Shown piece by piece: positions 1 to 64,000 of a stretch of 64,000 bases of DNA (position 1 is the first letter of the stretch; each line of letters starts with the position of its first letter). The stretch is from a virus. The DNA lies in the IMG/VR virus record IMGVR_UViG_3300025664_000001, positions 6,652 to 70,651 of that record. One strand, 5' to 3'. Made by a program: the position numbers and the translations under genes. The notes beneath the pieces were generated by a model that was not told the DNA's origin, made no database searches, and saw only the letters and a program-made list of their open reading frames with translations.

Positions 1-65
1 AGACGACGCAAGGGCATCGAGACAGCGTACGTCGCCACGGTGCCCTTGAATTCGCCGTTCATGGC

Positions 66-725
66 CTAGTCGTCTCCCTCTTCGTCCGGGTTGTCGCATA
101 CCATACTGATATCGTCAACAGGGCAAATCGGCTCGCCGACTTCCAGCCACTTCTTCGTCAGCCTCACGGTGTAGCCGCACTCGCCGCACTGGCACTTGAG
201 CATGCGGGTGGACTGCTTCTTGCCGCCCTTGCCATCGTGGCGGAGCCTGCCGGCCGGGTACTGGCCGATCTTCTCGACGAGGGCCTTGGCCCACGCCACG
301 AAGTCCGGGGCCTCGGTCGTGGCCGTCATCTTTCCCTCCAGCCCTATCGCCAGAGCGACCTTCTTGAACGCCGCCCGGTGGCCGGCTTCGGTGCCGACTA
401 CCGCGTGGACCATTTCGTGAGCGAGCACTCCGAGGATGCGAACGCTCGCCTCGACCTTGCCCTTGTCCTGCGCCCGGGGCGCATGGCCTAGCTCCGGGGA
501 AATGAATATCTCGTTGTGCGCGTCGTCGCTCGACATGAGTGACCAGCACTGGCCGATAGCTCGGGCCTTGCCGTGGTTGCCCTTGGGCCAGCCGATGCTG
601 ACACGCACGGCCTCGGGCACTTCGTATCCCAGAGCCGTGAACTTCTTGCGTAGGGCCGCGGTGCCCTTCTCAATCCACACGTGCCGCTCGGCAGATGTGG
701 CCGCGAGTACGAGAGCGTTACCCAT
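66..725 (-). CDS. SprT-like zinc metalloprotease with C-terminal Cys cluster
   Basis: HEMVH (HExxH) followed by GH..F, then CxCxxC...CP; ATG at 725 preceded by GAGG and overlapping the upstream stop. Confidence 0.75.
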   Translation of the reverse strand: MGNALVLAATSAERHVWIEKGTAALRKKFTALGYEVPEAVRVSIGWPKGNHGKARAIGQCWSLMSSDDAHNEIFISPELGHAPRAQDKGKVEASVRILGVLAHEMVHAVVGTEAGHRAAFKKVALAIGLEGKMTATTEAPDFVAWAKALVEKIGQYPAGRLRHDGKGGKKQSTRMLKCQCGECGYTVRLTKKWLEVGEPICPVDDISMVCDNPDEEGDD

Positions 726-915
726 TGATTGCCTCTTCGATTGTTTGGGTCGTATAGACCGTCTCCGTCCGCACGACGCGATAGTTGACGCCGGTTTGTT
801 CACGGCCAAGATCAGCAAGCCTTCGGGCTTGCGCGTAAGACTTCGGGTAGCCAACTCCGCGGTCGGCGAGGCATGAGCCTTTGCCGGACACCGGGAGCAC
901 TTTGTAAATTGCCAT
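718..915 (-). CDS. hypothetical early protein
   Basis: tightly packed ORF with GGAGG RBS. Confidence 0.6.
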   Translation of the reverse strand: MAIYKVLPVSGKGSCLADRGVGYPKSYAQARRLADLGREQTGVNYRVVRTETVYTTQTIEEAING

Positions 916-927
916 CTTAAAACCCTC

Positions 928-1161
928 CTAACCGTCTCCGTCGGCGCCGCAAAATTCGCAGTAGCAGCGGCCCTCGCCGAAGTAGCTTTCGTCGTCGCCG
1001 CCGTATGCGGTGCCGGTCAGGACGTAGCTGTGTCCGCCCTTGTTCGTGCAGTGAAGCTCGCCGTCGTCGTCATCGACTGGGCGAGACTTTTCCATGCGCT
1101 TCTTGTTGGGGACGACCTTAGCCCCCAGCTTGCGCACAGCCTTGGCAACCGGGTTACGCAT
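928..1161 (-). CDS. small Cys/His-rich (Zn-finger-like) hypothetical protein
   Basis: C..H..CYCEFCG; GGAG RBS. Confidence 0.6.
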   Translation of the reverse strand: MRNPVAKAVRKLGAKVVPNKKRMEKSRPVDDDDGELHCTNKGGHSYVLTGTAYGGDDESYFGEGRCYCEFCGADGDG

Positions 1162-1170
1162 CTGATTCTC

Positions 1171-1386
1171 CTAGTAGTCGAAGCCACTCTCTGCGCGATC
1201 TGCGCAGCGATCACATTGGTATCCACGTGCCCGGTCGGCCGGCGTCAGAACATTCTTGGCGCCGCAATTTGGGCACGGCAGGTTGCGCGGGTTAGAGCGC
1301 GAGGCAGCACGCAGGGCAGACTTGCCGCCCGGGTCGGCGAAGCGCATGCGGTCGTCGCCGTCTTCGTAGTCGTCATAGTCACGCAT
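1171..1386 (-). CDS. small Zn-ribbon protein
   Basis: CPNC...CDRC pairs. Confidence 0.65.
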   Translation of the reverse strand: MRDYDDYEDGDDRMRFADPGGKSALRAASRSNPRNLPCPNCGAKNVLTPADRARGYQCDRCADRAESGFDY

Positions 1387-1573
1387 TTGAACCCTCGATG
1401 GTGAAACGGTAGTTGCTAAGCTCGGCCTCGGTCACGGCACCGGCCACGACGAGTTGTCTGGCGGCGGCCCACTTTGCCTTGACTTTGTTTTCGGCGAACA
1501 CTTCCAGAATGTTCCAGTCGTCTTGGCCGGCGACCTTGAACTTGCGGGCGACGAGAACGTTGAAGCGGGTCAT
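1379..1573 (-). CDS. hypothetical protein
   Basis: overlapping start/stop chain. Confidence 0.6.
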   Translation of the reverse strand: MTRFNVLVARKFKVAGQDDWNILEVFAENKVKAKWAAARQLVVAGAVTEAELSNYRFTIEGSNA

Positions 1574-2049
1574 GCTGTTTCCTTTTCTGCGGCGTCAACC
1601 CATTTTTGAACTTGCGCGGCATGGGACGCCGCGTTGTCCCCGGTCAATACATCGGGGGCCTTGGTCAGCGGGAGATTGAAGAGAGTGCTGATTGCGTACC
1701 TGATCACGTTGAGCCAAACCTCGTCGGTGCAGGCGGCGTGATCATCGCGCTCAGTCAGGCCAGAGGCGAAGTCGTCGCGCCCGGCCAGAATGCAAACGTT
1801 GCGCGTGCCGGGAAGCTCGACGTGGCCGCCGCTGATGTTGTAGGCGTTGCGCACCCAGCCGCCCGAGTGAACCTTGGTCCAGCGGACATATCCCTTCACC
1901 AGCCCCTTACGTGGGCCGCGAGAGAACTTCGGGAGCAGGGAATAGATCAGGGCCGCGCCGGCCTCACCGTACCGGCGAGCAACGAAGCTCTTGCCGAAGT
2001 CGCTGGCGAGCGGGGCGAACTTGATTTCGGTGCGGGCATAGGTGGTCAT
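1570..2049 (-). CDS. hypothetical protein
   Basis: ATGA overlaps on both sides. Confidence 0.65.
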   Translation of the reverse strand: MTTYARTEIKFAPLASDFGKSFVARRYGEAGAALIYSLLPKFSRGPRKGLVKGYVRWTKVHSGGWVRNAYNISGGHVELPGTRNVCILAGRDDFASGLTERDDHAACTDEVWLNVIRYAISTLFNLPLTKAPDVLTGDNAASHAAQVQKWVDAAEKETA

Positions 2050-2240
2050 AGCGCCACCAGATGACCAGTCGCGTACGAGTAGTTGACCGGCTCGGTCACT
2101 TCCACCGCCCGGCTATCCGCGCAGCTTGTCCAGCGCATGAACAGGTCACGAGCGTTGTTGGCAGCTTCCGCCTCGGTCGCGAACACGAGCCCGTTGCGGG
2201 ACCACTTGTTCTCTACGAAAACTTCCGGCTTCCAAGACAT
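2046..2240 (-). CDS. conserved small phage early protein (MSWKPEV...)
   Basis: ATG at 2240 with AAGGA RBS, directly downstream of a promoter. Confidence 0.65.
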   Translation of the reverse strand: MSWKPEVFVENKWSRNGLVFATEAEAANNARDLFMRWTSCADSRAVEVTEPVNYSYATGHLVAL

Positions 2241-2273
2241 TTTGTGTCCTTCGGGGTTTCTAGTGATACCCCT

Positions 2274-2336
2274 GATATAGACGCTTTCGGCGAATCCGTC
2301 TATAGCCCGTTTACACGGAGTATGAGCTAGGTTAAC
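2274..2336 (-). promoter_or_regulatory. sigma70-type early promoter with upstream GTTAAC-N13-CGTGTAAAC box
   Basis: minus strand TAGACG-N17-TATATC; same architecture at 51385-51447 and 29602-29654. Confidence 0.65.
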
Positions 2337-2430
2337 AGGATCATAACGACGAAGAGCACGGCCCCGAGGAAAGCCAGATAACCCAGCAACCTCAAGGCTT
2401 TGCGGTCTTTCTGGCGCTGGGTCCGGAGGA

Positions 2431-2679
2431 TCATTTCCGCGATGGTGACGGGCATGCGCAAAGCTCCTGAAGGGTCCGGATGACGCGCCGGATATCACGT
2501 ATCGTGTTCTTTTGACTGCGCCGGTCGCCGGGCGTGCCGGGCACAAAGACCTTGCGCTCATGCTGCCCGAGCCTGACGACCGCAGCCGGGTGCTTCGAGT
2601 GATTGACCCAGACGACGGTCGCCCCGGCCTCGACGATGACAGCTTCGAACACCTTGGCGTCGCGGCGGTCAAGGGGCAT
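2431..2679 (-). CDS. HicA-like (dsRBD-fold) small protein
   Basis: KH...TPGDRRSQKN..RDIRR pattern typical of HicA-like phage proteins. Confidence 0.5.
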   Translation of the reverse strand: MPLDRRDAKVFEAVIVEAGATVVWVNHSKHPAAVVRLGQHERKVFVPGTPGDRRSQKNTIRDIRRVIRTLQELCACPSPSRK

Positions 2680-2878
2680 CGCGCTTGTCCTCGTCGCCGC
2701 GGTACTCGACGCGCCCGTGCTCACGCAGCGTGTTGATCATCGCAGCGTGATCGATCAATAGATTCGTGAGCGTAAGGGTTGGGAGGGTGACTGACTTGCC
2801 GCGCGTCTTATCGCTCGCGGCGTGTGCGGCCTCGAACTGAGGCATGGTCGTCGCGAGGCGGATGACTGGGCGGCTCAT
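2669..2878 (-). CDS. hypothetical protein
   Basis: overlap chain. Confidence 0.55.
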   Translation of the reverse strand: MSRPVIRLATTMPQFEAAHAASDKTRGKSVTLPTLTLTNLLIDHAAMINTLREHGRVEYRGDEDKRDAP

Positions 2879-3210
2879 AGATCGAACCGCTCGGACAGCT
2901 TCTTGACCGTCGTCTCGCCGAGAATCAACTCAACGTCGATCACGTCTCCGTCGGACAGGTCGGCCCAATACTCTTCGATGTAGGCGTGCGCCACGCGCAT
3001 CGTGCGGCTCGACGCCGGCCAATCGTACGGGTCGTACGCGGCAATGTCGCCGTGGCTGGGGGAGAGCTTCGTCAGCACGACGCACTTCTCCGTGCCGTAG
3101 CCGGCGCGGCCGAGCAGGTATCCGTCGAGATTAGTGCGAGCGACCATGCTCACCGCGAGAACTGGGATGAACGTGCAGTTGTCGCGAACTTCCAAAGCAA
3201 GCGCTCTCAT
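2875..3210 (-). CDS. conserved phage hypothetical protein
   Basis: ATG at 3210 with GAGG RBS; AYDPYDW..RTM..AH.YIEE.W motif. Confidence 0.65.
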   Translation of the reverse strand: MRALALEVRDNCTFIPVLAVSMVARTNLDGYLLGRAGYGTEKCVVLTKLSPSHGDIAAYDPYDWPASSRTMRVAHAYIEEYWADLSDGDVIDVELILGETTVKKLSERFDL

Positions 3211-3364
3211 TTCGTTTTCCTCTTCGGGTCTTCGGCGCGGGCGTCGCGACCGCGTGCGGAGAATGCGCCCTTCTGATTCAGGTAGATGATGTGAACAGGA
3301 TTCGGCCAGACCTTCCCGTTCCGGTCCATGTAGGGGAAGCGCCTTGAACTCGGGTTCATTGGGA

Positions 3365-3610
3365 CTACCATCTGCCCCTCCCTCCACGGGCTCCGTACGA
3401 GCGCCCGGCGAACGCATCATGGTCTCCGCGCCCGCCGGACTCTCTCAGGCCAAAAACTTCAATGCCAAGGTTGGGGTCTTGATCGATGATGCACATGGTG
3501 CCGGACGGTAGTTGCACCGGGTCGCCGCCCTTGGGGCAGGCGGCCGGCGGGTTCACTGCCGACACGACGGCTAGAATTTTGGCGATCTGGGCGAGGGTCA
3601 GGACACTCAT
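3365..3610 (-). CDS. small putative secreted/membrane protein
   Basis: hydrophobic N-terminus, two Cys. Confidence 0.5.
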   Translation of the reverse strand: MSVLTLAQIAKILAVVSAVNPPAACPKGGDPVQLPSGTMCIIDQDPNLGIEVFGLRESGGRGDHDAFAGRSYGARGGRGRW

Positions 3611-3772
3611 TCAGTGCCTCGCCTTTCCGTATCCGCCGTTGAAGACTGCCCGGCGTGCCATCGCGCGGGCGGCATCACGGAGCCACTTGATCCGGGCGCG
3701 CGTGCGTGTGGCCTCGGTACGGGGTGCGGGGGTCTTGCCCCGGGTCTGCGAAAGAGTTGCTTTTAGGTCCAT
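3611..3772 (-). CDS. small basic hypothetical protein (not in ORF track)
   Basis: MDLKATLSQTR...GKARH*, downstream of TTGACC-N17-TAGGTA promoter-like sequence. Confidence 0.45.
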   Translation of the reverse strand: MDLKATLSQTRGKTPAPRTEATRTRARIKWLRDAARAMARRAVFNGGYGKARH

Positions 3773-3827
3773 TCCCCATACCTAGCAATCGCCAACGCTC
3801 GGGTCAACTTCCTACCTTTGAGCGGGG

Positions 3828-4160
3828 TTAACGGACCGTGACGGGCTCTAGCAGCCCTTCGATGACGGCGTCCGAGCCAGACTCATAGATGACGTTGATC
3901 CGGAAATACTGGCCGCCTGTCTTCGTCGGGTGCTGGTCAGTCGTCGGGCGACCCATCTTCAGATCGGCGAGCCGGGCTACCATCGTCCGGCGCAGAGTCT
4001 CGTAGGCGACGTGACGGTCACGCCACGCCCCGAGCACAACAATCTCTGCCGGCGTTGTCAGCACGGCGACCCAGAAGGGGAGCGCGTCAGCGCGCTCGAA
4101 CCTGTCCACCGGAACGCTCGCTCGTATACCAGCCAGCGGGGGAAGATCGGTCAACATCAA
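3828..4160 (-). CDS. hypothetical protein
   Basis: overlap chain. Confidence 0.55.
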   Translation of the reverse strand: MMLTDLPPLAGIRASVPVDRFERADALPFWVAVLTTPAEIVVLGAWRDRHVAYETLRRTMVARLADLKMGRPTTDQHPTKTGGQYFRINVIYESGSDAVIEGLLEPVTVR

Positions 4161-4477
4161 CTCGGTTCCTTTCCGCGTGAATTCGGTTCCCTTCCTTCTC
4201 GCGCACCTTCCGCCTGAAGCCGGCCGTAGTAGGCCAGAGTCTCATGCGCAGCCGCGACAAGGTCCGCCTGCAAATCGAACATGGTCAGGTGCAGAGCGCG
4301 GAAGTACGGCAGGCGCCAGTCGTACGGCGGCTTGTCCCGCATCTTCTCGATCTGCTTGTAATACTGCCCGGCGCACGCCTCGACGTTCGTCCGCAATTCC
4401 ATCAACGACGTGTGGAGATTGCGGGCGGAGTCTATTTCGTCCTGATAGATGGGGGCGCTCACGACGTGCGCTGCCAC
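4157..4477 (-). CDS. hypothetical protein
   Basis: overlap chain. Confidence 0.55.
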   Translation of the reverse strand: MAAHVVSAPIYQDEIDSARNLHTSLMELRTNVEACAGQYYKQIEKMRDKPPYDWRLPYFRALHLTMFDLQADLVAAAHETLAYYGRLQAEGAREGREPNSRGKEPS

Positions 4478-4965
4478 GTTAGGGTGAGCGTCGAGATGCG
4501 GTAGTCGTATTCCTCCCTGATCAGATCGCAGGGACCGCCAAGGACGCGCTCAGCGTCACGCAGCGCATCGACGATGCCCCGAGCGGCTCCGGTGTTGGCA
4601 AGACGTTCGAACGTGAGTGCCTTCGACAACTGATACTTCAGCTTCGACTCGAACGTCGGCTTCTGCGTGCGAACGTCGGCCGCCTTATTAGGATAGCGAT
4701 ACGACGGGTCACGCATCAGATTGGCCGCGTCAAACCATCCTTCGTGATTCTCTTCGTTTTTCCAGTACGATACATAGTAGCGGGGGTAGCGCCAACCAGA
4801 GTCAAAGGCTCGGATGACACCCGCCTGTAGGGGAACGTCCCACCATTCCTCCCCTAGCTTCACCGTCGCGCCGCTCGGGAACTTGTGATGGCCGACAGGA
4901 TAGGTATAGGCCATCTTTCCTATATCACGGAAATAGACCGTCTCGCCTACTTTGAATCCGTCCAT
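4459..4965 (-). CDS. hypothetical protein
   Basis: overlap chain. Confidence 0.55.
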   Translation of the reverse strand: MDGFKVGETVYFRDIGKMAYTYPVGHHKFPSGATVKLGEEWWDVPLQAGVIRAFDSGWRYPRYYVSYWKNEENHEGWFDAANLMRDPSYRYPNKAADVRTQKPTFESKLKYQLSKALTFERLANTGAARGIVDALRDAERVLGGPCDLIREEYDYRISTLTLTWQRTS

Positions 4966-6044
4966 TTGAATTTTCCTAGCTCGGCCCAGCCCACGCCCCA
5001 GAGCGTGAGCAGGCGGGTGAAGTAGGCTTCGTACTTTTGGCCGATGTGGTCAAGAGAATAGTTGTCCACGACGTGCTCGCGAATCTTCACCGGGTCGAGC
5101 GTATCCACCATGTTGCAGGCGTTGCAGAACTCGACGAGATTGCGGCAACGGTAGCCGGTGACTCCCTGCACGACCGTCTCAGTGAACGCACCCCAGTCCG
5201 TCGTAATGGCCGGCGTGCCGCACGCCATCGCCTCGATCACGGCATTGCCGAACGGTTCGATGTAGCGCGTCGGCGCGAGCAGCGCGCGAGCCTCGCCCAT
5301 GAGCTTGGACCGGAGCTTGGGTCCGACGATGCCATGATACTCAACATCGCCCACGAGCCCGGACGGCGTGCCCGGGCCGGCGACGACGAGCTTGGCCCCG
5401 AGCGCCGCGGTGATCTGCGACGCCACTTCCACACCCTTACGCGACGACGGGTCGAGCCTGCCGACGAACAGGTAGGAGTCTTTGCGTTTCGTCGAGAACG
5501 GAAAATCTTTCGGGTCGAGATAGCCCGGGATGACGGCGTCGTACCACCAGCCCTCGATGCCGTGCGCGTTGTTCATGCTCTGCGCTCCGGCAAGCGTGTG
5601 CATCCACGCATACGATTCGAAGACGCGATACTTTGAGAACGTGCCGGCGTAGCCGACGCCGAACTCAACCGCCATGTTCGACCCGTACGCATGTGCAATC
5701 TCTTGTTGCGCGCCGGATATAAGACAGATGAAGTCGTACTTCTTGACGCGCCGCTTCATCGCCCAGATCGCGTTGGCCGTGAAGATTTTCCAATGAGGCA
5801 TCGTGTTGTTGAACGACGAGTAGACGTAGCCCGAAACATTCTCGCCCTTGGCCCGCTGCTTCTCGGTGATGCACGGGACGTGCTCCGTGCAGGGGGCCGT
5901 GTTCTTGGCGCCCGAGTAGAGAATGACTTCGTGGCCACGTGCCATCATCATGCGGCAGAAGCCCATGACCTTGGTCGTGTACGCGCACGCCGGGAAGTTC
6001 CCGTCGGTTTGCGTGTGCGGCAGACTGACAACATGGAAGCGCAT
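4947..6044 (-). CDS. GT-B fold glycosyltransferase (GT4 / Glycos_transf_1)
   Basis: LFVGRL...KG and EPFGNAVIEAMACGTPAITTDWGAFTETV signature; likely start MRFHVV at 6044. Confidence 0.9.
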   Translation of the reverse strand: MRFHVVSLPHTQTDGNFPACAYTTKVMGFCRMMMARGHEVILYSGAKNTAPCTEHVPCITEKQRAKGENVSGYVYSSFNNTMPHWKIFTANAIWAMKRRVKKYDFICLISGAQQEIAHAYGSNMAVEFGVGYAGTFSKYRVFESYAWMHTLAGAQSMNNAHGIEGWWYDAVIPGYLDPKDFPFSTKRKDSYLFVGRLDPSSRKGVEVASQITAALGAKLVVAGPGTPSGLVGDVEYHGIVGPKLRSKLMGEARALLAPTRYIEPFGNAVIEAMACGTPAITTDWGAFTETVVQGVTGYRCRNLVEFCNACNMVDTLDPVKIREHVVDNYSLDHIGQKYEAYFTRLLTLWGVGWAELGKFKWTDSK

Positions 6045-6049
6045 AGCGT

Positions 6050-6364
6050 TTACACGGTCCCTATCTTGTTTCCCGTCCAATAGACCTTGGTCTCACGTGC
6101 GTTGCTCGTCTTGTCTTTCATCCTCACGTATTCTCTCGTGGGCAGTAGAAGACCACGCCTGATCGCGGCAGCGGTCAGCGCTCCCCAAGCGTGAGGATCG
6201 GTAGGCGGGCCAATCGTCGGTTCTAGGGCGTGACGAAGCTGCTCGCCGGTAAAATTGCGGGAGCCAAACGTGGCAATGGTTTCAAGCGCGGCTTTCAGCC
6301 ACGCCGCGTTAGGCTTGAGAACGCGCGCCATTCCCTCGTCACGGGCTTCTTCTCCGGGTTCCAT
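6050..6364 (-). CDS. conserved phage protein (winged-helix-like)
   Basis: ARDEGM..V..W; P.DPHAWGAL...A.RRGLL motif. Confidence 0.6.
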   Translation of the reverse strand: MEPGEEARDEGMARVLKPNAAWLKAALETIATFGSRNFTGEQLRHALEPTIGPPTDPHAWGALTAAAIRRGLLLPTREYVRMKDKTSNARETKVYWTGNKIGTV

Positions 6365-6624
6365 TAAACTCCCTCCACTTCGACGACGACGTGGTCGCCG
6401 TACTCGTTGAGCAGTTCGGCGACGCGCTCGCCGAGCTTCCGCGCCTCGGGCTCCGACATATTCATAGATATGTTGAGCACCGGCACGCCAGACTTGAGCA
6501 CGGCGGTTCGACCGAACGATTGCCGGCAGTCGTAGGAATGCGGGGCTCTCTCGACGGCGAGCCTCGCGTGATCGTCAGTGGTCATGGCCGGCGCTCCTAT
6601 TCCGTCGCCTTTGACAAAGCCCAT
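6364..6624 (-). CDS. hypothetical protein
   Basis: overlap chain. Confidence 0.55.
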   Translation of the reverse strand: MGFVKGDGIGAPAMTTDDHARLAVERAPHSYDCRQSFGRTAVLKSGVPVLNISMNMSEPEARKLGERVAELLNEYGDHVVVEVEGV

Positions 6625-7317
6625 TAGTGCGGGCGCGGATGGTACTTCGACGGGTCGGTTCCGAAGATCGCGTCGAGCAGCTTCTCTTCGGGCGTCCGCT
6701 TGTCGCCGGTAACGATCTTGGCGCCGTTGCTCAGTTCTTCGAAACTGATGACCGCAAACCCCTCGCGCTTCAGCGCCTCGGTCAGCTTCTTTTCCAGTTC
6801 CTTGGAGTCTACGGCCGGGATATCGCTGGGGTTGATGATGACATGCCCGTTCTGCTTGAAGGAATGTTTCATCGACTCTGCGACGCGGTCCACTCTTGCC
6901 TCGTGGAAGGTCTTGGCATCTTCCGCCAGCTTGCCGGCGCCGTAGCCCGTCTTCAAGGCGGCGAGCTTGTCGGCCTTAGTATGCTTCTCTTCGATACGGT
7001 CGAGCCGTTCGATTTCGGCGACGAGCATCGTCGCGGCGATGACGAGATTCTGACGCGCACTGTCCGCCGGGTGAAACTCATTGCGTGCCCAAGCCCAGAG
7101 CCCGGCCTCGTGCATGAAGCCTTTCGTGTCGTCGTCGCTCAGGTCGCCAAGGATTCGCTCGACGCCCTCGTAGGCGTAGCAGATCGCACCGTCGGCAATC
7201 TCGCCAGCCTTGTATGCGTCGTCGTGCGCTGCGCTGTACCTGTCCTTCTGCTTCTCGCGTTCGGCAACGATTTCATTGAGAACGCGGACAGTAGCGAGTG
7301 CGGAATGACTCATCATG
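6624..7317 (-). CDS. conserved phage protein (ER..Q..HDD...R.NLV.A.A..VAEIERLDR family)
   Basis: recognisable motif; start probably at MMSHS (~7317), exact start uncertain. Confidence 0.65.
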
Positions 7318-7321
7318 GGGG

Positions 7322-7591
7322 TTATCCTTTCGTGGTGATAAGCGCGGGAAGCGACACGTCGCGCCACTCCGCGGTGATGTAGAGCGTGCGCTGCGCCATG
7401 TGAGCTTTATCCACTTGAAGCGCTGACTCGTAGGAGCGCACGAATGTTTCGAATTCATCTCTGGACTTGATGGCGCCGGCATACCGCCAGCGCCCTAACT
7501 CGAACTCAGGATTCCACCACGGCACGCGCCGCTGCACAGTGAACCCGTGATAGAAGCCATCCTTCGGGACGCAGCGATAACGGGTCTTCAC
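7322..7591 (-). CDS. hypothetical protein
   Basis: overlap chain. Confidence 0.55.
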   Translation of the reverse strand: MKTRYRCVPKDGFYHGFTVQRRVPWWNPEFELGRWRYAGAIKSRDEFETFVRSYESALQVDKAHMAQRTLYITAEWRDVSLPALITTKG

Positions 7592-7827
7592 TCGGGCTCT
7601 CCCATGCGCGGTTCGAACGAGCGAATGAATTTGCGCACGCGGTTTAGATCATGCCGGCTCAGATTGTGCAAGAGCCAATAGTCGTGCTGCTTGCCGTGAT
7701 GATCTTGGGCAAGCTGCACGTCGAGGGTCTCGACCATGCGCTTCTTCAAGTCGAGCGCGCCTTGGTCCGCGTCGGTGAGCAGACGGTTGTCACGCAGGAA
7801 CGGCCCGGGGTAGGGTGACTTCGGCAT
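7588..7827 (-). CDS. hypothetical protein
   Basis: overlap chain. Confidence 0.55.
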   Translation of the reverse strand: MPKSPYPGPFLRDNRLLTDADQGALDLKKRMVETLDVQLAQDHHGKQHDYWLLHNLSRHDLNRVRKFIRSFEPRMGEPE

Positions 7828-8273
7828 CAGAGCAGGCCAGTGACCCAGTAGATCGCCATGCCGACAACGATGCCGAACAGGAAGGCGCCGAACGGAGTTA
7901 TCCGTGCGCCCTTGAACGGATTGCCCGGCGGCTTGTCCGTCAGCGATTGGCTGGCAACATCGTCGTACAGATCGACGGCGTCGGGATGCGGGCCATTGCC
8001 GGCGCGTTCGACACCGGGCGGGTAGATCGGATGATCAGGGAAGGCGAAGGCGCCTCTCTTCGGAGCCGGTTGCGGCCAGACCTTGTCAAGCGTCTTCGGC
8101 TTGCGCTTCTGTTTCACCGGAGCTTTCACTTCGGCCAGTATCGTCTTGCGCTTGGTCATGGGAATGAATTCCTCGTTAGGCGGTGTGAGCTTGCGCTTCC
8201 GAATCGGTATGCCCGCCGCGCGCAGTTCGGCGGAAGCGTTGCGCATCTCTGCATCGTAGCGGCGACCCATCAC
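7827..8273 (-). CDS. hypothetical protein with C-terminal TM helix
   Basis: FGAFLFGIVVGMAIYWVTGLL. Confidence 0.55.
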   Translation of the reverse strand: MMGRRYDAEMRNASAELRAAGIPIRKRKLTPPNEEFIPMTKRKTILAEVKAPVKQKRKPKTLDKVWPQPAPKRGAFAFPDHPIYPPGVERAGNGPHPDAVDLYDDVASQSLTDKPPGNPFKGARITPFGAFLFGIVVGMAIYWVTGLL

Positions 8274-8731
8274 GGCACCGGAACCCAGAGCAGATCGTAC
8301 ACGAGCGCGTAGAGAAGGTAGGCGAGCCCGATGATGAAGAGCGTCAGCAAGAAGCTCGGCAGCGCTTTGCGTCGCGCCTCGCGACGATCATCGGCGTGGA
8401 TCATCACGCGCCCGGCCTCAGTCTCTTCCCAGTCTTCGTCGAACTTGCCGTGCTCGTCGAGCAGGTTCGTTCCGTTGCGATACTCCCAGCCGCGCGAGCG
8501 CGTGTACGGCCCGGACCAATCCCAATACCTGCGTTGATTCGGATAGCATAGCTTGCCGCCGCCAAGCGACTTCGGGTCATAGACGACGAAGCGCGGCAAC
8601 CACGCACCGTACCAGTGCCAGTTCCCATCGCGCTCGTTCGCGGTCCAGCGCCTCGGGCCGCCACTGATGCCGAGCAGGATCAGGTAGCCGGTGAACATGC
8701 ACGCGAGCATGAAGATCAGGAAGAAATCCAT
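8270..8731 (-). CDS. 2-TM membrane protein
   Basis: hydrophobic N- and C-termini; TGATG overlap at 8731. Confidence 0.6.
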   Translation of the reverse strand: MDFFLIFMLACMFTGYLILLGISGGPRRWTANERDGNWHWYGAWLPRFVVYDPKSLGGGKLCYPNQRRYWDWSGPYTRSRGWEYRNGTNLLDEHGKFDEDWEETEAGRVMIHADDRREARRKALPSFLLTLFIIGLAYLLYALVYDLLWVPVP

Positions 8732-8952
8732 CAGTACACTTCCTTCATAGGCTTCGCGTCGTACAATCGGAACCCTGAAATCAGGCTCTTGACCCGAACG
8801 CAGCCGTAGACAAGACCGGCCGCGATAAGCTCTGCCATCGCCCTCGGCGCGCTGGTGTAGTCGTACCACGCGCCGGCTTCGATGCGCGCGTAGAGCTTCT
8901 GGGCACGCGGGGAAAGGGTCTTGAGCCGACTAGCGGCTTCGCGCTTGTTCAC
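8731..8952 (-). CDS. hypothetical protein
   Basis: overlap chain. Confidence 0.55.
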   Translation of the reverse strand: MNKREAASRLKTLSPRAQKLYARIEAGAWYDYTSAPRAMAELIAAGLVYGCVRVKSLISGFRLYDAKPMKEVY

Positions 8953-9413
8953 TGGGCTTCGAAGTCCGACTGAAACTGCTTCACCGACGATATGAGTCGT
9001 TTGCCGGTTAGGCTCATGTTTCCATTTGAAGACGTGTACTCGTAGACAACCGACTTGTTGTCAGAAAAGACGACAACGATATCAGCGCCGGTTTGCCGGC
9101 CTATCCAGCATGAGCCAACTTCAGGCCGCTCCGAATGAATCACGACATGCCCGACGCTCTGCCACCTGTTCGTGTACTCGTCGGTATCATGGATGACGCG
9201 CGTCTCATAGCCATCTTCATTGCGCAGCACCGTGCCGACCGGGTAGCACGTCACCGGGTGCTCGTGATATTCCACGTGACCGACCCTCGCCCATGCTCTT
9301 TCCGGAAAGTCCACGTTCTCAAATCTAGCATCAACAATGCGCGTGTCCGAGCACGATGCCGTGCTCTCCGCGTTTTTCTTGGTGCCAAGTATCGTTCCGA
9401 GTCGGTGTTTCAT
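8949..9413 (-). CDS. hypothetical protein
   Basis: GGAG RBS, overlap chain. Confidence 0.55.
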   Translation of the reverse strand: MKHRLGTILGTKKNAESTASCSDTRIVDARFENVDFPERAWARVGHVEYHEHPVTCYPVGTVLRNEDGYETRVIHDTDEYTNRWQSVGHVVIHSERPEVGSCWIGRQTGADIVVVFSDNKSVVYEYTSSNGNMSLTGKRLISSVKQFQSDFEAQ

Positions 9414-9422
9414 TTGCGTCTC

Positions 9423-9722
9423 CTAGAACGGAATATCTTCAGCGAGCGGAACGGGGATTTCCGGCGGGCTCAACGCGAGCGGTGCGTGCCGCGCGTTCCA
9501 TCCCTGCCGATGCATGAACTCGTCGAGCACCGCTTCCAGCGTGTCGCCGGAAACGGCATTGGAAAAGTAAGTGTCGGCGGAAAGCTGATACGTGATCAGC
9601 ACTTCGCCATCTTGAACGCGACCGCCGGCACTGACGCGCAGATAAAACGCGCTGCCGATGTTCGCGGCCTTGAGCGTCTCCCTAACGAGCATTGTCTGCC
9701 GCTGAAACTCTTCGCCGTTCAT
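9423..9722 (-). CDS. hypothetical protein ending in SSB-like acidic tip (AEDIPF)
   Basis: C-terminal EDIPF. Confidence 0.6.
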   Translation of the reverse strand: MNGEEFQRQTMLVRETLKAANIGSAFYLRVSAGGRVQDGEVLITYQLSADTYFSNAVSGDTLEAVLDEFMHRQGWNARHAPLALSPPEIPVPLAEDIPF

Positions 9723-10009
9723 TTCGATTCCTCGATTTCTTGTCCACTGTCGAAGTAGTGCAGCACGTAGCTCTCACCGTCGAACGACAACGTTCCGATG
9801 TGATAGGAGAATTCGACCGGCACGGGTTTGCCAGTTTCAGCGGAGAACAATCGACGCAGCACGTTCGGCGCGTCAGGATTGCACTGCGCCCACAAGCAGA
9901 CTCCGCCAGCCTGCGAACCGATGTGCAGGATTTTCGCACCGCGTGGCATCAGCACGTGAACAACGCGATGGCCGCCAGCTAGGAGCGGAAATTTCCAGAC
10001 GGGGTTCAT
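9719..10009 (-). CDS. conserved phage protein (VWKFPL..MP.GAKIL..Q..LWA family)
   Basis: recognisable motif; ATGA overlap. Confidence 0.65.
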   Translation of the reverse strand: MNPVWKFPLLAGGHRVVHVLMPRGAKILHIGSQAGGVCLWAQCNPDAPNVLRRLFSAETGKPVPVEFSYHIGTLSFDGESYVLHYFDSGQEIEESK

Positions 10010-10290
10010 TGCGGCCAGCCGCGAATTTGCGGCGGCGGAACGACGGTGATATCGCCATCGCTGATCCCACCACAATCGACGCCGGCCGGGCCGCACGCTT
10101 CTTCGAACGCGGCCTCGTCGAGCGGGTGAATGATGGTGATGTTGGGATAATAGGAGCCGGGAATTTTCGAGGCGAGCGTGTAGCACGCCGCTTCGCTCGT
10201 CGCCGCACGCAACTCTTGATGCTCAGTCTGCCCCATGCCGAGGAATCCGGAACTGGTGAAGTAGAGCAGCATGCAGACGGTCGGCAACAT
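10006..10290 (-). CDS. hypothetical protein
   Basis: overlap chain. Confidence 0.5.
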   Translation of the reverse strand: MLPTVCMLLYFTSSGFLGMGQTEHQELRAATSEAACYTLASKIPGSYYPNITIIHPLDEAAFEEACGPAGVDCGGISDGDITVVPPPQIRGWPQ

Positions 10291-10493
10291 CAGCGTTTCA
10301 CCTTGCAATCGTAGTGATCGAACAGCTTGACCGTCTGACTGACGGCGTCGAACTCGGGAACAGTGCCACGTGAACTGCAACGCGGATTCAGTTTGAGCGC
10401 GTCTTGGCCGGCTTGATACGACAATGCATCGAATGCCATGCCGACAAACACGACCATGAGTATCACGGAGAAGACGAGCGAGATTCGGCTCAC
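10290..10493 (-). CDS. small membrane-anchored protein
   Basis: N-terminal TM. Confidence 0.55.
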   Translation of the reverse strand: MSRISLVFSVILMVVFVGMAFDALSYQAGQDALKLNPRCSSRGTVPEFDAVSQTVKLFDHYDCKVKR

Positions 10494-10732
10494 GACGGAC
10501 TCTCTTTGAAATCGACGAGGGCATCGGCCAAACGCTCTTCGGCAGTGGCGATGAACTTCTCGTCCTTGCGAAGACAGGCCCGTATCAGATCGCCTACGCA
10601 GCGCGCGGTTTCTAGCGCTTCGATGCGAACAATCTCTTCGGGTGTTCTAGCGGGCATCATCACGGTGTCCTACTCTTGGTTCTTGGGCCGGTCAACAGGA
10701 ATCTTAGACGCACGGTTAACGCGCATCCGTCG

Positions 10733-11101
10733 TCATTTCACCGGCAGACCAGTTGCAGGGTCGGTCATCACGTGCGCGGCGTGTTTTTCTTCGGCTTCTA
10801 TTCGAGCGGCTTGGACTTTCGCTTCGCGGGCCTTGGACCGAATCCAGAAGTTCATCAGCCTAGTATCGAGTTGAGAGCCGCGAAGTAAAAAGCGCCACTT
10901 GCCCGGAACCCAGTGGCCGTCAACATGACGGATGATTCCGCGCGTCACGCTCACATTGGCCGGGATATAGTAGTCGTCGCGCCACGTCAGGAATCGCACT
11001 TTCTCGGTCCTTGCCGGCGACACGTTTTCGGTCGCATCGGGAAGAACGAGGATGGGCTTTCCGTGGTAGTGGAAGGTCGCGTCGGACTTGGTCAGGGCCA
11101 T
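10733..11101 (-). CDS. first gene of leftward early operon, hypothetical
   Basis: directly downstream of a TTGACG -35 promoter-like sequence, possibly leaderless. Confidence 0.6.
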   Translation of the reverse strand: MALTKSDATFHYHGKPILVLPDATENVSPARTEKVRFLTWRDDYYIPANVSVTRGIIRHVDGHWVPGKWRFLLRGSQLDTRLMNFWIRSKAREAKVQAARIEAEEKHAAHVMTDPATGLPVK

Positions 11102-11160
11102 TTGGGAAGCGATAACATGTGAGGGGATACAGCGTCAAGGGTCTTGGTCCGAATTGTGAC

Positions 11161-11540
11161 GGCTTGTGCAGGTTGTGCAGCACTTGTGCAGCGCAAGGCT
11201 AGGAAAGCCGCGGCCTGCACAACCTGCACAAGCTGCACGAGTTGATCTTCAATTCGCTCATACTTGTATCGTATAACACATGTGCAGGAATATATGTGTT
11301 ACACTACACAACTCGTGCGAAATATGGAGATTCGGGCCGAGGTTGTGCAGTTGGCCTCCAACCCCTTACGGCTCTAGGTGCACAAGTGCTGCACAGGTGC
11401 TTTTTCTGGGTTGTGCAGCTTGTGCAGTGGATTTGACGCCCTTCCCGGACTGTCAGCGAACCTGCACTTCGGGTCGATACGAGCGCGTCGCAATGTGCTA
11501 TCTTTATGATCTGGTGCGCAGTGGACACAATGCACACCCA
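11161..11540. repeat. clustered inverted TGTGCA/TGCACA repeats around an AT-rich core; putative origin or packaging site
   Basis: about 12 copies in the non-coding divergence point; 17-nt perfect inverted repeat 11174-11190/11379-11395. Confidence 0.7.
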
Positions 11541-11751
11541 AGCCCTATACGAGCCCCCGGCCAAAGCCCGCGCACCTAACCCCGAGTTGCTAGTTTCTTG
11601 CTCCGCAACCGCTTGATATTTCGTCGAGCAAAGCAACGATCTGTTCACCGTAGGAACGGCCGAACTCCACCCTCGTCGCCGCCTGATCGCGTCCCATAAT
11701 ACACGTTATGCGACTAGAAATACCAGCCAGTTCAAAGGCTTAAGCATACAA

Positions 11752-12363
11752 ATGACTGAAAGAATGCACCCTGAAAGCATCCAGCATCGGCCGATATCCA
11801 GCGCACTGGCACTGGTCGAGATGCGGCGCGCTATACTGGCGCGCGTTGATGTGATCCAGAACTTCGTCGATGTGGCCAACGGGGTTATGCCTGCACGCTG
11901 GGCAGCGGTGCTAGATGTGCCCGGACGTAAAGACGAAGTAACAGGTAAGCTGATCAAGGGCATGCCGGCCAAGCTTGCTCTGGAGCACATACTGCGTGCG
12001 AACGAACTACTGCTCAAGCGCATACTGCCCGAGTATAGGCAGATCGAAGTCAGTAGCGATACTGGTGATAACGCTATGTCCTTTGATCAGGCTAAGGCGC
12101 TAATGGCAGCGACGCTGATCAGCGCAGTCAACAGCGCAGGCGGGCGCTACGTAGACGGCAAGCTGGTCATGCCCCCGGTGGAGCCGGGCCAAGAGACTGG
12201 GCTGATCATAGACGAGGCAGTGGTGGTTGAGCCTGACCCGGTAGCCGAGGCGCTCGTTAGCGTGGGAAGGCGGATCAGTGCCGACGATCTGGAATCGTTA
12301 GACCCCGTCTCGCCTTTGGACGCTGGGGTAGCCTCCCCGCAGGATTTTTCCCCGGCAAAATAA
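11752..12363 (+). CDS. putative terminase small subunit
   Basis: first rightward gene upstream of terL; assignment by position only. Confidence 0.4.
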   Translation: MTERMHPESIQHRPISSALALVEMRRAILARVDVIQNFVDVANGVMPARWAAVLDVPGRKDEVTGKLIKGMPAKLALEHILRANELLLKRILPEYRQIEVSSDTGDNAMSFDQAKALMAATLISAVNSAGGRYVDGKLVMPPVEPGQETGLIIDEAVVVEPDPVAEALVSVGRRISADDLESLDPVSPLDAGVASPQDFSPAK

Positions 12364-12388
12364 TCATTTCCAAACGGTAACAATCCAG

Positions 12389-12772
12389 ATGACGCTCGCC
12401 TCCGCCTTACGAAATTTTTTCCGGATTTTCCGGACCTCGGCCCCCGACCCCGAGACCTTCCTGCTTGAAGGCTGGGAAACTTCGATCTGCCGCGAGGCGC
12501 CGGTATCCTACCGGGACAAGTGTAAACGGCTCCGGCTCGACGGCCCGACCCCGTGCCTCTGTTGCGAGGGCGAGTGCGTCGGCGGGGACTGGCCGTTCCT
12601 AACTATCCCGTCTGTCAAAGACGCGAAAGTTGACGAAAGCTTCCGCGTGGACGGCTGGGATGACGAGCCCGTGGACTACAGCGTGGACGGCGAGCCGCGC
12701 TTCCCGATTGAAAAGCTCGACGAGCGCTTCCGCAGCGCTGAAGGCGCAGGACACGGAGACCCGACCCTATGA
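12389..12772 (+). CDS. hypothetical protein
   Basis: ORF in late operon; Cys cluster. Confidence 0.5.
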   Translation: MTLASALRNFFRIFRTSAPDPETFLLEGWETSICREAPVSYRDKCKRLRLDGPTPCLCCEGECVGGDWPFLTIPSVKDAKVDESFRVDGWDDEPVDYSVDGEPRFPIEKLDERFRSAEGAGHGDPTL

Positions 12773-12966
12773 AACTGTGTAAACGGCTTCGGTCGGTGAC
12801 GGCGCGATTCAGGCGCACCGACTATCTCTACTTCGGCCACTCGACGGTGATCGACGGGCGCCCGTACGACCGCGGCTTCACGCAGGGCTTTGGGCCGTTC
12901 ATGCTGCACGTTCACTGGAAATCGAAGAAGCTCGTCGAGGGAGATGCATCACTTGGACCCTCTTAA
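12769..12966 (+). CDS. hypothetical protein
   Basis: ATGA overlap, GGAG RBS. Confidence 0.5.
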   Translation: MKLCKRLRSVTARFRRTDYLYFGHSTVIDGRPYDRGFTQGFGPFMLHVHWKSKKLVEGDASLGPS

Positions 12967-14365
12967 CGACGCAGAATTCGTGCGCCTGCTCGCGCAGGCA
13001 AACGAAGCCGGCTTGCTCGACGAGATGCTGCGTTCGCATCCCGAGATTGCCCGCGTCATCGGCGCCGACTGGGCGCTGCTCCAGCGGCCGGACCAACGCA
13101 CCCCGCCCGGCGACTGGGTGACGTGGCTCATTCTGGCAGGACGCGGCGCCGGCAAGACGCGCACCGGAGCCGAGTGGATCAATGGGCTGGCGGCCACGGG
13201 CCTCTATCCGAGCATCGCGCTTGTTGCCGAGACCGCGGCCGACGTGCGCGACGTTATGATGGACGGCCCGAGCGGCATCATGCACACCGGCCACCCGGAT
13301 TCCCGGCCCAAGTACCGAACTTCCCGCCGCAAGGTCGAGTGGCCGAACGGCACGATTGCGCAGACTTACTCCGCCGACGACCCCGAGCAGCTTCGTGGTC
13401 CGCAGTTTCACGCGGCTTGGTCCGACGAGTTGGCGAAATGGCGCTACGCCGACGAGGCGTGGTCCAACTTGCAGTTTGGCCTTCGACTCGGGCAAAATCC
13501 GAGGCAGACTGTGACTACTACTCCGCGTCCGATGAAGCTCATTCGCGAGATGATCATTGAGTCGCGAAAGAAGCATCCCTCGGTCGTTCTCACCCGCGCT
13601 TCGACTAGCGCGAACATGGTCAACCTCGCGCCGTCGTTCCTGAAGACGGTCGTTGCGAAATACGTCGGCACTCGTCTCGGCCGGCAAGAACTGGAAGCCG
13701 AGATTCTCGACGACAACCCTTACGCGCTCTGGAAGCGGGACACGATAGACAAGTACCGCGTGCCGGGCGTGAATCGGGAACTGACGCGCATCGTCGTCTC
13801 GGTAGACCCGCCGACGACGAGCGGTGAAGACGCCGACGAGTGCGGCATCATCGTTGCCGGCTGCACGGCCGGGTTTGGGAACGACCGGCACTACTTCGTG
13901 CTGGACGACATGACGACGCAGGGCATGCGGCCGATGCGCGATAGTGTCGATGACGATTTGGGCTGGGCGGACATTGCGATCAATGCGTGGAAGCTTCACC
14001 ACGCCGATTGCATCGTCGCCGAAGTGAACAACGGCGGCGAGATGGTCACGCAGACTATCACCCGCGCTTCAGGCGGGACGGCGATTGCCGTTCGCTCCGT
14101 GCGTGCGACGCGCGGCAAAGTTACTCGGGCCGAACCTATCTCGGCACTCTACGCTCAGGGCAAGGTGCATCACGTCGGCACCTTCGCCAAGCTGGAGGAT
14201 CAGATGACAGAGTTTTCCAGCGACTTCGACAAGAAGACCGCCGGCTACTCCCCCGACCGCGTCGATGGCCTCGTCTGGGCACTGACGGAACTGTCGGGTA
14301 GCAACTGGGAAACGATTGATGACCGCGTCGGCGCAGTCGGCCCGCGGCAACAGGGTGAGGGATAG
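12944..14365 (+). CDS. terL: terminase large subunit
   Basis: Walker A GRGAGKT, LRGPQF, Walker B WSDE, TTTP, nuclease VSVDP...DRVD. Confidence 0.95.
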   Translation: MHHLDPLNDAEFVRLLAQANEAGLLDEMLRSHPEIARVIGADWALLQRPDQRTPPGDWVTWLILAGRGAGKTRTGAEWINGLAATGLYPSIALVAETAADVRDVMMDGPSGIMHTGHPDSRPKYRTSRRKVEWPNGTIAQTYSADDPEQLRGPQFHAAWSDELAKWRYADEAWSNLQFGLRLGQNPRQTVTTTPRPMKLIREMIIESRKKHPSVVLTRASTSANMVNLAPSFLKTVVAKYVGTRLGRQELEAEILDDNPYALWKRDTIDKYRVPGVNRELTRIVVSVDPPTTSGEDADECGIIVAGCTAGFGNDRHYFVLDDMTTQGMRPMRDSVDDDLGWADIAINAWKLHHADCIVAEVNNGGEMVTQTITRASGGTAIAVRSVRATRGKVTRAEPISALYAQGKVHHVGTFAKLEDQMTEFSSDFDKKTAGYSPDRVDGLVWALTELSGSNWETIDDRVGAVGPRQQGEG

Positions 14366-14366
14366 T

Positions 14367-15992
14367 ATGGCGAATCAACAGCCGCAAGGCTCGAACCCGC
14401 GTTCTCGGCTCGGCGCATTTCTCGCGAACACTTTCGGCCTCAACCGCTACAACACTCCGCCGACGCAAACCGCGGGCGTGTCCGGCATCGTCTCTGCCGG
14501 CGGCTTTCTCATGTCGCCCGAGCGCGACGAGCGCTTGATTGGCGACCGCAAGTGGAAGACCTTTGCCGACCTGATCAATGACCACTCGATTATCTCCGCG
14601 GGCGTGCGCTACTTTCAGGCAATCATCGCGAAGGCGGACTGGAAAGCCGAAGCGGTCAGCGATAAGCCGGACGCCGTGGCGGCGGCCGAGTTTGTTGACG
14701 AAGCGCTCGACCGGATGGCGACTTCGTGGAAGCGCATCGTGCGCCGCGCCGCGCTCTATCGGTTCTACGGCTACTCGTTGCAGGAGTGGACCGCGCAGAC
14801 GTGGGACGACGGGCGCATCGGCATCATGGACGTGGAGCTTCGTCCGCAGCGCACGATCCGCCGCTGGGACTTGGATATCGGCGGGACGGTGCAGGGCGTT
14901 GGCCAGTGGGCGCCGCAGACCGGCGTCGAGCTTTATATTCCGCGCTCGAAAATGCTCTACCTCGTCGATGACGCGCTGAGCGACGACCCGGAAGGTATCG
15001 GCCTGCTCCGTCACATCGTTGCGCCGGCCGCTCGGGCGTCGCGCTACCTGCAACTGGAAGGCTGGGGCTTCGAGACTGACTTGCGCGGCGTGCCGATTGG
15101 GCGCGCTCCGGTCCAGACCCTCAAGGACCAAGTCAAGGCCGGCACGATCACGCAGGCCGACATGGATTTGGAACTGCGCGACATGAAAGCTTTCCTTGAT
15201 CGGCACGTGAAAGACCCGAGCACCGGCTACATGCTCGACTCCGGCTCGTACCCGACCAAAGGCCCCGTCGCCGACAACCCGACGAGCTATCCGAAGTGGG
15301 GCTTCGAACTGATCAACGGCGGCTCGACCGCGTTCCAACAGATTGCCACGGCGCTCGACCGGCTCAATCACGAGATGGCGTGGGTGCTCGGCGTCGAGCA
15401 CGTGCTGCTCGGGCAGGACACCGGCTCGTTCGCGCTCGCCAAGTCGAAGACCACGAACCTCTATCAAGTCGCTGACTCTGTCCTTACGGAAATCGCGCAG
15501 TCGGCTTCGCGCGATATCATCGACAATCTCTGGGCGCTCAACGGCTTCGACGAAGACCTGAAGCCGGTGCTCGTCGCAGAGAGCGCGCAGTTCAAGGACG
15601 TGGCGCAAATGTCCGCGGTGCTGAAGGACATGGCCGCCGCGGGCGCTCTGCTCGCCCCGGGCGACCCGGCGGTCAACGTGATGCGCGGGCTGATCGGCCT
15701 GCCTGACGCGGACACTTCGGGCTCTGCGCTCGTGGACGCGGCGCTGTTGAACGCGGGTATCGACCCGGCCGACGTGGGCCTCGGGGTTCCCGTCGTGGCC
15801 AAGCCGGCCAAGACCCCGCCTCAGTCGCCCTCGGGCACCGGACTGCCGAACGAGAATAACCCGGCCGTGCCGGATAGTTCGCGCGGCGCGGCAACTCCGG
15901 GAGCGAAGAAGACGTTCTACGGATACGATTCAAAGCAGTCGCGCATGCAGCGCGCTATGCGCAAGGCGCTCAAGAAGGCAAAGGCGAAATAG
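14367..15992 (+). CDS. portal protein (DUF935-like)
   Basis: follows terL; YGYS..E, PEG.GLLR, GSFALA motifs. Confidence 0.85.
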   Translation: MANQQPQGSNPRSRLGAFLANTFGLNRYNTPPTQTAGVSGIVSAGGFLMSPERDERLIGDRKWKTFADLINDHSIISAGVRYFQAIIAKADWKAEAVSDKPDAVAAAEFVDEALDRMATSWKRIVRRAALYRFYGYSLQEWTAQTWDDGRIGIMDVELRPQRTIRRWDLDIGGTVQGVGQWAPQTGVELYIPRSKMLYLVDDALSDDPEGIGLLRHIVAPAARASRYLQLEGWGFETDLRGVPIGRAPVQTLKDQVKAGTITQADMDLELRDMKAFLDRHVKDPSTGYMLDSGSYPTKGPVADNPTSYPKWGFELINGGSTAFQQIATALDRLNHEMAWVLGVEHVLLGQDTGSFALAKSKTTNLYQVADSVLTEIAQSASRDIIDNLWALNGFDEDLKPVLVAESAQFKDVAQMSAVLKDMAAAGALLAPGDPAVNVMRGLIGLPDADTSGSALVDAALLNAGIDPADVGLGVPVVAKPAKTPPQSPSGTGLPNENNPAVPDSSRGAATPGAKKTFYGYDSKQSRMQRAMRKALKKAKAK

Positions 15993-15994
15993 TC

Positions 15995-16357
15995 ATGGCA
16001 AGCTGGGCTCGTCAGTTGAAAAATGCGCTCGACCTTACCCTCCCGGGAACGGGCACGGGTTCGTTCGAGCGGCAGGCAGTTTTGAAGTTGCTGCCCAAGA
16101 CCGTCACCGATCTGGTTGCGGCCAAGGTCTCGACTTCCTCGGCGTCGCTCACCTTCACTCCGTCAGTGGATGCGACCACGCATCAACAGCGAAAGAAGCT
16201 GCACAGCGTCAGCACGTGGGACGCAGCGGCCACGGTGCTGGAGGGCGCAACCCTCACCGGGCTGACGATTTCAGCGACGTACGATTTCCAAGTTCGTGGC
16301 GTCAACAGCTACGGAGTCAACGAGTGGTCGAACGTATCGACCGTTGCGTTGGCGTAA
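15995..16357 (+). CDS. fibronectin type III domain protein
   Basis: LTGL....YDFQVRGVN..G..WSN Fn3 signature. Confidence 0.7.
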   Translation: MASWARQLKNALDLTLPGTGTGSFERQAVLKLLPKTVTDLVAAKVSTSSASLTFTPSVDATTHQQRKKLHSVSTWDAAATVLEGATLTGLTISATYDFQVRGVNSYGVNEWSNVSTVALA

Positions 16358-16388
16358 TTCTCAAGAAGACAGAAAAGGAGTCTCTTCC

Positions 16389-16595
16389 ATGTCCTTCCTT
16401 ACCCCTCTGGTTATCGGCGCGTTTGCCGCTGGCGTTGCGGTTGATCGGTTCGGTGTTCCTGCCGTACTCAAGGCGATTGTCACCTTGTGGAACGATGCGA
16501 AGACCGAAGTCGCCGTTCTTACTGCCGCGAAGGTCGCCCCGGCGCCCGCGCCGGCAGTGGTTGTTGTCGAGCCGGCTGCTCCGGCCGCGAAGTAA
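16389..16595 (+). CDS. small hydrophobic protein
   Basis: AAGGAG RBS; TM-like N-terminus. Confidence 0.6.
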   Translation: MSFLTPLVIGAFAAGVAVDRFGVPAVLKAIVTLWNDAKTEVAVLTAAKVAPAPAPAVVVVEPAAPAAK

Positions 16596-16661
16596 AATCA
16601 ACCTGTAGCCTGATTCAGCAAACGCTGAATCAGCCTGTAGACTGAAAAAGGAACCTCGCCC

Positions 16662-17206
16662 GTGACTCTCATAGTTTGGCCGACTGCCGGCGCGAACAGC
16701 TACGTTTCCGTTGCGGATGCCAGCGCCTACTTCGCGCTGCGCATCAACTCGGGCGCGTGGGCTGTGAACGCCGGCATGCAAGAAGCTGCGCTGGCCACGG
16801 CGACTTCGCTTCTCGATACGTACGGCTGGGTTGGAACTCCGACCGACCCGGCGCAACCGCTCGGCTGGCCGCGAACCGGCGTCGGTGTCATCGACCCGTC
16901 CGTGCTCCCGCCCGCCGTCGTCAAGGCGGTGGAAGAGTTGGCGCTCGCGCTGATCAACACGCCTGCCCTCGCTGACCTGACCGGCACTGGGTCGAACATC
17001 TCGTCGCTCGCTGCCGGCTCGGCAAGGATCACGTACTTCGCGAAGATCACGGGCTCGATCTTCCCGCCGCTCGTGTGGCTCATTCTCACCGGGCTGACGC
17101 AGGGCTCCGGCTCTAGCATGGGCGGCACGCAAGTTTTTGGCGATGGTCGCAGTGTGTTCTCCGAAAGTCGCGACAACGGCGACTTCGGAATGAACAGGGG
17201 GTTCTA

Positions 17207-17207
<1 letters not shown>
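16662..17207 (+). CDS. head-tail adaptor (DnaT-like annotated family)
   Basis: ANSYVSVADA..YF, Q.L.WPR, P.V..A..ELAL. Confidence 0.8.
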
Positions 17208-19410
<2,203 letters not shown>

Positions 19411-19411
<1 letters not shown>

Positions 19412-20064
19412 TGACCGCCGCCGTCGTCAACACGAGCGTCTACGCAGACTCTACAGCGACCGCGTCTCAGGTTGTGACTTTGCCCGCGAGCATTGTTGCG
19501 GGAAATCTTTTGCTGATGTTTATAACGCTCGGCAGTGCCGGCGGCGGCTCAATCACGACTCCTTCCGGGTGGACGCAACTTGCGATCAACACCGTTAATT
19601 GGACCGGAGCGATACTTTATAAGACAGCGACCGGAAGCGAGGGCGCGAGCGTTACGATCACGACCACGATCAGAACAGCCGCAGCGGTTTGCTACCAGAT
19701 CAATGCGTGGGCAGGCACTCCGGCTGTTTCGGTGGCGAAAAATGCCTCGTCAGGAGCTTCAATAACTCCGAACGCTATAACCCCTTCATGGGGAAGTGCC
19801 AGCGATCTTTTCATTGAGGCCGTGATGGCGGGCGGAGACGAGGCGCCAATCTCGTCTTACTCGTCGGGCTATGGGAGCCCTGTTGCTTCCAACGCGGGGA
19901 ACTTTTGCCTAGCTGCCACCGCGATAAAATCTGCCACGGAAACCACGGAAACTCCGGGAGCAATCACGATGAAGTATTCGGAGGCATCCGTGGCGTGGGT
20001 TGTTGCCATCCAACCTTCGGCAGTGGCCGCTCGCGCGTACGACTTCTTCAAGCTCTTCTTCTAG
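19411..20064 (+). CDS. fibre tip / putative receptor-binding protein
   Basis: GNLLLMF...TPSGWT motif, Ser/Thr rich, TAATG coupling to the fibre gene. Confidence 0.6.
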
Positions 20065-20078
20065 GGAGTGTGTAAACG

Positions 20079-20456
20079 ATGCCTATGATTTTCGGAGTAG
20101 ACATTGCCGGCATTCTCGCGACGCAGATGGGTCCGCTCTTGCTGCCGGCGACGCTGCGCGTCTTCTCGACCGCTCAGACGCGCGTCGATGGCGACCTGAC
20201 GGCGGGCACCGTGAAGATCGCGACCGTGAGCACCGCGGCGCGCGGGTTCGTAGAAACCTACGACACGAAAGATCAGGGCGCCGGAAGCATCGTGCAAGTC
20301 GGCGACCGCAAGATCAGCTTGCTCGGTGCCACGCTTGGCGGAATGATTCCCGTGCCCGGCGACGAAATCGATATTGAGGGCGACACCTACACCGTCGTCG
20401 ATGTGCAACGTGACCCCGCCGCGGCGATGTTCACGTGCCAAAGCCGGAGGGCGTAA
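20079..20456 (+). CDS. head closure / head-tail joining protein
   Basis: GDRKI..L, P.PGD.I, DPA.A.F.CQ.R. Confidence 0.75.
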   Translation: MPMIFGVDIAGILATQMGPLLLPATLRVFSTAQTRVDGDLTAGTVKIATVSTAARGFVETYDTKDQGAGSIVQVGDRKISLLGATLGGMIPVPGDEIDIEGDTYTVVDVQRDPAAAMFTCQSRRA

Positions 20457-20782
20457 TGTCCAGTCTCGACCCGATTGAACTGAAGGCATGCAAGAACTTC
20501 GTGGACGTGTGGCGAGCCGGCCCCGGCGGCTACACGATTGACGCCGAGTCGAAAGACCTGATCGTCTTCATCCCTTACGCTGGGGTGACGAAGTTCAACA
20601 CATCTCGACCCGACGAGAATCCCTATTGGCGGATGACCCGAGACTATGGTAAGGTTACTCTTGACCATGCCATCAAGCTCGTGTTAGCACCGATCAGGTG
20701 GCAGGGTCGTGCGCTCCCCGAGCGGGAGCTTTTCCATGGCCGTATTGCTGACGGCAAACTCGTACCCGAACCGAAGGGATAA
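20456..20782 (+). CDS. hypothetical protein
   Basis: TAATG coupling. Confidence 0.55.
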   Translation: MSSLDPIELKACKNFVDVWRAGPGGYTIDAESKDLIVFIPYAGVTKFNTSRPDENPYWRMTRDYGKVTLDHAIKLVLAPIRWQGRALPERELFHGRIADGKLVPEPKG

Positions 20783-20790
20783 AAATCCAA

Positions 20791-21600
20791 ATGAGAGGAA
20801 TTCTCGCGGCAGTCTTCGGGCTGTTCATCGCACTTGCACTACCGGCTAACGCGGCCGACCTGACAAAGTTCCATGATCAGATGCTCTCGCCGTCCGTCTT
20901 CATCACGATGGGCGACGTGGGCAGTTGCTCGGGCGAAATCATTTACTCGAACCGTGATCAGGACACCGGCGACGTTTCGACGTACATTCTCACGGCGAAG
21001 CACTGCGTCGCGGACCTTGGCGTGAACGACCTGAAGATCAGCGTGCCGACGTACGATGGCAACCTGATCGAAACGGGTGCGGCTGTTTATCGCGCAACCG
21101 TGGACGAGTCTTCGTGGAAGCACGATGTTGCTATCCTGATCTTGGACGACAAGAAAACGAAGTTCGACCATGTGGCGCTTATCGCCGCACCGGATGCCGT
21201 TCTCGTCGAGGGCGAGGACTCGTGGACTGTCGGCTACCCGCTTGCCACTTCGCGCACGATCACGAAGGGCTTGATTGGCTCACAGACTTTTGAGGACGCC
21301 AGCTTTCTTCCGGGCTCGTCCGCAAAGCTCGCGCCTTTCGTTCGTGGCACGTCACAGTCTGCCCCCGGCACGTCCGGCGGTGGTCTCTATCATCAGGCCG
21401 CGAGCGGCGACTATGAGCTAGTCGGCACTGCGTCTGGAGCTTACAACGGCCACGACTTCGTCGCGCTCTACACCGGCTTCAGGGATATCGACGATTTCCT
21501 GAATTCGCAAGAGACCGTCATGTTCAAGGCGTTGTTCCCGAACTACAAAGACCCGAAAGCGAAGAAGTCGGACCCCGGCTCGTACTACGGTTCGCACTAA
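20791..21600 (+). CDS. trypsin-like serine protease with signal peptide
   Basis: TAKHC (His), DVAIL (Asp), GTSGGG (Ser); N-terminal signal ending ANA. Confidence 0.85.
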   Translation: MRGILAAVFGLFIALALPANAADLTKFHDQMLSPSVFITMGDVGSCSGEIIYSNRDQDTGDVSTYILTAKHCVADLGVNDLKISVPTYDGNLIETGAAVYRATVDESSWKHDVAILILDDKKTKFDHVALIAAPDAVLVEGEDSWTVGYPLATSRTITKGLIGSQTFEDASFLPGSSAKLAPFVRGTSQSAPGTSGGGLYHQAASGDYELVGTASGAYNGHDFVALYTGFRDIDDFLNSQETVMFKALFPNYKDPKAKKSDPGSYYGSH

Positions 21601-21607
21601 GGGATCG

Positions 21608-22669
21608 ATGGGTTCCGTCGTAAACAGCACTCAGGGCTCGGGAGAAGAGAAGCGCGTCGTCGCTATTCTCTCCCGGGCCGAACCTGCGATTCATCGGCAG
21701 TTCATGTCGATGGTGGCCGCGATCAGGCGGCAGTGGACTCCCGAATATCTGATGACGATGATCCGGCAGGGCTCGCTTGAGCCGGCCATGGTCGTCGTGC
21801 AGGCGAACGCTCAGCGCTTCGCTTCCGAAGTCAACAACGTTTTCATTGGCGCCGGCATGAGCGCGGCGGACGCAGCTACGGCTTCGTTCGCGCGTCTGAC
21901 TGTGCGCAAGGCCGCGCATCCCGTTGCCGAGCACGTCATCGCCTTTGCCTTCGATCAAGTGAATCATAAGGCCGTGACGGCGATGAAGTCGGCGTCTCTC
22001 CGGCTCGTCACCGGCCTTACGTCGGGTCAGAGGGGCGCGGTGAAGTCGGCGCTTGTTCAAGGCGTCACGGTCGGTATGAACCCCGTTTCGGCTGCGCGGC
22101 TGTTGCGCGGGAGTATCGGGCTGACTGAGACTCAACAGGGCTACGTGAACAATTTCCAAACGTCATTGCAGGCCGGCAACAAGTCTGCGCTTGACTACGT
22201 ACTTCGCGACAAGCGCTACGACCCCACGATTGTCGGCGCGGCGGATGCTGGCACGGTTCTCACCGACGAGCAAATCGCGGCGATGACTGATCGCTACGCG
22301 AACAACTGGCTCAACTTTCGTGCGGACACGATTGCGAGAACTGAATCGCTAAGTGCAGTTCATGCCGGCAATCAGCAAGGCTGGGATCAAGCGCTAGTGC
22401 AGGCTCAATCGTCGCCGGCCGCCGCGTCGATTTCTCCCCAGCTTGAGCGCGAGTGGGTGACGGCGGAAGACGAGCGCGTGCGCGATAGTCATGCGGAAAT
22501 GGACGGGCAGGTTGTCGGGCAGGACGAGCCGTTTGTCTCCGGTGATGGCAACGAGTTGATGTACCCGGGCGACCCGTCTGCCCCGCCCGAGGAAGTTATC
22601 CGGTGTCGCTGTGCGGTTGCGACTACGTTCGCCGACGGAAGCACGGACACTCAGACCGCCGACGGATAA
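21608..22669 (+). CDS. phage Mu F-like minor head protein
   Basis: RADTIARTE, W....DERVR.SH, YPGD......IRCRC. Confidence 0.9.
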   Translation: MGSVVNSTQGSGEEKRVVAILSRAEPAIHRQFMSMVAAIRRQWTPEYLMTMIRQGSLEPAMVVVQANAQRFASEVNNVFIGAGMSAADAATASFARLTVRKAAHPVAEHVIAFAFDQVNHKAVTAMKSASLRLVTGLTSGQRGAVKSALVQGVTVGMNPVSAARLLRGSIGLTETQQGYVNNFQTSLQAGNKSALDYVLRDKRYDPTIVGAADAGTVLTDEQIAAMTDRYANNWLNFRADTIARTESLSAVHAGNQQGWDQALVQAQSSPAAASISPQLEREWVTAEDERVRDSHAEMDGQVVGQDEPFVSGDGNELMYPGDPSAPPEEVIRCRCAVATTFADGSTDTQTADG

Positions 22670-22855
22670 AGTGCAGGCGCGCAATCACCCCCGGCGCGCT
22701 CGGGCTATCCTGTCATCCGTGCCTTTCGGATCATGCAGCGCAGACACCGCCGTTCATCAACGGCGCTTCCGAAAGGCAATCAAGCCCCAGCCTATCGAGC
22801 CGGCCAAGGGGCGAGGAATGAAACCAGCCCAAGCTCGCAAGAAGGGAACCCTCCT

Positions 22856-23707
22856 ATGGGTCACATCGTTGAAAAGTCCCCCGTCACCTTCAAAGAGCCG
22901 GTAGAGTTTAAGAAGGCCGTCACGTTCGACGTGTCTTCGCCCTACTCCGTCGATGAAGTCACCAGTGGTGGCGACGTGGACCTGACTCTTTCTACCGGCG
23001 TTTCGAAGCTGGCGAAGGTGCTGATCAAGCACGTCGCAAGCGTGGTCAACCAGATCGCGATGTACGCTTCGGCGACCGGCGTCGCACTCCGTATCGTCGC
23101 CGTTGGCACGGATTCCAACATAGACGTTTCGCTTGAGCCGAAGGGCACGGGCCTGCTTCGCACTATCGCGAACTTCTGGAAGGTCGGCACGACCAACCTC
23201 CTGTTCGGCGTCGGCGCGACGAACCTCGTCGCGTTCGGTGTCAAGTACGTCGCCGTGGCCGTCAACTACATTCTCGCGCTCCCGTCCGCTACGGGCAACG
23301 CGGTTGAGTTGCAGGCTACCGGCACGGATACCGATATTGGCATTCTGCTGACTCCGAAGGGCGCCGGTCACGTGACCGTTGCCAAGCTCCAGCTTGCCGT
23401 CACCGCGGTTGCCGCGGCCGGTTCGATCATCTCCGATGCCGGCGCTCTTGCCGAAGGCATCAACGTCGTCTCTGCCGCTAACGGCACGAAGGGCGTCATC
23501 CTCCCGGTCTCTCCGGCGGCTGGCGGCATTCTGTGTCTGGTCATCGGAACCGTTGCCGCGGTCCTGAAGGTCTGGCCGCAGTCCGGCGCCACGATCAATG
23601 CGTTGTCCGCCTCGGCGGCAATGTCGCTCGCCTCTGGCCCGATCCCGGCGATCTTCGTTTCGGTGTCGGCGACTCAGTGGTACAGCTTCCCGCTGCTGCC
23701 CTCGTAG
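22856..23707 (+). CDS. structural protein (head decoration/fibre-like)
   Basis: internal repeat (A.GTD..I...L.PKG.G) twice; position in the head module. Confidence 0.6.
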   Translation: MGHIVEKSPVTFKEPVEFKKAVTFDVSSPYSVDEVTSGGDVDLTLSTGVSKLAKVLIKHVASVVNQIAMYASATGVALRIVAVGTDSNIDVSLEPKGTGLLRTIANFWKVGTTNLLFGVGATNLVAFGVKYVAVAVNYILALPSATGNAVELQATGTDTDIGILLTPKGAGHVTVAKLQLAVTAVAAAGSIISDAGALAEGINVVSAANGTKGVILPVSPAAGGILCLVIGTVAAVLKVWPQSGATINALSASAAMSLASGPIPAIFVSVSATQWYSFPLLPS

Positions 23708-23780
23708 TAACGGGTTCGTAACCACCTTCGTCTTTGCACGAGTAGGCCCTCTCGACCAGTACATCGGGAGGGCCTATATT
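23707..23780 (+). promoter_or_regulatory. putative promoter with inverted repeat upstream of the polyprotein gene
   Basis: GTAA-N7-GTAAC, then TCGACC-N17-TATATT overlapped by IR 23743-23755/23764-23776; could instead be a terminator. Confidence 0.45.
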
Positions 23781-23797
23781 CCGCCAAAGAGGGAATT

Positions 23798-26700
23798 ATG
23801 ACTGCCCGACTGTACCGTCTCCCTGCCGAAGTGATCGAGTCTGCGCGCCTCGCGAAGACGATTGCCGCCGTGACCGGCGAAGACTCCGGCTCCCCGCTTG
23901 TCAACAAAGTCTCGGTCCCGCTCGCCATCGTCAAGAGCATGGTAGCAGCGCTCGCGACCGATAAAGGCTACCAGCACTTTCTCGCATGGGGCGGAACGCC
24001 CGGCAAGAAGTGGGCGGAGCGCACCGTCAAGTACAACGAGAACCACGACCCGGCCAGCGGCCAGTTCTCGGACGGCAGTGGCGGCGGCTCGGGCACGGGC
24101 GACGCTGCCCGCAGTCTCGCGGCGGCCGGTGGCCAGAAGCCGCTCACCGGGCTCCCGCAGAAGCCGCTCACCGTCAACGGCAAAGAATTCATCCCCGGCC
24201 CTAACGCCACGGCTCGCGAGGCAGCGCGCCAGTACATGCAGAACGCCGGGCTCCCGTACAATCCTCCGAGCGACTATGTCAAGGTGGACCCCGCGAACGC
24301 GACGAACATTGCCAACGCCTACGACGCGATGGCCCACGACCCGACCAATCCGCAGGTGGCCGCCGCGTACGATGCGATGATCAAGGAAACTATCGCGCAG
24401 TACGGCGTGATCGAGAAGACCGGGCTCAAGGTGGACTTCATTGCGCCCGGCGCTCCCGACCCGTACGCCGAGTCTCCGCGCATGATGCAGCAAGACGTGC
24501 GCGACAACAATCATATGTGGGTTTTCCCGACCGTCTCCGGATTCGGCAGTGGTGACGCAGCGTCGCAAGAGGCGATGAAGAATAACCCGCTGCTCGCGCC
24601 GTCCGGCCTCGTCGCCAACGGTCACGCCATGGTGGCGAACGATGTGTTCCGAGTTGTCCACGACTACTTCGGCCACTTCAAAGAGGGCAACGGCTTCCGC
24701 GCCGTGGGCGAAGAGAACGCTTGGCGCTCGCACTCTGCGATGTATACCCCGCTCGCGCGACAGGCGATGACGAGCGAGACGCGCGGGCAAAACTCATGGG
24801 TCAACTACGGCCCGCACGGAGCCACGAACCGGACGGCCAGCGGCACTGACACGGTCTATGCTCCGCAGAAGATTGGGCTGATGCCGGCGTGGACGACGAA
24901 GGCGGTCGAGAAGTACAACGAGAACCACGATGCTCGGGGCCAGTTCTCAGACGGCAGCGGGTCGATGACTCCCTATCGAAATACTTTTGGCACGTCGAGC
25001 TTCTACGACCCTAAGCACTTCACCACTCGTGAATCCAAACTGGTTGGGGAGGACGGCGCCGTCCTTTCATCTCACGACGTTCCGGTTCCTCTCGCTGGCA
25101 GTTGGCCGAAGTTTCCTCTGACAAGCGCACAAGACGGTGTTTTGTATCGCGGCATGTCCGCCAAGGAATACGCGGCGTTTCAGCAAACCGGCCAAGTCCA
25201 AACGGCGGGCGCCTATAATATGGGTGATCAGCAAAAGGGATTGACCTACTTCACCACGGACCCGCAGTCTGCCGCGAGCTACTCGAACGGTTTTGCTCCC
25301 GCCGAATTCAAGCCGTCTCCCGGAAACCCGGCTTACGTTGTCGGTGTGAAGACGCCTTCCGCTGATCGTCTGCGCAATATGTATGGCCAAGCGGGAAACA
25401 TGGGCGTGAGCGATGAACGCGGGGTCGTCGGTTCCATCCCCGCGAGCGACGTTGTGTCGGTTCACCGCGGGGACGTGATCGAGTACACCCCCCAGATCAA
25501 TAACTCTCGGGGTGAGCGGGCGGTCTCTGCCAGCGCGACTCTTTTGTGGACCCGAGTGGATGCTCACAAGTACAACGAGAACCACGATGCGCGTGGTCAA
25601 TTTTCTGCCGGCGATAATTTGCGGGCGGCGGCCGATGCGAAGTGGCCCCGCAACCCTCTCAACGAACGCCAGCACATTGTCCAGACTCCCGGTGGCATCG
25701 CGCTATTGGAGTTGGCCCCCGCTATGCAGGGCTCGTCGAAGCCGGTGCATGTGTCGTGGATGCAGGCAACTCCGCAGGGGGCCGGCGTGGGCACGGCGGC
25801 GATGCGCCAGCTAACTGATCTGGCAGATCAGCACGGCGCGAAACTTGACCTGTTCACGTGGGATGGCGGTCATCGCGAGGGCGACCTGAAAACCTTCTAT
25901 GGCCAGCATGGCTTTAAGCCGGGCAAGCAAGACCCTTCGTTGCTGGTGCGGGCGCCGAAGGCTGCGAAGTACAACGAGAACCACGATGCACGCGGGGAAT
26001 TCTCGTCTGCCGACTCCGCGATGTTCGTCGCGGCTCGTGACCAAGGTTCCAAGCATCCCGGATTTCTCGATAAACAGCCGGCCAGTGCGCTAGGCGATCA
26101 TCAGCTATTGCTCGGCCATGGTGGCAAGGTCGGTGTTGCCGTCAGCCCGAACGGGGATATCCAAAACGTCTTCAACAACGGTGGGCCGCCCGGCGCAGGC
26201 GCCGACGCCGTGCGCGCAGCTATCGCGGCCGGCGGCGATCATCTCAATGCTTTCGATGGTAAGCTACCGGCTTACTATCAGCAATTCGGCTTCAAGGAAA
26301 TTGGCCGCGTGCCGTTCAATCCGTCCCTAGCCCCTAGCGGATGGAACACGCAGCGCTACGGCACGCCCGACATTGTCCACATGGCTCTCGCAACTGGCCG
26401 TGGTTCGGAGAGCGATCTGATCGCGGCGAGCGCGCAACAGCGTGCGGCCCTGACTCGCGCAACGGCGGCGATTCAGTCGCGCAACGGCGGCGGGCTTGAC
26501 AAGGCGATCTTCGGAACGCGCATCGACGACGCAGTCTTCGGCAAGGATAGCCCGACCGGCGCCGCGGTTCACGTCCCCGTTCCTCTCTCGAACGGCGTCC
26601 GCCGCAAGAAGCCGAAAGCGCTCGACGACGAGGCGATTGCGAAAGCGATCTTCGGCGACGACTATGTCAAGTTCAATCCGAACCACGATGCTCGCGGACT

Positions 26701-27580
26701 CTTTTCCGATGGTGCTGGTGGCGGCGCCGTCAGCGAACCGGAAGGAATGGGCGGCACGGTTAGCTCTGCCCACGGCGAGGCGACCAAGCTGTTTAATCAG
26801 CATGGTGGCGCCTCGGCCCGGACGGCGGATGCAATCATTGCCGGCTTTCGTGGCGGCGCGGAAGCTATCAAGCAGACTCAGGCGATGCTTGCTGCGACCC
26901 CGGCGACGGATGCTCAGGTCTCTGCCGGAGGCTTCAAGAATCCGGACGGCTCATGGACCGTTGACCGTCAGGCTCTTCACGCGCAAATTCTCGACAAGAT
27001 ATTCACTCCGAACGCGGTGGACGCGGCGACCCCGGTGGCCGGGCAGTCCCCGACCCTTACGGTGCTCGGTGGGCGCGGCGGCTCGGGCAAGAGTTTCTTG
27101 ACTGGGCCGTCCGGACCCGTGGACCCGTCGAAGGCGATCATGCTTGACTCGGATGCGGTCAAGGCTATGCTGCCCGGATATGCCGGTTGGAATGCTCAGT
27201 TGTATCACGAGGAGTCCACGGCGATCTTGGACGCGGCAGACCAGCGCGCAACGGCGCTAGGTGTAAACGTCATCCACGACGCGACCATGAAGTCCGAGGG
27301 AACGCTCGCTGGGCGCATGACGACGTTTCAGGCGGCGGGGTATAATGTTTCCGGGCACTATATGTTCGCGTCGCCGGAAGTAGCGGCAGAGCGTGCGATG
27401 ACTCGCTTCGCTAAGGGCGGTACTTTCAGCGGTCGCTATGTTCCGGTGAACGTGGTGCTAGGCAACGTCAACAACGAAAAGAATTTCGACCGTATCACCC
27501 CCGGTCTCAGTAAGTGGTCGGTGTGGGACAACAACGCGACCGGCGGGACGCCCCGTCTGGTAGCACAAGGAGGCAAGTAA
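23798..27580 (+). CDS. multi-domain (polyvalent) head-module protein: HDxxGH domain, ART-like, GNAT x2, zeta-toxin-like P-loop kinase, separated by repeated K[YF]NxNHDxxGxFS tags
   Basis: five tag copies (aa 78, 372, 591, 724, 958); HDYFGH/GEENAW; LYRGMS..YFT; QGAGVG..FY...GF; GAG..YY..FGF; GGRGGSGKS, DSD..K, HEES, DATM. Confidence 0.8.
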   Translation: MTARLYRLPAEVIESARLAKTIAAVTGEDSGSPLVNKVSVPLAIVKSMVAALATDKGYQHFLAWGGTPGKKWAERTVKYNENHDPASGQFSDGSGGGSGTGDAARSLAAAGGQKPLTGLPQKPLTVNGKEFIPGPNATAREAARQYMQNAGLPYNPPSDYVKVDPANATNIANAYDAMAHDPTNPQVAAAYDAMIKETIAQYGVIEKTGLKVDFIAPGAPDPYAESPRMMQQDVRDNNHMWVFPTVSGFGSGDAASQEAMKNNPLLAPSGLVANGHAMVANDVFRVVHDYFGHFKEGNGFRAVGEENAWRSHSAMYTPLARQAMTSETRGQNSWVNYGPHGATNRTASGTDTVYAPQKIGLMPAWTTKAVEKYNENHDARGQFSDGSGSMTPYRNTFGTSSFYDPKHFTTRESKLVGEDGAVLSSHDVPVPLAGSWPKFPLTSAQDGVLYRGMSAKEYAAFQQTGQVQTAGAYNMGDQQKGLTYFTTDPQSAASYSNGFAPAEFKPSPGNPAYVVGVKTPSADRLRNMYGQAGNMGVSDERGVVGSIPASDVVSVHRGDVIEYTPQINNSRGERAVSASATLLWTRVDAHKYNENHDARGQFSAGDNLRAAADAKWPRNPLNERQHIVQTPGGIALLELAPAMQGSSKPVHVSWMQATPQGAGVGTAAMRQLTDLADQHGAKLDLFTWDGGHREGDLKTFYGQHGFKPGKQDPSLLVRAPKAAKYNENHDARGEFSSADSAMFVAARDQGSKHPGFLDKQPASALGDHQLLLGHGGKVGVAVSPNGDIQNVFNNGGPPGAGADAVRAAIAAGGDHLNAFDGKLPAYYQQFGFKEIGRVPFNPSLAPSGWNTQRYGTPDIVHMALATGRGSESDLIAASAQQRAALTRATAAIQSRNGGGLDKAIFGTRIDDAVFGKDSPTGAAVHVPVPLSNGVRRKKPKALDDEAIAKAIFGDDYVKFNPNHDARGLFSDGAGGGAVSEPEGMGGTVSSAHGEATKLFNQHGGASARTADAIIAGFRGGAEAIKQTQAMLAATPATDAQVSAGGFKNPDGSWTVDRQALHAQILDKIFTPNAVDAATPVAGQSPTLTVLGGRGGSGKSFLTGPSGPVDPSKAIMLDSDAVKAMLPGYAGWNAQLYHEESTAILDAADQRATALGVNVIHDATMKSEGTLAGRMTTFQAAGYNVSGHYMFASPEVAAERAMTRFAKGGTFSGRYVPVNVVLGNVNNEKNFDRITPGLSKWSVWDNNATGGTPRLVAQGGK
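24029..26700 (+). repeat. dispersed direct repeat AAGTACAACGAGAACCACGA
   Basis: identical 20-mers at 24029, 24911, 25568, 25967; diverged copy at 26669. Confidence 0.9.
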
Positions 27581-27581
27581 G

Positions 27582-27791
27582 ATGGGCGTGTTTGTGGGAA
27601 CGGATGGGAAGCCGATGCTCGGGAGCGACGGCCGGCCTGTCATGGAAGACCAGTTCGAGAATGAGCCGGGTCCGCCGAAGACTCTCCGTGCCGGCGGCAT
27701 GAGCGCAGAAGCAGAAGCCGCCTTCAATGCGAAGACGGCTGAAATGATTCGGGCACGGGCGGAGCGGCAGTTGCGACGGGCGGTAGGTTAG
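27582..27791 (+). CDS. small protein downstream of the zeta-like kinase domain
   Basis: starts 1 nt after the polyprotein stop, GGAGG RBS. Confidence 0.6.
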   Translation: MGVFVGTDGKPMLGSDGRPVMEDQFENEPGPPKTLRAGGMSAEAEAAFNAKTAEMIRARAERQLRRAVG

Positions 27792-27973
27792 CCTGTCTTG
27801 CGGTGTTCCGCTACGAACGCCTCGACGTGATCCTCTTCGGACAGCGTCTCCCGCGCGATGATGTTGATCATCACAAGCATGTGCTTGGCGTCGGGCAAGG
27901 TGGCGGGAACCAGTTTGTCGGTGTACTCCGCGATTCTGGTAAGAGCCCTTGTGAGGGCGGGGTTAGTTGTCAT
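27788..27973 (-). CDS. hypothetical early protein
   Basis: AAGGA RBS; end of the inverted island. Confidence 0.55.
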   Translation of the reverse strand: MTTNPALTRALTRIAEYTDKLVPATLPDAKHMLVMINIIARETLSEEDHVEAFVAEHRKTG

Positions 27974-27974
27974 C

Positions 27975-28604
27975 TTAAATCCTTTCGATTGCGGGCGCGG
28001 CGGTTATCATCGCGCCTTCTAGGTAGCGGGCGGGGACTTTGAAGTAGCACCCTTCCGAGTAGAACCGGACCTTGCGCCCCGGCCCCTTGTAGATGGTGAA
28101 GGTGTCCCGTTCGCCGGCCGCGCCGTAGTTGAGCTTCTTGGCGAGCTTGAGGGTATCGCCGGCTCGTAGTCCCCGCTTCTTGGCCTTCAGATCGGCCGCC
28201 GCGATGGACCCGATCCGGTAGTCAGTGGCCGACCGAAGTCCGCTCCACTCGTTCTCGGGAATGCCGGGAGGCACGGGCTTCAACTTGCTCGCCGCGGCGA
28301 TGATCGACTTCGGCGCCGGGCAACCGTATGGTCCCATGGTCTCGTACATGTCCTTCCAGCCGAAGGTGAAACCATCCTTGGCCTTCGGGCTGCTCTTGAT
28401 CGCGATGACCGCGATTCCGCGGAACGTTCCGTCGGCGTCCACTTCGTAGATCGAAGCATCGTACGGAGTGGCGACGTACTTGATCACGAGGAACACCGCC
28501 TCTCGCGTCGCACTCTCTGCGACGATGTTGAGCGAGCGGTACTCGTTCTTGATCACAGCGAGCGCCTTAACGCCCGGTTCCTTGTGTGTGAAAGTCCAGC
28601 CCAT
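27975..28604 (-). CDS. DUF6927-like protein
   Basis: MGW start; FGWKDMYETMGPY..P motif. Confidence 0.65.
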   Translation of the reverse strand: MGWTFTHKEPGVKALAVIKNEYRSLNIVAESATREAVFLVIKYVATPYDASIYEVDADGTFRGIAVIAIKSSPKAKDGFTFGWKDMYETMGPYGCPAPKSIIAAASKLKPVPPGIPENEWSGLRSATDYRIGSIAAADLKAKKRGLRAGDTLKLAKKLNYGAAGERDTFTIYKGPGRKVRFYSEGCYFKVPARYLEGAMITAAPAIERI

Positions 28605-28618
28605 CTGATTTTCTCCTG

Positions 28619-28960
28619 TTAGTCGGTGTAAGACCAAGCGCGCTTTACGAAGGCGCCGAGTCCGGCGTCGTCCAGCACCTTACGGAAGGCTCGGAATGCG
28701 TCTTCCGTAATGTCGGCGTTTTGAGACCTGATGCCCTCGGGGACCGGAAGCCGGACGAAGCCTTCGTGGTGGCCGACGATGCCGGCGGACACTGCCGCGG
28801 CAAAGAAAGCCTTGGCGCCTTTGACGCCGCCCTTGCGAAGCTCCAGCATGTAGCCGCCGCATGACCCGGCGTCAACGCGACCGTCGGCGATCCACCTAGC
28901 GAGCGCGGCCTTGTTGCTGGCCTCGATGGCGCGAGCGATGATGATGTGGAAGCCTTCCAT
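28619..28960 (-). CDS. conserved phage early protein
   Basis: CG....QN....AF..VL...G....SYTD pattern; AGGAG RBS. Confidence 0.65.
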   Translation of the reverse strand: MEGFHIIIARAIEASNKAALARWIADGRVDAGSCGGYMLELRKGGVKGAKAFFAAAVSAGIVGHHEGFVRLPVPEGIRSQNADITEDAFRAFRKVLDDAGLGAFVKRAWSYTD

Positions 28961-28969
28961 GATTTTCTC

Positions 28970-29155
28970 CTAGCCGAATTCGGCGGTTGAGTGAGAGACC
29001 GTCACGCCGTCCTTTTCGCAGAGCACGACGGACACGAGATAAGCCTTCTTGGCACTGACGCCGAGCTTGGCGACTGCCAGCTTCCAAGCCTCATGCGTGG
29101 ACGAGGCGTAGACCTCGGTCTCACGTCCTGAGTAAAAAGCCTTGTAGCCGTTCAT
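28970..29155 (-). CDS. conserved small early protein (MNGYKAFY...)
   Basis: recognisable phage family; AGGAG RBS. Confidence 0.7.
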   Translation of the reverse strand: MNGYKAFYSGRETEVYASSTHEAWKLAVAKLGVSAKKAYLVSVVLCEKDGVTVSHSTAEFG

Positions 29156-29300
29156 GGGGTTTCTCCTGTCTAACACCTAGAACATAAGGCCGTTTACACG
29201 TCGCCGCCATTGCCATGTTCAAAGGTGGTTAATCCTTTCCGAGCCCGGGGTCTAGGCCCCGGGTCTCGCCAGCGGTGCCGCCGCTGGGCGGGCCGCGGCT

Positions 29301-29495
29301 CTAGCCGCCGGCATTCCGTATCGCCCTCTTCGCGGTCTCGCGGGGCGAAAAGCCGTCTTCGTAATCGTTGTCGAAGAGGAAGTCGTCCAGATCGGCAGTG
29401 CTCAACCCGGTCAACTTGACCACTTCAGCCTCGACCTTGGCGAGCCAAGCCCCGTACTTGAAGCCGGGTTCGCGAGCTAGGTTGGAAAGGGGCAT
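29301..29495 (-). CDS. hypothetical early protein
   Basis: GGAG RBS; DL.D....Y.DG.SP motif. Confidence 0.6.
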   Translation of the reverse strand: MPLSNLAREPGFKYGAWLAKVEAEVVKLTGLSTADLDDFLFDNDYEDGFSPRETAKRAIRNAGG

Positions 29496-29601
29496 TTGAG
29501 GGGACTCCGTTTAATTAAGGGGTAGAACCGACTTGGGGAAAGTGCAGGGAATGTCTCTATCTGCTCGACTCGGACTTCCTTTCGACCTTCTCTCTACACT
29601 C

Positions 29602-29654
29602 AACATGGCCCCTCCCGGCCTCAGATGCAAAGACTATGTTTACACGTGCTTAAC
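29602..29654 (-). promoter_or_regulatory. early promoter with CtrA-like box
   Basis: minus strand TTAA-N7-TAAA (plus strand TTTA-CACGTGC-TTAAC) just upstream of TTGCAT-N17-CATGTT. Confidence 0.6.
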
Positions 29655-29708
29655 AGAAAGTTGCAGTTTTACCGCCGGTTGCACTTGCCGGCGTGCAATC
29701 CTGTCAGC

Positions 29709-30125
29709 ATGACGACTGAGAAGTTTTCCCAGTTCTTCAAGGTTGACTCTGTTGACGAGCAGCTTGGCATCGTTTTCGGATGGGCCATGATCTGCACCGA
29801 AGACGGCAAGCCGTACTTCGATCTTCAGGACGACCACATACCCGAGCACTCCATGACGAAGGCCCTCGCCGACTTCATGGAAAACCTCCGGGTGGCGAAG
29901 GACATGCATATCCCCGGCGACGCCGGGAAGCTTCCGGGAAGCATCGTCTTCGGGTTTCCGCTTACTACGGATATCGCGAAGAGCATGGGAATTTCGACTC
30001 GCAAGACGGGCGCCATCATCGGCATGAAGCCGGGCGACCCCGAAGTGCTTCGGAAATTTGCGAGCGGTGAGTACACGGGTTTCAGTATAGGCGGCGAACG
30101 CCTGCTTGACGAAGAGGCGGACTAG
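29709..30125 (+). CDS. XkdF-like prohead protease (N-terminal part)
   Basis: VFGWA, DLQDD, MH, G.YTGFSIGG. Confidence 0.8.
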   Translation: MTTEKFSQFFKVDSVDEQLGIVFGWAMICTEDGKPYFDLQDDHIPEHSMTKALADFMENLRVAKDMHIPGDAGKLPGSIVFGFPLTTDIAKSMGISTRKTGAIIGMKPGDPEVLRKFASGEYTGFSIGGERLLDEEAD

Positions 30126-30126
30126 A

Positions 30127-31326
30127 ATGTCCCGCACGATCATGCGTGCCATCAAGCTCGACGAAATTAGCGCGGTGGACAACCCCGCGCAGGAAGGCGC
30201 GCGTGCGACGATTGTCAAGCGCGCCCCTCCGATCAAGAAAGACGCGCAGACGAAGACGCAAGACGGAGAGGAATTTCCGAAAGGGGATTTCGCCTATACC
30301 CCGGACTCGACGGACCCGAGCACTTGGAAGCTTCGGACCACGTCCACTCCGGGAGGCAGTCCGGACGCTGATATCGTAGGCGCGGCGGCAGCGGCACTCT
30401 CGCCCGGTGGCTTTCGTGGCCAGAAGGTACAGATTCCCGAAGCTGATCGCCCCGGTGTCGTGGCCAAAGTGCGGGCCGCGTGGATCAAATCCAACCCGGA
30501 CAAAACCGAATCTGACATGCCGACTTCGCTCACGAAGTCCGGCGACGAACAGGAGAGTACCATGCCGATCAATGCCAACGAGAAGCCGGAAGATGCCATC
30601 AAGCGTCTTGACGGTGAAGTAAAGGCCGCCGCCGAGAAGGCCGCGACCGCCGAGAAGAACGCCAAAGAGCAGGCGACCGTCGCCAAGCTCAACGACGTTG
30701 CGAAGAAAGCTTTCGGCGACATGACCACTCAAGAGAAGGTGGCGTTCCATAACGCATCTTCCGAGGATCAAGAGGCCATGCTCGCCAAGGCCGTCGCCAA
30801 GTCCAGCGATGCCAACCCGGTCATCTACAAGGCCGTTGATGGCGTCGAGTACCGCAAGAACGATGACCCGCGCATGGTCGCGCTGGCCAAGCGTGCGGAC
30901 GAGTCGGACAAGGCTTCCCGCGAGAGCGTCGAGAAGGCCGCGAACGCGGACTTCGCAAAGCGCGCTGGCACCGAACTCGCCAACCTCCCCGGCGACGAAG
31001 TCGTGAAGGTTGCAGTCCTGAAGGCCGTCGAAGGCATCAAGGACGAAGCCGCCAAGAAGGGCGCGCTCGCGCTGCTCAAGGCCGGCAACACCGCCATGAA
31101 GGGCGCGTTCGTCCGTAAGGGCGCTGGCGTCGATAAGGCCGGCGAGACTGCCGACGAGTCGACTCAGGATGGCGCCGAAGCCAAGATCGACACTCTGGCC
31201 AAGGCCATTGTCGAGAAGAGCGCCGGCAAGACCAGCTACGCCGCTGCGTACACGAAGGTTCTCGAAGAGAACCCCGACCTGTACGAAATCGCCACGGGTG
31301 GCGATGCAAACGAAGACAGCGAGTAG
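30127..31326 (+). CDS. scaffold protein with N-terminal protease strand (LDEISAVDNPAQ) and FAY.PD..PSTWKL domain
   Basis: Ala/Lys/Glu-rich helical body, many hydrophobic-x-K-A/S sites, upstream of capsid genes. Confidence 0.75.
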   Translation: MSRTIMRAIKLDEISAVDNPAQEGARATIVKRAPPIKKDAQTKTQDGEEFPKGDFAYTPDSTDPSTWKLRTTSTPGGSPDADIVGAAAAALSPGGFRGQKVQIPEADRPGVVAKVRAAWIKSNPDKTESDMPTSLTKSGDEQESTMPINANEKPEDAIKRLDGEVKAAAEKAATAEKNAKEQATVAKLNDVAKKAFGDMTTQEKVAFHNASSEDQEAMLAKAVAKSSDANPVIYKAVDGVEYRKNDDPRMVALAKRADESDKASRESVEKAANADFAKRAGTELANLPGDEVVKVAVLKAVEGIKDEAAKKGALALLKAGNTAMKGAFVRKGAGVDKAGETADESTQDGAEAKIDTLAKAIVEKSAGKTSYAAAYTKVLEENPDLYEIATGGDANEDSE

Positions 31327-31459
31327 TCGTCACTGAAGATTTCCCCGCGCCTTCGGGCGCGGGGCTCTGCACTACCGGGCAATTCGGCACGAGGGATTCC
31401 TTCTCTCCGCCCGGGGCCACGGGTAAAAGAACAAGAACCACGGTCTCAGGAGAAAACCC

Positions 31460-31843
31460 ATGAGCCTCGAACAGAATCTCACGAACGTTTCCATCCTCGC
31501 GGGTGAAGACCTGTCTGCCGGGCAGTACCTCGGCGTGGCTGTTGCCACTGACAACACTGGCGTCAAGCGCGTTGCGACGCTGGGTGCTCAGGGCGTTGGC
31601 ATTCTCCAGAATGCTCCCGTCTCTGGCCAGCCGGCTTCCGTCGGCATTGTCGGCATCTCGAAAGCTATCGTTGGCGTGGGCGACGTTGCCTCTGCCGGCC
31701 TGAAGCTTCAGTTCGATGCCGCCGGCAAGGTCATCGCTTGGGCCACTGCCGGTCACTATGCTTGTGGCGTCTCGCTTGATGCGGGCGTTGCGGGTGTCGT
31801 GATCCGCGTGTTGCTCGGCTCGGCCCCGGCTCAGGCGACCTAG
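31460..31843 (+). CDS. capsid decoration/cement protein
   Basis: small Gly/Ala/Val beta protein directly upstream of the MCP; GILQNAP, G..I.VLL. Confidence 0.75.
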   Translation: MSLEQNLTNVSILAGEDLSAGQYLGVAVATDNTGVKRVATLGAQGVGILQNAPVSGQPASVGIVGISKAIVGVGDVASAGLKLQFDAAGKVIAWATAGHYACGVSLDAGVAGVVIRVLLGSAPAQAT

Positions 31844-31895
31844 TCGTCCAGAGCAAGCCACAAGAACAAGAACAAGAAGAGAAGGAATCTTCACC

Positions 31896-32921
31896 ATGGT
31901 TTCCCGCATGAAAAAGGGTCGCTTCTACAAGAGCAACCCGACTCAGGGCGACGTTCACGTCAATGCCCCGCTTACGAACATCTCCATCGCGTTCCTTCAG
32001 AGCGCGTCGGCGTTCGTAGCCGATCAGGTGTTCCCGAACATTCCGGTTTCGTTCCAGAGCGACCGCTACTACACCTACGACCGCGGCTACTTCAACCGCG
32101 ACGAGATGGCGAAGCGCGCCGAAGGCACGGAGTCCGCAGGTTCGGGCTACAAGATCGACAATACCCCGACCTACTTCGCCGACGTGTGGGCGTTCCATCA
32201 CGACATTTCGGACCAGCGCCGCGCGAACAGCGATACGGTGCTTCAGCCCGACATGGAAGCGACGAACCTCGTCACCGGCAAGGCGCTTCTCAAGCGTGAG
32301 AAGACTTGGGTCGCGAACTACTTCGTGGCCGGCAAGTGGACCGCCGACTACACTGGCGTTGCTTCTGCCGAAGATAACGTCACGACCTTCCGTCAGTGGA
32401 ACGATGCCAACTCGACGCCCATCGAAGACCTTCGCGCTGCAAAGACGAACGTCCTCGAACTGACCGGCTTCGAGCCGAACACTCTGGTCATCGGCCAGCG
32501 CGTGTTCGACAAGCTGATCGACCACCCGGACATTGTGGACCGTGTCAAGTACGGCCAGACCGCTCCCGGCCCGGCCATGATTGACGTGGCCGAACTCGTC
32601 GCCCTGTTCAAGATTCCCCGCATCTTCGTGATGAAGGCAATCGAGAATACGGCAGCGGAAGGCGCGTCCAACGTCCACTCGTTCATCGGTGGCAAGAAGG
32701 CGTTCCTCTGCTACGCAGCCCCGGCTCCCGGTCTCCAGACCCCGACCGCCGGCTACACGTTCTCGTGGACCGGAATGTTCGGCGCCGCGAACAACGGCCA
32801 GCGTATCAAGCGCTTCCGTCTGGAGCGCATCGCGTCCGACCGCGTCGAAATCGAGATGGCGTACGTCCAGTCGCTTATCTCGGCCGACCTTGGCGCGTTC
32901 TGGGATACCATCGTCGCGTAA
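31896..32921 (+). CDS. major capsid protein
   Basis: VHVNAPLTNISIA, FVADQVFP..PV, PNTLV, P.AGYTF motifs; strong codon bias. Confidence 0.9.
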   Translation: MVSRMKKGRFYKSNPTQGDVHVNAPLTNISIAFLQSASAFVADQVFPNIPVSFQSDRYYTYDRGYFNRDEMAKRAEGTESAGSGYKIDNTPTYFADVWAFHHDISDQRRANSDTVLQPDMEATNLVTGKALLKREKTWVANYFVAGKWTADYTGVASAEDNVTTFRQWNDANSTPIEDLRAAKTNVLELTGFEPNTLVIGQRVFDKLIDHPDIVDRVKYGQTAPGPAMIDVAELVALFKIPRIFVMKAIENTAAEGASNVHSFIGGKKAFLCYAAPAPGLQTPTAGYTFSWTGMFGAANNGQRIKRFRLERIASDRVEIEMAYVQSLISADLGAFWDTIVA

Positions 32922-32943
32922 GAACGACGAGGCTACAAGAACT

Positions 32944-32976
32944 CCCCGCTCCCTTACGAGGGGGCGGGGCTCTTTT
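32944..32976 (+). terminator. intrinsic terminator after the MCP gene
   Basis: CCCCGCTCCCT-TACG-AGGGGGCGGGG followed by CTCTTTT. Confidence 0.7.
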
Positions 32977-33015
32977 CGACCACGCTGAATGATTTTCGAC
33001 CCGGGAGTAAATCAC

Positions 33016-33288
33016 ATGGCGAAAGTTCGCCCGCCCTTCACCCTCGCAGACCGCTACTTGGTTCTGCGCCCGTTCACCTACGACGCGATTCCGTTCGTGT
33101 CGGGTGACGCCTTCGTCCCCAAGATCGTCGGATGCACCGAAGAGAAGCTGCGCAAGCTCTACGAGAAGCGCAACCTTCAACTCGTTTCCGGCATGGCGGA
33201 CAAGTACACTTTCTCCAGCCGCATCAAGGCGCTGCTCGGAGACAACGGTACTCCGGTCGCTGCAACGCCGGAGCACGCCGCGGCCTAG
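33016..33288 (+). CDS. hypothetical protein
   Basis: GGAG RBS. Confidence 0.6.
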   Translation: MAKVRPPFTLADRYLVLRPFTYDAIPFVSGDAFVPKIVGCTEEKLRKLYEKRNLQLVSGMADKYTFSSRIKALLGDNGTPVAATPEHAAA

Positions 33289-33290
33289 CC

Positions 33291-33683
33291 GTGAGCGAGA
33301 ACACTGACGCAGCGGCGCTCACCATCAAGGTGCTCGCCGACTGGAGCACTCGCCAAGTGGCGGGGCTGATGTTGAACATTACGAGCGAGCTTATCCACAC
33401 GACCCCGATTGATACCGGGTGGGCTCGTTCGAACTGGGTTCCTTCTATCGGCGAGCCGTTCCTTGGCGACGTTGGAAAGAAGGGTCCGAACGACGCCGGG
33501 CCTCAGAGCGATGGCGAGTCGGCGCTGGCAGGGTACACGAACTTCGCGATGGGGGATATCTTCATCACGAACAACGTGCCGTACATTCAGGTGCTCAACG
33601 CTGGGCACTCTAAGCAAGCCCCCGCCGGGTTCGTTGAGGCGGCAGTTGAACGTGGATTGGCGACGACCGACGGAGTGCAGTAG
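33291..33683 (+). CDS. HK97 gp10-like tail completion/neck protein
   Basis: TPIDTGWARSNW, NNVPYI..LN.GHSKQAPAG; GTG start. Confidence 0.85.
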   Translation: MSENTDAAALTIKVLADWSTRQVAGLMLNITSELIHTTPIDTGWARSNWVPSIGEPFLGDVGKKGPNDAGPQSDGESALAGYTNFAMGDIFITNNVPYIQVLNAGHSKQAPAGFVEAAVERGLATTDGVQ

Positions 33684-34094
33684 ATGACTCCGAATCAGGC
33701 TCGCGAGATTTTGTACGAGGCTTTTACGTCCGGTTGGAACTCTACGTCGATTCCTTTCACGTTCGACGATGAAGAATTCAACCCGCCGGCAAAGACCCCG
33801 TGCTGGGTGCGCTTCGTTGTCCGCCACATGCTCGTGACGCAGGACACGCTCGGGCCGCCCGGTGGACGCAAGTTCGCGGCCAGTGGCCGCATCTACCTTC
33901 AGGTGTTTGTCCCGCGGGGCAGTGCCAAGAAGGATTCGGACGCCGCCGTGCTCACGTTCAAGGGCATCATGGAGGCGAAACAGTTGAGCGGCATCAACAC
34001 GTTCTCAGCGACCCCGCGAGAACTTGGGGATGACGCAAACGGATGGGACCAGACTTCGGTCGAAGTTCCCTTCACCTACTACGACACGAAATAG
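33684..34094 (+). CDS. tail terminator protein
   Basis: F.PP...WVR, G...QVF.P.G, V.VPF motifs. Confidence 0.8.
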   Translation: MTPNQAREILYEAFTSGWNSTSIPFTFDDEEFNPPAKTPCWVRFVVRHMLVTQDTLGPPGGRKFAASGRIYLQVFVPRGSAKKDSDAAVLTFKGIMEAKQLSGINTFSATPRELGDDANGWDQTSVEVPFTYYDTK

Positions 34095-34103
34095 GAGTCC
34101 CCC

Positions 34104-35981
34104 ATGGGTCGCGTTCTTACCAACCTCACCGGCTTCGCCTTCGCCGCCGAATTGACTCCGGGCGTGCTCCCCGCGTCCCCCGTCTGGAAGCGTATCGAGC
34201 CGAACTCGATCACGACTTTTGGCGCCGTCATCAAGACCGTCGCCCGCAAGCCCATCAGCAAGAACCGGCAGAACCGGAAGGGCACCGTCACCGATTTGGA
34301 CAGCAACGTCGCCTTCGTCGCGGACGCCACGCTCGATCTGATCGGCGATTTCTTCCCGAGCTTCTTGTTCTCGAAGGCGCATGGTGGCACCGTCTTGCAC
34401 CCGTATTCGGCAGTTGCCTCGACCCACAAGTTCAACGTCGTTGACGTTGACAGCCCGGCCGTCGATTACATCAAGGTCGGAAGCCTGATGTACGTTCGCG
34501 GATTCGTGAACGCCTCGAACAACGGCCTGAAGAGCGTCGCCACCGTCGCCGCCGCGGTCGCCGCGTCGAAGGTGTTCACCGTCGCCGCCGGCAACGCCAG
34601 CGATGGCGACACCGTCAGCATCAACGGCGTCGTCTACCGCTTTGAGTCCACGCCGTCGGCGATCAACGATATTCAGATCGGCGGCACCATCATCCTTACG
34701 GGCACGCATCTGGCCAAGGCCCTCAACGGCACCGGCCTTGCTGGCACCGACTACTTCGCCGGCACCGTCTCGCCGGCCGCCGCCGTTACCGCGACCGACA
34801 ATGGTGACGGCACTGTCACCGTGACCGCTCGTACCGCGGGCGTAGTTGGCAATGCCATCATCATTGCCAAGGCTGGCACGAACATTTCGTGGGCCGGCGC
34901 CGCGGTGCTGCTCTCGGGCGGTGTGGACTTTTACTTCACCGTCAGCGAGACCTTGGTTGACGAAAGCGTTGCTGACTCGCTCAACGCGACGGCAGAGCTT
35001 GCCGGCTTCAAGGGCGCCGCGACCGATCTGTCTATCGACTCCTCGGGAAACCTCAATTCGCTTGCTCTCGACTTCACCACGTTCGGGATCATCCCGGGCG
35101 CCGCGATATTCGTTGGCAACGGCGTCAACGATTCGACTCATAGCTTCGCGACGGCAGCGGACAACGGCTTCGCGCGCGTTCTCGTGGTCGCTGCGACCAA
35201 GCTCACGCTCGACAAGCAACTGGTTCCGTTCACCACGGACGCCGGCACTGGCAAGACGATCTACCTGCTCTTCGGACGCTTTCTGCGCAACGTGCCGATT
35301 GGCGATGCCGACTACTCGGAAATCACCTACCAGTTCGAGGGCACGTTCCCGAACATCGGGCCGACTCTGGAGACTCAGTACGAGTACGCCATCGGCAACG
35401 AGTGCAACAACATCAGCATCGATCTGCCGCTGACGAACAAGGCGACGATCACCTACTCGTTCGTCGGCAAGGACGTTGAGACGTTCACCGATTCCCAGAA
35501 GACGAACGCCGCGAACGCCCGCGCCCCGGTCGAGACTTCGGCTCTCAGCACGACCGCCGATATCGCCCGCTTGCGCGTGACGAAGACCGATGCCACCGGC
35601 CTCACCACCGACTTCAAGTCGCTGAAGCTCGATATCAACAACCAAGCGACCCCGGAGAAGGTTCTGGGCCAGCTTGGCGGCAAGTACACGAACGTCGGCA
35701 TCATGGACGTGGGCATCACCGCGTCGCTGATCTTCACCGACCCGGACGTGATCGCGGCCATCCGTGCGAACACGACCGTCACCATGGACTTCGCCATTCA
35801 GAACGCCGACGGCGGCGCCTTCTTCGACATTCCCGCCATGACGCTTGGCGGCGGTGCGCTCAGCTTCCCGTTGAACCAGTCCGTGCTTCTCGCATCGACT
35901 GGCGCTGCTTTCGCCGACCCGACGCTCAACACGTCCATCGGCGTTTCCCTCTTCCCGTATCTGCCGGCCATTGGTTCGTAA
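34104..35981 (+). CDS. major tail tube protein with inserted accessory domain
   Basis: E.TPG..P, R.PI...RQ..KG.VTDLD; position before the chaperones. Confidence 0.85.
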   Translation: MGRVLTNLTGFAFAAELTPGVLPASPVWKRIEPNSITTFGAVIKTVARKPISKNRQNRKGTVTDLDSNVAFVADATLDLIGDFFPSFLFSKAHGGTVLHPYSAVASTHKFNVVDVDSPAVDYIKVGSLMYVRGFVNASNNGLKSVATVAAAVAASKVFTVAAGNASDGDTVSINGVVYRFESTPSAINDIQIGGTIILTGTHLAKALNGTGLAGTDYFAGTVSPAAAVTATDNGDGTVTVTARTAGVVGNAIIIAKAGTNISWAGAAVLLSGGVDFYFTVSETLVDESVADSLNATAELAGFKGAATDLSIDSSGNLNSLALDFTTFGIIPGAAIFVGNGVNDSTHSFATAADNGFARVLVVAATKLTLDKQLVPFTTDAGTGKTIYLLFGRFLRNVPIGDADYSEITYQFEGTFPNIGPTLETQYEYAIGNECNNISIDLPLTNKATITYSFVGKDVETFTDSQKTNAANARAPVETSALSTTADIARLRVTKTDATGLTTDFKSLKLDINNQATPEKVLGQLGGKYTNVGIMDVGITASLIFTDPDVIAAIRANTTVTMDFAIQNADGGAFFDIPAMTLGGGALSFPLNQSVLLASTGAAFADPTLNTSIGVSLFPYLPAIGS

Positions 35982-36106
35982 GAAGCCAGCCGGCTTAAGG
36001 GAAGTCCAGCGCGCGGACATAGACCGGCGCCGTGGTCTCTCGGGTCGAGGATCACGGCGCCGCGTCGGCGCGTAATCGACCCATCGACCCAAGAGAGACC
36101 CGACCC

Positions 36107-36544
36107 ATGCCTATCGATTTTTCGAAGATCAAGGCGCTCGAAATCACGGGCGTTGAGACCGCGGACTTCACCTTCACTGAGTTGTCGTCCGAGCCCAAGC
36201 TCACTGTCCGCCCCGCGGCGGAAGCCAACGCCCCCTTCTGGAATGCCGTCGTCAAGGACTCCAACCGTGCGCTTAAGGGCGTGCAGACGAAGAACGTGAC
36301 CCCGGCGCTGATGCGCGAAGTGCGCAAGGCGGACATACTGCGCTACTCCCTCTTCATCGTTGTGGGCTGGGAAAACGTGCAGGATGCCAGTGGGGCCACC
36401 GTGCCGTTCTCGCAAGAGAACGTGCTGGAGTTTCTGACGGCGTTGCCCGACCGCTACTTCGACCAGCTTCGCCAGTTCGCCGGCAACGCCGACAACTTCG
36501 TGCAGCCGGCGCCGGCCGTCGAGGAAGCCCCCCTAAAAAACTAA
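36107..36544 (+). CDS. tail assembly chaperone (G)
   Basis: GWENV.D...F..EN motif; slippery site at the 3' end. Confidence 0.85.
   Translation: MPIDFSKIKALEITGVETADFTFTELSSEPKLTVRPAAEANAPFWNAVVKDSNRALKGVQTKNVTPALMREVRKADILRYSLFIVVGWENVQDASGATVPFSQENVLEFLTALPDRYFDQLRQFAGNADNFVQPAPAVEEAPLKN
36535..36541 (+). other. -1 programmed frameshift site A AAA AAC
   Basis: X XXY YYZ heptamer in frame before TAA; the -1 frame is open to 36870. Confidence 0.85.
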
Positions 36545-36870
36545 CGGAACGCCTTCTCTGGGAGTTGCGGTTCCATAAGGAACACTTCTCCCTCGTTGTG
36601 GGGGAGGCGAAGGGGCGTGAACCGCCCGCATGGTTTGTGAACCAGCCCGCCGTTGACCCGGTGGGCCGGTTTTACATTGACTCGTTCACGGAGTTGAGCA
36701 CTGACCGGGCCGGCCCGGGCCAGCTTATCCCGCGTTGGAGCTTGGCCGACTTTGCCGAGAAAGCTGGGCTAGACTGTGATGCGGCCCGAATCTTTGGGTC
36801 TGTTATCCGCCGTCTTGATCTAGCCTATCTGGACTGGGTCAAGGCTCAGCAACCTCCGCCGCCGAGTTAG
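36541..36870 (+). CDS. tail chaperone frameshift extension (T part of G-T)
   Basis: -1 frame ORF without its own good start; F.ELSTDR..IP motif. Confidence 0.8.
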   Translation, partial: LTERLLWELRFHKEHFSLVVGEAKGREPPAWFVNQPAVDPVGRFYIDSFTELSTDRAGPGQLIPRWSLADFAEKAGLDCDAARIFGSVIRRLDLAYLDWVKAQQPPPPS

Positions 36871-36873
36871 CCC

Positions 36874-39771
36874 GTGACCGACTATAACCTGACCGTCAAG
36901 GCCGATGTGTCCGCGGCGACTGCGTCCGTCGCGGAACTCAACGACCAGATTGAAGGGCTTGCCACGTCCTCTGACGCGGCGGGCGAGTCTGCGTCGGCCA
37001 TTGGCGCCAACCTCGCGCAATCGGCCTCTGAAGCTACCCCCGCGGTCTCTGCCGTCAACGACGGCGTCGCCAAGCTCTCCCAGTCTCTTCAGAGCATGCA
37101 ACAGTTCGCCGGGCAGGCGTTCGCCTTTGTCGGGGTGAGCCTTGGCGTCGATGCGCTGATTCACATGAACGACGCCGCGATCACGGCGTCGAATGCTTTG
37201 CACTCGTTGACTAACTCGACCGAAGCATACAATCAGGTCAGCAAAGATTTGCTGGGCATCGCTGATCAATCGCGTCAGAGTTTCGACGGCGTCGTGAGTC
37301 TTTACCAGCGGGTAGACAACGCGACGCAAGGGATGCACGTCTCGTCGAGCAACTTGCTGCTGATCACCCAGACCCTTACGGAAGCCCTGTCGCTTAGCGG
37401 CCAGTCGGCCGAGGGCGGCGGCCGAGCGATCTTGGGGCTGACTCTTGCTATGCAAGGTGGCGCGGCGGGTGGCGCTCGCTTGGGACTGACCCTTCAGCGT
37501 TTCCAACCGTTGCTTGCGGCCATGGAAGAGTCTTCGCACAAGACCGCGGCCGAGCTTAGTAAGCTCGTTGGGCCGGAGCTAATCACGGCCATTGAGAAAG
37601 CGTCTGGCGCCCTCAACGATGCTTTTGTCGCCGGGTTCATTCCGGTCAATCAGGCGATGACGGTTTTCAAAAACAATTTCGCGGATGCGTTCACGGACCT
37701 TGGCAACAAGACGGGGGCTTTTCAGGCGTTGTCGGACGTGATCATTGTCCTTGCGAATCATATGTCCATCGTCTTGCCGATTATTCTCGCGCTCGGCGGA
37801 GCGTTGGCAACACTGACCATCGTGGCGGGTGTCTCGACGGCGTTCGATGTTCTGTCCACCGCGGCTACCGCCTTGAAGGACACGTTCTGGGCACTCAACG
37901 CTTCGCTGCTCGCGAACCCGTTCGTTCTTATTGCCGCTGGTCTCACGCTTCTTATTCTTGCCATCCCTAACCTGTCGGGTGCAGTCGAAACTTTGCTCGG
38001 GTGGTTCAAAGAACTCGGGGATTGGTTCGACAACAACATCTTGCCCGGCCTCAAGCTTATCGCCCAAGGCTTCGGCTACTTCATTCAGATTTTGATTCCC
38101 GGCATAAACATTCTGAGGGACGTGGTCAACCTTCTCGCCTACCTCACGGGGAACATCAAGGACAACGTGGAAGCGCTTGGCAAGGGGGCTACCGGGTTCA
38201 CTCAGTTTGGCGACGCTGCCGGGCACGCCATGGCCTCGCTTAACGCGCTGACCAAAGCTCAAACGGCCACGACTACGGCCACGACGAATCAGACCGCGGC
38301 TAACCACGGCCTGACGACCGGAATGAACGGAGACCAATACTACATCGATCAGTACGGCAAGTGGCAGGAGACTCTTGCGAGTCAGATCAACGATACGAAC
38401 AAGGCTTTGGCGGCGCAGATTAAGCTCGACGCCGCGCTCGCCGCCGCTGCCAAGGAGTCGAACGTTGGGGCTTCTGTTCTTTCGCTCCAGTCGGGCAACA
38501 GCTACGTCAACACGTACGAAGGGGAGTACAGCGGCTTTGCGTCTGGCGGCAACATGCCGGCGGGGCAGATCGCCATGGTGGGCGAGAACGGCCCCGAGCT
38601 TATCGTTCCCTCGACGAGCGGCATCGTCGTGCCGGCGACCACGACCGAAACGATTATGAAGCTGGCGAAGACGCTGGCCTCGACGATCTTCGCGCAGAAC
38701 ACTAGCACTCTCGATCCGATCACGGGACTGCCTACTGGCCTGACGCCCGCGGGCTCCAGCGCGTATCAGGCTGGCAACTCTACCTTTGCTCAGCTTGGCG
38801 CACTACAGAATGTTTTCGGTGGCGGCTTTGGCAACGGCACCGGAGCGTCCGGCGCCGCAGGCGGCCCGAACATTGGCACGCCTGACATTCTGCCGAAGGA
38901 TTCTACGTACACTGTTTCGCAACTCTCGACCGCGTTTGCGAACAGCCTCTTCCAGACGGAAGCCAACGAAGTCAATCTTGGCGTGCAGGCCGGGCAGATC
39001 ACGGGCGCGCAGGGGACGGCCATCTCTCAAGTGCTGAGTGAATCCATCGCGGACTGGCAGACCTATCAGGCCAAAGGCCCCGATCTGACGGGTCTCTACG
39101 CCGGGAGCAACGGCTTTTACGGCTACTTCAAGGACGTGCGGAAAATGATCAGCCAATACTCGTGGCTGAAGAACTTCGTCGGTCAAGCGTTCGGCGCGCA
39201 ATTCGCTGCCGGCATCATGGACCCGGCGCCGGTTACGGCAACCAGTTCGAGCACCGCCGGCACTTCTTCTGGGGTGTCCGACTCCGTGTCCGGGGCGCAG
39301 GCAACTCTTGCTGCCCACATTGCGGACGGTTCGTGGCAGTGGAGCAATACCACCGCTCTCATGCCGAACGGCCTCGATATTCGCGAAGTGTTGCAGGTGA
39401 AAGAATCCATCGGCGGCACTCCGCAATGGGTTGACGCGCACGACGTTGGCTTGTATCAATACGATCAGTTCGCCCCGTCCCCCGGCTTCGTAGTGACGAA
39501 CGCCGGCAAGTTTGCGACCGGCGGCCAGTTCAACGTCGGCGGAGCGGGCGGCACGGACAGTCAGCTTGTGCAGTTCCTTGCGTCGCCCGACGAGACGGTG
39601 ACGGTGCAGACCCCTTCCCAGCGTAAGAGCATGGCGGAGGCCACCGCTGGCGTCACTGTGAACATGACCATCAACACCCCGGACGCGAATAGCTTCGGCA
39701 AGAGCCAGACCCAGATCATCAACAGTCTGAAAATTCAACTCGATCAGATCACCGCGCGAGTGAACCAGTAA
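36874..39771 (+). CDS. tape measure protein
   Basis: tape-measure N-domain, ANPF.LI helical/TM region, FASGG...VGENGPEL. Confidence 0.92.
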   Translation: MTDYNLTVKADVSAATASVAELNDQIEGLATSSDAAGESASAIGANLAQSASEATPAVSAVNDGVAKLSQSLQSMQQFAGQAFAFVGVSLGVDALIHMNDAAITASNALHSLTNSTEAYNQVSKDLLGIADQSRQSFDGVVSLYQRVDNATQGMHVSSSNLLLITQTLTEALSLSGQSAEGGGRAILGLTLAMQGGAAGGARLGLTLQRFQPLLAAMEESSHKTAAELSKLVGPELITAIEKASGALNDAFVAGFIPVNQAMTVFKNNFADAFTDLGNKTGAFQALSDVIIVLANHMSIVLPIILALGGALATLTIVAGVSTAFDVLSTAATALKDTFWALNASLLANPFVLIAAGLTLLILAIPNLSGAVETLLGWFKELGDWFDNNILPGLKLIAQGFGYFIQILIPGINILRDVVNLLAYLTGNIKDNVEALGKGATGFTQFGDAAGHAMASLNALTKAQTATTTATTNQTAANHGLTTGMNGDQYYIDQYGKWQETLASQINDTNKALAAQIKLDAALAAAAKESNVGASVLSLQSGNSYVNTYEGEYSGFASGGNMPAGQIAMVGENGPELIVPSTSGIVVPATTTETIMKLAKTLASTIFAQNTSTLDPITGLPTGLTPAGSSAYQAGNSTFAQLGALQNVFGGGFGNGTGASGAAGGPNIGTPDILPKDSTYTVSQLSTAFANSLFQTEANEVNLGVQAGQITGAQGTAISQVLSESIADWQTYQAKGPDLTGLYAGSNGFYGYFKDVRKMISQYSWLKNFVGQAFGAQFAAGIMDPAPVTATSSSTAGTSSGVSDSVSGAQATLAAHIADGSWQWSNTTALMPNGLDIREVLQVKESIGGTPQWVDAHDVGLYQYDQFAPSPGFVVTNAGKFATGGQFNVGGAGGTDSQLVQFLASPDETVTVQTPSQRKSMAEATAGVTVNMTINTPDANSFGKSQTQIINSLKIQLDQITARVNQ

Positions 39772-40793
39772 TGACCGACTCATCCTTCCATGATATCCGC
39801 CTGCCCGACGACGTTGAGCAAGGCGCGCAGGGCGGCCCGAGCTTCCTGACGACCGTTGTTGCCATGGGTGGCGGCGACGAGCAGCGGAACGCTGAGTGGT
39901 CGGCCGCGCGCTTGTCGTGGGATATTGCCTACGGCATCCGCACGAAAGACCTGTTCGAAACCACCATCGCGTTTTTCCGGGCGCGTAAGGGGCGGCTGCA
40001 TGGGTTCCGCTTCCGCGATTGGTCCGACTTCGAGTCGGCTCCGGCCCCGGGCGAGACGCTTGGCGTCGGTGTGGATGCGGTCGCGGCCACCGGCCTGCTC
40101 ACCTTCACGGCCGAACCGCTCAACAACGAGACCGTCGTCATCGGGGCGACGACCTACACGTTCAAGACGACTCTGACCGGCGCCGCGAACGAAGTTCTGC
40201 GTGGCGCTTCCGCAGCGACTTCGTGCGCGAACCTGATCGCCGCCGTCACGGCCGGCGCGGGTATTGGCACGACCTACGGCACCGGCACCACGGCGAACGC
40301 GACGGCGACGGCGTCGGCTGGCGCGGGAACCACGGTCGTTGTCACTGCCCTCACCGCGGGCGTGGCGGGCAACAGCATCGTGACGACCGAGACTTCGACG
40401 GTCGGTTCGTTCGCAGCGGCGACGCTGCTCGGCGGCTTGGAAAAGCTGCGCCTGTTCCAACTGATCAAGACCTACGAGGATTCGGAAGGGTCCGACGTGC
40501 GCGTCATCACGCGCCCCGTGGACGTGGACCCTGACACTTCGCTTCACACGATCTTCGTCTATGTCAACGGTGTGCTGAAGACTGAGACGACGGACTGGGT
40601 GCTGGCGGATGGCGGCATCATCAACTTCAACACGAGCCACGAGCCCGCGGCCGGGGCGACCGTGTCGGCGGTGTTCGAATTCGACGTTCCTGTCCGCTTC
40701 GATGTGGACAAAATGAGCGTGTCTCTGATGTGGTATAATGCCGGCGCGATCAATTCGCTCCCGATCATAGAACTTCGCGACGAGGCATTCTAA
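39771..40793 (+). CDS. distal tail protein (DUF2460, GTA-like) with inserted domain
   Basis: GGP.F.T.V, E.RN..W, FFRAR.GRL.GFRFRDW.D, FEFDVPVRFD. Confidence 0.9.
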   Translation: MTDSSFHDIRLPDDVEQGAQGGPSFLTTVVAMGGGDEQRNAEWSAARLSWDIAYGIRTKDLFETTIAFFRARKGRLHGFRFRDWSDFESAPAPGETLGVGVDAVAATGLLTFTAEPLNNETVVIGATTYTFKTTLTGAANEVLRGASAATSCANLIAAVTAGAGIGTTYGTGTTANATATASAGAGTTVVVTALTAGVAGNSIVTTETSTVGSFAAATLLGGLEKLRLFQLIKTYEDSEGSDVRVITRPVDVDPDTSLHTIFVYVNGVLKTETTDWVLADGGIINFNTSHEPAAGATVSAVFEFDVPVRFDVDKMSVSLMWYNAGAINSLPIIELRDEAF

Positions 40794-42004
40794 TGCGCAC
40801 GGCCAGCGGCACGCTTGGCACGCTGATGCAGACTGAGGCGCTGCATCTCGCGCGCCTTTGGATCATCACTCGTATCGATGGCACCGTGCTCTACCTCACC
40901 GACCATGACAAGGATATTCCCGAGGGCGGCCATGTCTTCAAGCACTCGGGCTTTACCTCGTCGGCGGTCCTGTCCGCGTCTGACCAGACGGTGATTCAGG
41001 GCATGACGATGACTGTGCTTTTCGCCACCGACCAGTTCACCATCGAAGACTGCAACGGCCATCGCTACGATGGCTCGGCCAGCCTCTTGCGCATTGTCGA
41101 TTGGACGAACCCGGATGCCGGTAGCATGACGATCTTCGGCGGCACCATCACGCGCTCGGAAGTTAAGGGCGAGAAGCAGGTGGCGCTAGAAGTCGATGGG
41201 CTCATGTCTGCCAACCGGCAGATCAACGTTGAATCGTATGGCTCGATGTGCCGCGCCAATCTCGGGGACTCGCGTTGCAAGTTCGATATCAACTCGCTGA
41301 AGGCAACCTTCACCGTCGCCACCGTTGTCAACGCGCTGGAATTCACGACGGTCGAACTCAATCAGGCTGACTTCTATTGGAACCTCGGGGTGCTGCAAAT
41401 CACGTCCGGCCCTAACGAGGGCATGTCGGTGGAAGTGCGCAACTCGACGAGCGTGACGAAGGACATTGAAGTCTACGTTCCGCTCCCGTTCGATCTTCAG
41501 CCCGGGGACACTGGCAACATCTGGCCCGGGTGTGACAAGTCGTTCGTGATGTGCCACGACCGTTATAACAACGTAGTCAACATTCGAGCCGAGCCGCAAT
41601 TCCAGAACCCGGCGAGCGGCGTCACGGTCTCGGTTGATGGTACGGGCTCGGGCACGGGCTCGGGCTCGACCGCAAGCGTCCCGCTCCTGAATTTCTTGGC
41701 GACGATCATCTGCACGGAGCTTAACGCTCAGTGCTTGATTGAAACGAAGCTCTACGCAGCCGACCGTGAGTATGGCCGCAAGCTGGCGCTGGAGTATCCG
41801 TGGACTTACGCCGGCTACATGCTCTGGGCGACCCCTGTCGTCAAGCTCATGCGCAAGTCCTATCGCTTCACCCAGTTCGTCGCATGGGTTGGCATGCCGA
41901 TCATTCGCGAGATGGCGGGTGAGCATAGCAGGTACGGCTCCGTCGGGCTGAAGCTCGGCCGGGCGTTCTCGACGATGCTCGCTTGGCTCGTGCTCAGGGA
42001 CTAG
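40793..42004 (+). CDS. baseplate hub (DUF2163/BR0599) with extra C-terminal IICT domain
   Basis: W.I.R.DG....TDHD, CRA.LGD.RC, GCDK...C..RYNN..N. Confidence 0.9.
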   Translation: MRTASGTLGTLMQTEALHLARLWIITRIDGTVLYLTDHDKDIPEGGHVFKHSGFTSSAVLSASDQTVIQGMTMTVLFATDQFTIEDCNGHRYDGSASLLRIVDWTNPDAGSMTIFGGTITRSEVKGEKQVALEVDGLMSANRQINVESYGSMCRANLGDSRCKFDINSLKATFTVATVVNALEFTTVELNQADFYWNLGVLQITSGPNEGMSVEVRNSTSVTKDIEVYVPLPFDLQPGDTGNIWPGCDKSFVMCHDRYNNVVNIRAEPQFQNPASGVTVSVDGTGSGTGSGSTASVPLLNFLATIICTELNAQCLIETKLYAADREYGRKLALEYPWTYAGYMLWATPVVKLMRKSYRFTQFVAWVGMPIIREMAGEHSRYGSVGLKLGRAFSTMLAWLVLRD

Positions 42005-42008
42005 CGCC

Positions 42009-45000
42009 ATGGTTACGACCGTCAACACTGGCATTGCAACCAACCCGGGCGTCGCGCAGGGCTCCTACGCGGCTGACCAGACGCAGTTCTATGGCTTGCC
42101 TATCCCCATTTCCTATGGGCGTCGGATGCAGGCCGGGGTGAATCTTTGGTCTGGTCCGCTGCGCGTCAACGGTTCGTCGCGTCTGATCGACTTCGCCGTT
42201 GGCTTCGGCAAGACGGGAGTGCCGGCCGCCGAACTTCTCAACACTGATCTGCTCCGCCTTTGGATTGAAGGCATCCTCGTCATCGACCGCACGTCGCTGA
42301 CGGGGTCGAGCGTATCGGCCGGCCTCAACTTCACGCTCTACAATGGCGCGGAAAACCAGCTTCCCGACCCGGACATGATCGCCAATCTCGGCGCGGACAA
42401 CACTCCCGCGTTCCGCGAGATGGTTTACATGGTCTTCAAGGATTTTCCGCTCGATCAGTACGGCCTCTTCCGCCTGCCGAACATGCGGGCCGAGCTTTCC
42501 GATATCACTAGCTCGCTCGCCGAAGTGCAACAGTTCACGCGACTGACCGGCGCGCTGGACGACCGTCAGAACTCTAGTTGCGTGGACTGGGAACTGATGC
42601 GGCTCTACACGTTCGCGTTCGATACGACTGTGCTCGGCACGCCGGACGTTCCGGCAACCTACATCACTGTCTACGATCTGACGACCGGGCAGATGGTTTC
42701 TCAGAGTCTTGTTAAGGCCGAGAATAGCTTTGATCCCTTCTTCGGCATCGGCTTCCCCGCGGGCGGCTTCTGCTATCCGCTTAAGGGCTCGGGCCGCGGC
42801 TACCTCGTTCTCAAGCAGTTCAATGCCAACACCGACCCTCTCGTTGTGATCGATCCGATTGCGGGAACCGTGGTCGGGCATTTCGGTGAGGCCAGCATAG
42901 CGCTGGAAAACACGGCGGATGGTTTTGTCGCCGTGTACTATGCCGACGGTGTGCAGTTGACGAACGATCTTGCCATCGATGGCAGTGTCATCCCGAACAT
43001 TCATGCATCGGAAATTCTTGTGACCGGCTCGCTCTTCACGGATTTGGGCATGCTGGAGATTGATGCCAGCAGCGCGCTCTCGGTCTACAATCTGGGCACT
43101 ACCCTCGACGCGAACATCAAGGGCATCAAGTCCGGTGAGCCTCTGGCTATCGACGGGGAGCCCACGGACGCTTCGTCTGTCGCTTACGTCGCGACCGACA
43201 AGCTTTGGCGCGTGCAGGTGAACCGCCAGTACCATGAGACCGTTTACACCACCGGCACTCAGGACGCGAACGGCAATTACAACTACTCGATCACGAACAA
43301 CATTTCGGCGAGTCAGTTCTACACGCCGAACGGCGGCAACATCAATTATATATTTGTGGACAAACCCTCCGCCGAAGTGATCGTGTTCTACACTCACGAC
43401 GATCAGGATTTCGTTGCGCGCGTGAAGCACCCTAACGCGGGCAAGCTATTCGGGAAGATTTCCAAGGACGTGCAGACTGATACTCAAGTGGGCATCGTGC
43501 TCTACGAAGAGATTGCGCTCCCGTGCGCTCTGCCCAATGGTAGCAAGCCCGGCTGGGATATGTCGGATACCCGTGCGAACACTCTTGGATGGTCCGGGCT
43601 CGATGTTCTTGGTCACGAAATCTTTTGCATCCTCAATCTGAAGACCGGAACGTTCGTCACGTATCCGTTCACGACGTGGCGCTTCTCCGGCGACACCGTG
43701 AATCAAGTCGGCGATATCAACGCGCATAGCATTGGGTCCGTGTGGTCGAGCACGGGGAACTACCTGCTCACCTACGGCAACGTTGACACGTTCGGCTATG
43801 GCAAGGTCTACCCGGGCCGCGCTCCCGACGACGAGTACAATCTGTCCGACTTGCTCCGCTGGTACGCGCTGGGCGCCGGCTTCGCGCCGGACCAGATCGT
43901 CGTCTCTGGCATCGACGACCTTGTCATCGGCAGCATCATAGAACAGCAAATTCCGTTCTGGACCATGCTGGGCGATATCGCGAGCCTCTACTCGTTTCAG
44001 GTTTTTGAATCGGAAGGCGCCATCAAGTTCACGCGCAACTCCGTCGGCGAAGCGCTCGTCATCGCCGCGACGCTCGAAGCCTCGAAAGACTTGGCATGGG
44101 TCAACAATGACCCGGCGAGCGACTCCCGCATGCTACTCGACGCTAAACAGAACGCCGGGACGCTGCCGCCGTCGAAGGTCATCCTGACCTACCTCAACTT
44201 CAACGCTGACTATTCGACTGACACCGTCTATTCGTCGCGCACGACGTTCCCGGTTGAGACCACGCAGCAAGGCAGCACGCAGAACTTCGCCGTGCCGCTC
44301 GTGCTGACTCCGTCCGAAGCGCTCGTGCGGCTGACGAAGGCCCTGTACAATCTCTGGACGAGCCAAGATCAGATTTCGTTCCGCGTGCCGCCGCGTCTCA
44401 TGGGGCTGGAGCCCGCCGACGTGGTCAAGATCATCACGGACGTTGCTACCTACCTCCTGATGATCACCGAAGATTCCATCAACGCCGACTATTCGTCGTC
44501 GATGCTCTCTGTTCCGTACACCATCGACAACACGATCACGAGTCTTGCCGCCGAGACCGCCATCCACGCGACAACGAGCGTCGCCGGGCTCGCCTATTCG
44601 ATGACGTGGGTGTTCGATATCGAGCAACTTTACTTCGCCGGTCAGACCAGCACGCTCGTCCCCGTCCTTACGAAAGTGACCGGCCTCGGGCAGTTCGGAT
44701 GGACGGGCGGCTCGGAATTCTTCTCTGTCAACGGGCAGGACTTTCCGCGCGCCTACCGGACCACTTTGGAGCCGGCGTTCGCAGGACGTGTTGTGGGCCT
44801 GCCGACGAACCCGGCCATGGCGCCGTTCATCGACGACGTGAACCTGATGACAGTGACGCGCACCCATGGCTCGGGCAGCAACCTCGCGGCTATCAGCACG
44901 ACGGACTTCCTCAACGGCGGGAACGTCGCGCTGTATGGCGACACTGGGCGTTGGGAGTGGATTCAGTTTCGTGACGTGACGGTGAACGACGATCAGAGCA

Positions 45001-45563
45001 TCACGCTCGGGTACATCATGCGCGGCCTGCGTGGGTCTGAAGACGCCATGGCTCTGCATCACCCCAGCGACCGCCTCTACATACCGTTCTATTACACCGA
45101 CCTAGTCCCGGTGCTCGTGGACAACTCGTCGCGAGGCAGCTTTGTCTTTTACGAAGCCGTTGGCGACCGGCTCAATCAAGCCGACGAGCCGATCATTCCG
45201 GTGACGTTCTTGGGCAACGCAGGTAAGTGCTTCGCGCCGGCTACGCTGGCTGCTGCCAAGTCGGGCTCAGACGCGGTCCTGACGTGGAACGCGCGCACCC
45301 GTTTGAACGACGACACCCTGCACGATAGCGACGGCAACACTACGCTTGAGACCGCCGAGCTTTACGACGTGGAAATCATCGACCCCGGCTCGGGCCTCGT
45401 TGTACGTACGGTGACGGGCCTCACTTCGGCGACGTATACTTACACGTCGGCTCAACAGACGACCGACCTTGGCGGCGTGCTCGCGAACGTCACCTTCCGG
45501 GTCTACCAGATCAACTACCTCGGCCGCGGGTTCGCCGGCCAGCGCGCTTGTGACGTGCTCTAG
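42009..45563 (+). CDS. tail tip / GTA megatron-like host specificity protein
   Basis: YG.PIP..YG, PAFR...Y.VF, LEPADV, WE.IQF, RG.RGSE. Confidence 0.85.
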   Translation: MVTTVNTGIATNPGVAQGSYAADQTQFYGLPIPISYGRRMQAGVNLWSGPLRVNGSSRLIDFAVGFGKTGVPAAELLNTDLLRLWIEGILVIDRTSLTGSSVSAGLNFTLYNGAENQLPDPDMIANLGADNTPAFREMVYMVFKDFPLDQYGLFRLPNMRAELSDITSSLAEVQQFTRLTGALDDRQNSSCVDWELMRLYTFAFDTTVLGTPDVPATYITVYDLTTGQMVSQSLVKAENSFDPFFGIGFPAGGFCYPLKGSGRGYLVLKQFNANTDPLVVIDPIAGTVVGHFGEASIALENTADGFVAVYYADGVQLTNDLAIDGSVIPNIHASEILVTGSLFTDLGMLEIDASSALSVYNLGTTLDANIKGIKSGEPLAIDGEPTDASSVAYVATDKLWRVQVNRQYHETVYTTGTQDANGNYNYSITNNISASQFYTPNGGNINYIFVDKPSAEVIVFYTHDDQDFVARVKHPNAGKLFGKISKDVQTDTQVGIVLYEEIALPCALPNGSKPGWDMSDTRANTLGWSGLDVLGHEIFCILNLKTGTFVTYPFTTWRFSGDTVNQVGDINAHSIGSVWSSTGNYLLTYGNVDTFGYGKVYPGRAPDDEYNLSDLLRWYALGAGFAPDQIVVSGIDDLVIGSIIEQQIPFWTMLGDIASLYSFQVFESEGAIKFTRNSVGEALVIAATLEASKDLAWVNNDPASDSRMLLDAKQNAGTLPPSKVILTYLNFNADYSTDTVYSSRTTFPVETTQQGSTQNFAVPLVLTPSEALVRLTKALYNLWTSQDQISFRVPPRLMGLEPADVVKIITDVATYLLMITEDSINADYSSSMLSVPYTIDNTITSLAAETAIHATTSVAGLAYSMTWVFDIEQLYFAGQTSTLVPVLTKVTGLGQFGWTGGSEFFSVNGQDFPRAYRTTLEPAFAGRVVGLPTNPAMAPFIDDVNLMTVTRTHGSGSNLAAISTTDFLNGGNVALYGDTGRWEWIQFRDVTVNDDQSITLGYIMRGLRGSEDAMALHHPSDRLYIPFYYTDLVPVLVDNSSRGSFVFYEAVGDRLNQADEPIIPVTFLGNAGKCFAPATLAAAKSGSDAVLTWNARTRLNDDTLHDSDGNTTLETAELYDVEIIDPGSGLVVRTVTGLTSATYTYTSAQQTTDLGGVLANVTFRVYQINYLGRGFAGQRACDVL

Positions 45564-45572
45564 GGAGCTACC

Positions 45573-46322
45573 ATGCCTAACTCGAATTATCTTGATATCG
45601 TCCCGCTGACGACCGGCCAGACGAACAAGGAAGCCTCGATCAATACCGGCTGGTCCGCGTTTGAGCAGGCGTGTAACCAGTTGTGCGATGTGGATTTGAC
45701 TTCGGCCAGCCACACGCTCAGCGTGACCGAATTCACGCGCAACATTCTCTTCGATTGTCATGGCCACTCGGTCGCGCGCAACCTCGTCACGCCGGACCAT
45801 GTCAACATCGGCAACCCGATCAATCGCTTGTTCGTGGTCAAGAACCGGGGCACGTCCTCTGGCGCCGTGACGGTCAAGAACGCGGCAGGCACTACCATCG
45901 TCGTCCCCATAGGCGCCGCGGCGCTGCTCTTCAACGATGGCACGAACATCACCGCCGTTCTCTACGACTTGTCCGCGGCGGTCTTCCCGTTCGACGTGCC
46001 CGCGGAGTGGCGCGGCGTGCTGACGAACTCGTGCGTCATCCGGCAGTTCATCGCGGTGCGTGCGTTCGAATTCGCGGCGGTCAACCTCGTCGGCTCGGAA
46101 GCCGCGGTGACTGTCAACCCGACCGCAACTATGACAATCACGTTCAACAAGAACGGAAGCCCGTTCGCCACGCTGGCCTATAGCACGTCGGGCGTGCCGA
46201 CCTTCACCATGGCCTCGCCCACGTCCTTCGCCATCGGCGATACCTTCAGCGCAGTGGGGCAGGCCAGCGCGGACGCTACCGGCGCCGGAGCCTACTTCAC
46301 GCTTCTTGGGGTCCGCCTCTAA
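45573..46322 (+). CDS. tail fibre adaptor (DUF2793-like N-terminus)
   Basis: L...Q..KE..IN motif; follows the tip protein. Confidence 0.65.
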   Translation: MPNSNYLDIVPLTTGQTNKEASINTGWSAFEQACNQLCDVDLTSASHTLSVTEFTRNILFDCHGHSVARNLVTPDHVNIGNPINRLFVVKNRGTSSGAVTVKNAAGTTIVVPIGAAALLFNDGTNITAVLYDLSAAVFPFDVPAEWRGVLTNSCVIRQFIAVRAFEFAAVNLVGSEAAVTVNPTATMTITFNKNGSPFATLAYSTSGVPTFTMASPTSFAIGDTFSAVGQASADATGAGAYFTLLGVRL

Positions 46323-47653
46323 TGGGAATAACACCTAACGTTCTCGGTACGGCAACCGGGGCAAGCACCACTGCCGTTGGGAGCTTCACGGTTCCCGCGG
46401 GCGGTGGGCTGCTCGTCGTTTCCATCATCAACAAGACCAGCATAGCCGTAACTATGGGGATGACGGTTGACGGCGTAGCTATGTCGGCGACCGAGACACC
46501 TTCCTCCGACACGAACACCGTCAATATTTTCTACGCGGTGGTTGCGGCGGGCAGTCGTGTTCTTGCCCTCACGGGCATGTCTAGCTCGTATGAGTGGGTA
46601 GCCGGCGTCACCCTGTTGACGGGTTACGACGCGGCGCTAGTTTCTTCTCCCGTTCATGGGACCAATGATGTTGGCTCAGGTACGGCCAACTCTCTGGACT
46701 TGAACATAGCCGCATCGTCGGTTGCTATTTACGCACATCTGCACTTGAACACGAACGGCACGACGTGGGGCACGGCCACTGGTGATTTGGAGAGCGGCAC
46801 ATCGGGTAGCTCCGACGGCGCCGTGGCTCATTATGTCAGTACGGGGGCCGAGTCTCCGCACACTGAAACCACGGCTTTCAGTGGGGCTACGTTCACTCGG
46901 CTTACCGGCGCAACGTGGGCACCTGACACGGGCGGCGGTGGCGGTGGCGGAACGCCCGGCACGCTGGACTACCGTGGCGCATCCGCGGCCCTAGACACTA
47001 ACGTCGCTGCCACTCACGACTTCGGCAGTTTCGATGTGGCCTCTGATGGTACGCTGATTGTCGTCTTCGCCGGCACGAACGATAATTTGCGCGCCATGTC
47101 CGGCATCACGGCCGGCGGTGTGGCGATGAACGTGCAGTCGAGCGAAACGACGAACGGTCTTCAGATCATTCTCGCTACCCTCCCGGTGACGCTGGCCGGT
47201 GGCCCTTACGACATTCAGGGAACCTACGCGCTCAGCCCCGGCTCTGGCAGCTACATGCTGGCCGCCGTCTACCTGATGGCTGATGCCACGGCTGAGACGC
47301 CTGACGATTTGTTCGGGCCGACGGCGAGCAGTAGCACGACTCCGAGCGTCACGGCGAATGCTGTCGATCATAGCTGCGTTGTCATGGCGTGGGCGAGCGA
47401 GACGACCCCGGTTCCGACTCCGTCGTTCGATACCGATCTTGACGTTGCCACGCCCAATGCTCGCGTGACCATAGGGCACAAGCTCGTCCCTACGGCTGAG
47501 ACCCCGCACACGGAATCTAATGACAATCATACGGCGGGGAGCCCCATCACCGTTGCCCTCGGCGGTGCATGGCATGCTACCGCAGACTTCACCTTTCTCT
47601 TCGTCCCCATCCCTGTTAACATCTACGAAGCCTCTGGCTTCTTCATGGAGTAG
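46322..47653 (+). CDS. putative receptor-binding protein with two tandem beta domains
   Basis: two similar halves (AESPHTE / AETPHTE) joined by a poly-Gly linker. Confidence 0.6.
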   Translation: MGITPNVLGTATGASTTAVGSFTVPAGGGLLVVSIINKTSIAVTMGMTVDGVAMSATETPSSDTNTVNIFYAVVAAGSRVLALTGMSSSYEWVAGVTLLTGYDAALVSSPVHGTNDVGSGTANSLDLNIAASSVAIYAHLHLNTNGTTWGTATGDLESGTSGSSDGAVAHYVSTGAESPHTETTAFSGATFTRLTGATWAPDTGGGGGGGTPGTLDYRGASAALDTNVAATHDFGSFDVASDGTLIVVFAGTNDNLRAMSGITAGGVAMNVQSSETTNGLQIILATLPVTLAGGPYDIQGTYALSPGSGSYMLAAVYLMADATAETPDDLFGPTASSSTTPSVTANAVDHSCVVMAWASETTPVPTPSFDTDLDVATPNARVTIGHKLVPTAETPHTESNDNHTAGSPITVALGGAWHATADFTFLFVPIPVNIYEASGFFME

Positions 47654-47656
47654 ATC

Positions 47657-48643
47657 ATGGCAAACTTGAACCTTGACCGCCCGAAATTCTATGCCGCCAT
47701 CAAGGCGCAACTATTCCCGTCGATAAGCGCAACTCAAGTTGCGGGTATCGAGCGCTGGTTCGCCTACTGGGAAAGCAACCCCTCCCTCACGGACGTGCGC
47801 TGGCTGGCCTACGTGCTGGCGACGAACTACTGGGAAACCGGACGCCGGATGCAACCCGTCGTTGAGATAGGCAAGGGCCGGGGACGGGCGTACGGCGCTC
47901 TCTACGCCCCCATCTCGTCGGGAAACCCGGTCCATGTTAAAGACGGCATGATATACTACGGTCGCGGCGACCCGCAATTAACGTGGGAGCTTAATTACGA
48001 CAAGATGCAAGCCGTGACCGGCTGGCCGCTCGTCAAGCAGCCTGACTCGATGCTCAACCCCAAGGTGTCGGCCGAAGTCACGGTCTACGGCATGACCCAT
48101 GGCTCGTTCACTGGCCGGTCGCTGGGCACCTACTTCAACGATCATGCGGCCGACCCGCTCAACGCGCGCCGGATCATCAATGGCATGGATCAAGCGGCTC
48201 AGATCGCAGCCATCTACGCGCACTTCCTAGACGCGCTGGAGCAGGCTAGGGCGATCACGGCCATTATCCCCCACGGCGACGGCGTAGGCACGCTGACGGC
48301 CACGACGTACGCCCCCAAGCCCCTCCCGGCCCTCCCGACGCCCGCCTATCACGATATTCGGGTGTCCGGCAAGGTGGAAGCCAAGCCCGTGGCAGGCACC
48401 CCCAAGACGCTCGGGGCCACGGGTGTCGGTTCTCTGGCTATCATCTGGCAGAGCGGGTACAATAAGTGGGCTATCATGGCGGCTGTCGCGGTGTTCGCGG
48501 TTGCCCTGATCATTCACTTCGCCAAGGCCAAGCCTGTCGTCTACGTCAAGGGTCCGGTCACTGTGATCGAACCCCTGCCCGTCGTGACCCCGGCTCCGGC
48601 TCCCGACCCCGCTGCGCAACCCGTAGCTCAACCGAAGGCATAG
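47657..48643 (+). CDS. endolysin, GH19-like, with C-terminal hydrophobic segment
   Basis: LAY.LAT..WET..MQP..E, YYGRG..QLTW..NY, ARRIING.D. Confidence 0.85.
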   Translation: MANLNLDRPKFYAAIKAQLFPSISATQVAGIERWFAYWESNPSLTDVRWLAYVLATNYWETGRRMQPVVEIGKGRGRAYGALYAPISSGNPVHVKDGMIYYGRGDPQLTWELNYDKMQAVTGWPLVKQPDSMLNPKVSAEVTVYGMTHGSFTGRSLGTYFNDHAADPLNARRIINGMDQAAQIAAIYAHFLDALEQARAITAIIPHGDGVGTLTATTYAPKPLPALPTPAYHDIRVSGKVEAKPVAGTPKTLGATGVGSLAIIWQSGYNKWAIMAAVAVFAVALIIHFAKAKPVVYVKGPVTVIEPLPVVTPAPAPDPAAQPVAQPKA

Positions 48644-48647
48644 ACCC

Positions 48648-49004
48648 ATGTCGTTCAAAGACCGGCTCGCCGCCGCCCGCGTCACCATCGGTTCGATGTG
48701 GGGCGCGTCGAGCACGCATATCCTCGCCGGACTGGGCTCGATCCAGTCCTTGCTTTTCGTGACCCAGCCCGACTTGTTCGGCAACAAGGCCATCCCCATC
48801 GCTCTGTTTGCCGTGACCATGACGGCCACGGTCCTGCGTATCACGTGCCCGCCTGCCCCGAGCATCCCCATCGATCAGGCCGACCGCGTGGTTCGGCATG
48901 ACGACGACAATGCCGTCACCATCGTCAAGGCCACTCCGATTGACCCGAGCATCTGCAACAAGGTGCCGGGCCAGACGGTAGCCGACGCCAAGGCGGCGGT
49001 GTAG
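48648..49004 (+). CDS. putative holin/membrane protein
   Basis: 2 hydrophobic segments, downstream of the endolysin. Confidence 0.5.
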   Translation: MSFKDRLAAARVTIGSMWGASSTHILAGLGSIQSLLFVTQPDLFGNKAIPIALFAVTMTATVLRITCPPAPSIPIDQADRVVRHDDDNAVTIVKATPIDPSICNKVPGQTVADAKAAV

Positions 49005-49006
49005 CC

Positions 49007-49411
49007 ATGTTCGCCCTCTTACTCGGCTTCGTTACCAACCTCTTGGGCGGTAGCTTCACGTCAAGCGTGCTCGGCTACCTCGAAAAGAAGTCGGACAACG
49101 CCACCGAAGTCCTGCGTATCAGGGCGCTGAATGAGCAAGTGCTCTCTCAGACCGCGTCCACCGTCGTCGTGGCCGGCATGGCGCACCGCATGTTCTGGGT
49201 AGCGTGGTCGATGGCCGCCATCCCGATGGCCGCATGGTTCGGCTATGGCATGCTCGATACGCTGCTCAACGGAGCCCTGCCGGCGGAAGCTTCGATTCCC
49301 GATGGCCTGCTCCCTTACGCGACCGTCGTATGGTCGAACATCTTCTATGCTGGCGCCGCTGGAGCCGTCGCCGGTTCCTTCGCGTCGGTGCTGGCGGCTC
49401 GTAAGGGGTAG
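49007..49411 (+). CDS. putative holin (3 TM)
   Basis: hydrophobic segments, basic C-terminus. Confidence 0.6.
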   Translation: MFALLLGFVTNLLGGSFTSSVLGYLEKKSDNATEVLRIRALNEQVLSQTASTVVVAGMAHRMFWVAWSMAAIPMAAWFGYGMLDTLLNGALPAEASIPDGLLPYATVVWSNIFYAGAAGAVAGSFASVLAARKG

Positions 49412-49415
49412 AGCG

Positions 49416-49895
49416 ATGAAGCGGGCCATGGTCTCCAATCTGGCGGCGGACAGGGTCGAGCTTGCCCGGCGCGCGGCGGCGAACAAGCTCAAGATCGCGT
49501 CGAACAAGGCGATCATCCGCCTCGACAACGCTGCGACGGTTGCTGCGCACACGCTCAACACGTCTGCCGTGGAAGCGTCCGCGAAGCTAAACGAGTCAGC
49601 CGTAGCCGCGGCCAGTAAGCTCAGCGCTTCCGCCGACGAGGCGAGCGCCAAGCTAGTGACGGCGGCCGACAAGGCGGTGGACAAGATCGACAACATGCTG
49701 CTCAAAATCGGCATCGATGTTGACGACCCCAAGGCGACCGTGTCCTTGAAACAGGATATCGTCTACGCCCACAACATGCGGTTGACGAGCGAACTCGTCC
49801 GCGGGCAGGGTCTCAAGGCCGCGGTGTGGACCCTCATTCCCGCCTTGCTGGCGTTCCTCGGATACACCTTTCGAGATTTCTGGTTTCACCACTAG
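49416..49895 (+). CDS. Ala-rich repeat protein with C-terminal TM
   Basis: 11-aa repeats (A.KL..SA..A) and a C-terminal TM. Confidence 0.6.
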   Translation: MKRAMVSNLAADRVELARRAAANKLKIASNKAIIRLDNAATVAAHTLNTSAVEASAKLNESAVAAASKLSASADEASAKLVTAADKAVDKIDNMLLKIGIDVDDPKATVSLKQDIVYAHNMRLTSELVRGQGLKAAVWTLIPALLAFLGYTFRDFWFHH

Positions 49896-49909
49896 ACAAG
49901 GGGTCCCAT

Positions 49910-50368
49910 ATGGACTACGAACACGAGCAGACTGATGGGCGAACCCTCGAAGAGAAGGCGCTCGTAGCTCTCGGACGCATCGAAAAGGCGTTCGAGCATA
50001 TCGTCCGTTCCCTTGAACGGCTCGAATCTTCACTGGCCAAACTGGAGAATGCCATGAACCTTGACTTCACGAACGTAAACGCCGGGATTGCCGGCGTGCA
50101 AGCCGCTTTCCAGAAGCAGTCGGCAGACATTGCCGCTGCTCTCGTCATCCTCGCGGGTGTCACCGTCGTTGACGGCGATCAAGCGAAGCTCGACGCGGTT
50201 GCCACGACCCTTGGCAACATCAAGACCGCTGCCGATACGTCGGACGCGGCTCTGGAAGCAGTGCTCAATCCCCCGGCCGCCGCGGTTCCTGCCGCTGCCG
50301 CCACCACTGATGCGGCCCCGGCCGCTGCGACTGACACCGCTCCGGCCGCTGCCGCCGCTGCTCAGTAG
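49910..50368 (+). CDS. coiled-coil protein with Ala/Pro-rich tail (possible internal start MNLDF at 50054)
   Basis: heptad pattern; GGAG upstream of the internal ATG. Confidence 0.55.
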   Translation: MDYEHEQTDGRTLEEKALVALGRIEKAFEHIVRSLERLESSLAKLENAMNLDFTNVNAGIAGVQAAFQKQSADIAAALVILAGVTVVDGDQAKLDAVATTLGNIKTAADTSDAALEAVLNPPAAAVPAAAATTDAAPAAATDTAPAAAAAAQ

Positions 50369-50392
50369 CTCTTGTCGTTCTGGAAGTATGCC

Positions 50393-50426
50393 GAAGCCCC
50401 GGGGTTTGCGCCCCGGGGCTTTTTTG
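50393..50426 (+). terminator. intrinsic terminator at the convergence of late and replication operons
   Basis: AAGCCCCGGGG-TTTGCG-CCCCGGGGCTT followed by TTTT. Confidence 0.85.
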
Positions 50427-50449
50427 CTGACTCCTTCTTGTTGTTGACT

Positions 50450-50749
50450 TTAGCAGTAGTGCGGGCGTTCCTCGGGGAACACGTCCGGGGGCTCGCCCTC
50501 GTTGACAATGGCGCGGTAGACGCCGTCGCTCAGGACGCTCCAGATCGGCTTACGGCCATCGTTGACGGTCCTGTCCAGCACTTCGTTCAAAGCGTATGCG
50601 GACTCGATGGCGGCATCTTCGCTGGCGAACCGCTGCACTGGGTGCCCGTCGAGCACTTCCAGATTACCAGCCTCGTACCACCAGCCGCCTTCTTCTGGGC
50701 CGCCGTAGCGCTGGCCAACTAAGTACGTCGCGACTGAGAAAAGTTTCAT
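50450..50749 (-). CDS. conserved phage protein (YGGPEEGGWWY)
   Basis: recognisable motif, ends P..RPHY. Confidence 0.7.
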   Translation of the reverse strand: MKLFSVATYLVGQRYGGPEEGGWWYEAGNLEVLDGHPVQRFASEDAAIESAYALNEVLDRTVNDGRKPIWSVLSDGVYRAIVNEGEPPDVFPEERPHYC

Positions 50750-51318
50750 TTGATTGCTACCTTCACTTTGCGGCTCGGCCATTGGGGGAAATACTTTCCG
50801 AGCTTGCTGACGTTGGAGATTTGCATGGTCTTCCAGACTTGCGTCTCACCCGAGGGGAGCGTGACGGTCAGGAAGGACCATCCCCAAATGTGATTGCCCG
50901 AGAGAGTGGCGGACGTGGCCGGGCCGATCTTGTTGACCAGCTTGGCGATGAACATATCGTATTGGGCGACGGCGGCCTCACGATAATTCTTGATCATCCG
51001 GGCGACCGCCTCGGGGGCCACGTCGGCGAGGCAAGGTCCGTCGAAGGGGTTGTAGGTGGACTTGCGCCACTTCGCGAGCGACGAGAACAGCCGGTACTTG
51101 GCGAGCATCCGGTGATAATTCTCCCTCGAACCGTAGTTCGTTCCGGGAGGGTAGGGAGCGACGGCGTTAATGTCGTTGCCGGCCTCGGCGAGAGCCTTGC
51201 GAACGTACTCGACCGTGGCGTTGGCCTTGTCTTCGGCGCTCTTGATCGCGTCGGCCCGAAGGGGCTCGACGGCGAGGGCTACCGGGTGACTGAGATATTT
51301 GTCCATTGGGGTTTTCAT
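50746..51318 (-). CDS. conserved phage early protein
   Basis: NVSKLGK.F.QWP motif; downstream of a promoter. Confidence 0.65.
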   Translation of the reverse strand: MKTPMDKYLSHPVALAVEPLRADAIKSAEDKANATVEYVRKALAEAGNDINAVAPYPPGTNYGSRENYHRMLAKYRLFSSLAKWRKSTYNPFDGPCLADVAPEAVARMIKNYREAAVAQYDMFIAKLVNKIGPATSATLSGNHIWGWSFLTVTLPSGETQVWKTMQISNVSKLGKYFPQWPSRKVKVAIK

Positions 51319-51384
51319 GGTGTGCTTCCGAAAGGGTCTGAGGGAGGGCCACCTGATTGGCCGCGCTTTGTTTCCCTCACTACT

Positions 51385-51447
51385 GAGATAGCACTACGGG
51401 GCCTCGTTTCCAAGGCCCCGTTTACACGTTCTCTGCTATTGGTTAAC
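51385..51447 (-). promoter_or_regulatory. early promoter with GTTAAC-N13-CGTGTAAAC box
   Basis: TTGGAA-N17-TATCTC with the same spacing as 2274-2336. Confidence 0.65.
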
Positions 51448-51453
51448 GAAAAC

Positions 51454-51882
51454 CTACCCGGTCTGCCGGCGAATTTCGGCGATCTTCGCCTCGATCTGCC
51501 CGAGAGTGGTGGCCTGCTTCGCCGTTAGGACGGGATAGGTGGCGGCAAGAAGACTCTTCAGGAATTCCTTTTCCCACGCACTCAGGTCGCCCGGGTGATT
51601 TAGCAGCGCATGGATGCGGTCGTTCTTTGAGAGTTTGCGCTTGGATGACGCGCGGCCGGACGCGCTGAAGAACGGACTGACGGGCGGAACGTGCGTGCGG
51701 AAGATTTCCCGGACGATGATGCGCGGCTCTTGGACCGTGAGCATGGCCGCCAGAGCGTGCCAGTCTTTCTTGTGGGCGGCGAGATGGCGCCGGATGGCCG
51801 CGACCGCCGCAAGCACTTCACCGTCCTGATCGGAGCCGAGCAGGGGGATCAGTAGCTTGAGGCGTTCGACGAAGTCGGCCAT
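51454..51882 (-). CDS. conserved alphaproteobacterial phage protein
   Basis: LL.SD.DGE.LAA...DWH; LS.WE.EFL...LT.KQ. Confidence 0.7.
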   Translation of the reverse strand: MADFVERLKLLIPLLGSDQDGEVLAAVAAIRRHLAAHKKDWHALAAMLTVQEPRIIVREIFRTHVPPVSPFFSASGRASSKRKLSKNDRIHALLNHPGDLSAWEKEFLKSLLAATYPVLTAKQATTLGQIEAKIAEIRRQTG

Positions 51883-51886
51883 GGGT

Positions 51887-52246
51887 CTACAGGATAATTA
51901 CTTCCAGCCCTAACGCGATGGCTGTCGCCCGTTCGGCGGTAGCTCCCTTGCTGCTCTCCCAGCCGGGAAGCAAGGCAACGGCGTCGGCCTCTCGGCAGAT
52001 AAACACTAGGTCAGCTTCCAACGCCTCGCGCAGATTAAAGCCGTGCTCTTTGGCAGCTACGGACTCGTCGCCCGTCGCGTTGCCTTTGGAGATATCGGTG
52101 CCATGGCGTTCGTTGTCTTTTTCGGCCGGGCTAAAGACCGTGTGGCCTAGAGCCCGTAGCTTGGCGGCAGCGTAATGGAACGCCGGGAAGTTGAACTCCG
52201 CAATGCCGCGCATCGGTCCTGCTAGATAGATTTTCACGGCTTCCAT
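51887..52246 (-). CDS. DUF4406 / nucleoside 2-deoxyribosyltransferase-like protein
   Basis: IYLAGPMRG...FN.PAF, LPGWE.SKGA..E. Confidence 0.85.
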   Translation of the reverse strand: MEAVKIYLAGPMRGIAEFNFPAFHYAAAKLRALGHTVFSPAEKDNERHGTDISKGNATGDESVAAKEHGFNLREALEADLVFICREADAVALLPGWESSKGATAERATAIALGLEVIIL

Positions 52247-52515
52247 ACCTCCTGCTTGCCCTTGCCATCGGGTGCCCAGACGATGCTGGCGATGGTACGC
52301 TGCACGCCGCTGATCGGGTCAATCAGCTTGTACTGGGTCTCGTCGGCCAGCACGTCGATGGTGGCGGGCTCAAGGCCGATCATGCAGACAACGCGGCCCG
52401 ACACGCCATCGAACACGAAGCTGAAGGCGCGGACGCCTTCGATGGTCTTCCCAGTCTTCTCGTCGATAAGCAAGAGAGGCTTGCCGACTCCTTCATGCGA
52501 AATTCTCGTGGGCAT
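52234..52515 (-). CDS. hypothetical protein
   Basis: GGAG RBS before MPTRIS. Confidence 0.6.
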   Translation of the reverse strand: MPTRISHEGVGKPLLLIDEKTGKTIEGVRAFSFVFDGVSGRVVCMIGLEPATIDVLADETQYKLIDPISGVQRTIASIVWAPDGKGKQEVWKP

Positions 52516-52609
52516 GGTTTCTCTCCGGTTGGAGTCGCGCGTCCCGGCGGTCGCCGTGTCCCTCACCCCTGAGAGACTAGCGATTGTTCCCCCGAGACGC
52601 GCAACCAGT

Positions 52610-52936
52610 TTAGGCGAACTTCGGACGGGCCATGCCCGGCTTGAAGCCCGCGAGGGCACGAACAGCGGCTCCCTTGTAGCGGGAGAAATCGATCTTCCAG
52701 TGTCCGAACTTGATGGCGATGCGCTGCACGATGACTCGCGTTCCCTCGACGAGCCCCGGGTTCCGCATGAACATCAAGCGAGAGACGATGGCAGTGTGAA
52801 TCCATTCAGCGTACGGCTCGACAAGCTGCACGACCATGTAGCGCACGTTGCGCGGCGAGGCTCCCCCTTCATTCTTCTTCTTGAGCTTCGCCAGTAGGCC
52901 CTTGGCCAGCTTGTTCAACCAATTATCTTTTGCCAT
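52610..52936 (-). CDS. hypothetical protein
   Basis: GGAG RBS. Confidence 0.6.
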   Translation of the reverse strand: MAKDNWLNKLAKGLLAKLKKKNEGGASPRNVRYMVVQLVEPYAEWIHTAIVSRLMFMRNPGLVEGTRVIVQRIAIKFGHWKIDFSRYKGAAVRALAGFKPGMARPKFA

Positions 52937-52948
52937 GGGCGTGACTCC

Positions 52949-54496
52949 CTATATCCACTTGCTCAGCGGAGTGCCAAGCACTGCGTGGGACAGAACCTTC
53001 TTCTCCCGTAGCACGTCCATGATGCGCTCGTCAATGGTGCCCGGGGCATAGAAATCGATGTAGCGGACGACCTTCTTTTGCCCGATGCGGCGCGTGCGGA
53101 ACTCGGACTGAATCCGGTGCTCCAGATTGAAGGTGTTCGAATAGTAGATGTTCAAATCTCCGGCCGTCAGCGTGTGGCTGTAGGCCATGGCCGACGAGGC
53201 AACGATGAAGCGCAGAAGCTCCGCCTCTTGGAAGTCGCGGATAACCCGGCGCCGCTCTTCCTGATCGGTGCTTCCGTAGTAGCGGGCCACGACCCCGGGT
53301 CCAAAAATCTTGGTCAGATGATCGAAGGCGTCTTCGCCCGTCTGCCGGTAGGCCGCCCAGACGATTGCCTTGTCCGGATGATCCTCTAGGATTTCTCCGA
53401 GGGTCGAGAGACGGTTGTTCGGAATCGACTTGTAGGAGTCCGGGCCGAGCTTCAACTGGCCGCACGTGATCTGATGCAGCCGCTCGAACTGAGAGAGCAC
53501 GTTGTGCGCTTCGATGATCAGCGCCTCTTCCCCGGGCTCGCCGACGTACGCACCCTTCCCTAACGCCCCCTGCAACGTCACCATGGCAGTGTCACGCATC
53601 TCGTCGTAGAGCTTCCGCTGCTCTTTCGTGAGGGGGATGGCGCGCTTGTCGTAGAGCTTCCCGGGCAGATCGACACACTCGTCGAGCGTGATGATGCTGG
53701 AGAATTTCTTCAAGCGCTCTTGAAGCTCGTCGAGCCGCTGGTAGCCAACGACCTTGTCGAACGACGGTCGGTTCGGCCCCATGTACTGCTTCTTCAGGAC
53801 GCCATAGTAGTTGCGGAAGGCGTAGTAGTTGTCGAACCCGAGCACGGGCTCTTTCGTCAGCATGAGCGTCTGACCCCACACGTCGAGCGGCCCCTTCGGG
53901 TTCGGGAGCCCAGCCATGATGCGGCGGTAGGGAGTCAGATCACGCAGCGTGATCATGCGCTTGGCGCGCTGGTTCTTCTTGCTGGCCTTGCCGCGCGTGC
54001 TCAGCGTTGTCAGGTTCTTGAGCCACGTCGCCTCGTCGCCGACCCAGAAGACTCGGGTGTCGAAGCGCTCGTAGAATTCATGGACGCTATCCCAGCACGT
54101 GTCGCCGTCCACCGCCTCGACGTTGACGACGAGGATGCGCAGGGTGTGCTTCTCGCGTATGTTGAGGAACTTATCCCAGCGGGCTTGCGCGCCCTTCTGC
54201 TTGAACGTGTCGCTGTCAAACGTGAAGACTTCACGCGCAACCTCGTCGGGCAGATGGTCGGGGATAAGGTGCTCGGGCCAGTTGTCGTACTCGCCCTTCT
54301 TGGCAAATACGATGGCGGCATCGATCATGTCGTCAAGGAAAAGATGCGCCCACGTCCAAAGGATGACCGCGGACTTGCCGGTGCCCATCTCCATGAACAT
54401 CGCCCAGTACGGCAGATCGCACGTCTGGTTGTAGATGCGCAACTGATGCGCATACGGCGGAAGTCCGTTCGGGTTCTTGAAAATGAAACTTGACAA
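52949..54496 (-). CDS. SNF2-family helicase
   Basis: MEMGTGKS, DEAT, G.P, Q...RTRRIGQ; TTG start at 54496 with GGAG RBS. Confidence 0.9.
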   Translation of the reverse strand: MSSFIFKNPNGLPPYAHQLRIYNQTCDLPYWAMFMEMGTGKSAVILWTWAHLFLDDMIDAAIVFAKKGEYDNWPEHLIPDHLPDEVAREVFTFDSDTFKQKGAQARWDKFLNIREKHTLRILVVNVEAVDGDTCWDSVHEFYERFDTRVFWVGDEATWLKNLTTLSTRGKASKKNQRAKRMITLRDLTPYRRIMAGLPNPKGPLDVWGQTLMLTKEPVLGFDNYYAFRNYYGVLKKQYMGPNRPSFDKVVGYQRLDELQERLKKFSSIITLDECVDLPGKLYDKRAIPLTKEQRKLYDEMRDTAMVTLQGALGKGAYVGEPGEEALIIEAHNVLSQFERLHQITCGQLKLGPDSYKSIPNNRLSTLGEILEDHPDKAIVWAAYRQTGEDAFDHLTKIFGPGVVARYYGSTDQEERRRVIRDFQEAELLRFIVASSAMAYSHTLTAGDLNIYYSNTFNLEHRIQSEFRTRRIGQKKVVRYIDFYAPGTIDERIMDVLREKKVLSHAVLGTPLSKWI

Positions 54497-54698
54497 TGGG
54501 GTCTCCGAAAGAATCCCCCGAGCACGCCCGCGTCGCGGGTATACATGCTCGGGGGCCGGGTACTGCCCAGCCGCGGCGAAGGCAGTCCCTCGGTCTCGCG
54601 GCTCAGACTCACCCCCAGTTGTCGAGGCCGAACGGGGAGTCCAATTTCGCCAACGCCGCTTAGACCGGCGGACTACTAACCGCGAGGCTTCCGTTTTC

Positions 54699-55655
54699 CT
54701 AGAACGGAATCTCGTCGTCCAAGTCTTCCTGACCGGCATTGCCGCCGCCGTTGCCGCCGGCCGGGGCACTCGCCCCAGCGTTGGCGTCCACGTCGTCGAG
54801 CACTGCGCGACGCACAAGGCCCTTCCGGAACTGTTCCGAGAACGCCTTGGCCATGGTCCAAATCTCGGGCTCTCCGTTGATAAGAATGTCTTTCGTCATC
54901 AGGCCCTTGTTCTCAGGGTCAGCCGACGACGGCCCAAGCTTGGCGATGCGATACTTCCACCACGAATTCCCGTTCTTCGTTTCCATGAAGGACGTGGCCT
55001 TCATCGGGTAGAGATAGCGAAGAATGTGGTTCGTGCCGGGGATGGGCCAGTCCTTGACGAAGTCGTTGATCGCTCGCGAGCCGCCGAGACCCGTGGACTT
55101 CATGGGCATGATGGCTTCGAACGGCCGGCCCGACTTCGACATGCCGATGATGTAGTGGAACGCGGTCTCTTCCAGCACGTTGCCAGTGGCGGCGTCGTGC
55201 GTGCGCTTCTTCTCGTCGATGACCAGCTTGATCTTGCCGTTGTTCGCGGTCTTGATGTACTCGCGGTCATGGTCAGCGACCCATCCCTTGAGTCCCTTCT
55301 CACGGTCGAGCCATTCGCTGATCACGACTTCGTACGCTACCGGCACGAAGGGGAAGCCGTTCTCACGGTCCCAAAGCTCGCCGGTTGCAGTGTTGTAGAA
55401 CATCGACGGGCGAGCGCCCTTCACCTGCTTCTCGCCGCCTTCCGCAACTTGCGGGGAGCCGGGCTGGAGCAGATAGATGTAAGGAACGGATACGTCGCCG
55501 AGCCCGAGCTTTTCGGGGGCCGCTTCCGCCGCGGCAACAAGCTCGGCAAGCGCGACACTGTCGGCAGTCGCCGGCACTTGCGAGCCTACCTTGGCAATGT
55601 CAGTGCCCACGGCGGCTTCAGCCACCGGAGCGTCAGTCTGAGTCTCTTTCGTCAT
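54699..55655 (-). CDS. single-stranded DNA-binding protein
   Basis: D...PY..LLQ..SPQV family motif; acidic tail DLDDEIPF. Confidence 0.7.
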   Translation of the reverse strand: MTKETQTDAPVAEAAVGTDIAKVGSQVPATADSVALAELVAAAEAAPEKLGLGDVSVPYIYLLQPGSPQVAEGGEKQVKGARPSMFYNTATGELWDRENGFPFVPVAYEVVISEWLDREKGLKGWVADHDREYIKTANNGKIKLVIDEKKRTHDAATGNVLEETAFHYIIGMSKSGRPFEAIMPMKSTGLGGSRAINDFVKDWPIPGTNHILRYLYPMKATSFMETKNGNSWWKYRIAKLGPSSADPENKGLMTKDILINGEPEIWTMAKAFSEQFRKGLVRRAVLDDVDANAGASAPAGGNGGGNAGQEDLDDEIPF

Positions 55656-55658
55656 AGG

Positions 55659-56270
55659 TTATTCCTTCTTCTTCCGGGGCTTCTTGGGCATTACAACTTC
55701 AGCCTTCTCGATGCTGTAGCACGAGAACAGCTTTTCGGGAAACGGTCGTTGATCTTCGGGCAGTAGATGCTGTTCCTCGACCCGGTCGCGCGCGAAGACG
55801 CGCAGCGTAGACGGATGGACGTAGTGGTTGATGCGCACAAGCGAACCGAACTCGTTGTCCTTGCGCAGCTTCTCCAGCGCAGCCGCGGCCTTGTCCAGAT
55901 CGCCCTTGTCGAAATCTATTTCGAGCGACGGAGTGATCAGCGACGAGTTGCCGTGATCGATCAGCCACGCGAACGCCGCGTCGTGGTTCTCTTTCGTGAT
56001 CGAAGCGAACGTGATGTTATTCACTTCGATAGAACTGCCATCCTGCATGACGAGCGACTTGATGCCCGCTTCCTTCATGGCCTCGGGCAGATATTTCTCT
56101 TCGAGCTTCTTGATTTTCTCAGCGACGACGACGCCGGCCGCGGCGAGCGCGGCAAGGTTCGACTGCTCTTCCAAAAGTTCCTTGGCGTACTTCGACACAA
56201 GCGCTTGCGCGGGCTCATTCATTTCGGTCGCCGCGGCGACAAGCTCTTCAAGATCGATTTGCTTGGACAT
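55659..56270 (-). CDS. conserved replication-module protein
   Basis: LPEAM.E.G....DG, AF.WL, VHPSTL motif usually paired with this SSB type. Confidence 0.7.
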   Translation of the reverse strand: MSKQIDLEELVAAATEMNEPAQALVSKYAKELLEEQSNLAALAAAGVVVAEKIKKLEEKYLPEAMKEAGIKSLVMQDGSSIEVNNITFASITKENHDAAFAWLIDHGNSSLITPSLEIDFDKGDLDKAAAALEKLRKDNEFGSLVRINHYVHPSTLRVFARDRVEEQHLLPEDQRPFPEKLFSCYSIEKAEVVMPKKPRKKKE

Positions 56271-56457
56271 GGTCTCTCCAGAAAAAACGCGACCGCCGCA
56301 TCCGCGGCCACTTCAGCATCCGTTCTATTCCCCCGATATTTCCGAGCCGGGACTTACCGGCGCGGGTGCCTTTGCCCTCGGGGTGAGCGGGGCCTATGGG
56401 CCGGCTCCAGCGGCGCGAGCGCTCGCGTCGGTGGCTTACCTAGCTTCCCACGCCCTA

Positions 56458-56509
56458 AACGCCTAGCACCGTGGCAATAGGCCGTCAAGCGTAATGAATC
56501 AGGGGTTAA
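56458..56509 (-). promoter_or_regulatory. promoter for the SSB operon with CtrA-like box
   Basis: minus strand TTAA-N7-TTCA, then TTGACG-N17-TAGGCG. Confidence 0.5.
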
Positions 56510-56928
56510 TTCCTCCCCAGAATCGTCGCCAACTCGCTCCACGTCGTCAGGTATTGCCAGCCGGTTTCCCGGAGAATCGCATCCACGGCTATGAAGACAT
56601 GCTTGCCATAGGCCCGGCGCTCTGCGCGTAGGGCTACAGCGCCCGGAATGATCAGGGTGCCACACGTCCCCTCGTCGATGTAGGCCAGCACCCAGCACGT
56701 CCCCGGCGCCGCCTTGAGCCGTCGCCTAATCCACGGAAGCTGGAATAGCTCAAACTTCAGCCAGCCGTCGTGCGCGACCTTCAGTTCGATCCATCCCTGC
56801 CCGAACCCCTTGACGGCGAAGTTCACGTCCGGCGTGCCGGTGTCGGCCGTGTTCTCGACGCGCTGGAAGTCGCCGTAAGGGAAGAGCCCGGGCTTGGCAT
56901 GCTTGTTCCAGAAATCGGTCTCAAGCAT
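56506..56928 (-). CDS. PD-(D/E)xK nuclease / Holliday junction resolvase (VRR-NUC-like)
   Basis: E..FW, RVEN...GTPDV, WIELK, Q..W. Confidence 0.8.
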   Translation of the reverse strand: MLETDFWNKHAKPGLFPYGDFQRVENTADTGTPDVNFAVKGFGQGWIELKVAHDGWLKFELFQLPWIRRRLKAAPGTCWVLAYIDEGTCGTLIIPGAVALRAERRAYGKHVFIAVDAILRETGWQYLTTWSELATILGRN

Positions 56929-57421
56929 CGTCTTTCTCCCAGTCGGCTCGGTCGTCATCCCGTATGCAGCCCGCGGGCCAGTCATCCATCGGTTTGCAGA
57001 TCGGGTTAGCGCTTTGCAGCGCGCGGCGCTTGTCTCTTTCCGCCATCTCGGTTGCGCACAACGTTGCGGCGCGATGCGCACGGCGCTGTTGATTCTCGGA
57101 ATGTGTGATGGGCTCAAGGTGCTCGACCCGGATGCATCCGCGCTGATAGCACATATGATCCACGTCGAAGCCCTCGGGTATCGGCCCGCGCTGCGCTCGC
57201 CACGATAGACGGTGCGCTGCCCACATGAACCCATGAAACCGGATGCGACCGTAGAACCCACCGCGCCCGCGGCCGGAGTGGCCGCCCGTGAAGATGTGAC
57301 ACTCGCTCGGCACGCCAGCGATGACATGGCCCCGGTGCTCGACCGAAATCCGCTGTGCGAGCTTCTCACGGGCTTCGGCCCAGAGCGCTTCCCCGTGCAG
57401 GTTGGCAAACAGCTTCGGCAC
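56921..57421 (-). CDS. HNH homing endonuclease
   Basis: AHRLSW...GPIPEG..VDHMC....C....HLE..T..EN. Confidence 0.9.
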   Translation of the reverse strand: MPKLFANLHGEALWAEAREKLAQRISVEHRGHVIAGVPSECHIFTGGHSGRGRGGFYGRIRFHGFMWAAHRLSWRAQRGPIPEGFDVDHMCYQRGCIRVEHLEPITHSENQQRRAHRAATLCATEMAERDKRRALQSANPICKPMDDWPAGCIRDDDRADWEKDDA

Positions 57422-59494
57422 TTACGCAGCCTCTTTCCACTCTTTAAGCTCGCCCCAGTTCGGTCCCCACTTCGGCGACGCGATGTGCGGCACTTCGAAG
57501 TCGATGGCGTGCTCCATGATTTCCGTGATCATGTGAACCTCGGCCGGGTCGTTGGCGTAGCTGCCATTCAGTTCGTCGTATATCTGAATCTGCGGAGTCA
57601 GTCCAGCCCGCGCCAGCTTGACGATGGCGGTCTTCATCTGATCGGCCGACGAGCCTTGCACCTTGGCGTTGATGGCCTTGAAGATGCCGTCACGCTCGAC
57701 GCCGTCTTCACCCCAGAGCGCGACCGCCGCTTCGCGCGTGCGCACGGGCGGCTCCCAGACGTATTGCTCGTCGCCGAACTTCCGGCGCTTGCACCACATC
57801 TTGAACCGGCGCTTGCGCCCGAGGATGGTGCGGACGTAACCGTTGTTCTTGGCCTCTTGCTGCGCGGCCTTGGACACCGCCTTCACGAACGGCACGCCGG
57901 CATGGTAGGCTTTCAGAATGTCTTTGGCAGCGTCGATGCTGATGCCGAGCTTCAGTGCCAGCTTGGCGACGCCCATGCCATAGGAGCTTCCGAGATTGAT
58001 TTCCTTGGCCGGCGCCCGGCCCGGCTTGCCCGGTGCGAAGCGCACGTCCCCGGTGCGCGCGTAGATCAGCCCTTGAACCATCGTGTGATAGTCGAGCCCG
58101 CGATCTGCGATGAACTTGGCCCGCGCCTCGTCGGCCCCGGTGAAGCTTTTCAGATAGGCGAAGTGAATCATGTTGCGCGGCTCTTGCTGATTGTAGTCGC
58201 GCTTGAACCAGAACAGCCCATCGTCCGGCACCCATCCCTTACGGATGATCGGCCCCCAGACCGGGTTCCGCGTCGGCACTTGCGTAAGGCAGGGGTTGCT
58301 CGACGCGATGCGCCCAGTGCGCGTGCCGCGCGCGTCCTTCCGTCCGCCGCCCTCGTTCTCTTCGGCGTCGTCACCTTCGCGAAGCTGGTGCCACTGGCAA
58401 TGCACTCGCCCGTTGATGTGCTGCTCCAGCACTTGCCCTTCCATGAAGTCGCGGCGCATCTTCAGCGTCCGTCGATACTCCATTAGGGCCATGGCCCACG
58501 GCACCTTCGGTGCGATGCTCGCCAGCCACTCGTTGCGGACAGACGGGACGCCGTTCGGGTGTGGCTTCGTCGGCTTCGTGTAGGGAATCTGCACGCCCAT
58601 GGTCTTCAGTACGTCGGCGATATCGTCGCCCGAGCCCGGGTTGAAATCCTTACCCGCCACGTCGCGAAGCTGCTTGAGCATGGTCGCTTCTTTCGCCTTC
58701 GTCTCTTCGACGGTGCGTTCGAAGTAGTCCAGATCGACCTTGACGCCGCGCAGACGCATGGCCCAGAGGATAGGGGTAAGCTCGCTCTCCAGATTGAACA
58801 CGGGCATCAGGCGCTCACGCTCCAGCTTCTTCAACTGGAGCATGAACACGCGCAGCGTTAGATCAGGGTCAAGCTCTGCGTACGGGCCGACGAGCGACGA
58901 GTGGACGCGCGACATGATCTTCTTGGCGTTGGGCTCGCCCAGCGCCGCGGCGGCCTGATCGAGCAGCACTTCGTCCTTGCCCTGCCCGAGATAGTCGAGC
59001 GCGAGACTGTCGAGCGAGTAGCCGGCCTCGCGGTCTTCGTCGAGCAGCGGCTCGGCCACTTGGATATCAACGACGGGTCCGAAGACGGTGGCACCGATTG
59101 ACCAGAGAGCTTCCAGATCGTACGGAGCGTTCGCGAACACCTTCGTCTGCTCAGTGCGCGAGACTTGCTCGCGCGTGTAGCGGGCGACGGCGTCGGGGTC
59201 TAGGTTGCCGTCCGCATGGCGCGTCGGCAAATAGAACTTGTGATGGTCCGTCGCGAAGCTGACGCCGCACACGTAGGCGTCGCCGCGGATGAATCCCGGG
59301 CCTTGCTGATCCAGCTTCAGGTCATGGGTCTCAGTGTCCACGCCAATGTACTTCGCGTACGACAAGTCCGGCCAGTCCGCCGGTTGCAGCGGCTTCCAGT
59401 TCGAGTCAGGCATGAAGAGGGGCAACTGATCAGACGAAGCCTTCTTCGGCTCCGCCTTAACAGGTAGCCCGGTGGCCGGGTCGATCAGTACCAT
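57422..59494 (-). CDS. polA: DNA polymerase family A with 3'-5' exonuclease
   Basis: DTET exo; TGR..S; motif A DYNQQEPR; motif B K.INLG..YGMG; motif C IYDE. Confidence 0.95.
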   Translation of the reverse strand: MVLIDPATGLPVKAEPKKASSDQLPLFMPDSNWKPLQPADWPDLSYAKYIGVDTETHDLKLDQQGPGFIRGDAYVCGVSFATDHHKFYLPTRHADGNLDPDAVARYTREQVSRTEQTKVFANAPYDLEALWSIGATVFGPVVDIQVAEPLLDEDREAGYSLDSLALDYLGQGKDEVLLDQAAAALGEPNAKKIMSRVHSSLVGPYAELDPDLTLRVFMLQLKKLERERLMPVFNLESELTPILWAMRLRGVKVDLDYFERTVEETKAKEATMLKQLRDVAGKDFNPGSGDDIADVLKTMGVQIPYTKPTKPHPNGVPSVRNEWLASIAPKVPWAMALMEYRRTLKMRRDFMEGQVLEQHINGRVHCQWHQLREGDDAEENEGGGRKDARGTRTGRIASSNPCLTQVPTRNPVWGPIIRKGWVPDDGLFWFKRDYNQQEPRNMIHFAYLKSFTGADEARAKFIADRGLDYHTMVQGLIYARTGDVRFAPGKPGRAPAKEINLGSSYGMGVAKLALKLGISIDAAKDILKAYHAGVPFVKAVSKAAQQEAKNNGYVRTILGRKRRFKMWCKRRKFGDEQYVWEPPVRTREAAVALWGEDGVERDGIFKAINAKVQGSSADQMKTAIVKLARAGLTPQIQIYDELNGSYANDPAEVHMITEIMEHAIDFEVPHIASPKWGPNWGELKEWKEAA

Positions 59495-59976
59495 TATTTG
59501 CGATTGGGATGCGTTACGTCAACGTCGGATAGCCCGCGGGGTTTCTTCTTGAAGACGCTGCCGAGGATTGCGGACTCGCCGCTCTCGATCAGTTCGTTCA
59601 TCAGCTTTTGCATCGCATGGTCGGGGGACTTGGCCCGGTCATCGATCAGGGCGCCGACGGCCTTCGCGTCAAGGATGATGAACGCGCACGCCATGATGTG
59701 TGCCTCGTGCGGGTAGCCGGACTCTTCGTCCACTTCCTCGCCGTCCGCGGCGAGCAGAGTGTGCCGCATGATCGCTTCCAAATAGACCATGTGCCGCACG
59801 TGCTTGGCCCGCCAGTTCCACGGGCCGTACTTGACGGCGCCGCCGCCCATCACGCGCGCGAGCCAGAGCAGGGCCGGTGACATGATCAGACGGAGCGGAA
59901 CTTTCTTGAGCCCGAGTAAATCTTTCGGGTTCGTCGTCGTGGCTTTCGAGCTAACGACGGGGACGCTTCTTGCCAT
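59494..59976 (-). CDS. dATP/dGTP diphosphohydrolase-like (DUF5664)
   Basis: NPKD..G..K, GA.KYG.WNWR, RH, D.ESG.PH.AH. Confidence 0.85.
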   Translation of the reverse strand: MARSVPVVSSKATTTNPKDLLGLKKVPLRLIMSPALLWLARVMGGGAVKYGPWNWRAKHVRHMVYLEAIMRHTLLAADGEEVDEESGYPHEAHIMACAFIILDAKAVGALIDDRAKSPDHAMQKLMNELIESGESAILGSVFKKKPRGLSDVDVTHPNRK

Positions 59977-60412
59977 TGCGGGTTCCTTTCTTCGCGATGA
60001 TGGCACCATTGGCCAAGAGCAGGGTGATCAGTTCTGCCGCCACTTCAGAGACAGAGCGACCGGACAGGCTCGCCATAGTGCGGAGCTTGAGCCGGTCTTC
60101 GTTGGGAATCTTCAACTCTGCGAACAGACGGTTAAGCCTGTACTCCACATCGCCGTCCGACTCAAGGGGGACGATGGCGAATTCGTAGCCGAGCGCGCCG
60201 AGCACCGCCTTCAGGTTCGGGAAGCTCGGGGACGAGCCGTCGAACCAGCTAACGATAGTCGGCCGGCTGACTCCGCTGGAAGTGCCGATGGCGTTCGGGG
60301 TGACGTGCTGAAGCATCAACTCTTCGGCGAGCCAACGAACCTCGGGCTCGACCGCACGGTTGATCGGCCGCGTGGGCTTTAGCTTCTGCTCTTCCGTCTT
60401 CGCCTTGGTCAT
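59951..60412 (-). CDS. XRE-family HTH regulator with C-terminal ribbon-helix-helix-like region
   Basis: SGVSRPTIVSW..G..P....L..VL.ALG; L...A...GRSVS. Confidence 0.65.
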   Translation of the reverse strand: MTKAKTEEQKLKPTRPINRAVEPEVRWLAEELMLQHVTPNAIGTSSGVSRPTIVSWFDGSSPSFPNLKAVLGALGYEFAIVPLESDGDVEYRLNRLFAELKIPNEDRLKLRTMASLSGRSVSEVAAELITLLLANGAIIAKKGTRNGKKRPRR

Positions 60413-61218
60413 GCCAACCCCCTGCGCTTCAGTTCCTTGCCCACGGTGTAGGCCACGTCCACATCTTCGATGCCGTCGCGCATGAGATAGTTGAGATAGC
60501 CCGTCGGCACTTCGGTCCAGAGCAGCCCCACCGACCCCTTCACCTTACGGTCAGGACCATGCTTGCCGAACGTGATCCGTTGCTGGAGCATCGGCCGCAT
60601 GGTGCCAGCGAGCAGCCGACCCGGCGAGCGCCCGGTGCGTAAGGCGGCAAGCAGAATCTCCGCGGTGACGAGCGCGTCGTAGAGAGCACGGTGCGGCGAC
60701 ATGCCGTGCGGCAGGCTCGGGTGCAGATCGAGCCAGTAGCGCAGCACTTGGTTGCCGTAGGCCGGGGCCTCGGGCCAGATACGCTTCGCCATTTTCCACG
60801 TACACAGCCACGGGCATTTAAGCTCGGGCAGGAACGGCGAGTCGAACTCGGCATAATGCGCAACGCCCATGAAGAGACCGTTCGTTGTGTCGTCAGCGAG
60901 CACGTACTGGAGCGCTTCAGCGCGCGTCGGGGCATCGGCAAGCTCAGCGTCGGTGAGATGGTGCGCGGCCCGGGCCTGCGGGCTGATGGCTACGTTGCCC
61001 GGGTTTACGAGAGTCGAGCGTTGTCCAGTGATGCTTTGCGTTGCAAGGTCAACGTAAACCGCGGCGACTTCGACAACGGTGTCGGACGCCGGGTCGATGC
61101 CAGTGGTCTCGGTGTCGAACACAATCGCCCTTGTCGCGTCTCCGCCGTCGATTGCTTCGTACGCAGGATTAGCCCCAGCGGGGCCAATCTCGCGTACAGA
61201 CTCATCGGGGCTATTCAT
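60409..61218 (-). CDS. DEDDh exonuclease (ExoX-like)
   Basis: FDTETTG, AHYA.FD, HRALYD; C-terminal FGKH..W.EVP.GYL. Confidence 0.9.
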   Translation of the reverse strand: MNSPDESVREIGPAGANPAYEAIDGGDATRAIVFDTETTGIDPASDTVVEVAAVYVDLATQSITGQRSTLVNPGNVAISPQARAAHHLTDAELADAPTRAEALQYVLADDTTNGLFMGVAHYAEFDSPFLPELKCPWLCTWKMAKRIWPEAPAYGNQVLRYWLDLHPSLPHGMSPHRALYDALVTAEILLAALRTGRSPGRLLAGTMRPMLQQRITFGKHGPDRKVKGSVGLLWTEVPTGYLNYLMRDGIEDVDVAYTVGKELKRRGLA

Positions 61219-62497
61219 CGCTGCCCGGGGCAGGGAACGAAACCCAAGGTTCGGCGTTAAGCAAGGTACGCTTCTGACCGACGCCTATGTTCCAATAGGA
61301 GGAAATGCCACGCCACGGATGAAGGAAGAAGAGCGGCTGAGACGGAGGAGTCGGCGCCGCGCGCAGCACTTTCATGGCATACTCGTTGAAGCCGATCAGG
61401 CAGTTCGACACGATGGCCCGCGGGAGCTTAAGCTCCTGATGCCAGTGCCCCATGATCAGCAAGTCGTAGTCCTTGCCCATGGTGGCCGACTGGTTCCGGG
61501 TCTTGATTTCGCCGCGCAAGATCGGGCCGATAGCCCCGATGATGCCGTCACCGCCCTTGACCCCGAGCATGTCGCCATGGACCGCAAGGATGCGCTTGCC
61601 CCAGACGCGATAGTGCGCGTCGTTCGACGCCGGCACAGAGAACGTGACCCGCTTGTCGTTCTTGAAGTCGCGCTTCAAGAGCTTGTAGATAAGCCAGTCG
61701 GCGTTCTTGTAGATGTAGCGCTTGAACTCCGGCTTCATGGTCATCCGACCGTGGTTGCCGCATACACAGGGGACGTAAACGAAGCCGAACTCGTCGGCCA
61801 GCGTTCGGATAACTTCGGACAGAAGCTCCAGCGCCTTGAGCACGGACGGGAGGATTTCCAGTTCGTCCGTCTTCAGCAACTCCGGATGCAGACCGCCGCT
61901 GACAAAGTCCCCAAGCAGGTTGAGCACTATGCCGGGGTAGAGACCCGGGCCATGATTGCGGCATAGATGCAGAGCAGCCGCGAGAACTTCCTTGACGCGC
62001 GCTTCGGCGATGGCGACGTTGTACACGTTGTAGTCGCCAGTCTCCGCCAGAGAAACGACTTCGCCAAGGTGCCAGTCCGCGAGGGACAGGACGGGGACTT
62101 CCGGCGTGCCGCCGCCGCTCTTCTTGGCGGGAGTCTCGATCAGCCACTTCGGCGACGGGACTTGCGTGTCGGCGGTGGACTGGAGAATTTCCGTCATGGC
62201 GTCGTCGTCAAGACGCTCACGATGCAGCTTCTTGATTTCGGCGTGAAGCCGGCTGATCTGCGCAGCGGCGTCGAGACGCTTGGCGGTCCCCTCGCTCGCG
62301 TCAAGCTGCGCGGTATGACCCGTGACGTTGACGGTGCGAGCGATCTTGTACTTGGTGATGATGCGCTTCACCTGATTGCGCGAGAGCCCATGCCGGTCGG
62401 CGATGACCTCCTGCGATTCCCCCGTGTTCATAAGCTCGTCTTTGATCTGTGCCACTACGGCGTCAGGGATCGAAGGCCATTTCGAATTCGCGGTCAT
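61211..62497 (-). CDS. HTH plus calcineurin-like metallophosphoesterase
   Basis: DWH, GD, GNHGR, HGD, GHWH; N-terminal HTH (IADRHGLSRNQV). Confidence 0.85.
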   Translation of the reverse strand: MTANSKWPSIPDAVVAQIKDELMNTGESQEVIADRHGLSRNQVKRIITKYKIARTVNVTGHTAQLDASEGTAKRLDAAAQISRLHAEIKKLHRERLDDDAMTEILQSTADTQVPSPKWLIETPAKKSGGGTPEVPVLSLADWHLGEVVSLAETGDYNVYNVAIAEARVKEVLAAALHLCRNHGPGLYPGIVLNLLGDFVSGGLHPELLKTDELEILPSVLKALELLSEVIRTLADEFGFVYVPCVCGNHGRMTMKPEFKRYIYKNADWLIYKLLKRDFKNDKRVTFSVPASNDAHYRVWGKRILAVHGDMLGVKGGDGIIGAIGPILRGEIKTRNQSATMGKDYDLLIMGHWHQELKLPRAIVSNCLIGFNEYAMKVLRAAPTPPSQPLFFLHPWRGISSYWNIGVGQKRTLLNAEPWVSFPAPGSDE

Positions 62498-62511
62498 GCT
62501 CGGCTCTCCTG

Positions 62512-64000
62512 TTAGAACGGAATTTCGGTATCGTCGTCGGTCGTCTCGACCGGAGCTTCTAGCTCTGCAATTTCAATGACCTTGTGCGGCTCTCCCGCCA
62601 TGGCGTTCGCGAACGCCTGTCGGCTCGCTTCAAGGTGCGGCATCAGGTATCCCCACACCCGTTTCCGGCTGACGAGGAAACTAATCGGGTCGCGCACTTC
62701 CGACCACGTCTGCCGGTGAATCAGTTCACCTGCCGGCTCAAGCATTTGCTTCAGCTTCGCGACCATGTGCTCACGCGACATGACCCAGCGCTCATTCCAC
62801 AATTTCGACCGGGTCACGTAGGCTTGGTAGATTGACTCAGTCGGTATCGGCTCCTTCGTTTCCCACTCCCCGGAGCCCGGGATAAGCTCTCCGGCGTCGA
62901 GCGCTTCCTTGAGGAAGCGCATGATCGGCGTCAGGCTCAGTTGCTTTTGATCCTGTCGGGCCTGCGTGTCGGGCAGCTTCAATAGGTCCACGGTGCTCAG
63001 ATCAAAGTTGAGCATCGAATGAAGCAGGCCGGCATAGCCGCCGTTCTGAAGCTGATCTTCGATGCCCTTGAAGTAAGCGTGATCCTGCTTGTGCGCATCG
63101 CTGATATCCCAGACGGCGAAACGGCGGTCGTTGAACGATGCCGGGATGATCCATTCCTTGTCCGACGTGACGAGTAACCGTATGAAGCTATCAACGAAGA
63201 TCACGTCCTTGCCCTTGAACTCCAGTCGCGTCGTGTCGCCCGTGACCAAATCTTTAAGCTCGCCGATCTGGCGAGGGTCGGCGGCCCAGAAGGCTTCGTC
63301 CGCGTGCATCAGAATACACGCCGCCTTGTGAGCGTTGAAGTTGCCGAGCAAGTGGCGCACGTCAGTCACGAGTACGTAGTGCGGCTTGATCAGCGCCCCG
63401 AAATGTTTCCCCATGATCGTCTTGCCAACGCCTTCCGAGCCACGGAACGCGAGCGACGTGCCGAGCTTGCGCTCGGGGTGCTGGATCATCTGCGCGAACC
63501 ATCCCAGAACCCAGCGGTAGTGTTCCTCGTTTCCTTGCGCGATGTTGTCGCGAATGTGAGCGTCAAGCAGAGACCAGTCACCTTGCTCGTCAGGCTCGAA
63601 GCTGAAACCCTGCCAGATATTGTACGGCACGTGAGTCGTAGAGCGGGGGAGAACCAGCGACTTCGATGCGGGCTTGCTCGACGGCAGGAAGACGATGCTC
63701 TCGTACGTGCGACGCTCTTCATGGCGGAGCCAGTAGCGGTCGAGCGGCACGTCCTCACGCCCGTCAGCGATCATGCGGTTGCAATAGCGCTGTGAGAACG
63801 CGCTCTGCTTCAGGTAACGGAAGCGCGGGTTGCCCTTGTCATCGACGTACTCATTGAGGATGGCCGGCGAGTCGCCGACCGTGATGGTGGCATACGACTC
63901 GTTTATCTCGTCGATGAACTTATCGCCGCTGGCCACGTAGTCGCCGGCATCGTGCGCGATCTTGCGCAGCTTGTCGTAGTCCCATCCGTCGGGCAGCGCG
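62512..64000 (-). CDS. primase-helicase (DUF5906/SF3-like helicase), 5' end outside the window
   Basis: GSEGVGKT, DEA, DRRF; frame open to the window edge with Toprim-like LPDGWD. Confidence 0.85.
   Translation of the reverse strand, partial: ALPDGWDYDKLRKIAHDAGDYVASGDKFIDEINESYATITVGDSPAILNEYVDDKGNPRFRYLKQSAFSQRYCNRMIADGREDVPLDRYWLRHEERRTYESIVFLPSSKPASKSLVLPRSTTHVPYNIWQGFSFEPDEQGDWSLLDAHIRDNIAQGNEEHYRWVLGWFAQMIQHPERKLGTSLAFRGSEGVGKTIMGKHFGALIKPHYVLVTDVRHLLGNFNAHKAACILMHADEAFWAADPRQIGELKDLVTGDTTRLEFKGKDVIFVDSFIRLLVTSDKEWIIPASFNDRRFAVWDISDAHKQDHAYFKGIEDQLQNGGYAGLLHSMLNFDLSTVDLLKLPDTQARQDQKQLSLTPIMRFLKEALDAGELIPGSGEWETKEPIPTESIYQAYVTRSKLWNERWVMSREHMVAKLKQMLEPAGELIHRQTWSEVRDPISFLVSRKRVWGYLMPHLEASRQAFANAMAGEPHKVIEIAELEAPVETTDDDTEIPF

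Follow-up and report, generated by a model that had tools for sequence, protein, structure and literature searches.

To our knowledge, the question of how large injected effectors enter the head has been answered in just a few model phages. The locus described here raises this question for a polyvalent protein that is fused to neither MuF nor portal, and the short motif found in it bears on how such unfused proteins are packed. The analysis covered a viral stretch of 64,000 nucleotides (the window), part of a contig of 70,651 nt. Its head genes are arranged in the order terminase, Mu-like portal, MuF, polyprotein, protease, scaffold and major capsid protein (MCP), and the genes and segments of the head module described below lie on the plus strand.

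The gene for the MuF-like head morphogenesis protein (21608..22669) forms the upstream border of a variable cargo slot in all relatives. It is followed by the genes for the polyvalent head protein of 1260 aa (23798..27580), here called the polyprotein, for an XkdF-type prohead serine protease (PF14550; 29625..30125, likely start M29 at 29709) and for a scaffold-like acidic protein (30106..31326, likely start ATG 30127), whose relatives retain both the N-terminal strand 'L-D-E-I-S-A-V-D-N-P-A' and the C-terminal 'A-Y-x-K-V-x-x-x-N-P-x-L-Y'. Immediately ahead of the MCP gene lies that of a probable cement or decoration protein (31460..31843; its own Pfam match is below threshold, those of the L042 and L040 homologues are above it). 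The MCP itself (341 aa; 31896..32921) belongs to a lambda-E-like family (PF03864, phrog_1005). Its AF2 monomer model has a mean pLDDT of 78.4 and retrieved 3BJQ in Foldseek at 1.5e-18, followed by phage capsids and encapsulins, as befits the HK97 fold.

The polyprotein and its MCP-like stretch

The polyprotein combines several unrelated effector or enzyme domains, as polyvalent proteins do, and its gene shares its head and packaging location with portal and terminase. At its C-terminus a Zeta-toxin-like P-loop kinase is found (aa 1080-1226; PF06414, 3e-19), two domains are represented in PHROG only (aa 135-338 and aa 744-864), a weak GNAT match lies at aa 660-708, and the first ~80 aa show a weak likeness to a 'W-x-x-W-G-G' cargo domain. 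Five linkers of the type K-Y/F-N-x-N-H-D start at aa 78, 372, 591, 724 and 958; the same type occurs in the portal-fused polyvalent proteins P0158, P0159 and P0180 and in P0177.

Ahead of the fifth linker, at 26543..26593 (aa 916-932), the polyprotein reads KDSPTGAAVHVPVPLSN. The initial annotation had described this stretch as a mimic of the MCP N-terminus, KSNPTQGDVHVNAPLTN (31929..31979, aa 12-28 of the MCP), and had proposed that it docks the cargo onto the inner shell or the scaffold and shares the MCP processing site. Upon recomputation the two stretches align without gaps at 9 of 17 identities, and in each of them F-x precedes the initial K (FGK in the polyprotein, FYK in the MCP), as had been noted. 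The flanking repeats were likewise recovered: the upstream flank (26501..26542), which was seen in this phage only, contains KAIFG (aa 902-906) and AVFG (aa 912-915), and a second KAIFG (aa 949-953) is followed by the fifth inter-domain linker, K-[YF]-N-x-N-H-D-x-x-G-x-F (aa 958-969; together 26642..26704). Shortly 3' of the motif stands a basic cluster, R-R-K-K-P-K (26600..26617).

Between polyprotein and MCP these segments form the top-scoring ungapped 17-mer pair, with a BLOSUM62 score of 46 that was attained in none of 300 shuffles (shuffle maximum 45). Nine identities by themselves were attained in 19 of the 300 shuffles, and BLASTP gave E = 0.012 for the pair, so that the pairwise match alone is marginal. 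These two values would be compatible with a coincidental likeness between short sequences rich in Pro and Val, as would the outcome with local HMMER profiles of 15-22 columns, in which the site was inseparable from noise (3-5 bits; domain E 0.6-2.5 with 17-22 columns). An ungapped position matrix was used in place of the local profile.

The MCP family comprises 3897 homologues at E <= 1e-10, and its N-terminus is near-invariant among the matches listed (120 of the 3897). The identities of the window copy fall on near-invariant positions of the family (P, T, V-H-V, P-L, N). The matrix was built from 86 unique family N-termini, with this phage and its 89%-identical relative excluded; it gives the polyprotein site 18.5 bits and the runner-up among the 70,926 six-frame positions of the window 1.0 bits. 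The exact tail probability of 1.8e-9 per position corresponds to E ~1.3e-4 for the window. This value, the 17-bit gap to the next site and the recurrence on the coding strand in at least 17 distinct proteins (see below) speak against coincidence, which we regard as highly improbable, and the matrix supports the earlier claim of a genuine MCP N-arm copy at this site. A third coding copy is absent from the whole contig. 'GDVHVPKPEG' at 20423-20452 was dismissed as a second motif and taken as a chance occurrence because it is out of frame, spans a gene junction and is non-coding.

Occurrence of the motif in related phages

Conservation of the motif was looked for both among homologues of the polyprotein and in phages with this MCP family, with different outcomes. 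The 56 homologues of the whole polyprotein that were examined do not contain it; two 'A-V-H-V-P-K-D' matches among them were discounted, as they stand in a different context. The 141-residue region around the motif found no homologue but itself among proteins of similar length, and the relatives that share the K-Y-N-E-N-H-D linkers are fused to portal and lack the motif. By contrast, in phages with this MCP family it is borne by no fewer than 17 distinct proteins of the head interior. The initial reading thus stands in part: the stretch copies the MCP N-arm and recurs as a movable module, but it is not retained in the domain-homologues of the polyprotein.

In general form, the motif can be written K-x(1-13)-[GSN]-P-[TD]-x-x-[DAG]-V-H-V-[PA]. 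As a rule, x-P-[LM]-G and a basic tail come next; in other phages, most though not all copies have such a K/R-rich tail. The distinct coding instances number 17. An alignment of 16 copies shows no variation at P, V, H and V and very little at K and the following P. The regular expression P-x(2-4)-[DAG]-[VI]-H-[VI]-[PA] matched 35 times on the MCP strand as against once on the opposite strand, at equal translated lengths. The carriers are mutually unrelated, and the position of the motif varies among them: it is internal in the window polyprotein and in L051, L120 and L123, N-terminal in L069 and probably in L040, a protein with HipA and ADP-ribosyltransferase domains, and C-terminal in proteins with the small W-x-x-W-G-G cargo domain.

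Among MCP-anchored loci, 11 of the 15 with an ORF of at least 900 aa upstream of the MCP contain the motif, as compared to none of the 22 loci without such an ORF. The remaining four giant-ORF loci represent two distinct phages (L032/L034 and L061/L062). No copy could be recognised in these loci by regular expression, and the tag is therefore not universal. They were searched by regular expression alone and may hold a degenerate copy. A doubtful 'V-V-V-H-A-P-T-P' was seen in L061.

When the small cargo domain is free-standing in this lineage, the C-terminal motif is present. Elsewhere the domain is fused to portal (L166, L170) or to S78, S49 or XkdF proteases (L153, L163, L145), occurs in protease-MCP fusions (L147, L152, L154) or lies within polyvalent proteins (L121, L144), and in all of these the motif is absent. 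The domain thus looks, from these arrangements, as if it were tethered in two alternative ways, by fusion or by the motif.

Furthermore, IMG/VR was scanned with the pattern G-P-x3-D-V-H-V-P, unguided by MCP or carrier. The 79 stretches obtained were sorted by eye from their sequence context into 25 judged to be the motif in context and 54 others. Eighteen of the 25 come from records that contain this MCP family, the other seven from fragments; the lambda-E-like MCP of this family was absent from all 53 other scan records that were searched. The scan also placed the motif in the scaffold-like protein of some relatives (L200/L242, matched to the scaffold alignment by hhalign at 94.8%, and L194/L225), directly after the N-terminal protease-like strand, and in N-terminal extensions of XkdF proteases (L208 group, L245, L220 group).

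Co-variation of motif and MCP, which had been suggested as a check, was detected as a weak signal. For 17 distinct pairs and non-core positions the self score was 16.0 as compared to 13.7 +/- 1.0 after shuffling, and 85 of 5000 shuffles reached the observed score; in L220, the MCP and the protease copy both read P-T-L-H-D-V-H. Distant MCP clades and cultured phages could not be used for this analysis because they contain neither giant cargo nor a second copy; among the cultured relatives, KPP23, RDJL Phi 1, RHph_Y52 and Tedan as well as Mulvp2, R6L and Vibrio 1.033.O have no giant cargo and no motif. Co-occurrence of the motif with the MCP family could arise by common descent alone; the loci are phylogenetically non-independent and include several near-duplicates. 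The invariant Asn of the MCP is replaced by Pro in the cargo copies (V-H-V-P versus V-H-V-N), and several of them, that of the window included, lack the invariant Asp of the MCP.

A functionless relic, left when the 5' end of the MCP gene was duplicated or recombined into the polyprotein linker, would fit the lack of the motif in close homologues of the polyprotein as well as the codons common to both copies, namely CCG (P), GTT-CAC-GTC (V-H-V) and AAC (N). Recent copying could also underlie the identical seven-residue run, P-T-L-H-D-V-H, of the MCP and protease copies in L220. However, the DNA of the two window copies is identical at only 55 of 105 nt, and the polyprotein copy has the V-H-V-P, the upstream Lys and the basic tail of the non-MCP copies, not the MCP version. 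In the small-protein family, moreover, V-H-V-P is invariant amid variable linkers, which points to selection. We consider a relic improbable. Judged by these sequence comparisons, the motif very probably is a real, recurrent and selected element tied to this MCP family.

Proposed role inside the head

In the MCP monomer model, residues 1-30 have a pLDDT < 50 and no secondary structure; they appear unstructured in the monomer, as would be expected of an N-arm acting in trans. When a solved capsid of this MCP family was sought by sequence, only 3BJQ was found, with its N-terminus outside the alignment. N-terminal sequencing of the MCP is mentioned in genome notes on KPP23 and 9NA, which do not give the sequence itself.

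Most MCPs of the family begin only 2-3 residues ahead of P-T. The MCP of this phage has a 12-residue N-terminal extension, M1-K12 (31896..31931), that is absent from most relatives, and a good ribosome-binding site precedes M1. All copies of the motif have a Lys upstream, and in 9 of 10 N-terminally extended MCPs examined, a K stands just ahead of [N/Q]-P-T, where cleavage would restore the usual family N-terminus. The extension is predicted to be removed after K12, and K916 of the polyprotein is the candidate P1 residue of a putative cleavage site there. That motif and MCP share a processing site, as originally suggested, is thus plausible, and the XkdF-type protease is the candidate enzyme.

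We propose that aa 916-932 of the polyprotein are one instance of a short, movable linear motif which mimics the near-invariant N-arm of the lambda-E-like MCP. Proteins destined for the procapsid interior would be tagged with it, namely polyvalent cargo, the small cargo domain, scaffold and the N-terminal extensions of XkdF proteases. During procapsid assembly, its MCP-like part would dock on the binding partner of the genuine MCP N-arm; candidate receptors are the inner face of a neighbouring MCP, the scaffold and the prime-side groove of the protease. Binding would carry the 1260-aa polyprotein into the head with no covalent link to portal or MuF. The prohead protease would then cut after the upstream Lys, that is K916 in the polyprotein and K12 in the extended MCP, leaving a new end that resembles the normal MCP start. 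The K-Y-N-E-N-H-D linkers are possible further cut sites at which enzyme domains would be freed. Complex prediction with N-arm-less MCP, the C-terminal 115 residues of the scaffold and a 66-residue motif segment gave a score of 0.00, a value that bears on the binding proposal in neither direction.

Since the motif is also found in scaffold and in prohead-protease extensions, the tag would be one for head-interior proteins generally and not for cargo alone. The same distribution fits a plain protease-recognition motif. If the motif served the XkdF-type prohead protease as a recognition site and had no docking role, its likeness to the MCP would be a likeness between substrates, and its presence in MCP, scaffold, protease and cargo would follow because all of these are substrates of the enzyme. 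MCP, scaffold, protease and internal proteins are the classic substrate set of prohead proteases such as T4 gp21 and SPN3US gp245. The nearly invariant upstream Lys, its placement in extended MCPs and the location of the scaffold motif directly after the N-terminal protease-like strand agree with such a site, too. However, most MCPs of the family, starting as they do shortly before P-T, have no upstream Lys and nothing to remove, and the residues of the P-T region nevertheless rank among the most conserved of the MCP. Since the MCP N-terminal sequence is conserved even without an upstream Lys, it must serve more than cutting at Lys. Furthermore, the conserved part comprises 10-14 residues on the prime side, far longer than known prohead-protease motifs, and in the small proteins the motif with its basic tail forms the extreme C-terminus, so that cutting alone would provide no visible route into the head. 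A role in protease recognition only is therefore unlikely in our view, though clearly less so than a relic or coincidence.

We favour a dual function of the motif in targeting and cleavage, similar to that of the T4 capsid targeting sequence, and assign this reading a probability of roughly 0.55. By means of the tag that recurs in scaffold, protease and cargo, proteins are probably directed to the head interior and the place of their cleavage is set. More tentatively, and at somewhat less than even odds, this abundant siphophage lineage may use imitation of the N-arm as a general address label for scaffold, protease and injected anti-host enzymes; cleavage after a nearby Lys would provide every fragment with a capsid-like N-terminus, and until maturation the label would compete with or replace the real N-arms at their docking site.

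Overall, one short sequence links four classes of head-interior proteins and represents a candidate signal for loading or processing in a group of phages that is widespread and for the most part uncultured. It suggests how the shell protein's own arm may serve as the template for an address label. If the address-label reading holds, the packing of unfused polyvalent proteins would be explained, and a peptide of ~25 residues would suffice to load foreign proteins into these capsids. The motif should help to recognise packed proteins among those of metagenomic phages and may be of use as a tag for loading proteins into the capsids of laboratory phage systems.

Comparison with known systems

In phage T4, the capsid targeting sequence (CTS) is a short peptide on internal proteins and Alt, which are packed into the head and injected. 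It is N-terminal and binds the scaffolding core, its targeting is coupled to removal by the prohead protease, and its cargo includes ADP-ribosyltransferases. The motif described here is likewise a short peptide on predicted head cargo, with an ADP-ribosyltransferase among its carriers (L040). Unlike the T4 tag, which is not known to resemble the MCP N-terminus, it copies the MCP N-arm and is also present in scaffold and protease. Its location also differs from the N-terminal one of T4, being internal in the window, C-terminal in the small proteins and N-terminal in L069 and probably L040.

Known prohead-protease motifs, such as those of T4 gp21 and SPN3US gp245, comprise about three residues on the non-prime side. 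In a phage with such an enzyme, MCP, scaffold, protease and internal proteins share a consensus site, and the present motif likewise occurs in the MCP N-terminus, scaffold homologues, XkdF-protease extensions and cargo. It differs from them in its 10-14 residues, which follow the candidate Lys and in most MCPs stand at the very N-terminus. In Staphylococcus phage 80alpha, MCP and scaffold share an N-terminal motif that is removed by a host protease, as in ribosomal protein L27. Here, too, MCP and scaffold have the same short sequence, but it would stay on the product, whereas the 80alpha motif is removed, and it also occurs in cargo and protease. Encapsulin cargo-loading peptides are short, modular and movable and bind the inner face of an HK97-fold shell; they are not known to imitate the N-arm of the shell protein, however, or to involve a protease. 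The motif showed no sequence likeness to these peptides, and membership in an encapsulin system was rejected, as the terminase, portal and tail genes identify the locus as the head module of a tailed phage.

In the titles and abstracts examined on capsid targeting, polyvalent proteins, N-arms and prohead proteases, no tag resembling an MCP N-arm was found. The anti-defence proteins DarA and Hdf of phage P1 are injected and are reported to be held on the inner capsid surface; in contrast to a short MCP-like peptide, these are folded proteins at penton-hexon junctions (PMC12810830). The packaging of polyvalent proteins has been ascribed to fusion with MuF or portal or to peptidase domains, and the available passages of that work mention neither the linkers nor an MCP-like tag (Iyer et al. 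2017, PMC5512222). The polyprotein of the window resembles the proteins in these passages as a multi-domain effector among head genes that is predicted to be packed and injected, and it differs from them in that it is unfused and bears the tag instead (PMC5512222).

Head module and the polyprotein copy of the MCP N-terminus

The window, which belongs to a virus contig of 70,651 nt, encodes a siphophage head module on the + strand: large terminase (12890-14365), Mu-like portal (14316-15992), MuF (21608-22669), the 1260-aa polyprotein (23798-27580), an XkdF-type protease (29625-30125), an acidic scaffold-like protein (30106-31326), a probable cement protein (31460-31843) and a lambda-E-like major capsid protein (MCP; 31896-32921; PF03864, phrog_1005). 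A 609-aa collagen-repeat protein (17582-19411, +) between portal and MuF has seven collagen triple-helix repeat stretches (PF01391, 7e-51) and may be a head fibre. It is separated from MuF by the gene of a trypsin-like peptidase with a signal-peptide-like N-terminus (20791-21600, +; PF13365, PF00089), and among the upstream ORFs of the relatives scanned, none matched a trypsin family. The 324-aa ORF between MuF and polyprotein (22733-23707, +) has no family match. Internally it repeats a unit of the form A-T-G-x-A-x-x-I-x-A-x-G-T-D-x-x-I-x-x-x-L-x-P-K-G-x-G, and it is overlapped by a long antisense ORF. The genes for protease and scaffold share 20 nt, read in different frames, an arrangement conserved in relatives. 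At its N-terminus the scaffold has a conserved strand (I-D-E-I-S-L-V-D-x-P-A in relatives) that looks like the last strand of HK97-type proteases; possible interpretations of the pair are a split protease-scaffold and a trans-acting tether.

The 1260-aa product is a polyvalent protein: at its C-terminus lies a Zeta-toxin-like kinase (PF06414, 3e-19), accompanied by two domains represented only in PHROG and by a weak GNAT match. Its residues 916-932 (26543-26593) had been described in the initial annotation as a mimic of the MCP N-terminus (31929-31979), and translation yielded both peptides at these positions. They align without gaps with nine identities in 17 residues, each begins with K after F-x, and the polyprotein copy is flanked by KAIFG, AVFG and KAIFG. 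This is the best 17-mer match between these proteins, with a BLOSUM score of 46 that none of 300 shuffles attained. The bare pairwise match is marginal; nine identities were equalled in 19 of 300 shuffles, and pairwise BLASTP gave E = 0.012. It becomes convincing because the identities fall on near-invariant positions of the MCP family. This family comprises 3897 proteins at E <= 1e-10, and among the best 120 matches listed the N-terminus is almost invariant (M-x-P-T-x-G-D-V-H-V-N-x-P-L-T-N-I-S-I-A), with P, T, V-H-V, P-L and N in common with the polyprotein site. Under a position matrix made from 86 unique family N-termini, with this phage and its 89% relative left out, the site scored 18.5 bits, against 1.0 for the runner-up among 70,926 six-frame positions. 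From the exact tail probability of 1.8e-9 per position, E comes to about 1.3e-4 over the window; with the same columns, local HMMER searching gave a much weaker result. The copy of the MCP N-terminus in the polyprotein is confirmed, and no third coding copy was found in the whole contig.

The AlphaFold2 model of the MCP has an HK97 fold (mean pLDDT 78.4), and Foldseek returned 3BJQ at 1.5e-18, followed by capsids and encapsulins; a sequence search found no solved capsid of this family. Residues 1-30 are unstructured in the model, which would suit an arm that becomes ordered only on shell assembly.

Recurrence of the motif and its carriers

MCP-anchored IMG/VR loci were scanned with the family matrix and with regular expressions. 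In related loci, non-MCP ORFs located upstream of the MCP contain [G/S]-P-[T/D]-x-x-[D/A]-V-H-V-P, which usually continues into x-P-[L/M]-G and a tail rich in Lys/Arg. The expression P-x(2-4)-[DAG]-[VI]-H-[VI]-[PA] matched 35 times on the MCP strand versus once on the other, at equal translated lengths. Across 16 aligned copies, P, V, H and V are invariant, and the upstream K and the following P nearly so. Since the window's copy has features of the non-MCP type (V-H-V-P, Lys K916 and a basic tail R-R-K-K-P-K), it was grouped with these copies.

Polyvalent cargo carries the motif in L040, near the N-terminus of a protein of ~900 aa with HipA-like and ADP-ribosyltransferase domains, and in L069, where a large protein starts with M-T-V-I-R-K-D-G-P-D-A-G-D-V-H-V-P. 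Motif and tail form the C-terminal end of a family of small proteins that share a conserved W-x-x-W-G-G-N-A-G-K domain (phrog_2859-like) and whose genes lie between MuF and a polyvalent protein of 1350-1460 aa with NUDIX, WGR and ADP-ribosyltransferase domains. Further carriers are two unrelated small proteins (L043, L059), scaffold homologues identified by alignment (L200/L242; hhalign probability 94.8%, E 5e-8) or by eye from the same N- and C-terminal scaffold signatures (L194/L225), and N-terminal extensions of XkdF proteases (L208 group, L245, L220 group; PF14550 at 4e-13 to 3e-25). Thus, the carriers are proteins expected to reside inside the procapsid. The initial annotation had interpreted the copy as a cargo loading signal; this interpretation is partly supported, and the proposed role widens from cargo to head-interior proteins in general.

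In a scan of IMG/VR independent of MCP and carrier, a degenerate DNA pattern for G-P-x3-D-V-H-V-P gave 79 stretches, 25 of which were taken as the motif proper after sorting by eye from sequence context. Eighteen of the 25 lie in records encoding an E-like MCP (13 within the locus, 5 in the full record), and the remaining seven in fragments at most 44% complete. With this by-eye sorting, none of the 53 searched records with other pattern matches encodes an E-like MCP; on its own, the 10-residue pattern is therefore also present in other settings, be it by chance or in other families. The full motif was, as far as seen and as sorted by eye, not found in such settings. Two families of small proteins with the pattern (L180, L240, L241; L182, L184, L203, L207, L210, L250) were taken as unrelated; their contexts read …R-K-Y-W-V-W-Q-H… and …G-F-K-E-Y-L-L-D-S-C-D-C-E…, and their records lack an E-like MCP. 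The MCP match in G015 and G025, the records behind L196 and L206, contains one in-frame TAA, a possible sign of a sequencing error, of recoding or of a disrupted gene.

Cargo, covalent fusion and linkers

MCP-anchored loci that extend 7 kb or more upstream of the MCP number 37, and in 15 of them an ORF of at least 900 aa precedes the MCP; the motif is present in 11 of these versus 0 of the 22 others. Merging near-duplicates left 9 distinct phages with the motif and two (L032/L034, L061/L062) with a giant ORF and no recognisable motif.

A search of IMG/VR with the small W-G-G domain alone gave 80 loci. Motif-bearing tails occur only in its nearest members, with an E-like MCP in 10 of 10 such loci where the MCP is visible. 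Distant members lack the motif and are fused to the portal (L166, L170), to S78, S49 or XkdF proteases (L153, L163, L145) or to protease-MCP fusions (L147, L152, L154), or are embedded in polyvalent proteins (L121, L144). Found widely, the W-L-L-W-G-G-N domain (phrog_2859-like, without a Pfam family) is probably a cargo domain of the head interior; its partners include three different prohead-protease families.

Five almost identical copies of a linker, K-[YF]-N-x-N-H-D-x-x-G-x-F, divide the polyprotein itself into six domains; they start at aa 78, 372, 591, 724 and 958 (24029-24064, 24911-24946, 25568-25603, 25967-26002 and 26669-26704, +). The form K-Y-N-E-N-H-D-E-L-G-R-F also separates the domains of its homologues P0158, P0159 and P0180, which share several linkers with it, and is present in P0177 and L028. 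Conservation of the motif, suggested as a check in the initial annotation, holds for head proteins of related phages and fails in P0158, P0159 and P0180, all three of them Mu-portal fusions. Fused relatives without the motif and unfused ones with it make fusion and motif look like alternative ways into the head. In the polyvalent-protein paper, packaging is explained by fusion to MuF or portal, and the word 'linker' is absent (PMC5512222). The first residue of the K-Y-N-E-N-H-D linkers is Lys, and the K-[YF]-N-x-N-H-D linker may represent another type of site for cleavage or docking. A weak resemblance to the small W-G-G domain is seen in the first 80 residues of the polyprotein (hhalign 42%, E 2.6e-4), and the alignment places the linker after this domain, where relatives have the V-H-V-P motif.

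Proposed targeting and cleavage, and known systems

In all copies a Lys precedes the Pro by 1-13 residues, often adjacent (E-K-M-G-P, S-K-S-G-P, A-K-D-G-P, G-K-D-S-P). Most MCPs of the family start with M-x-P-T and a minority has an N-terminal extension, as does this phage's MCP, with a good ribosome-binding site before M1; among the extended MCPs listed, 9 of 10 have K just before [N/Q]-P-T. The predicted cut after Lys would create a standard-MCP-like N-terminus on extended MCPs and on every carrier. A motif serving solely for cutting by the prohead protease, with no part in targeting, would give exactly this carrier set; we consider it less likely, as the standard MCP retains the sequence though nothing upstream has to be removed, the conserved part is 10-14 residues long, and the motif seems to stand in for covalent fusion. 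We favour, with a probability of roughly 0.55, a dual tag for procapsid targeting and a maturation cut. The genuine N-arm's partner would also bind the MCP-like part, so that the carrier is taken into the procapsid, and the Lys would be the maturation cut site. Candidates for the receptor are the inner face of the MCP, the scaffold and, on the protease, the prime-side groove; if it is the groove, the protease would also dock on MCP N-termini. Cargo-bearing phages without the motif count against the dual tag.

The proposed co-variation of motif and own MCP is weak: 17 distinct same-genome pairs scored 16.0 outside V-H-V versus 13.7 +/- 1.0 for shuffled pairs, and 85 of 5000 shuffles reached the observed score. 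The clearest pair is M-A-M-P-T-L-H-D-V-H-I-D-G at the start of the MCP and K-M-G-P-T-L-H-D-V-H-V-P-G of the protease extension (L220/L254). Because the pairs are not independent, the score is a hint of coupling or repeated copying and no proof.

At the level of titles and abstracts, no MCP-N-arm-like tag was found in the literature. The nearest known relatives of the tag idea include the T4 capsid-targeting sequence, prohead-protease consensus motifs, encapsulin loading peptides and the N-terminal motif common to MCP and scaffold of 80alpha. Also among them is P1 DarA-Hdf, located on the inner shell (PMC12810830).
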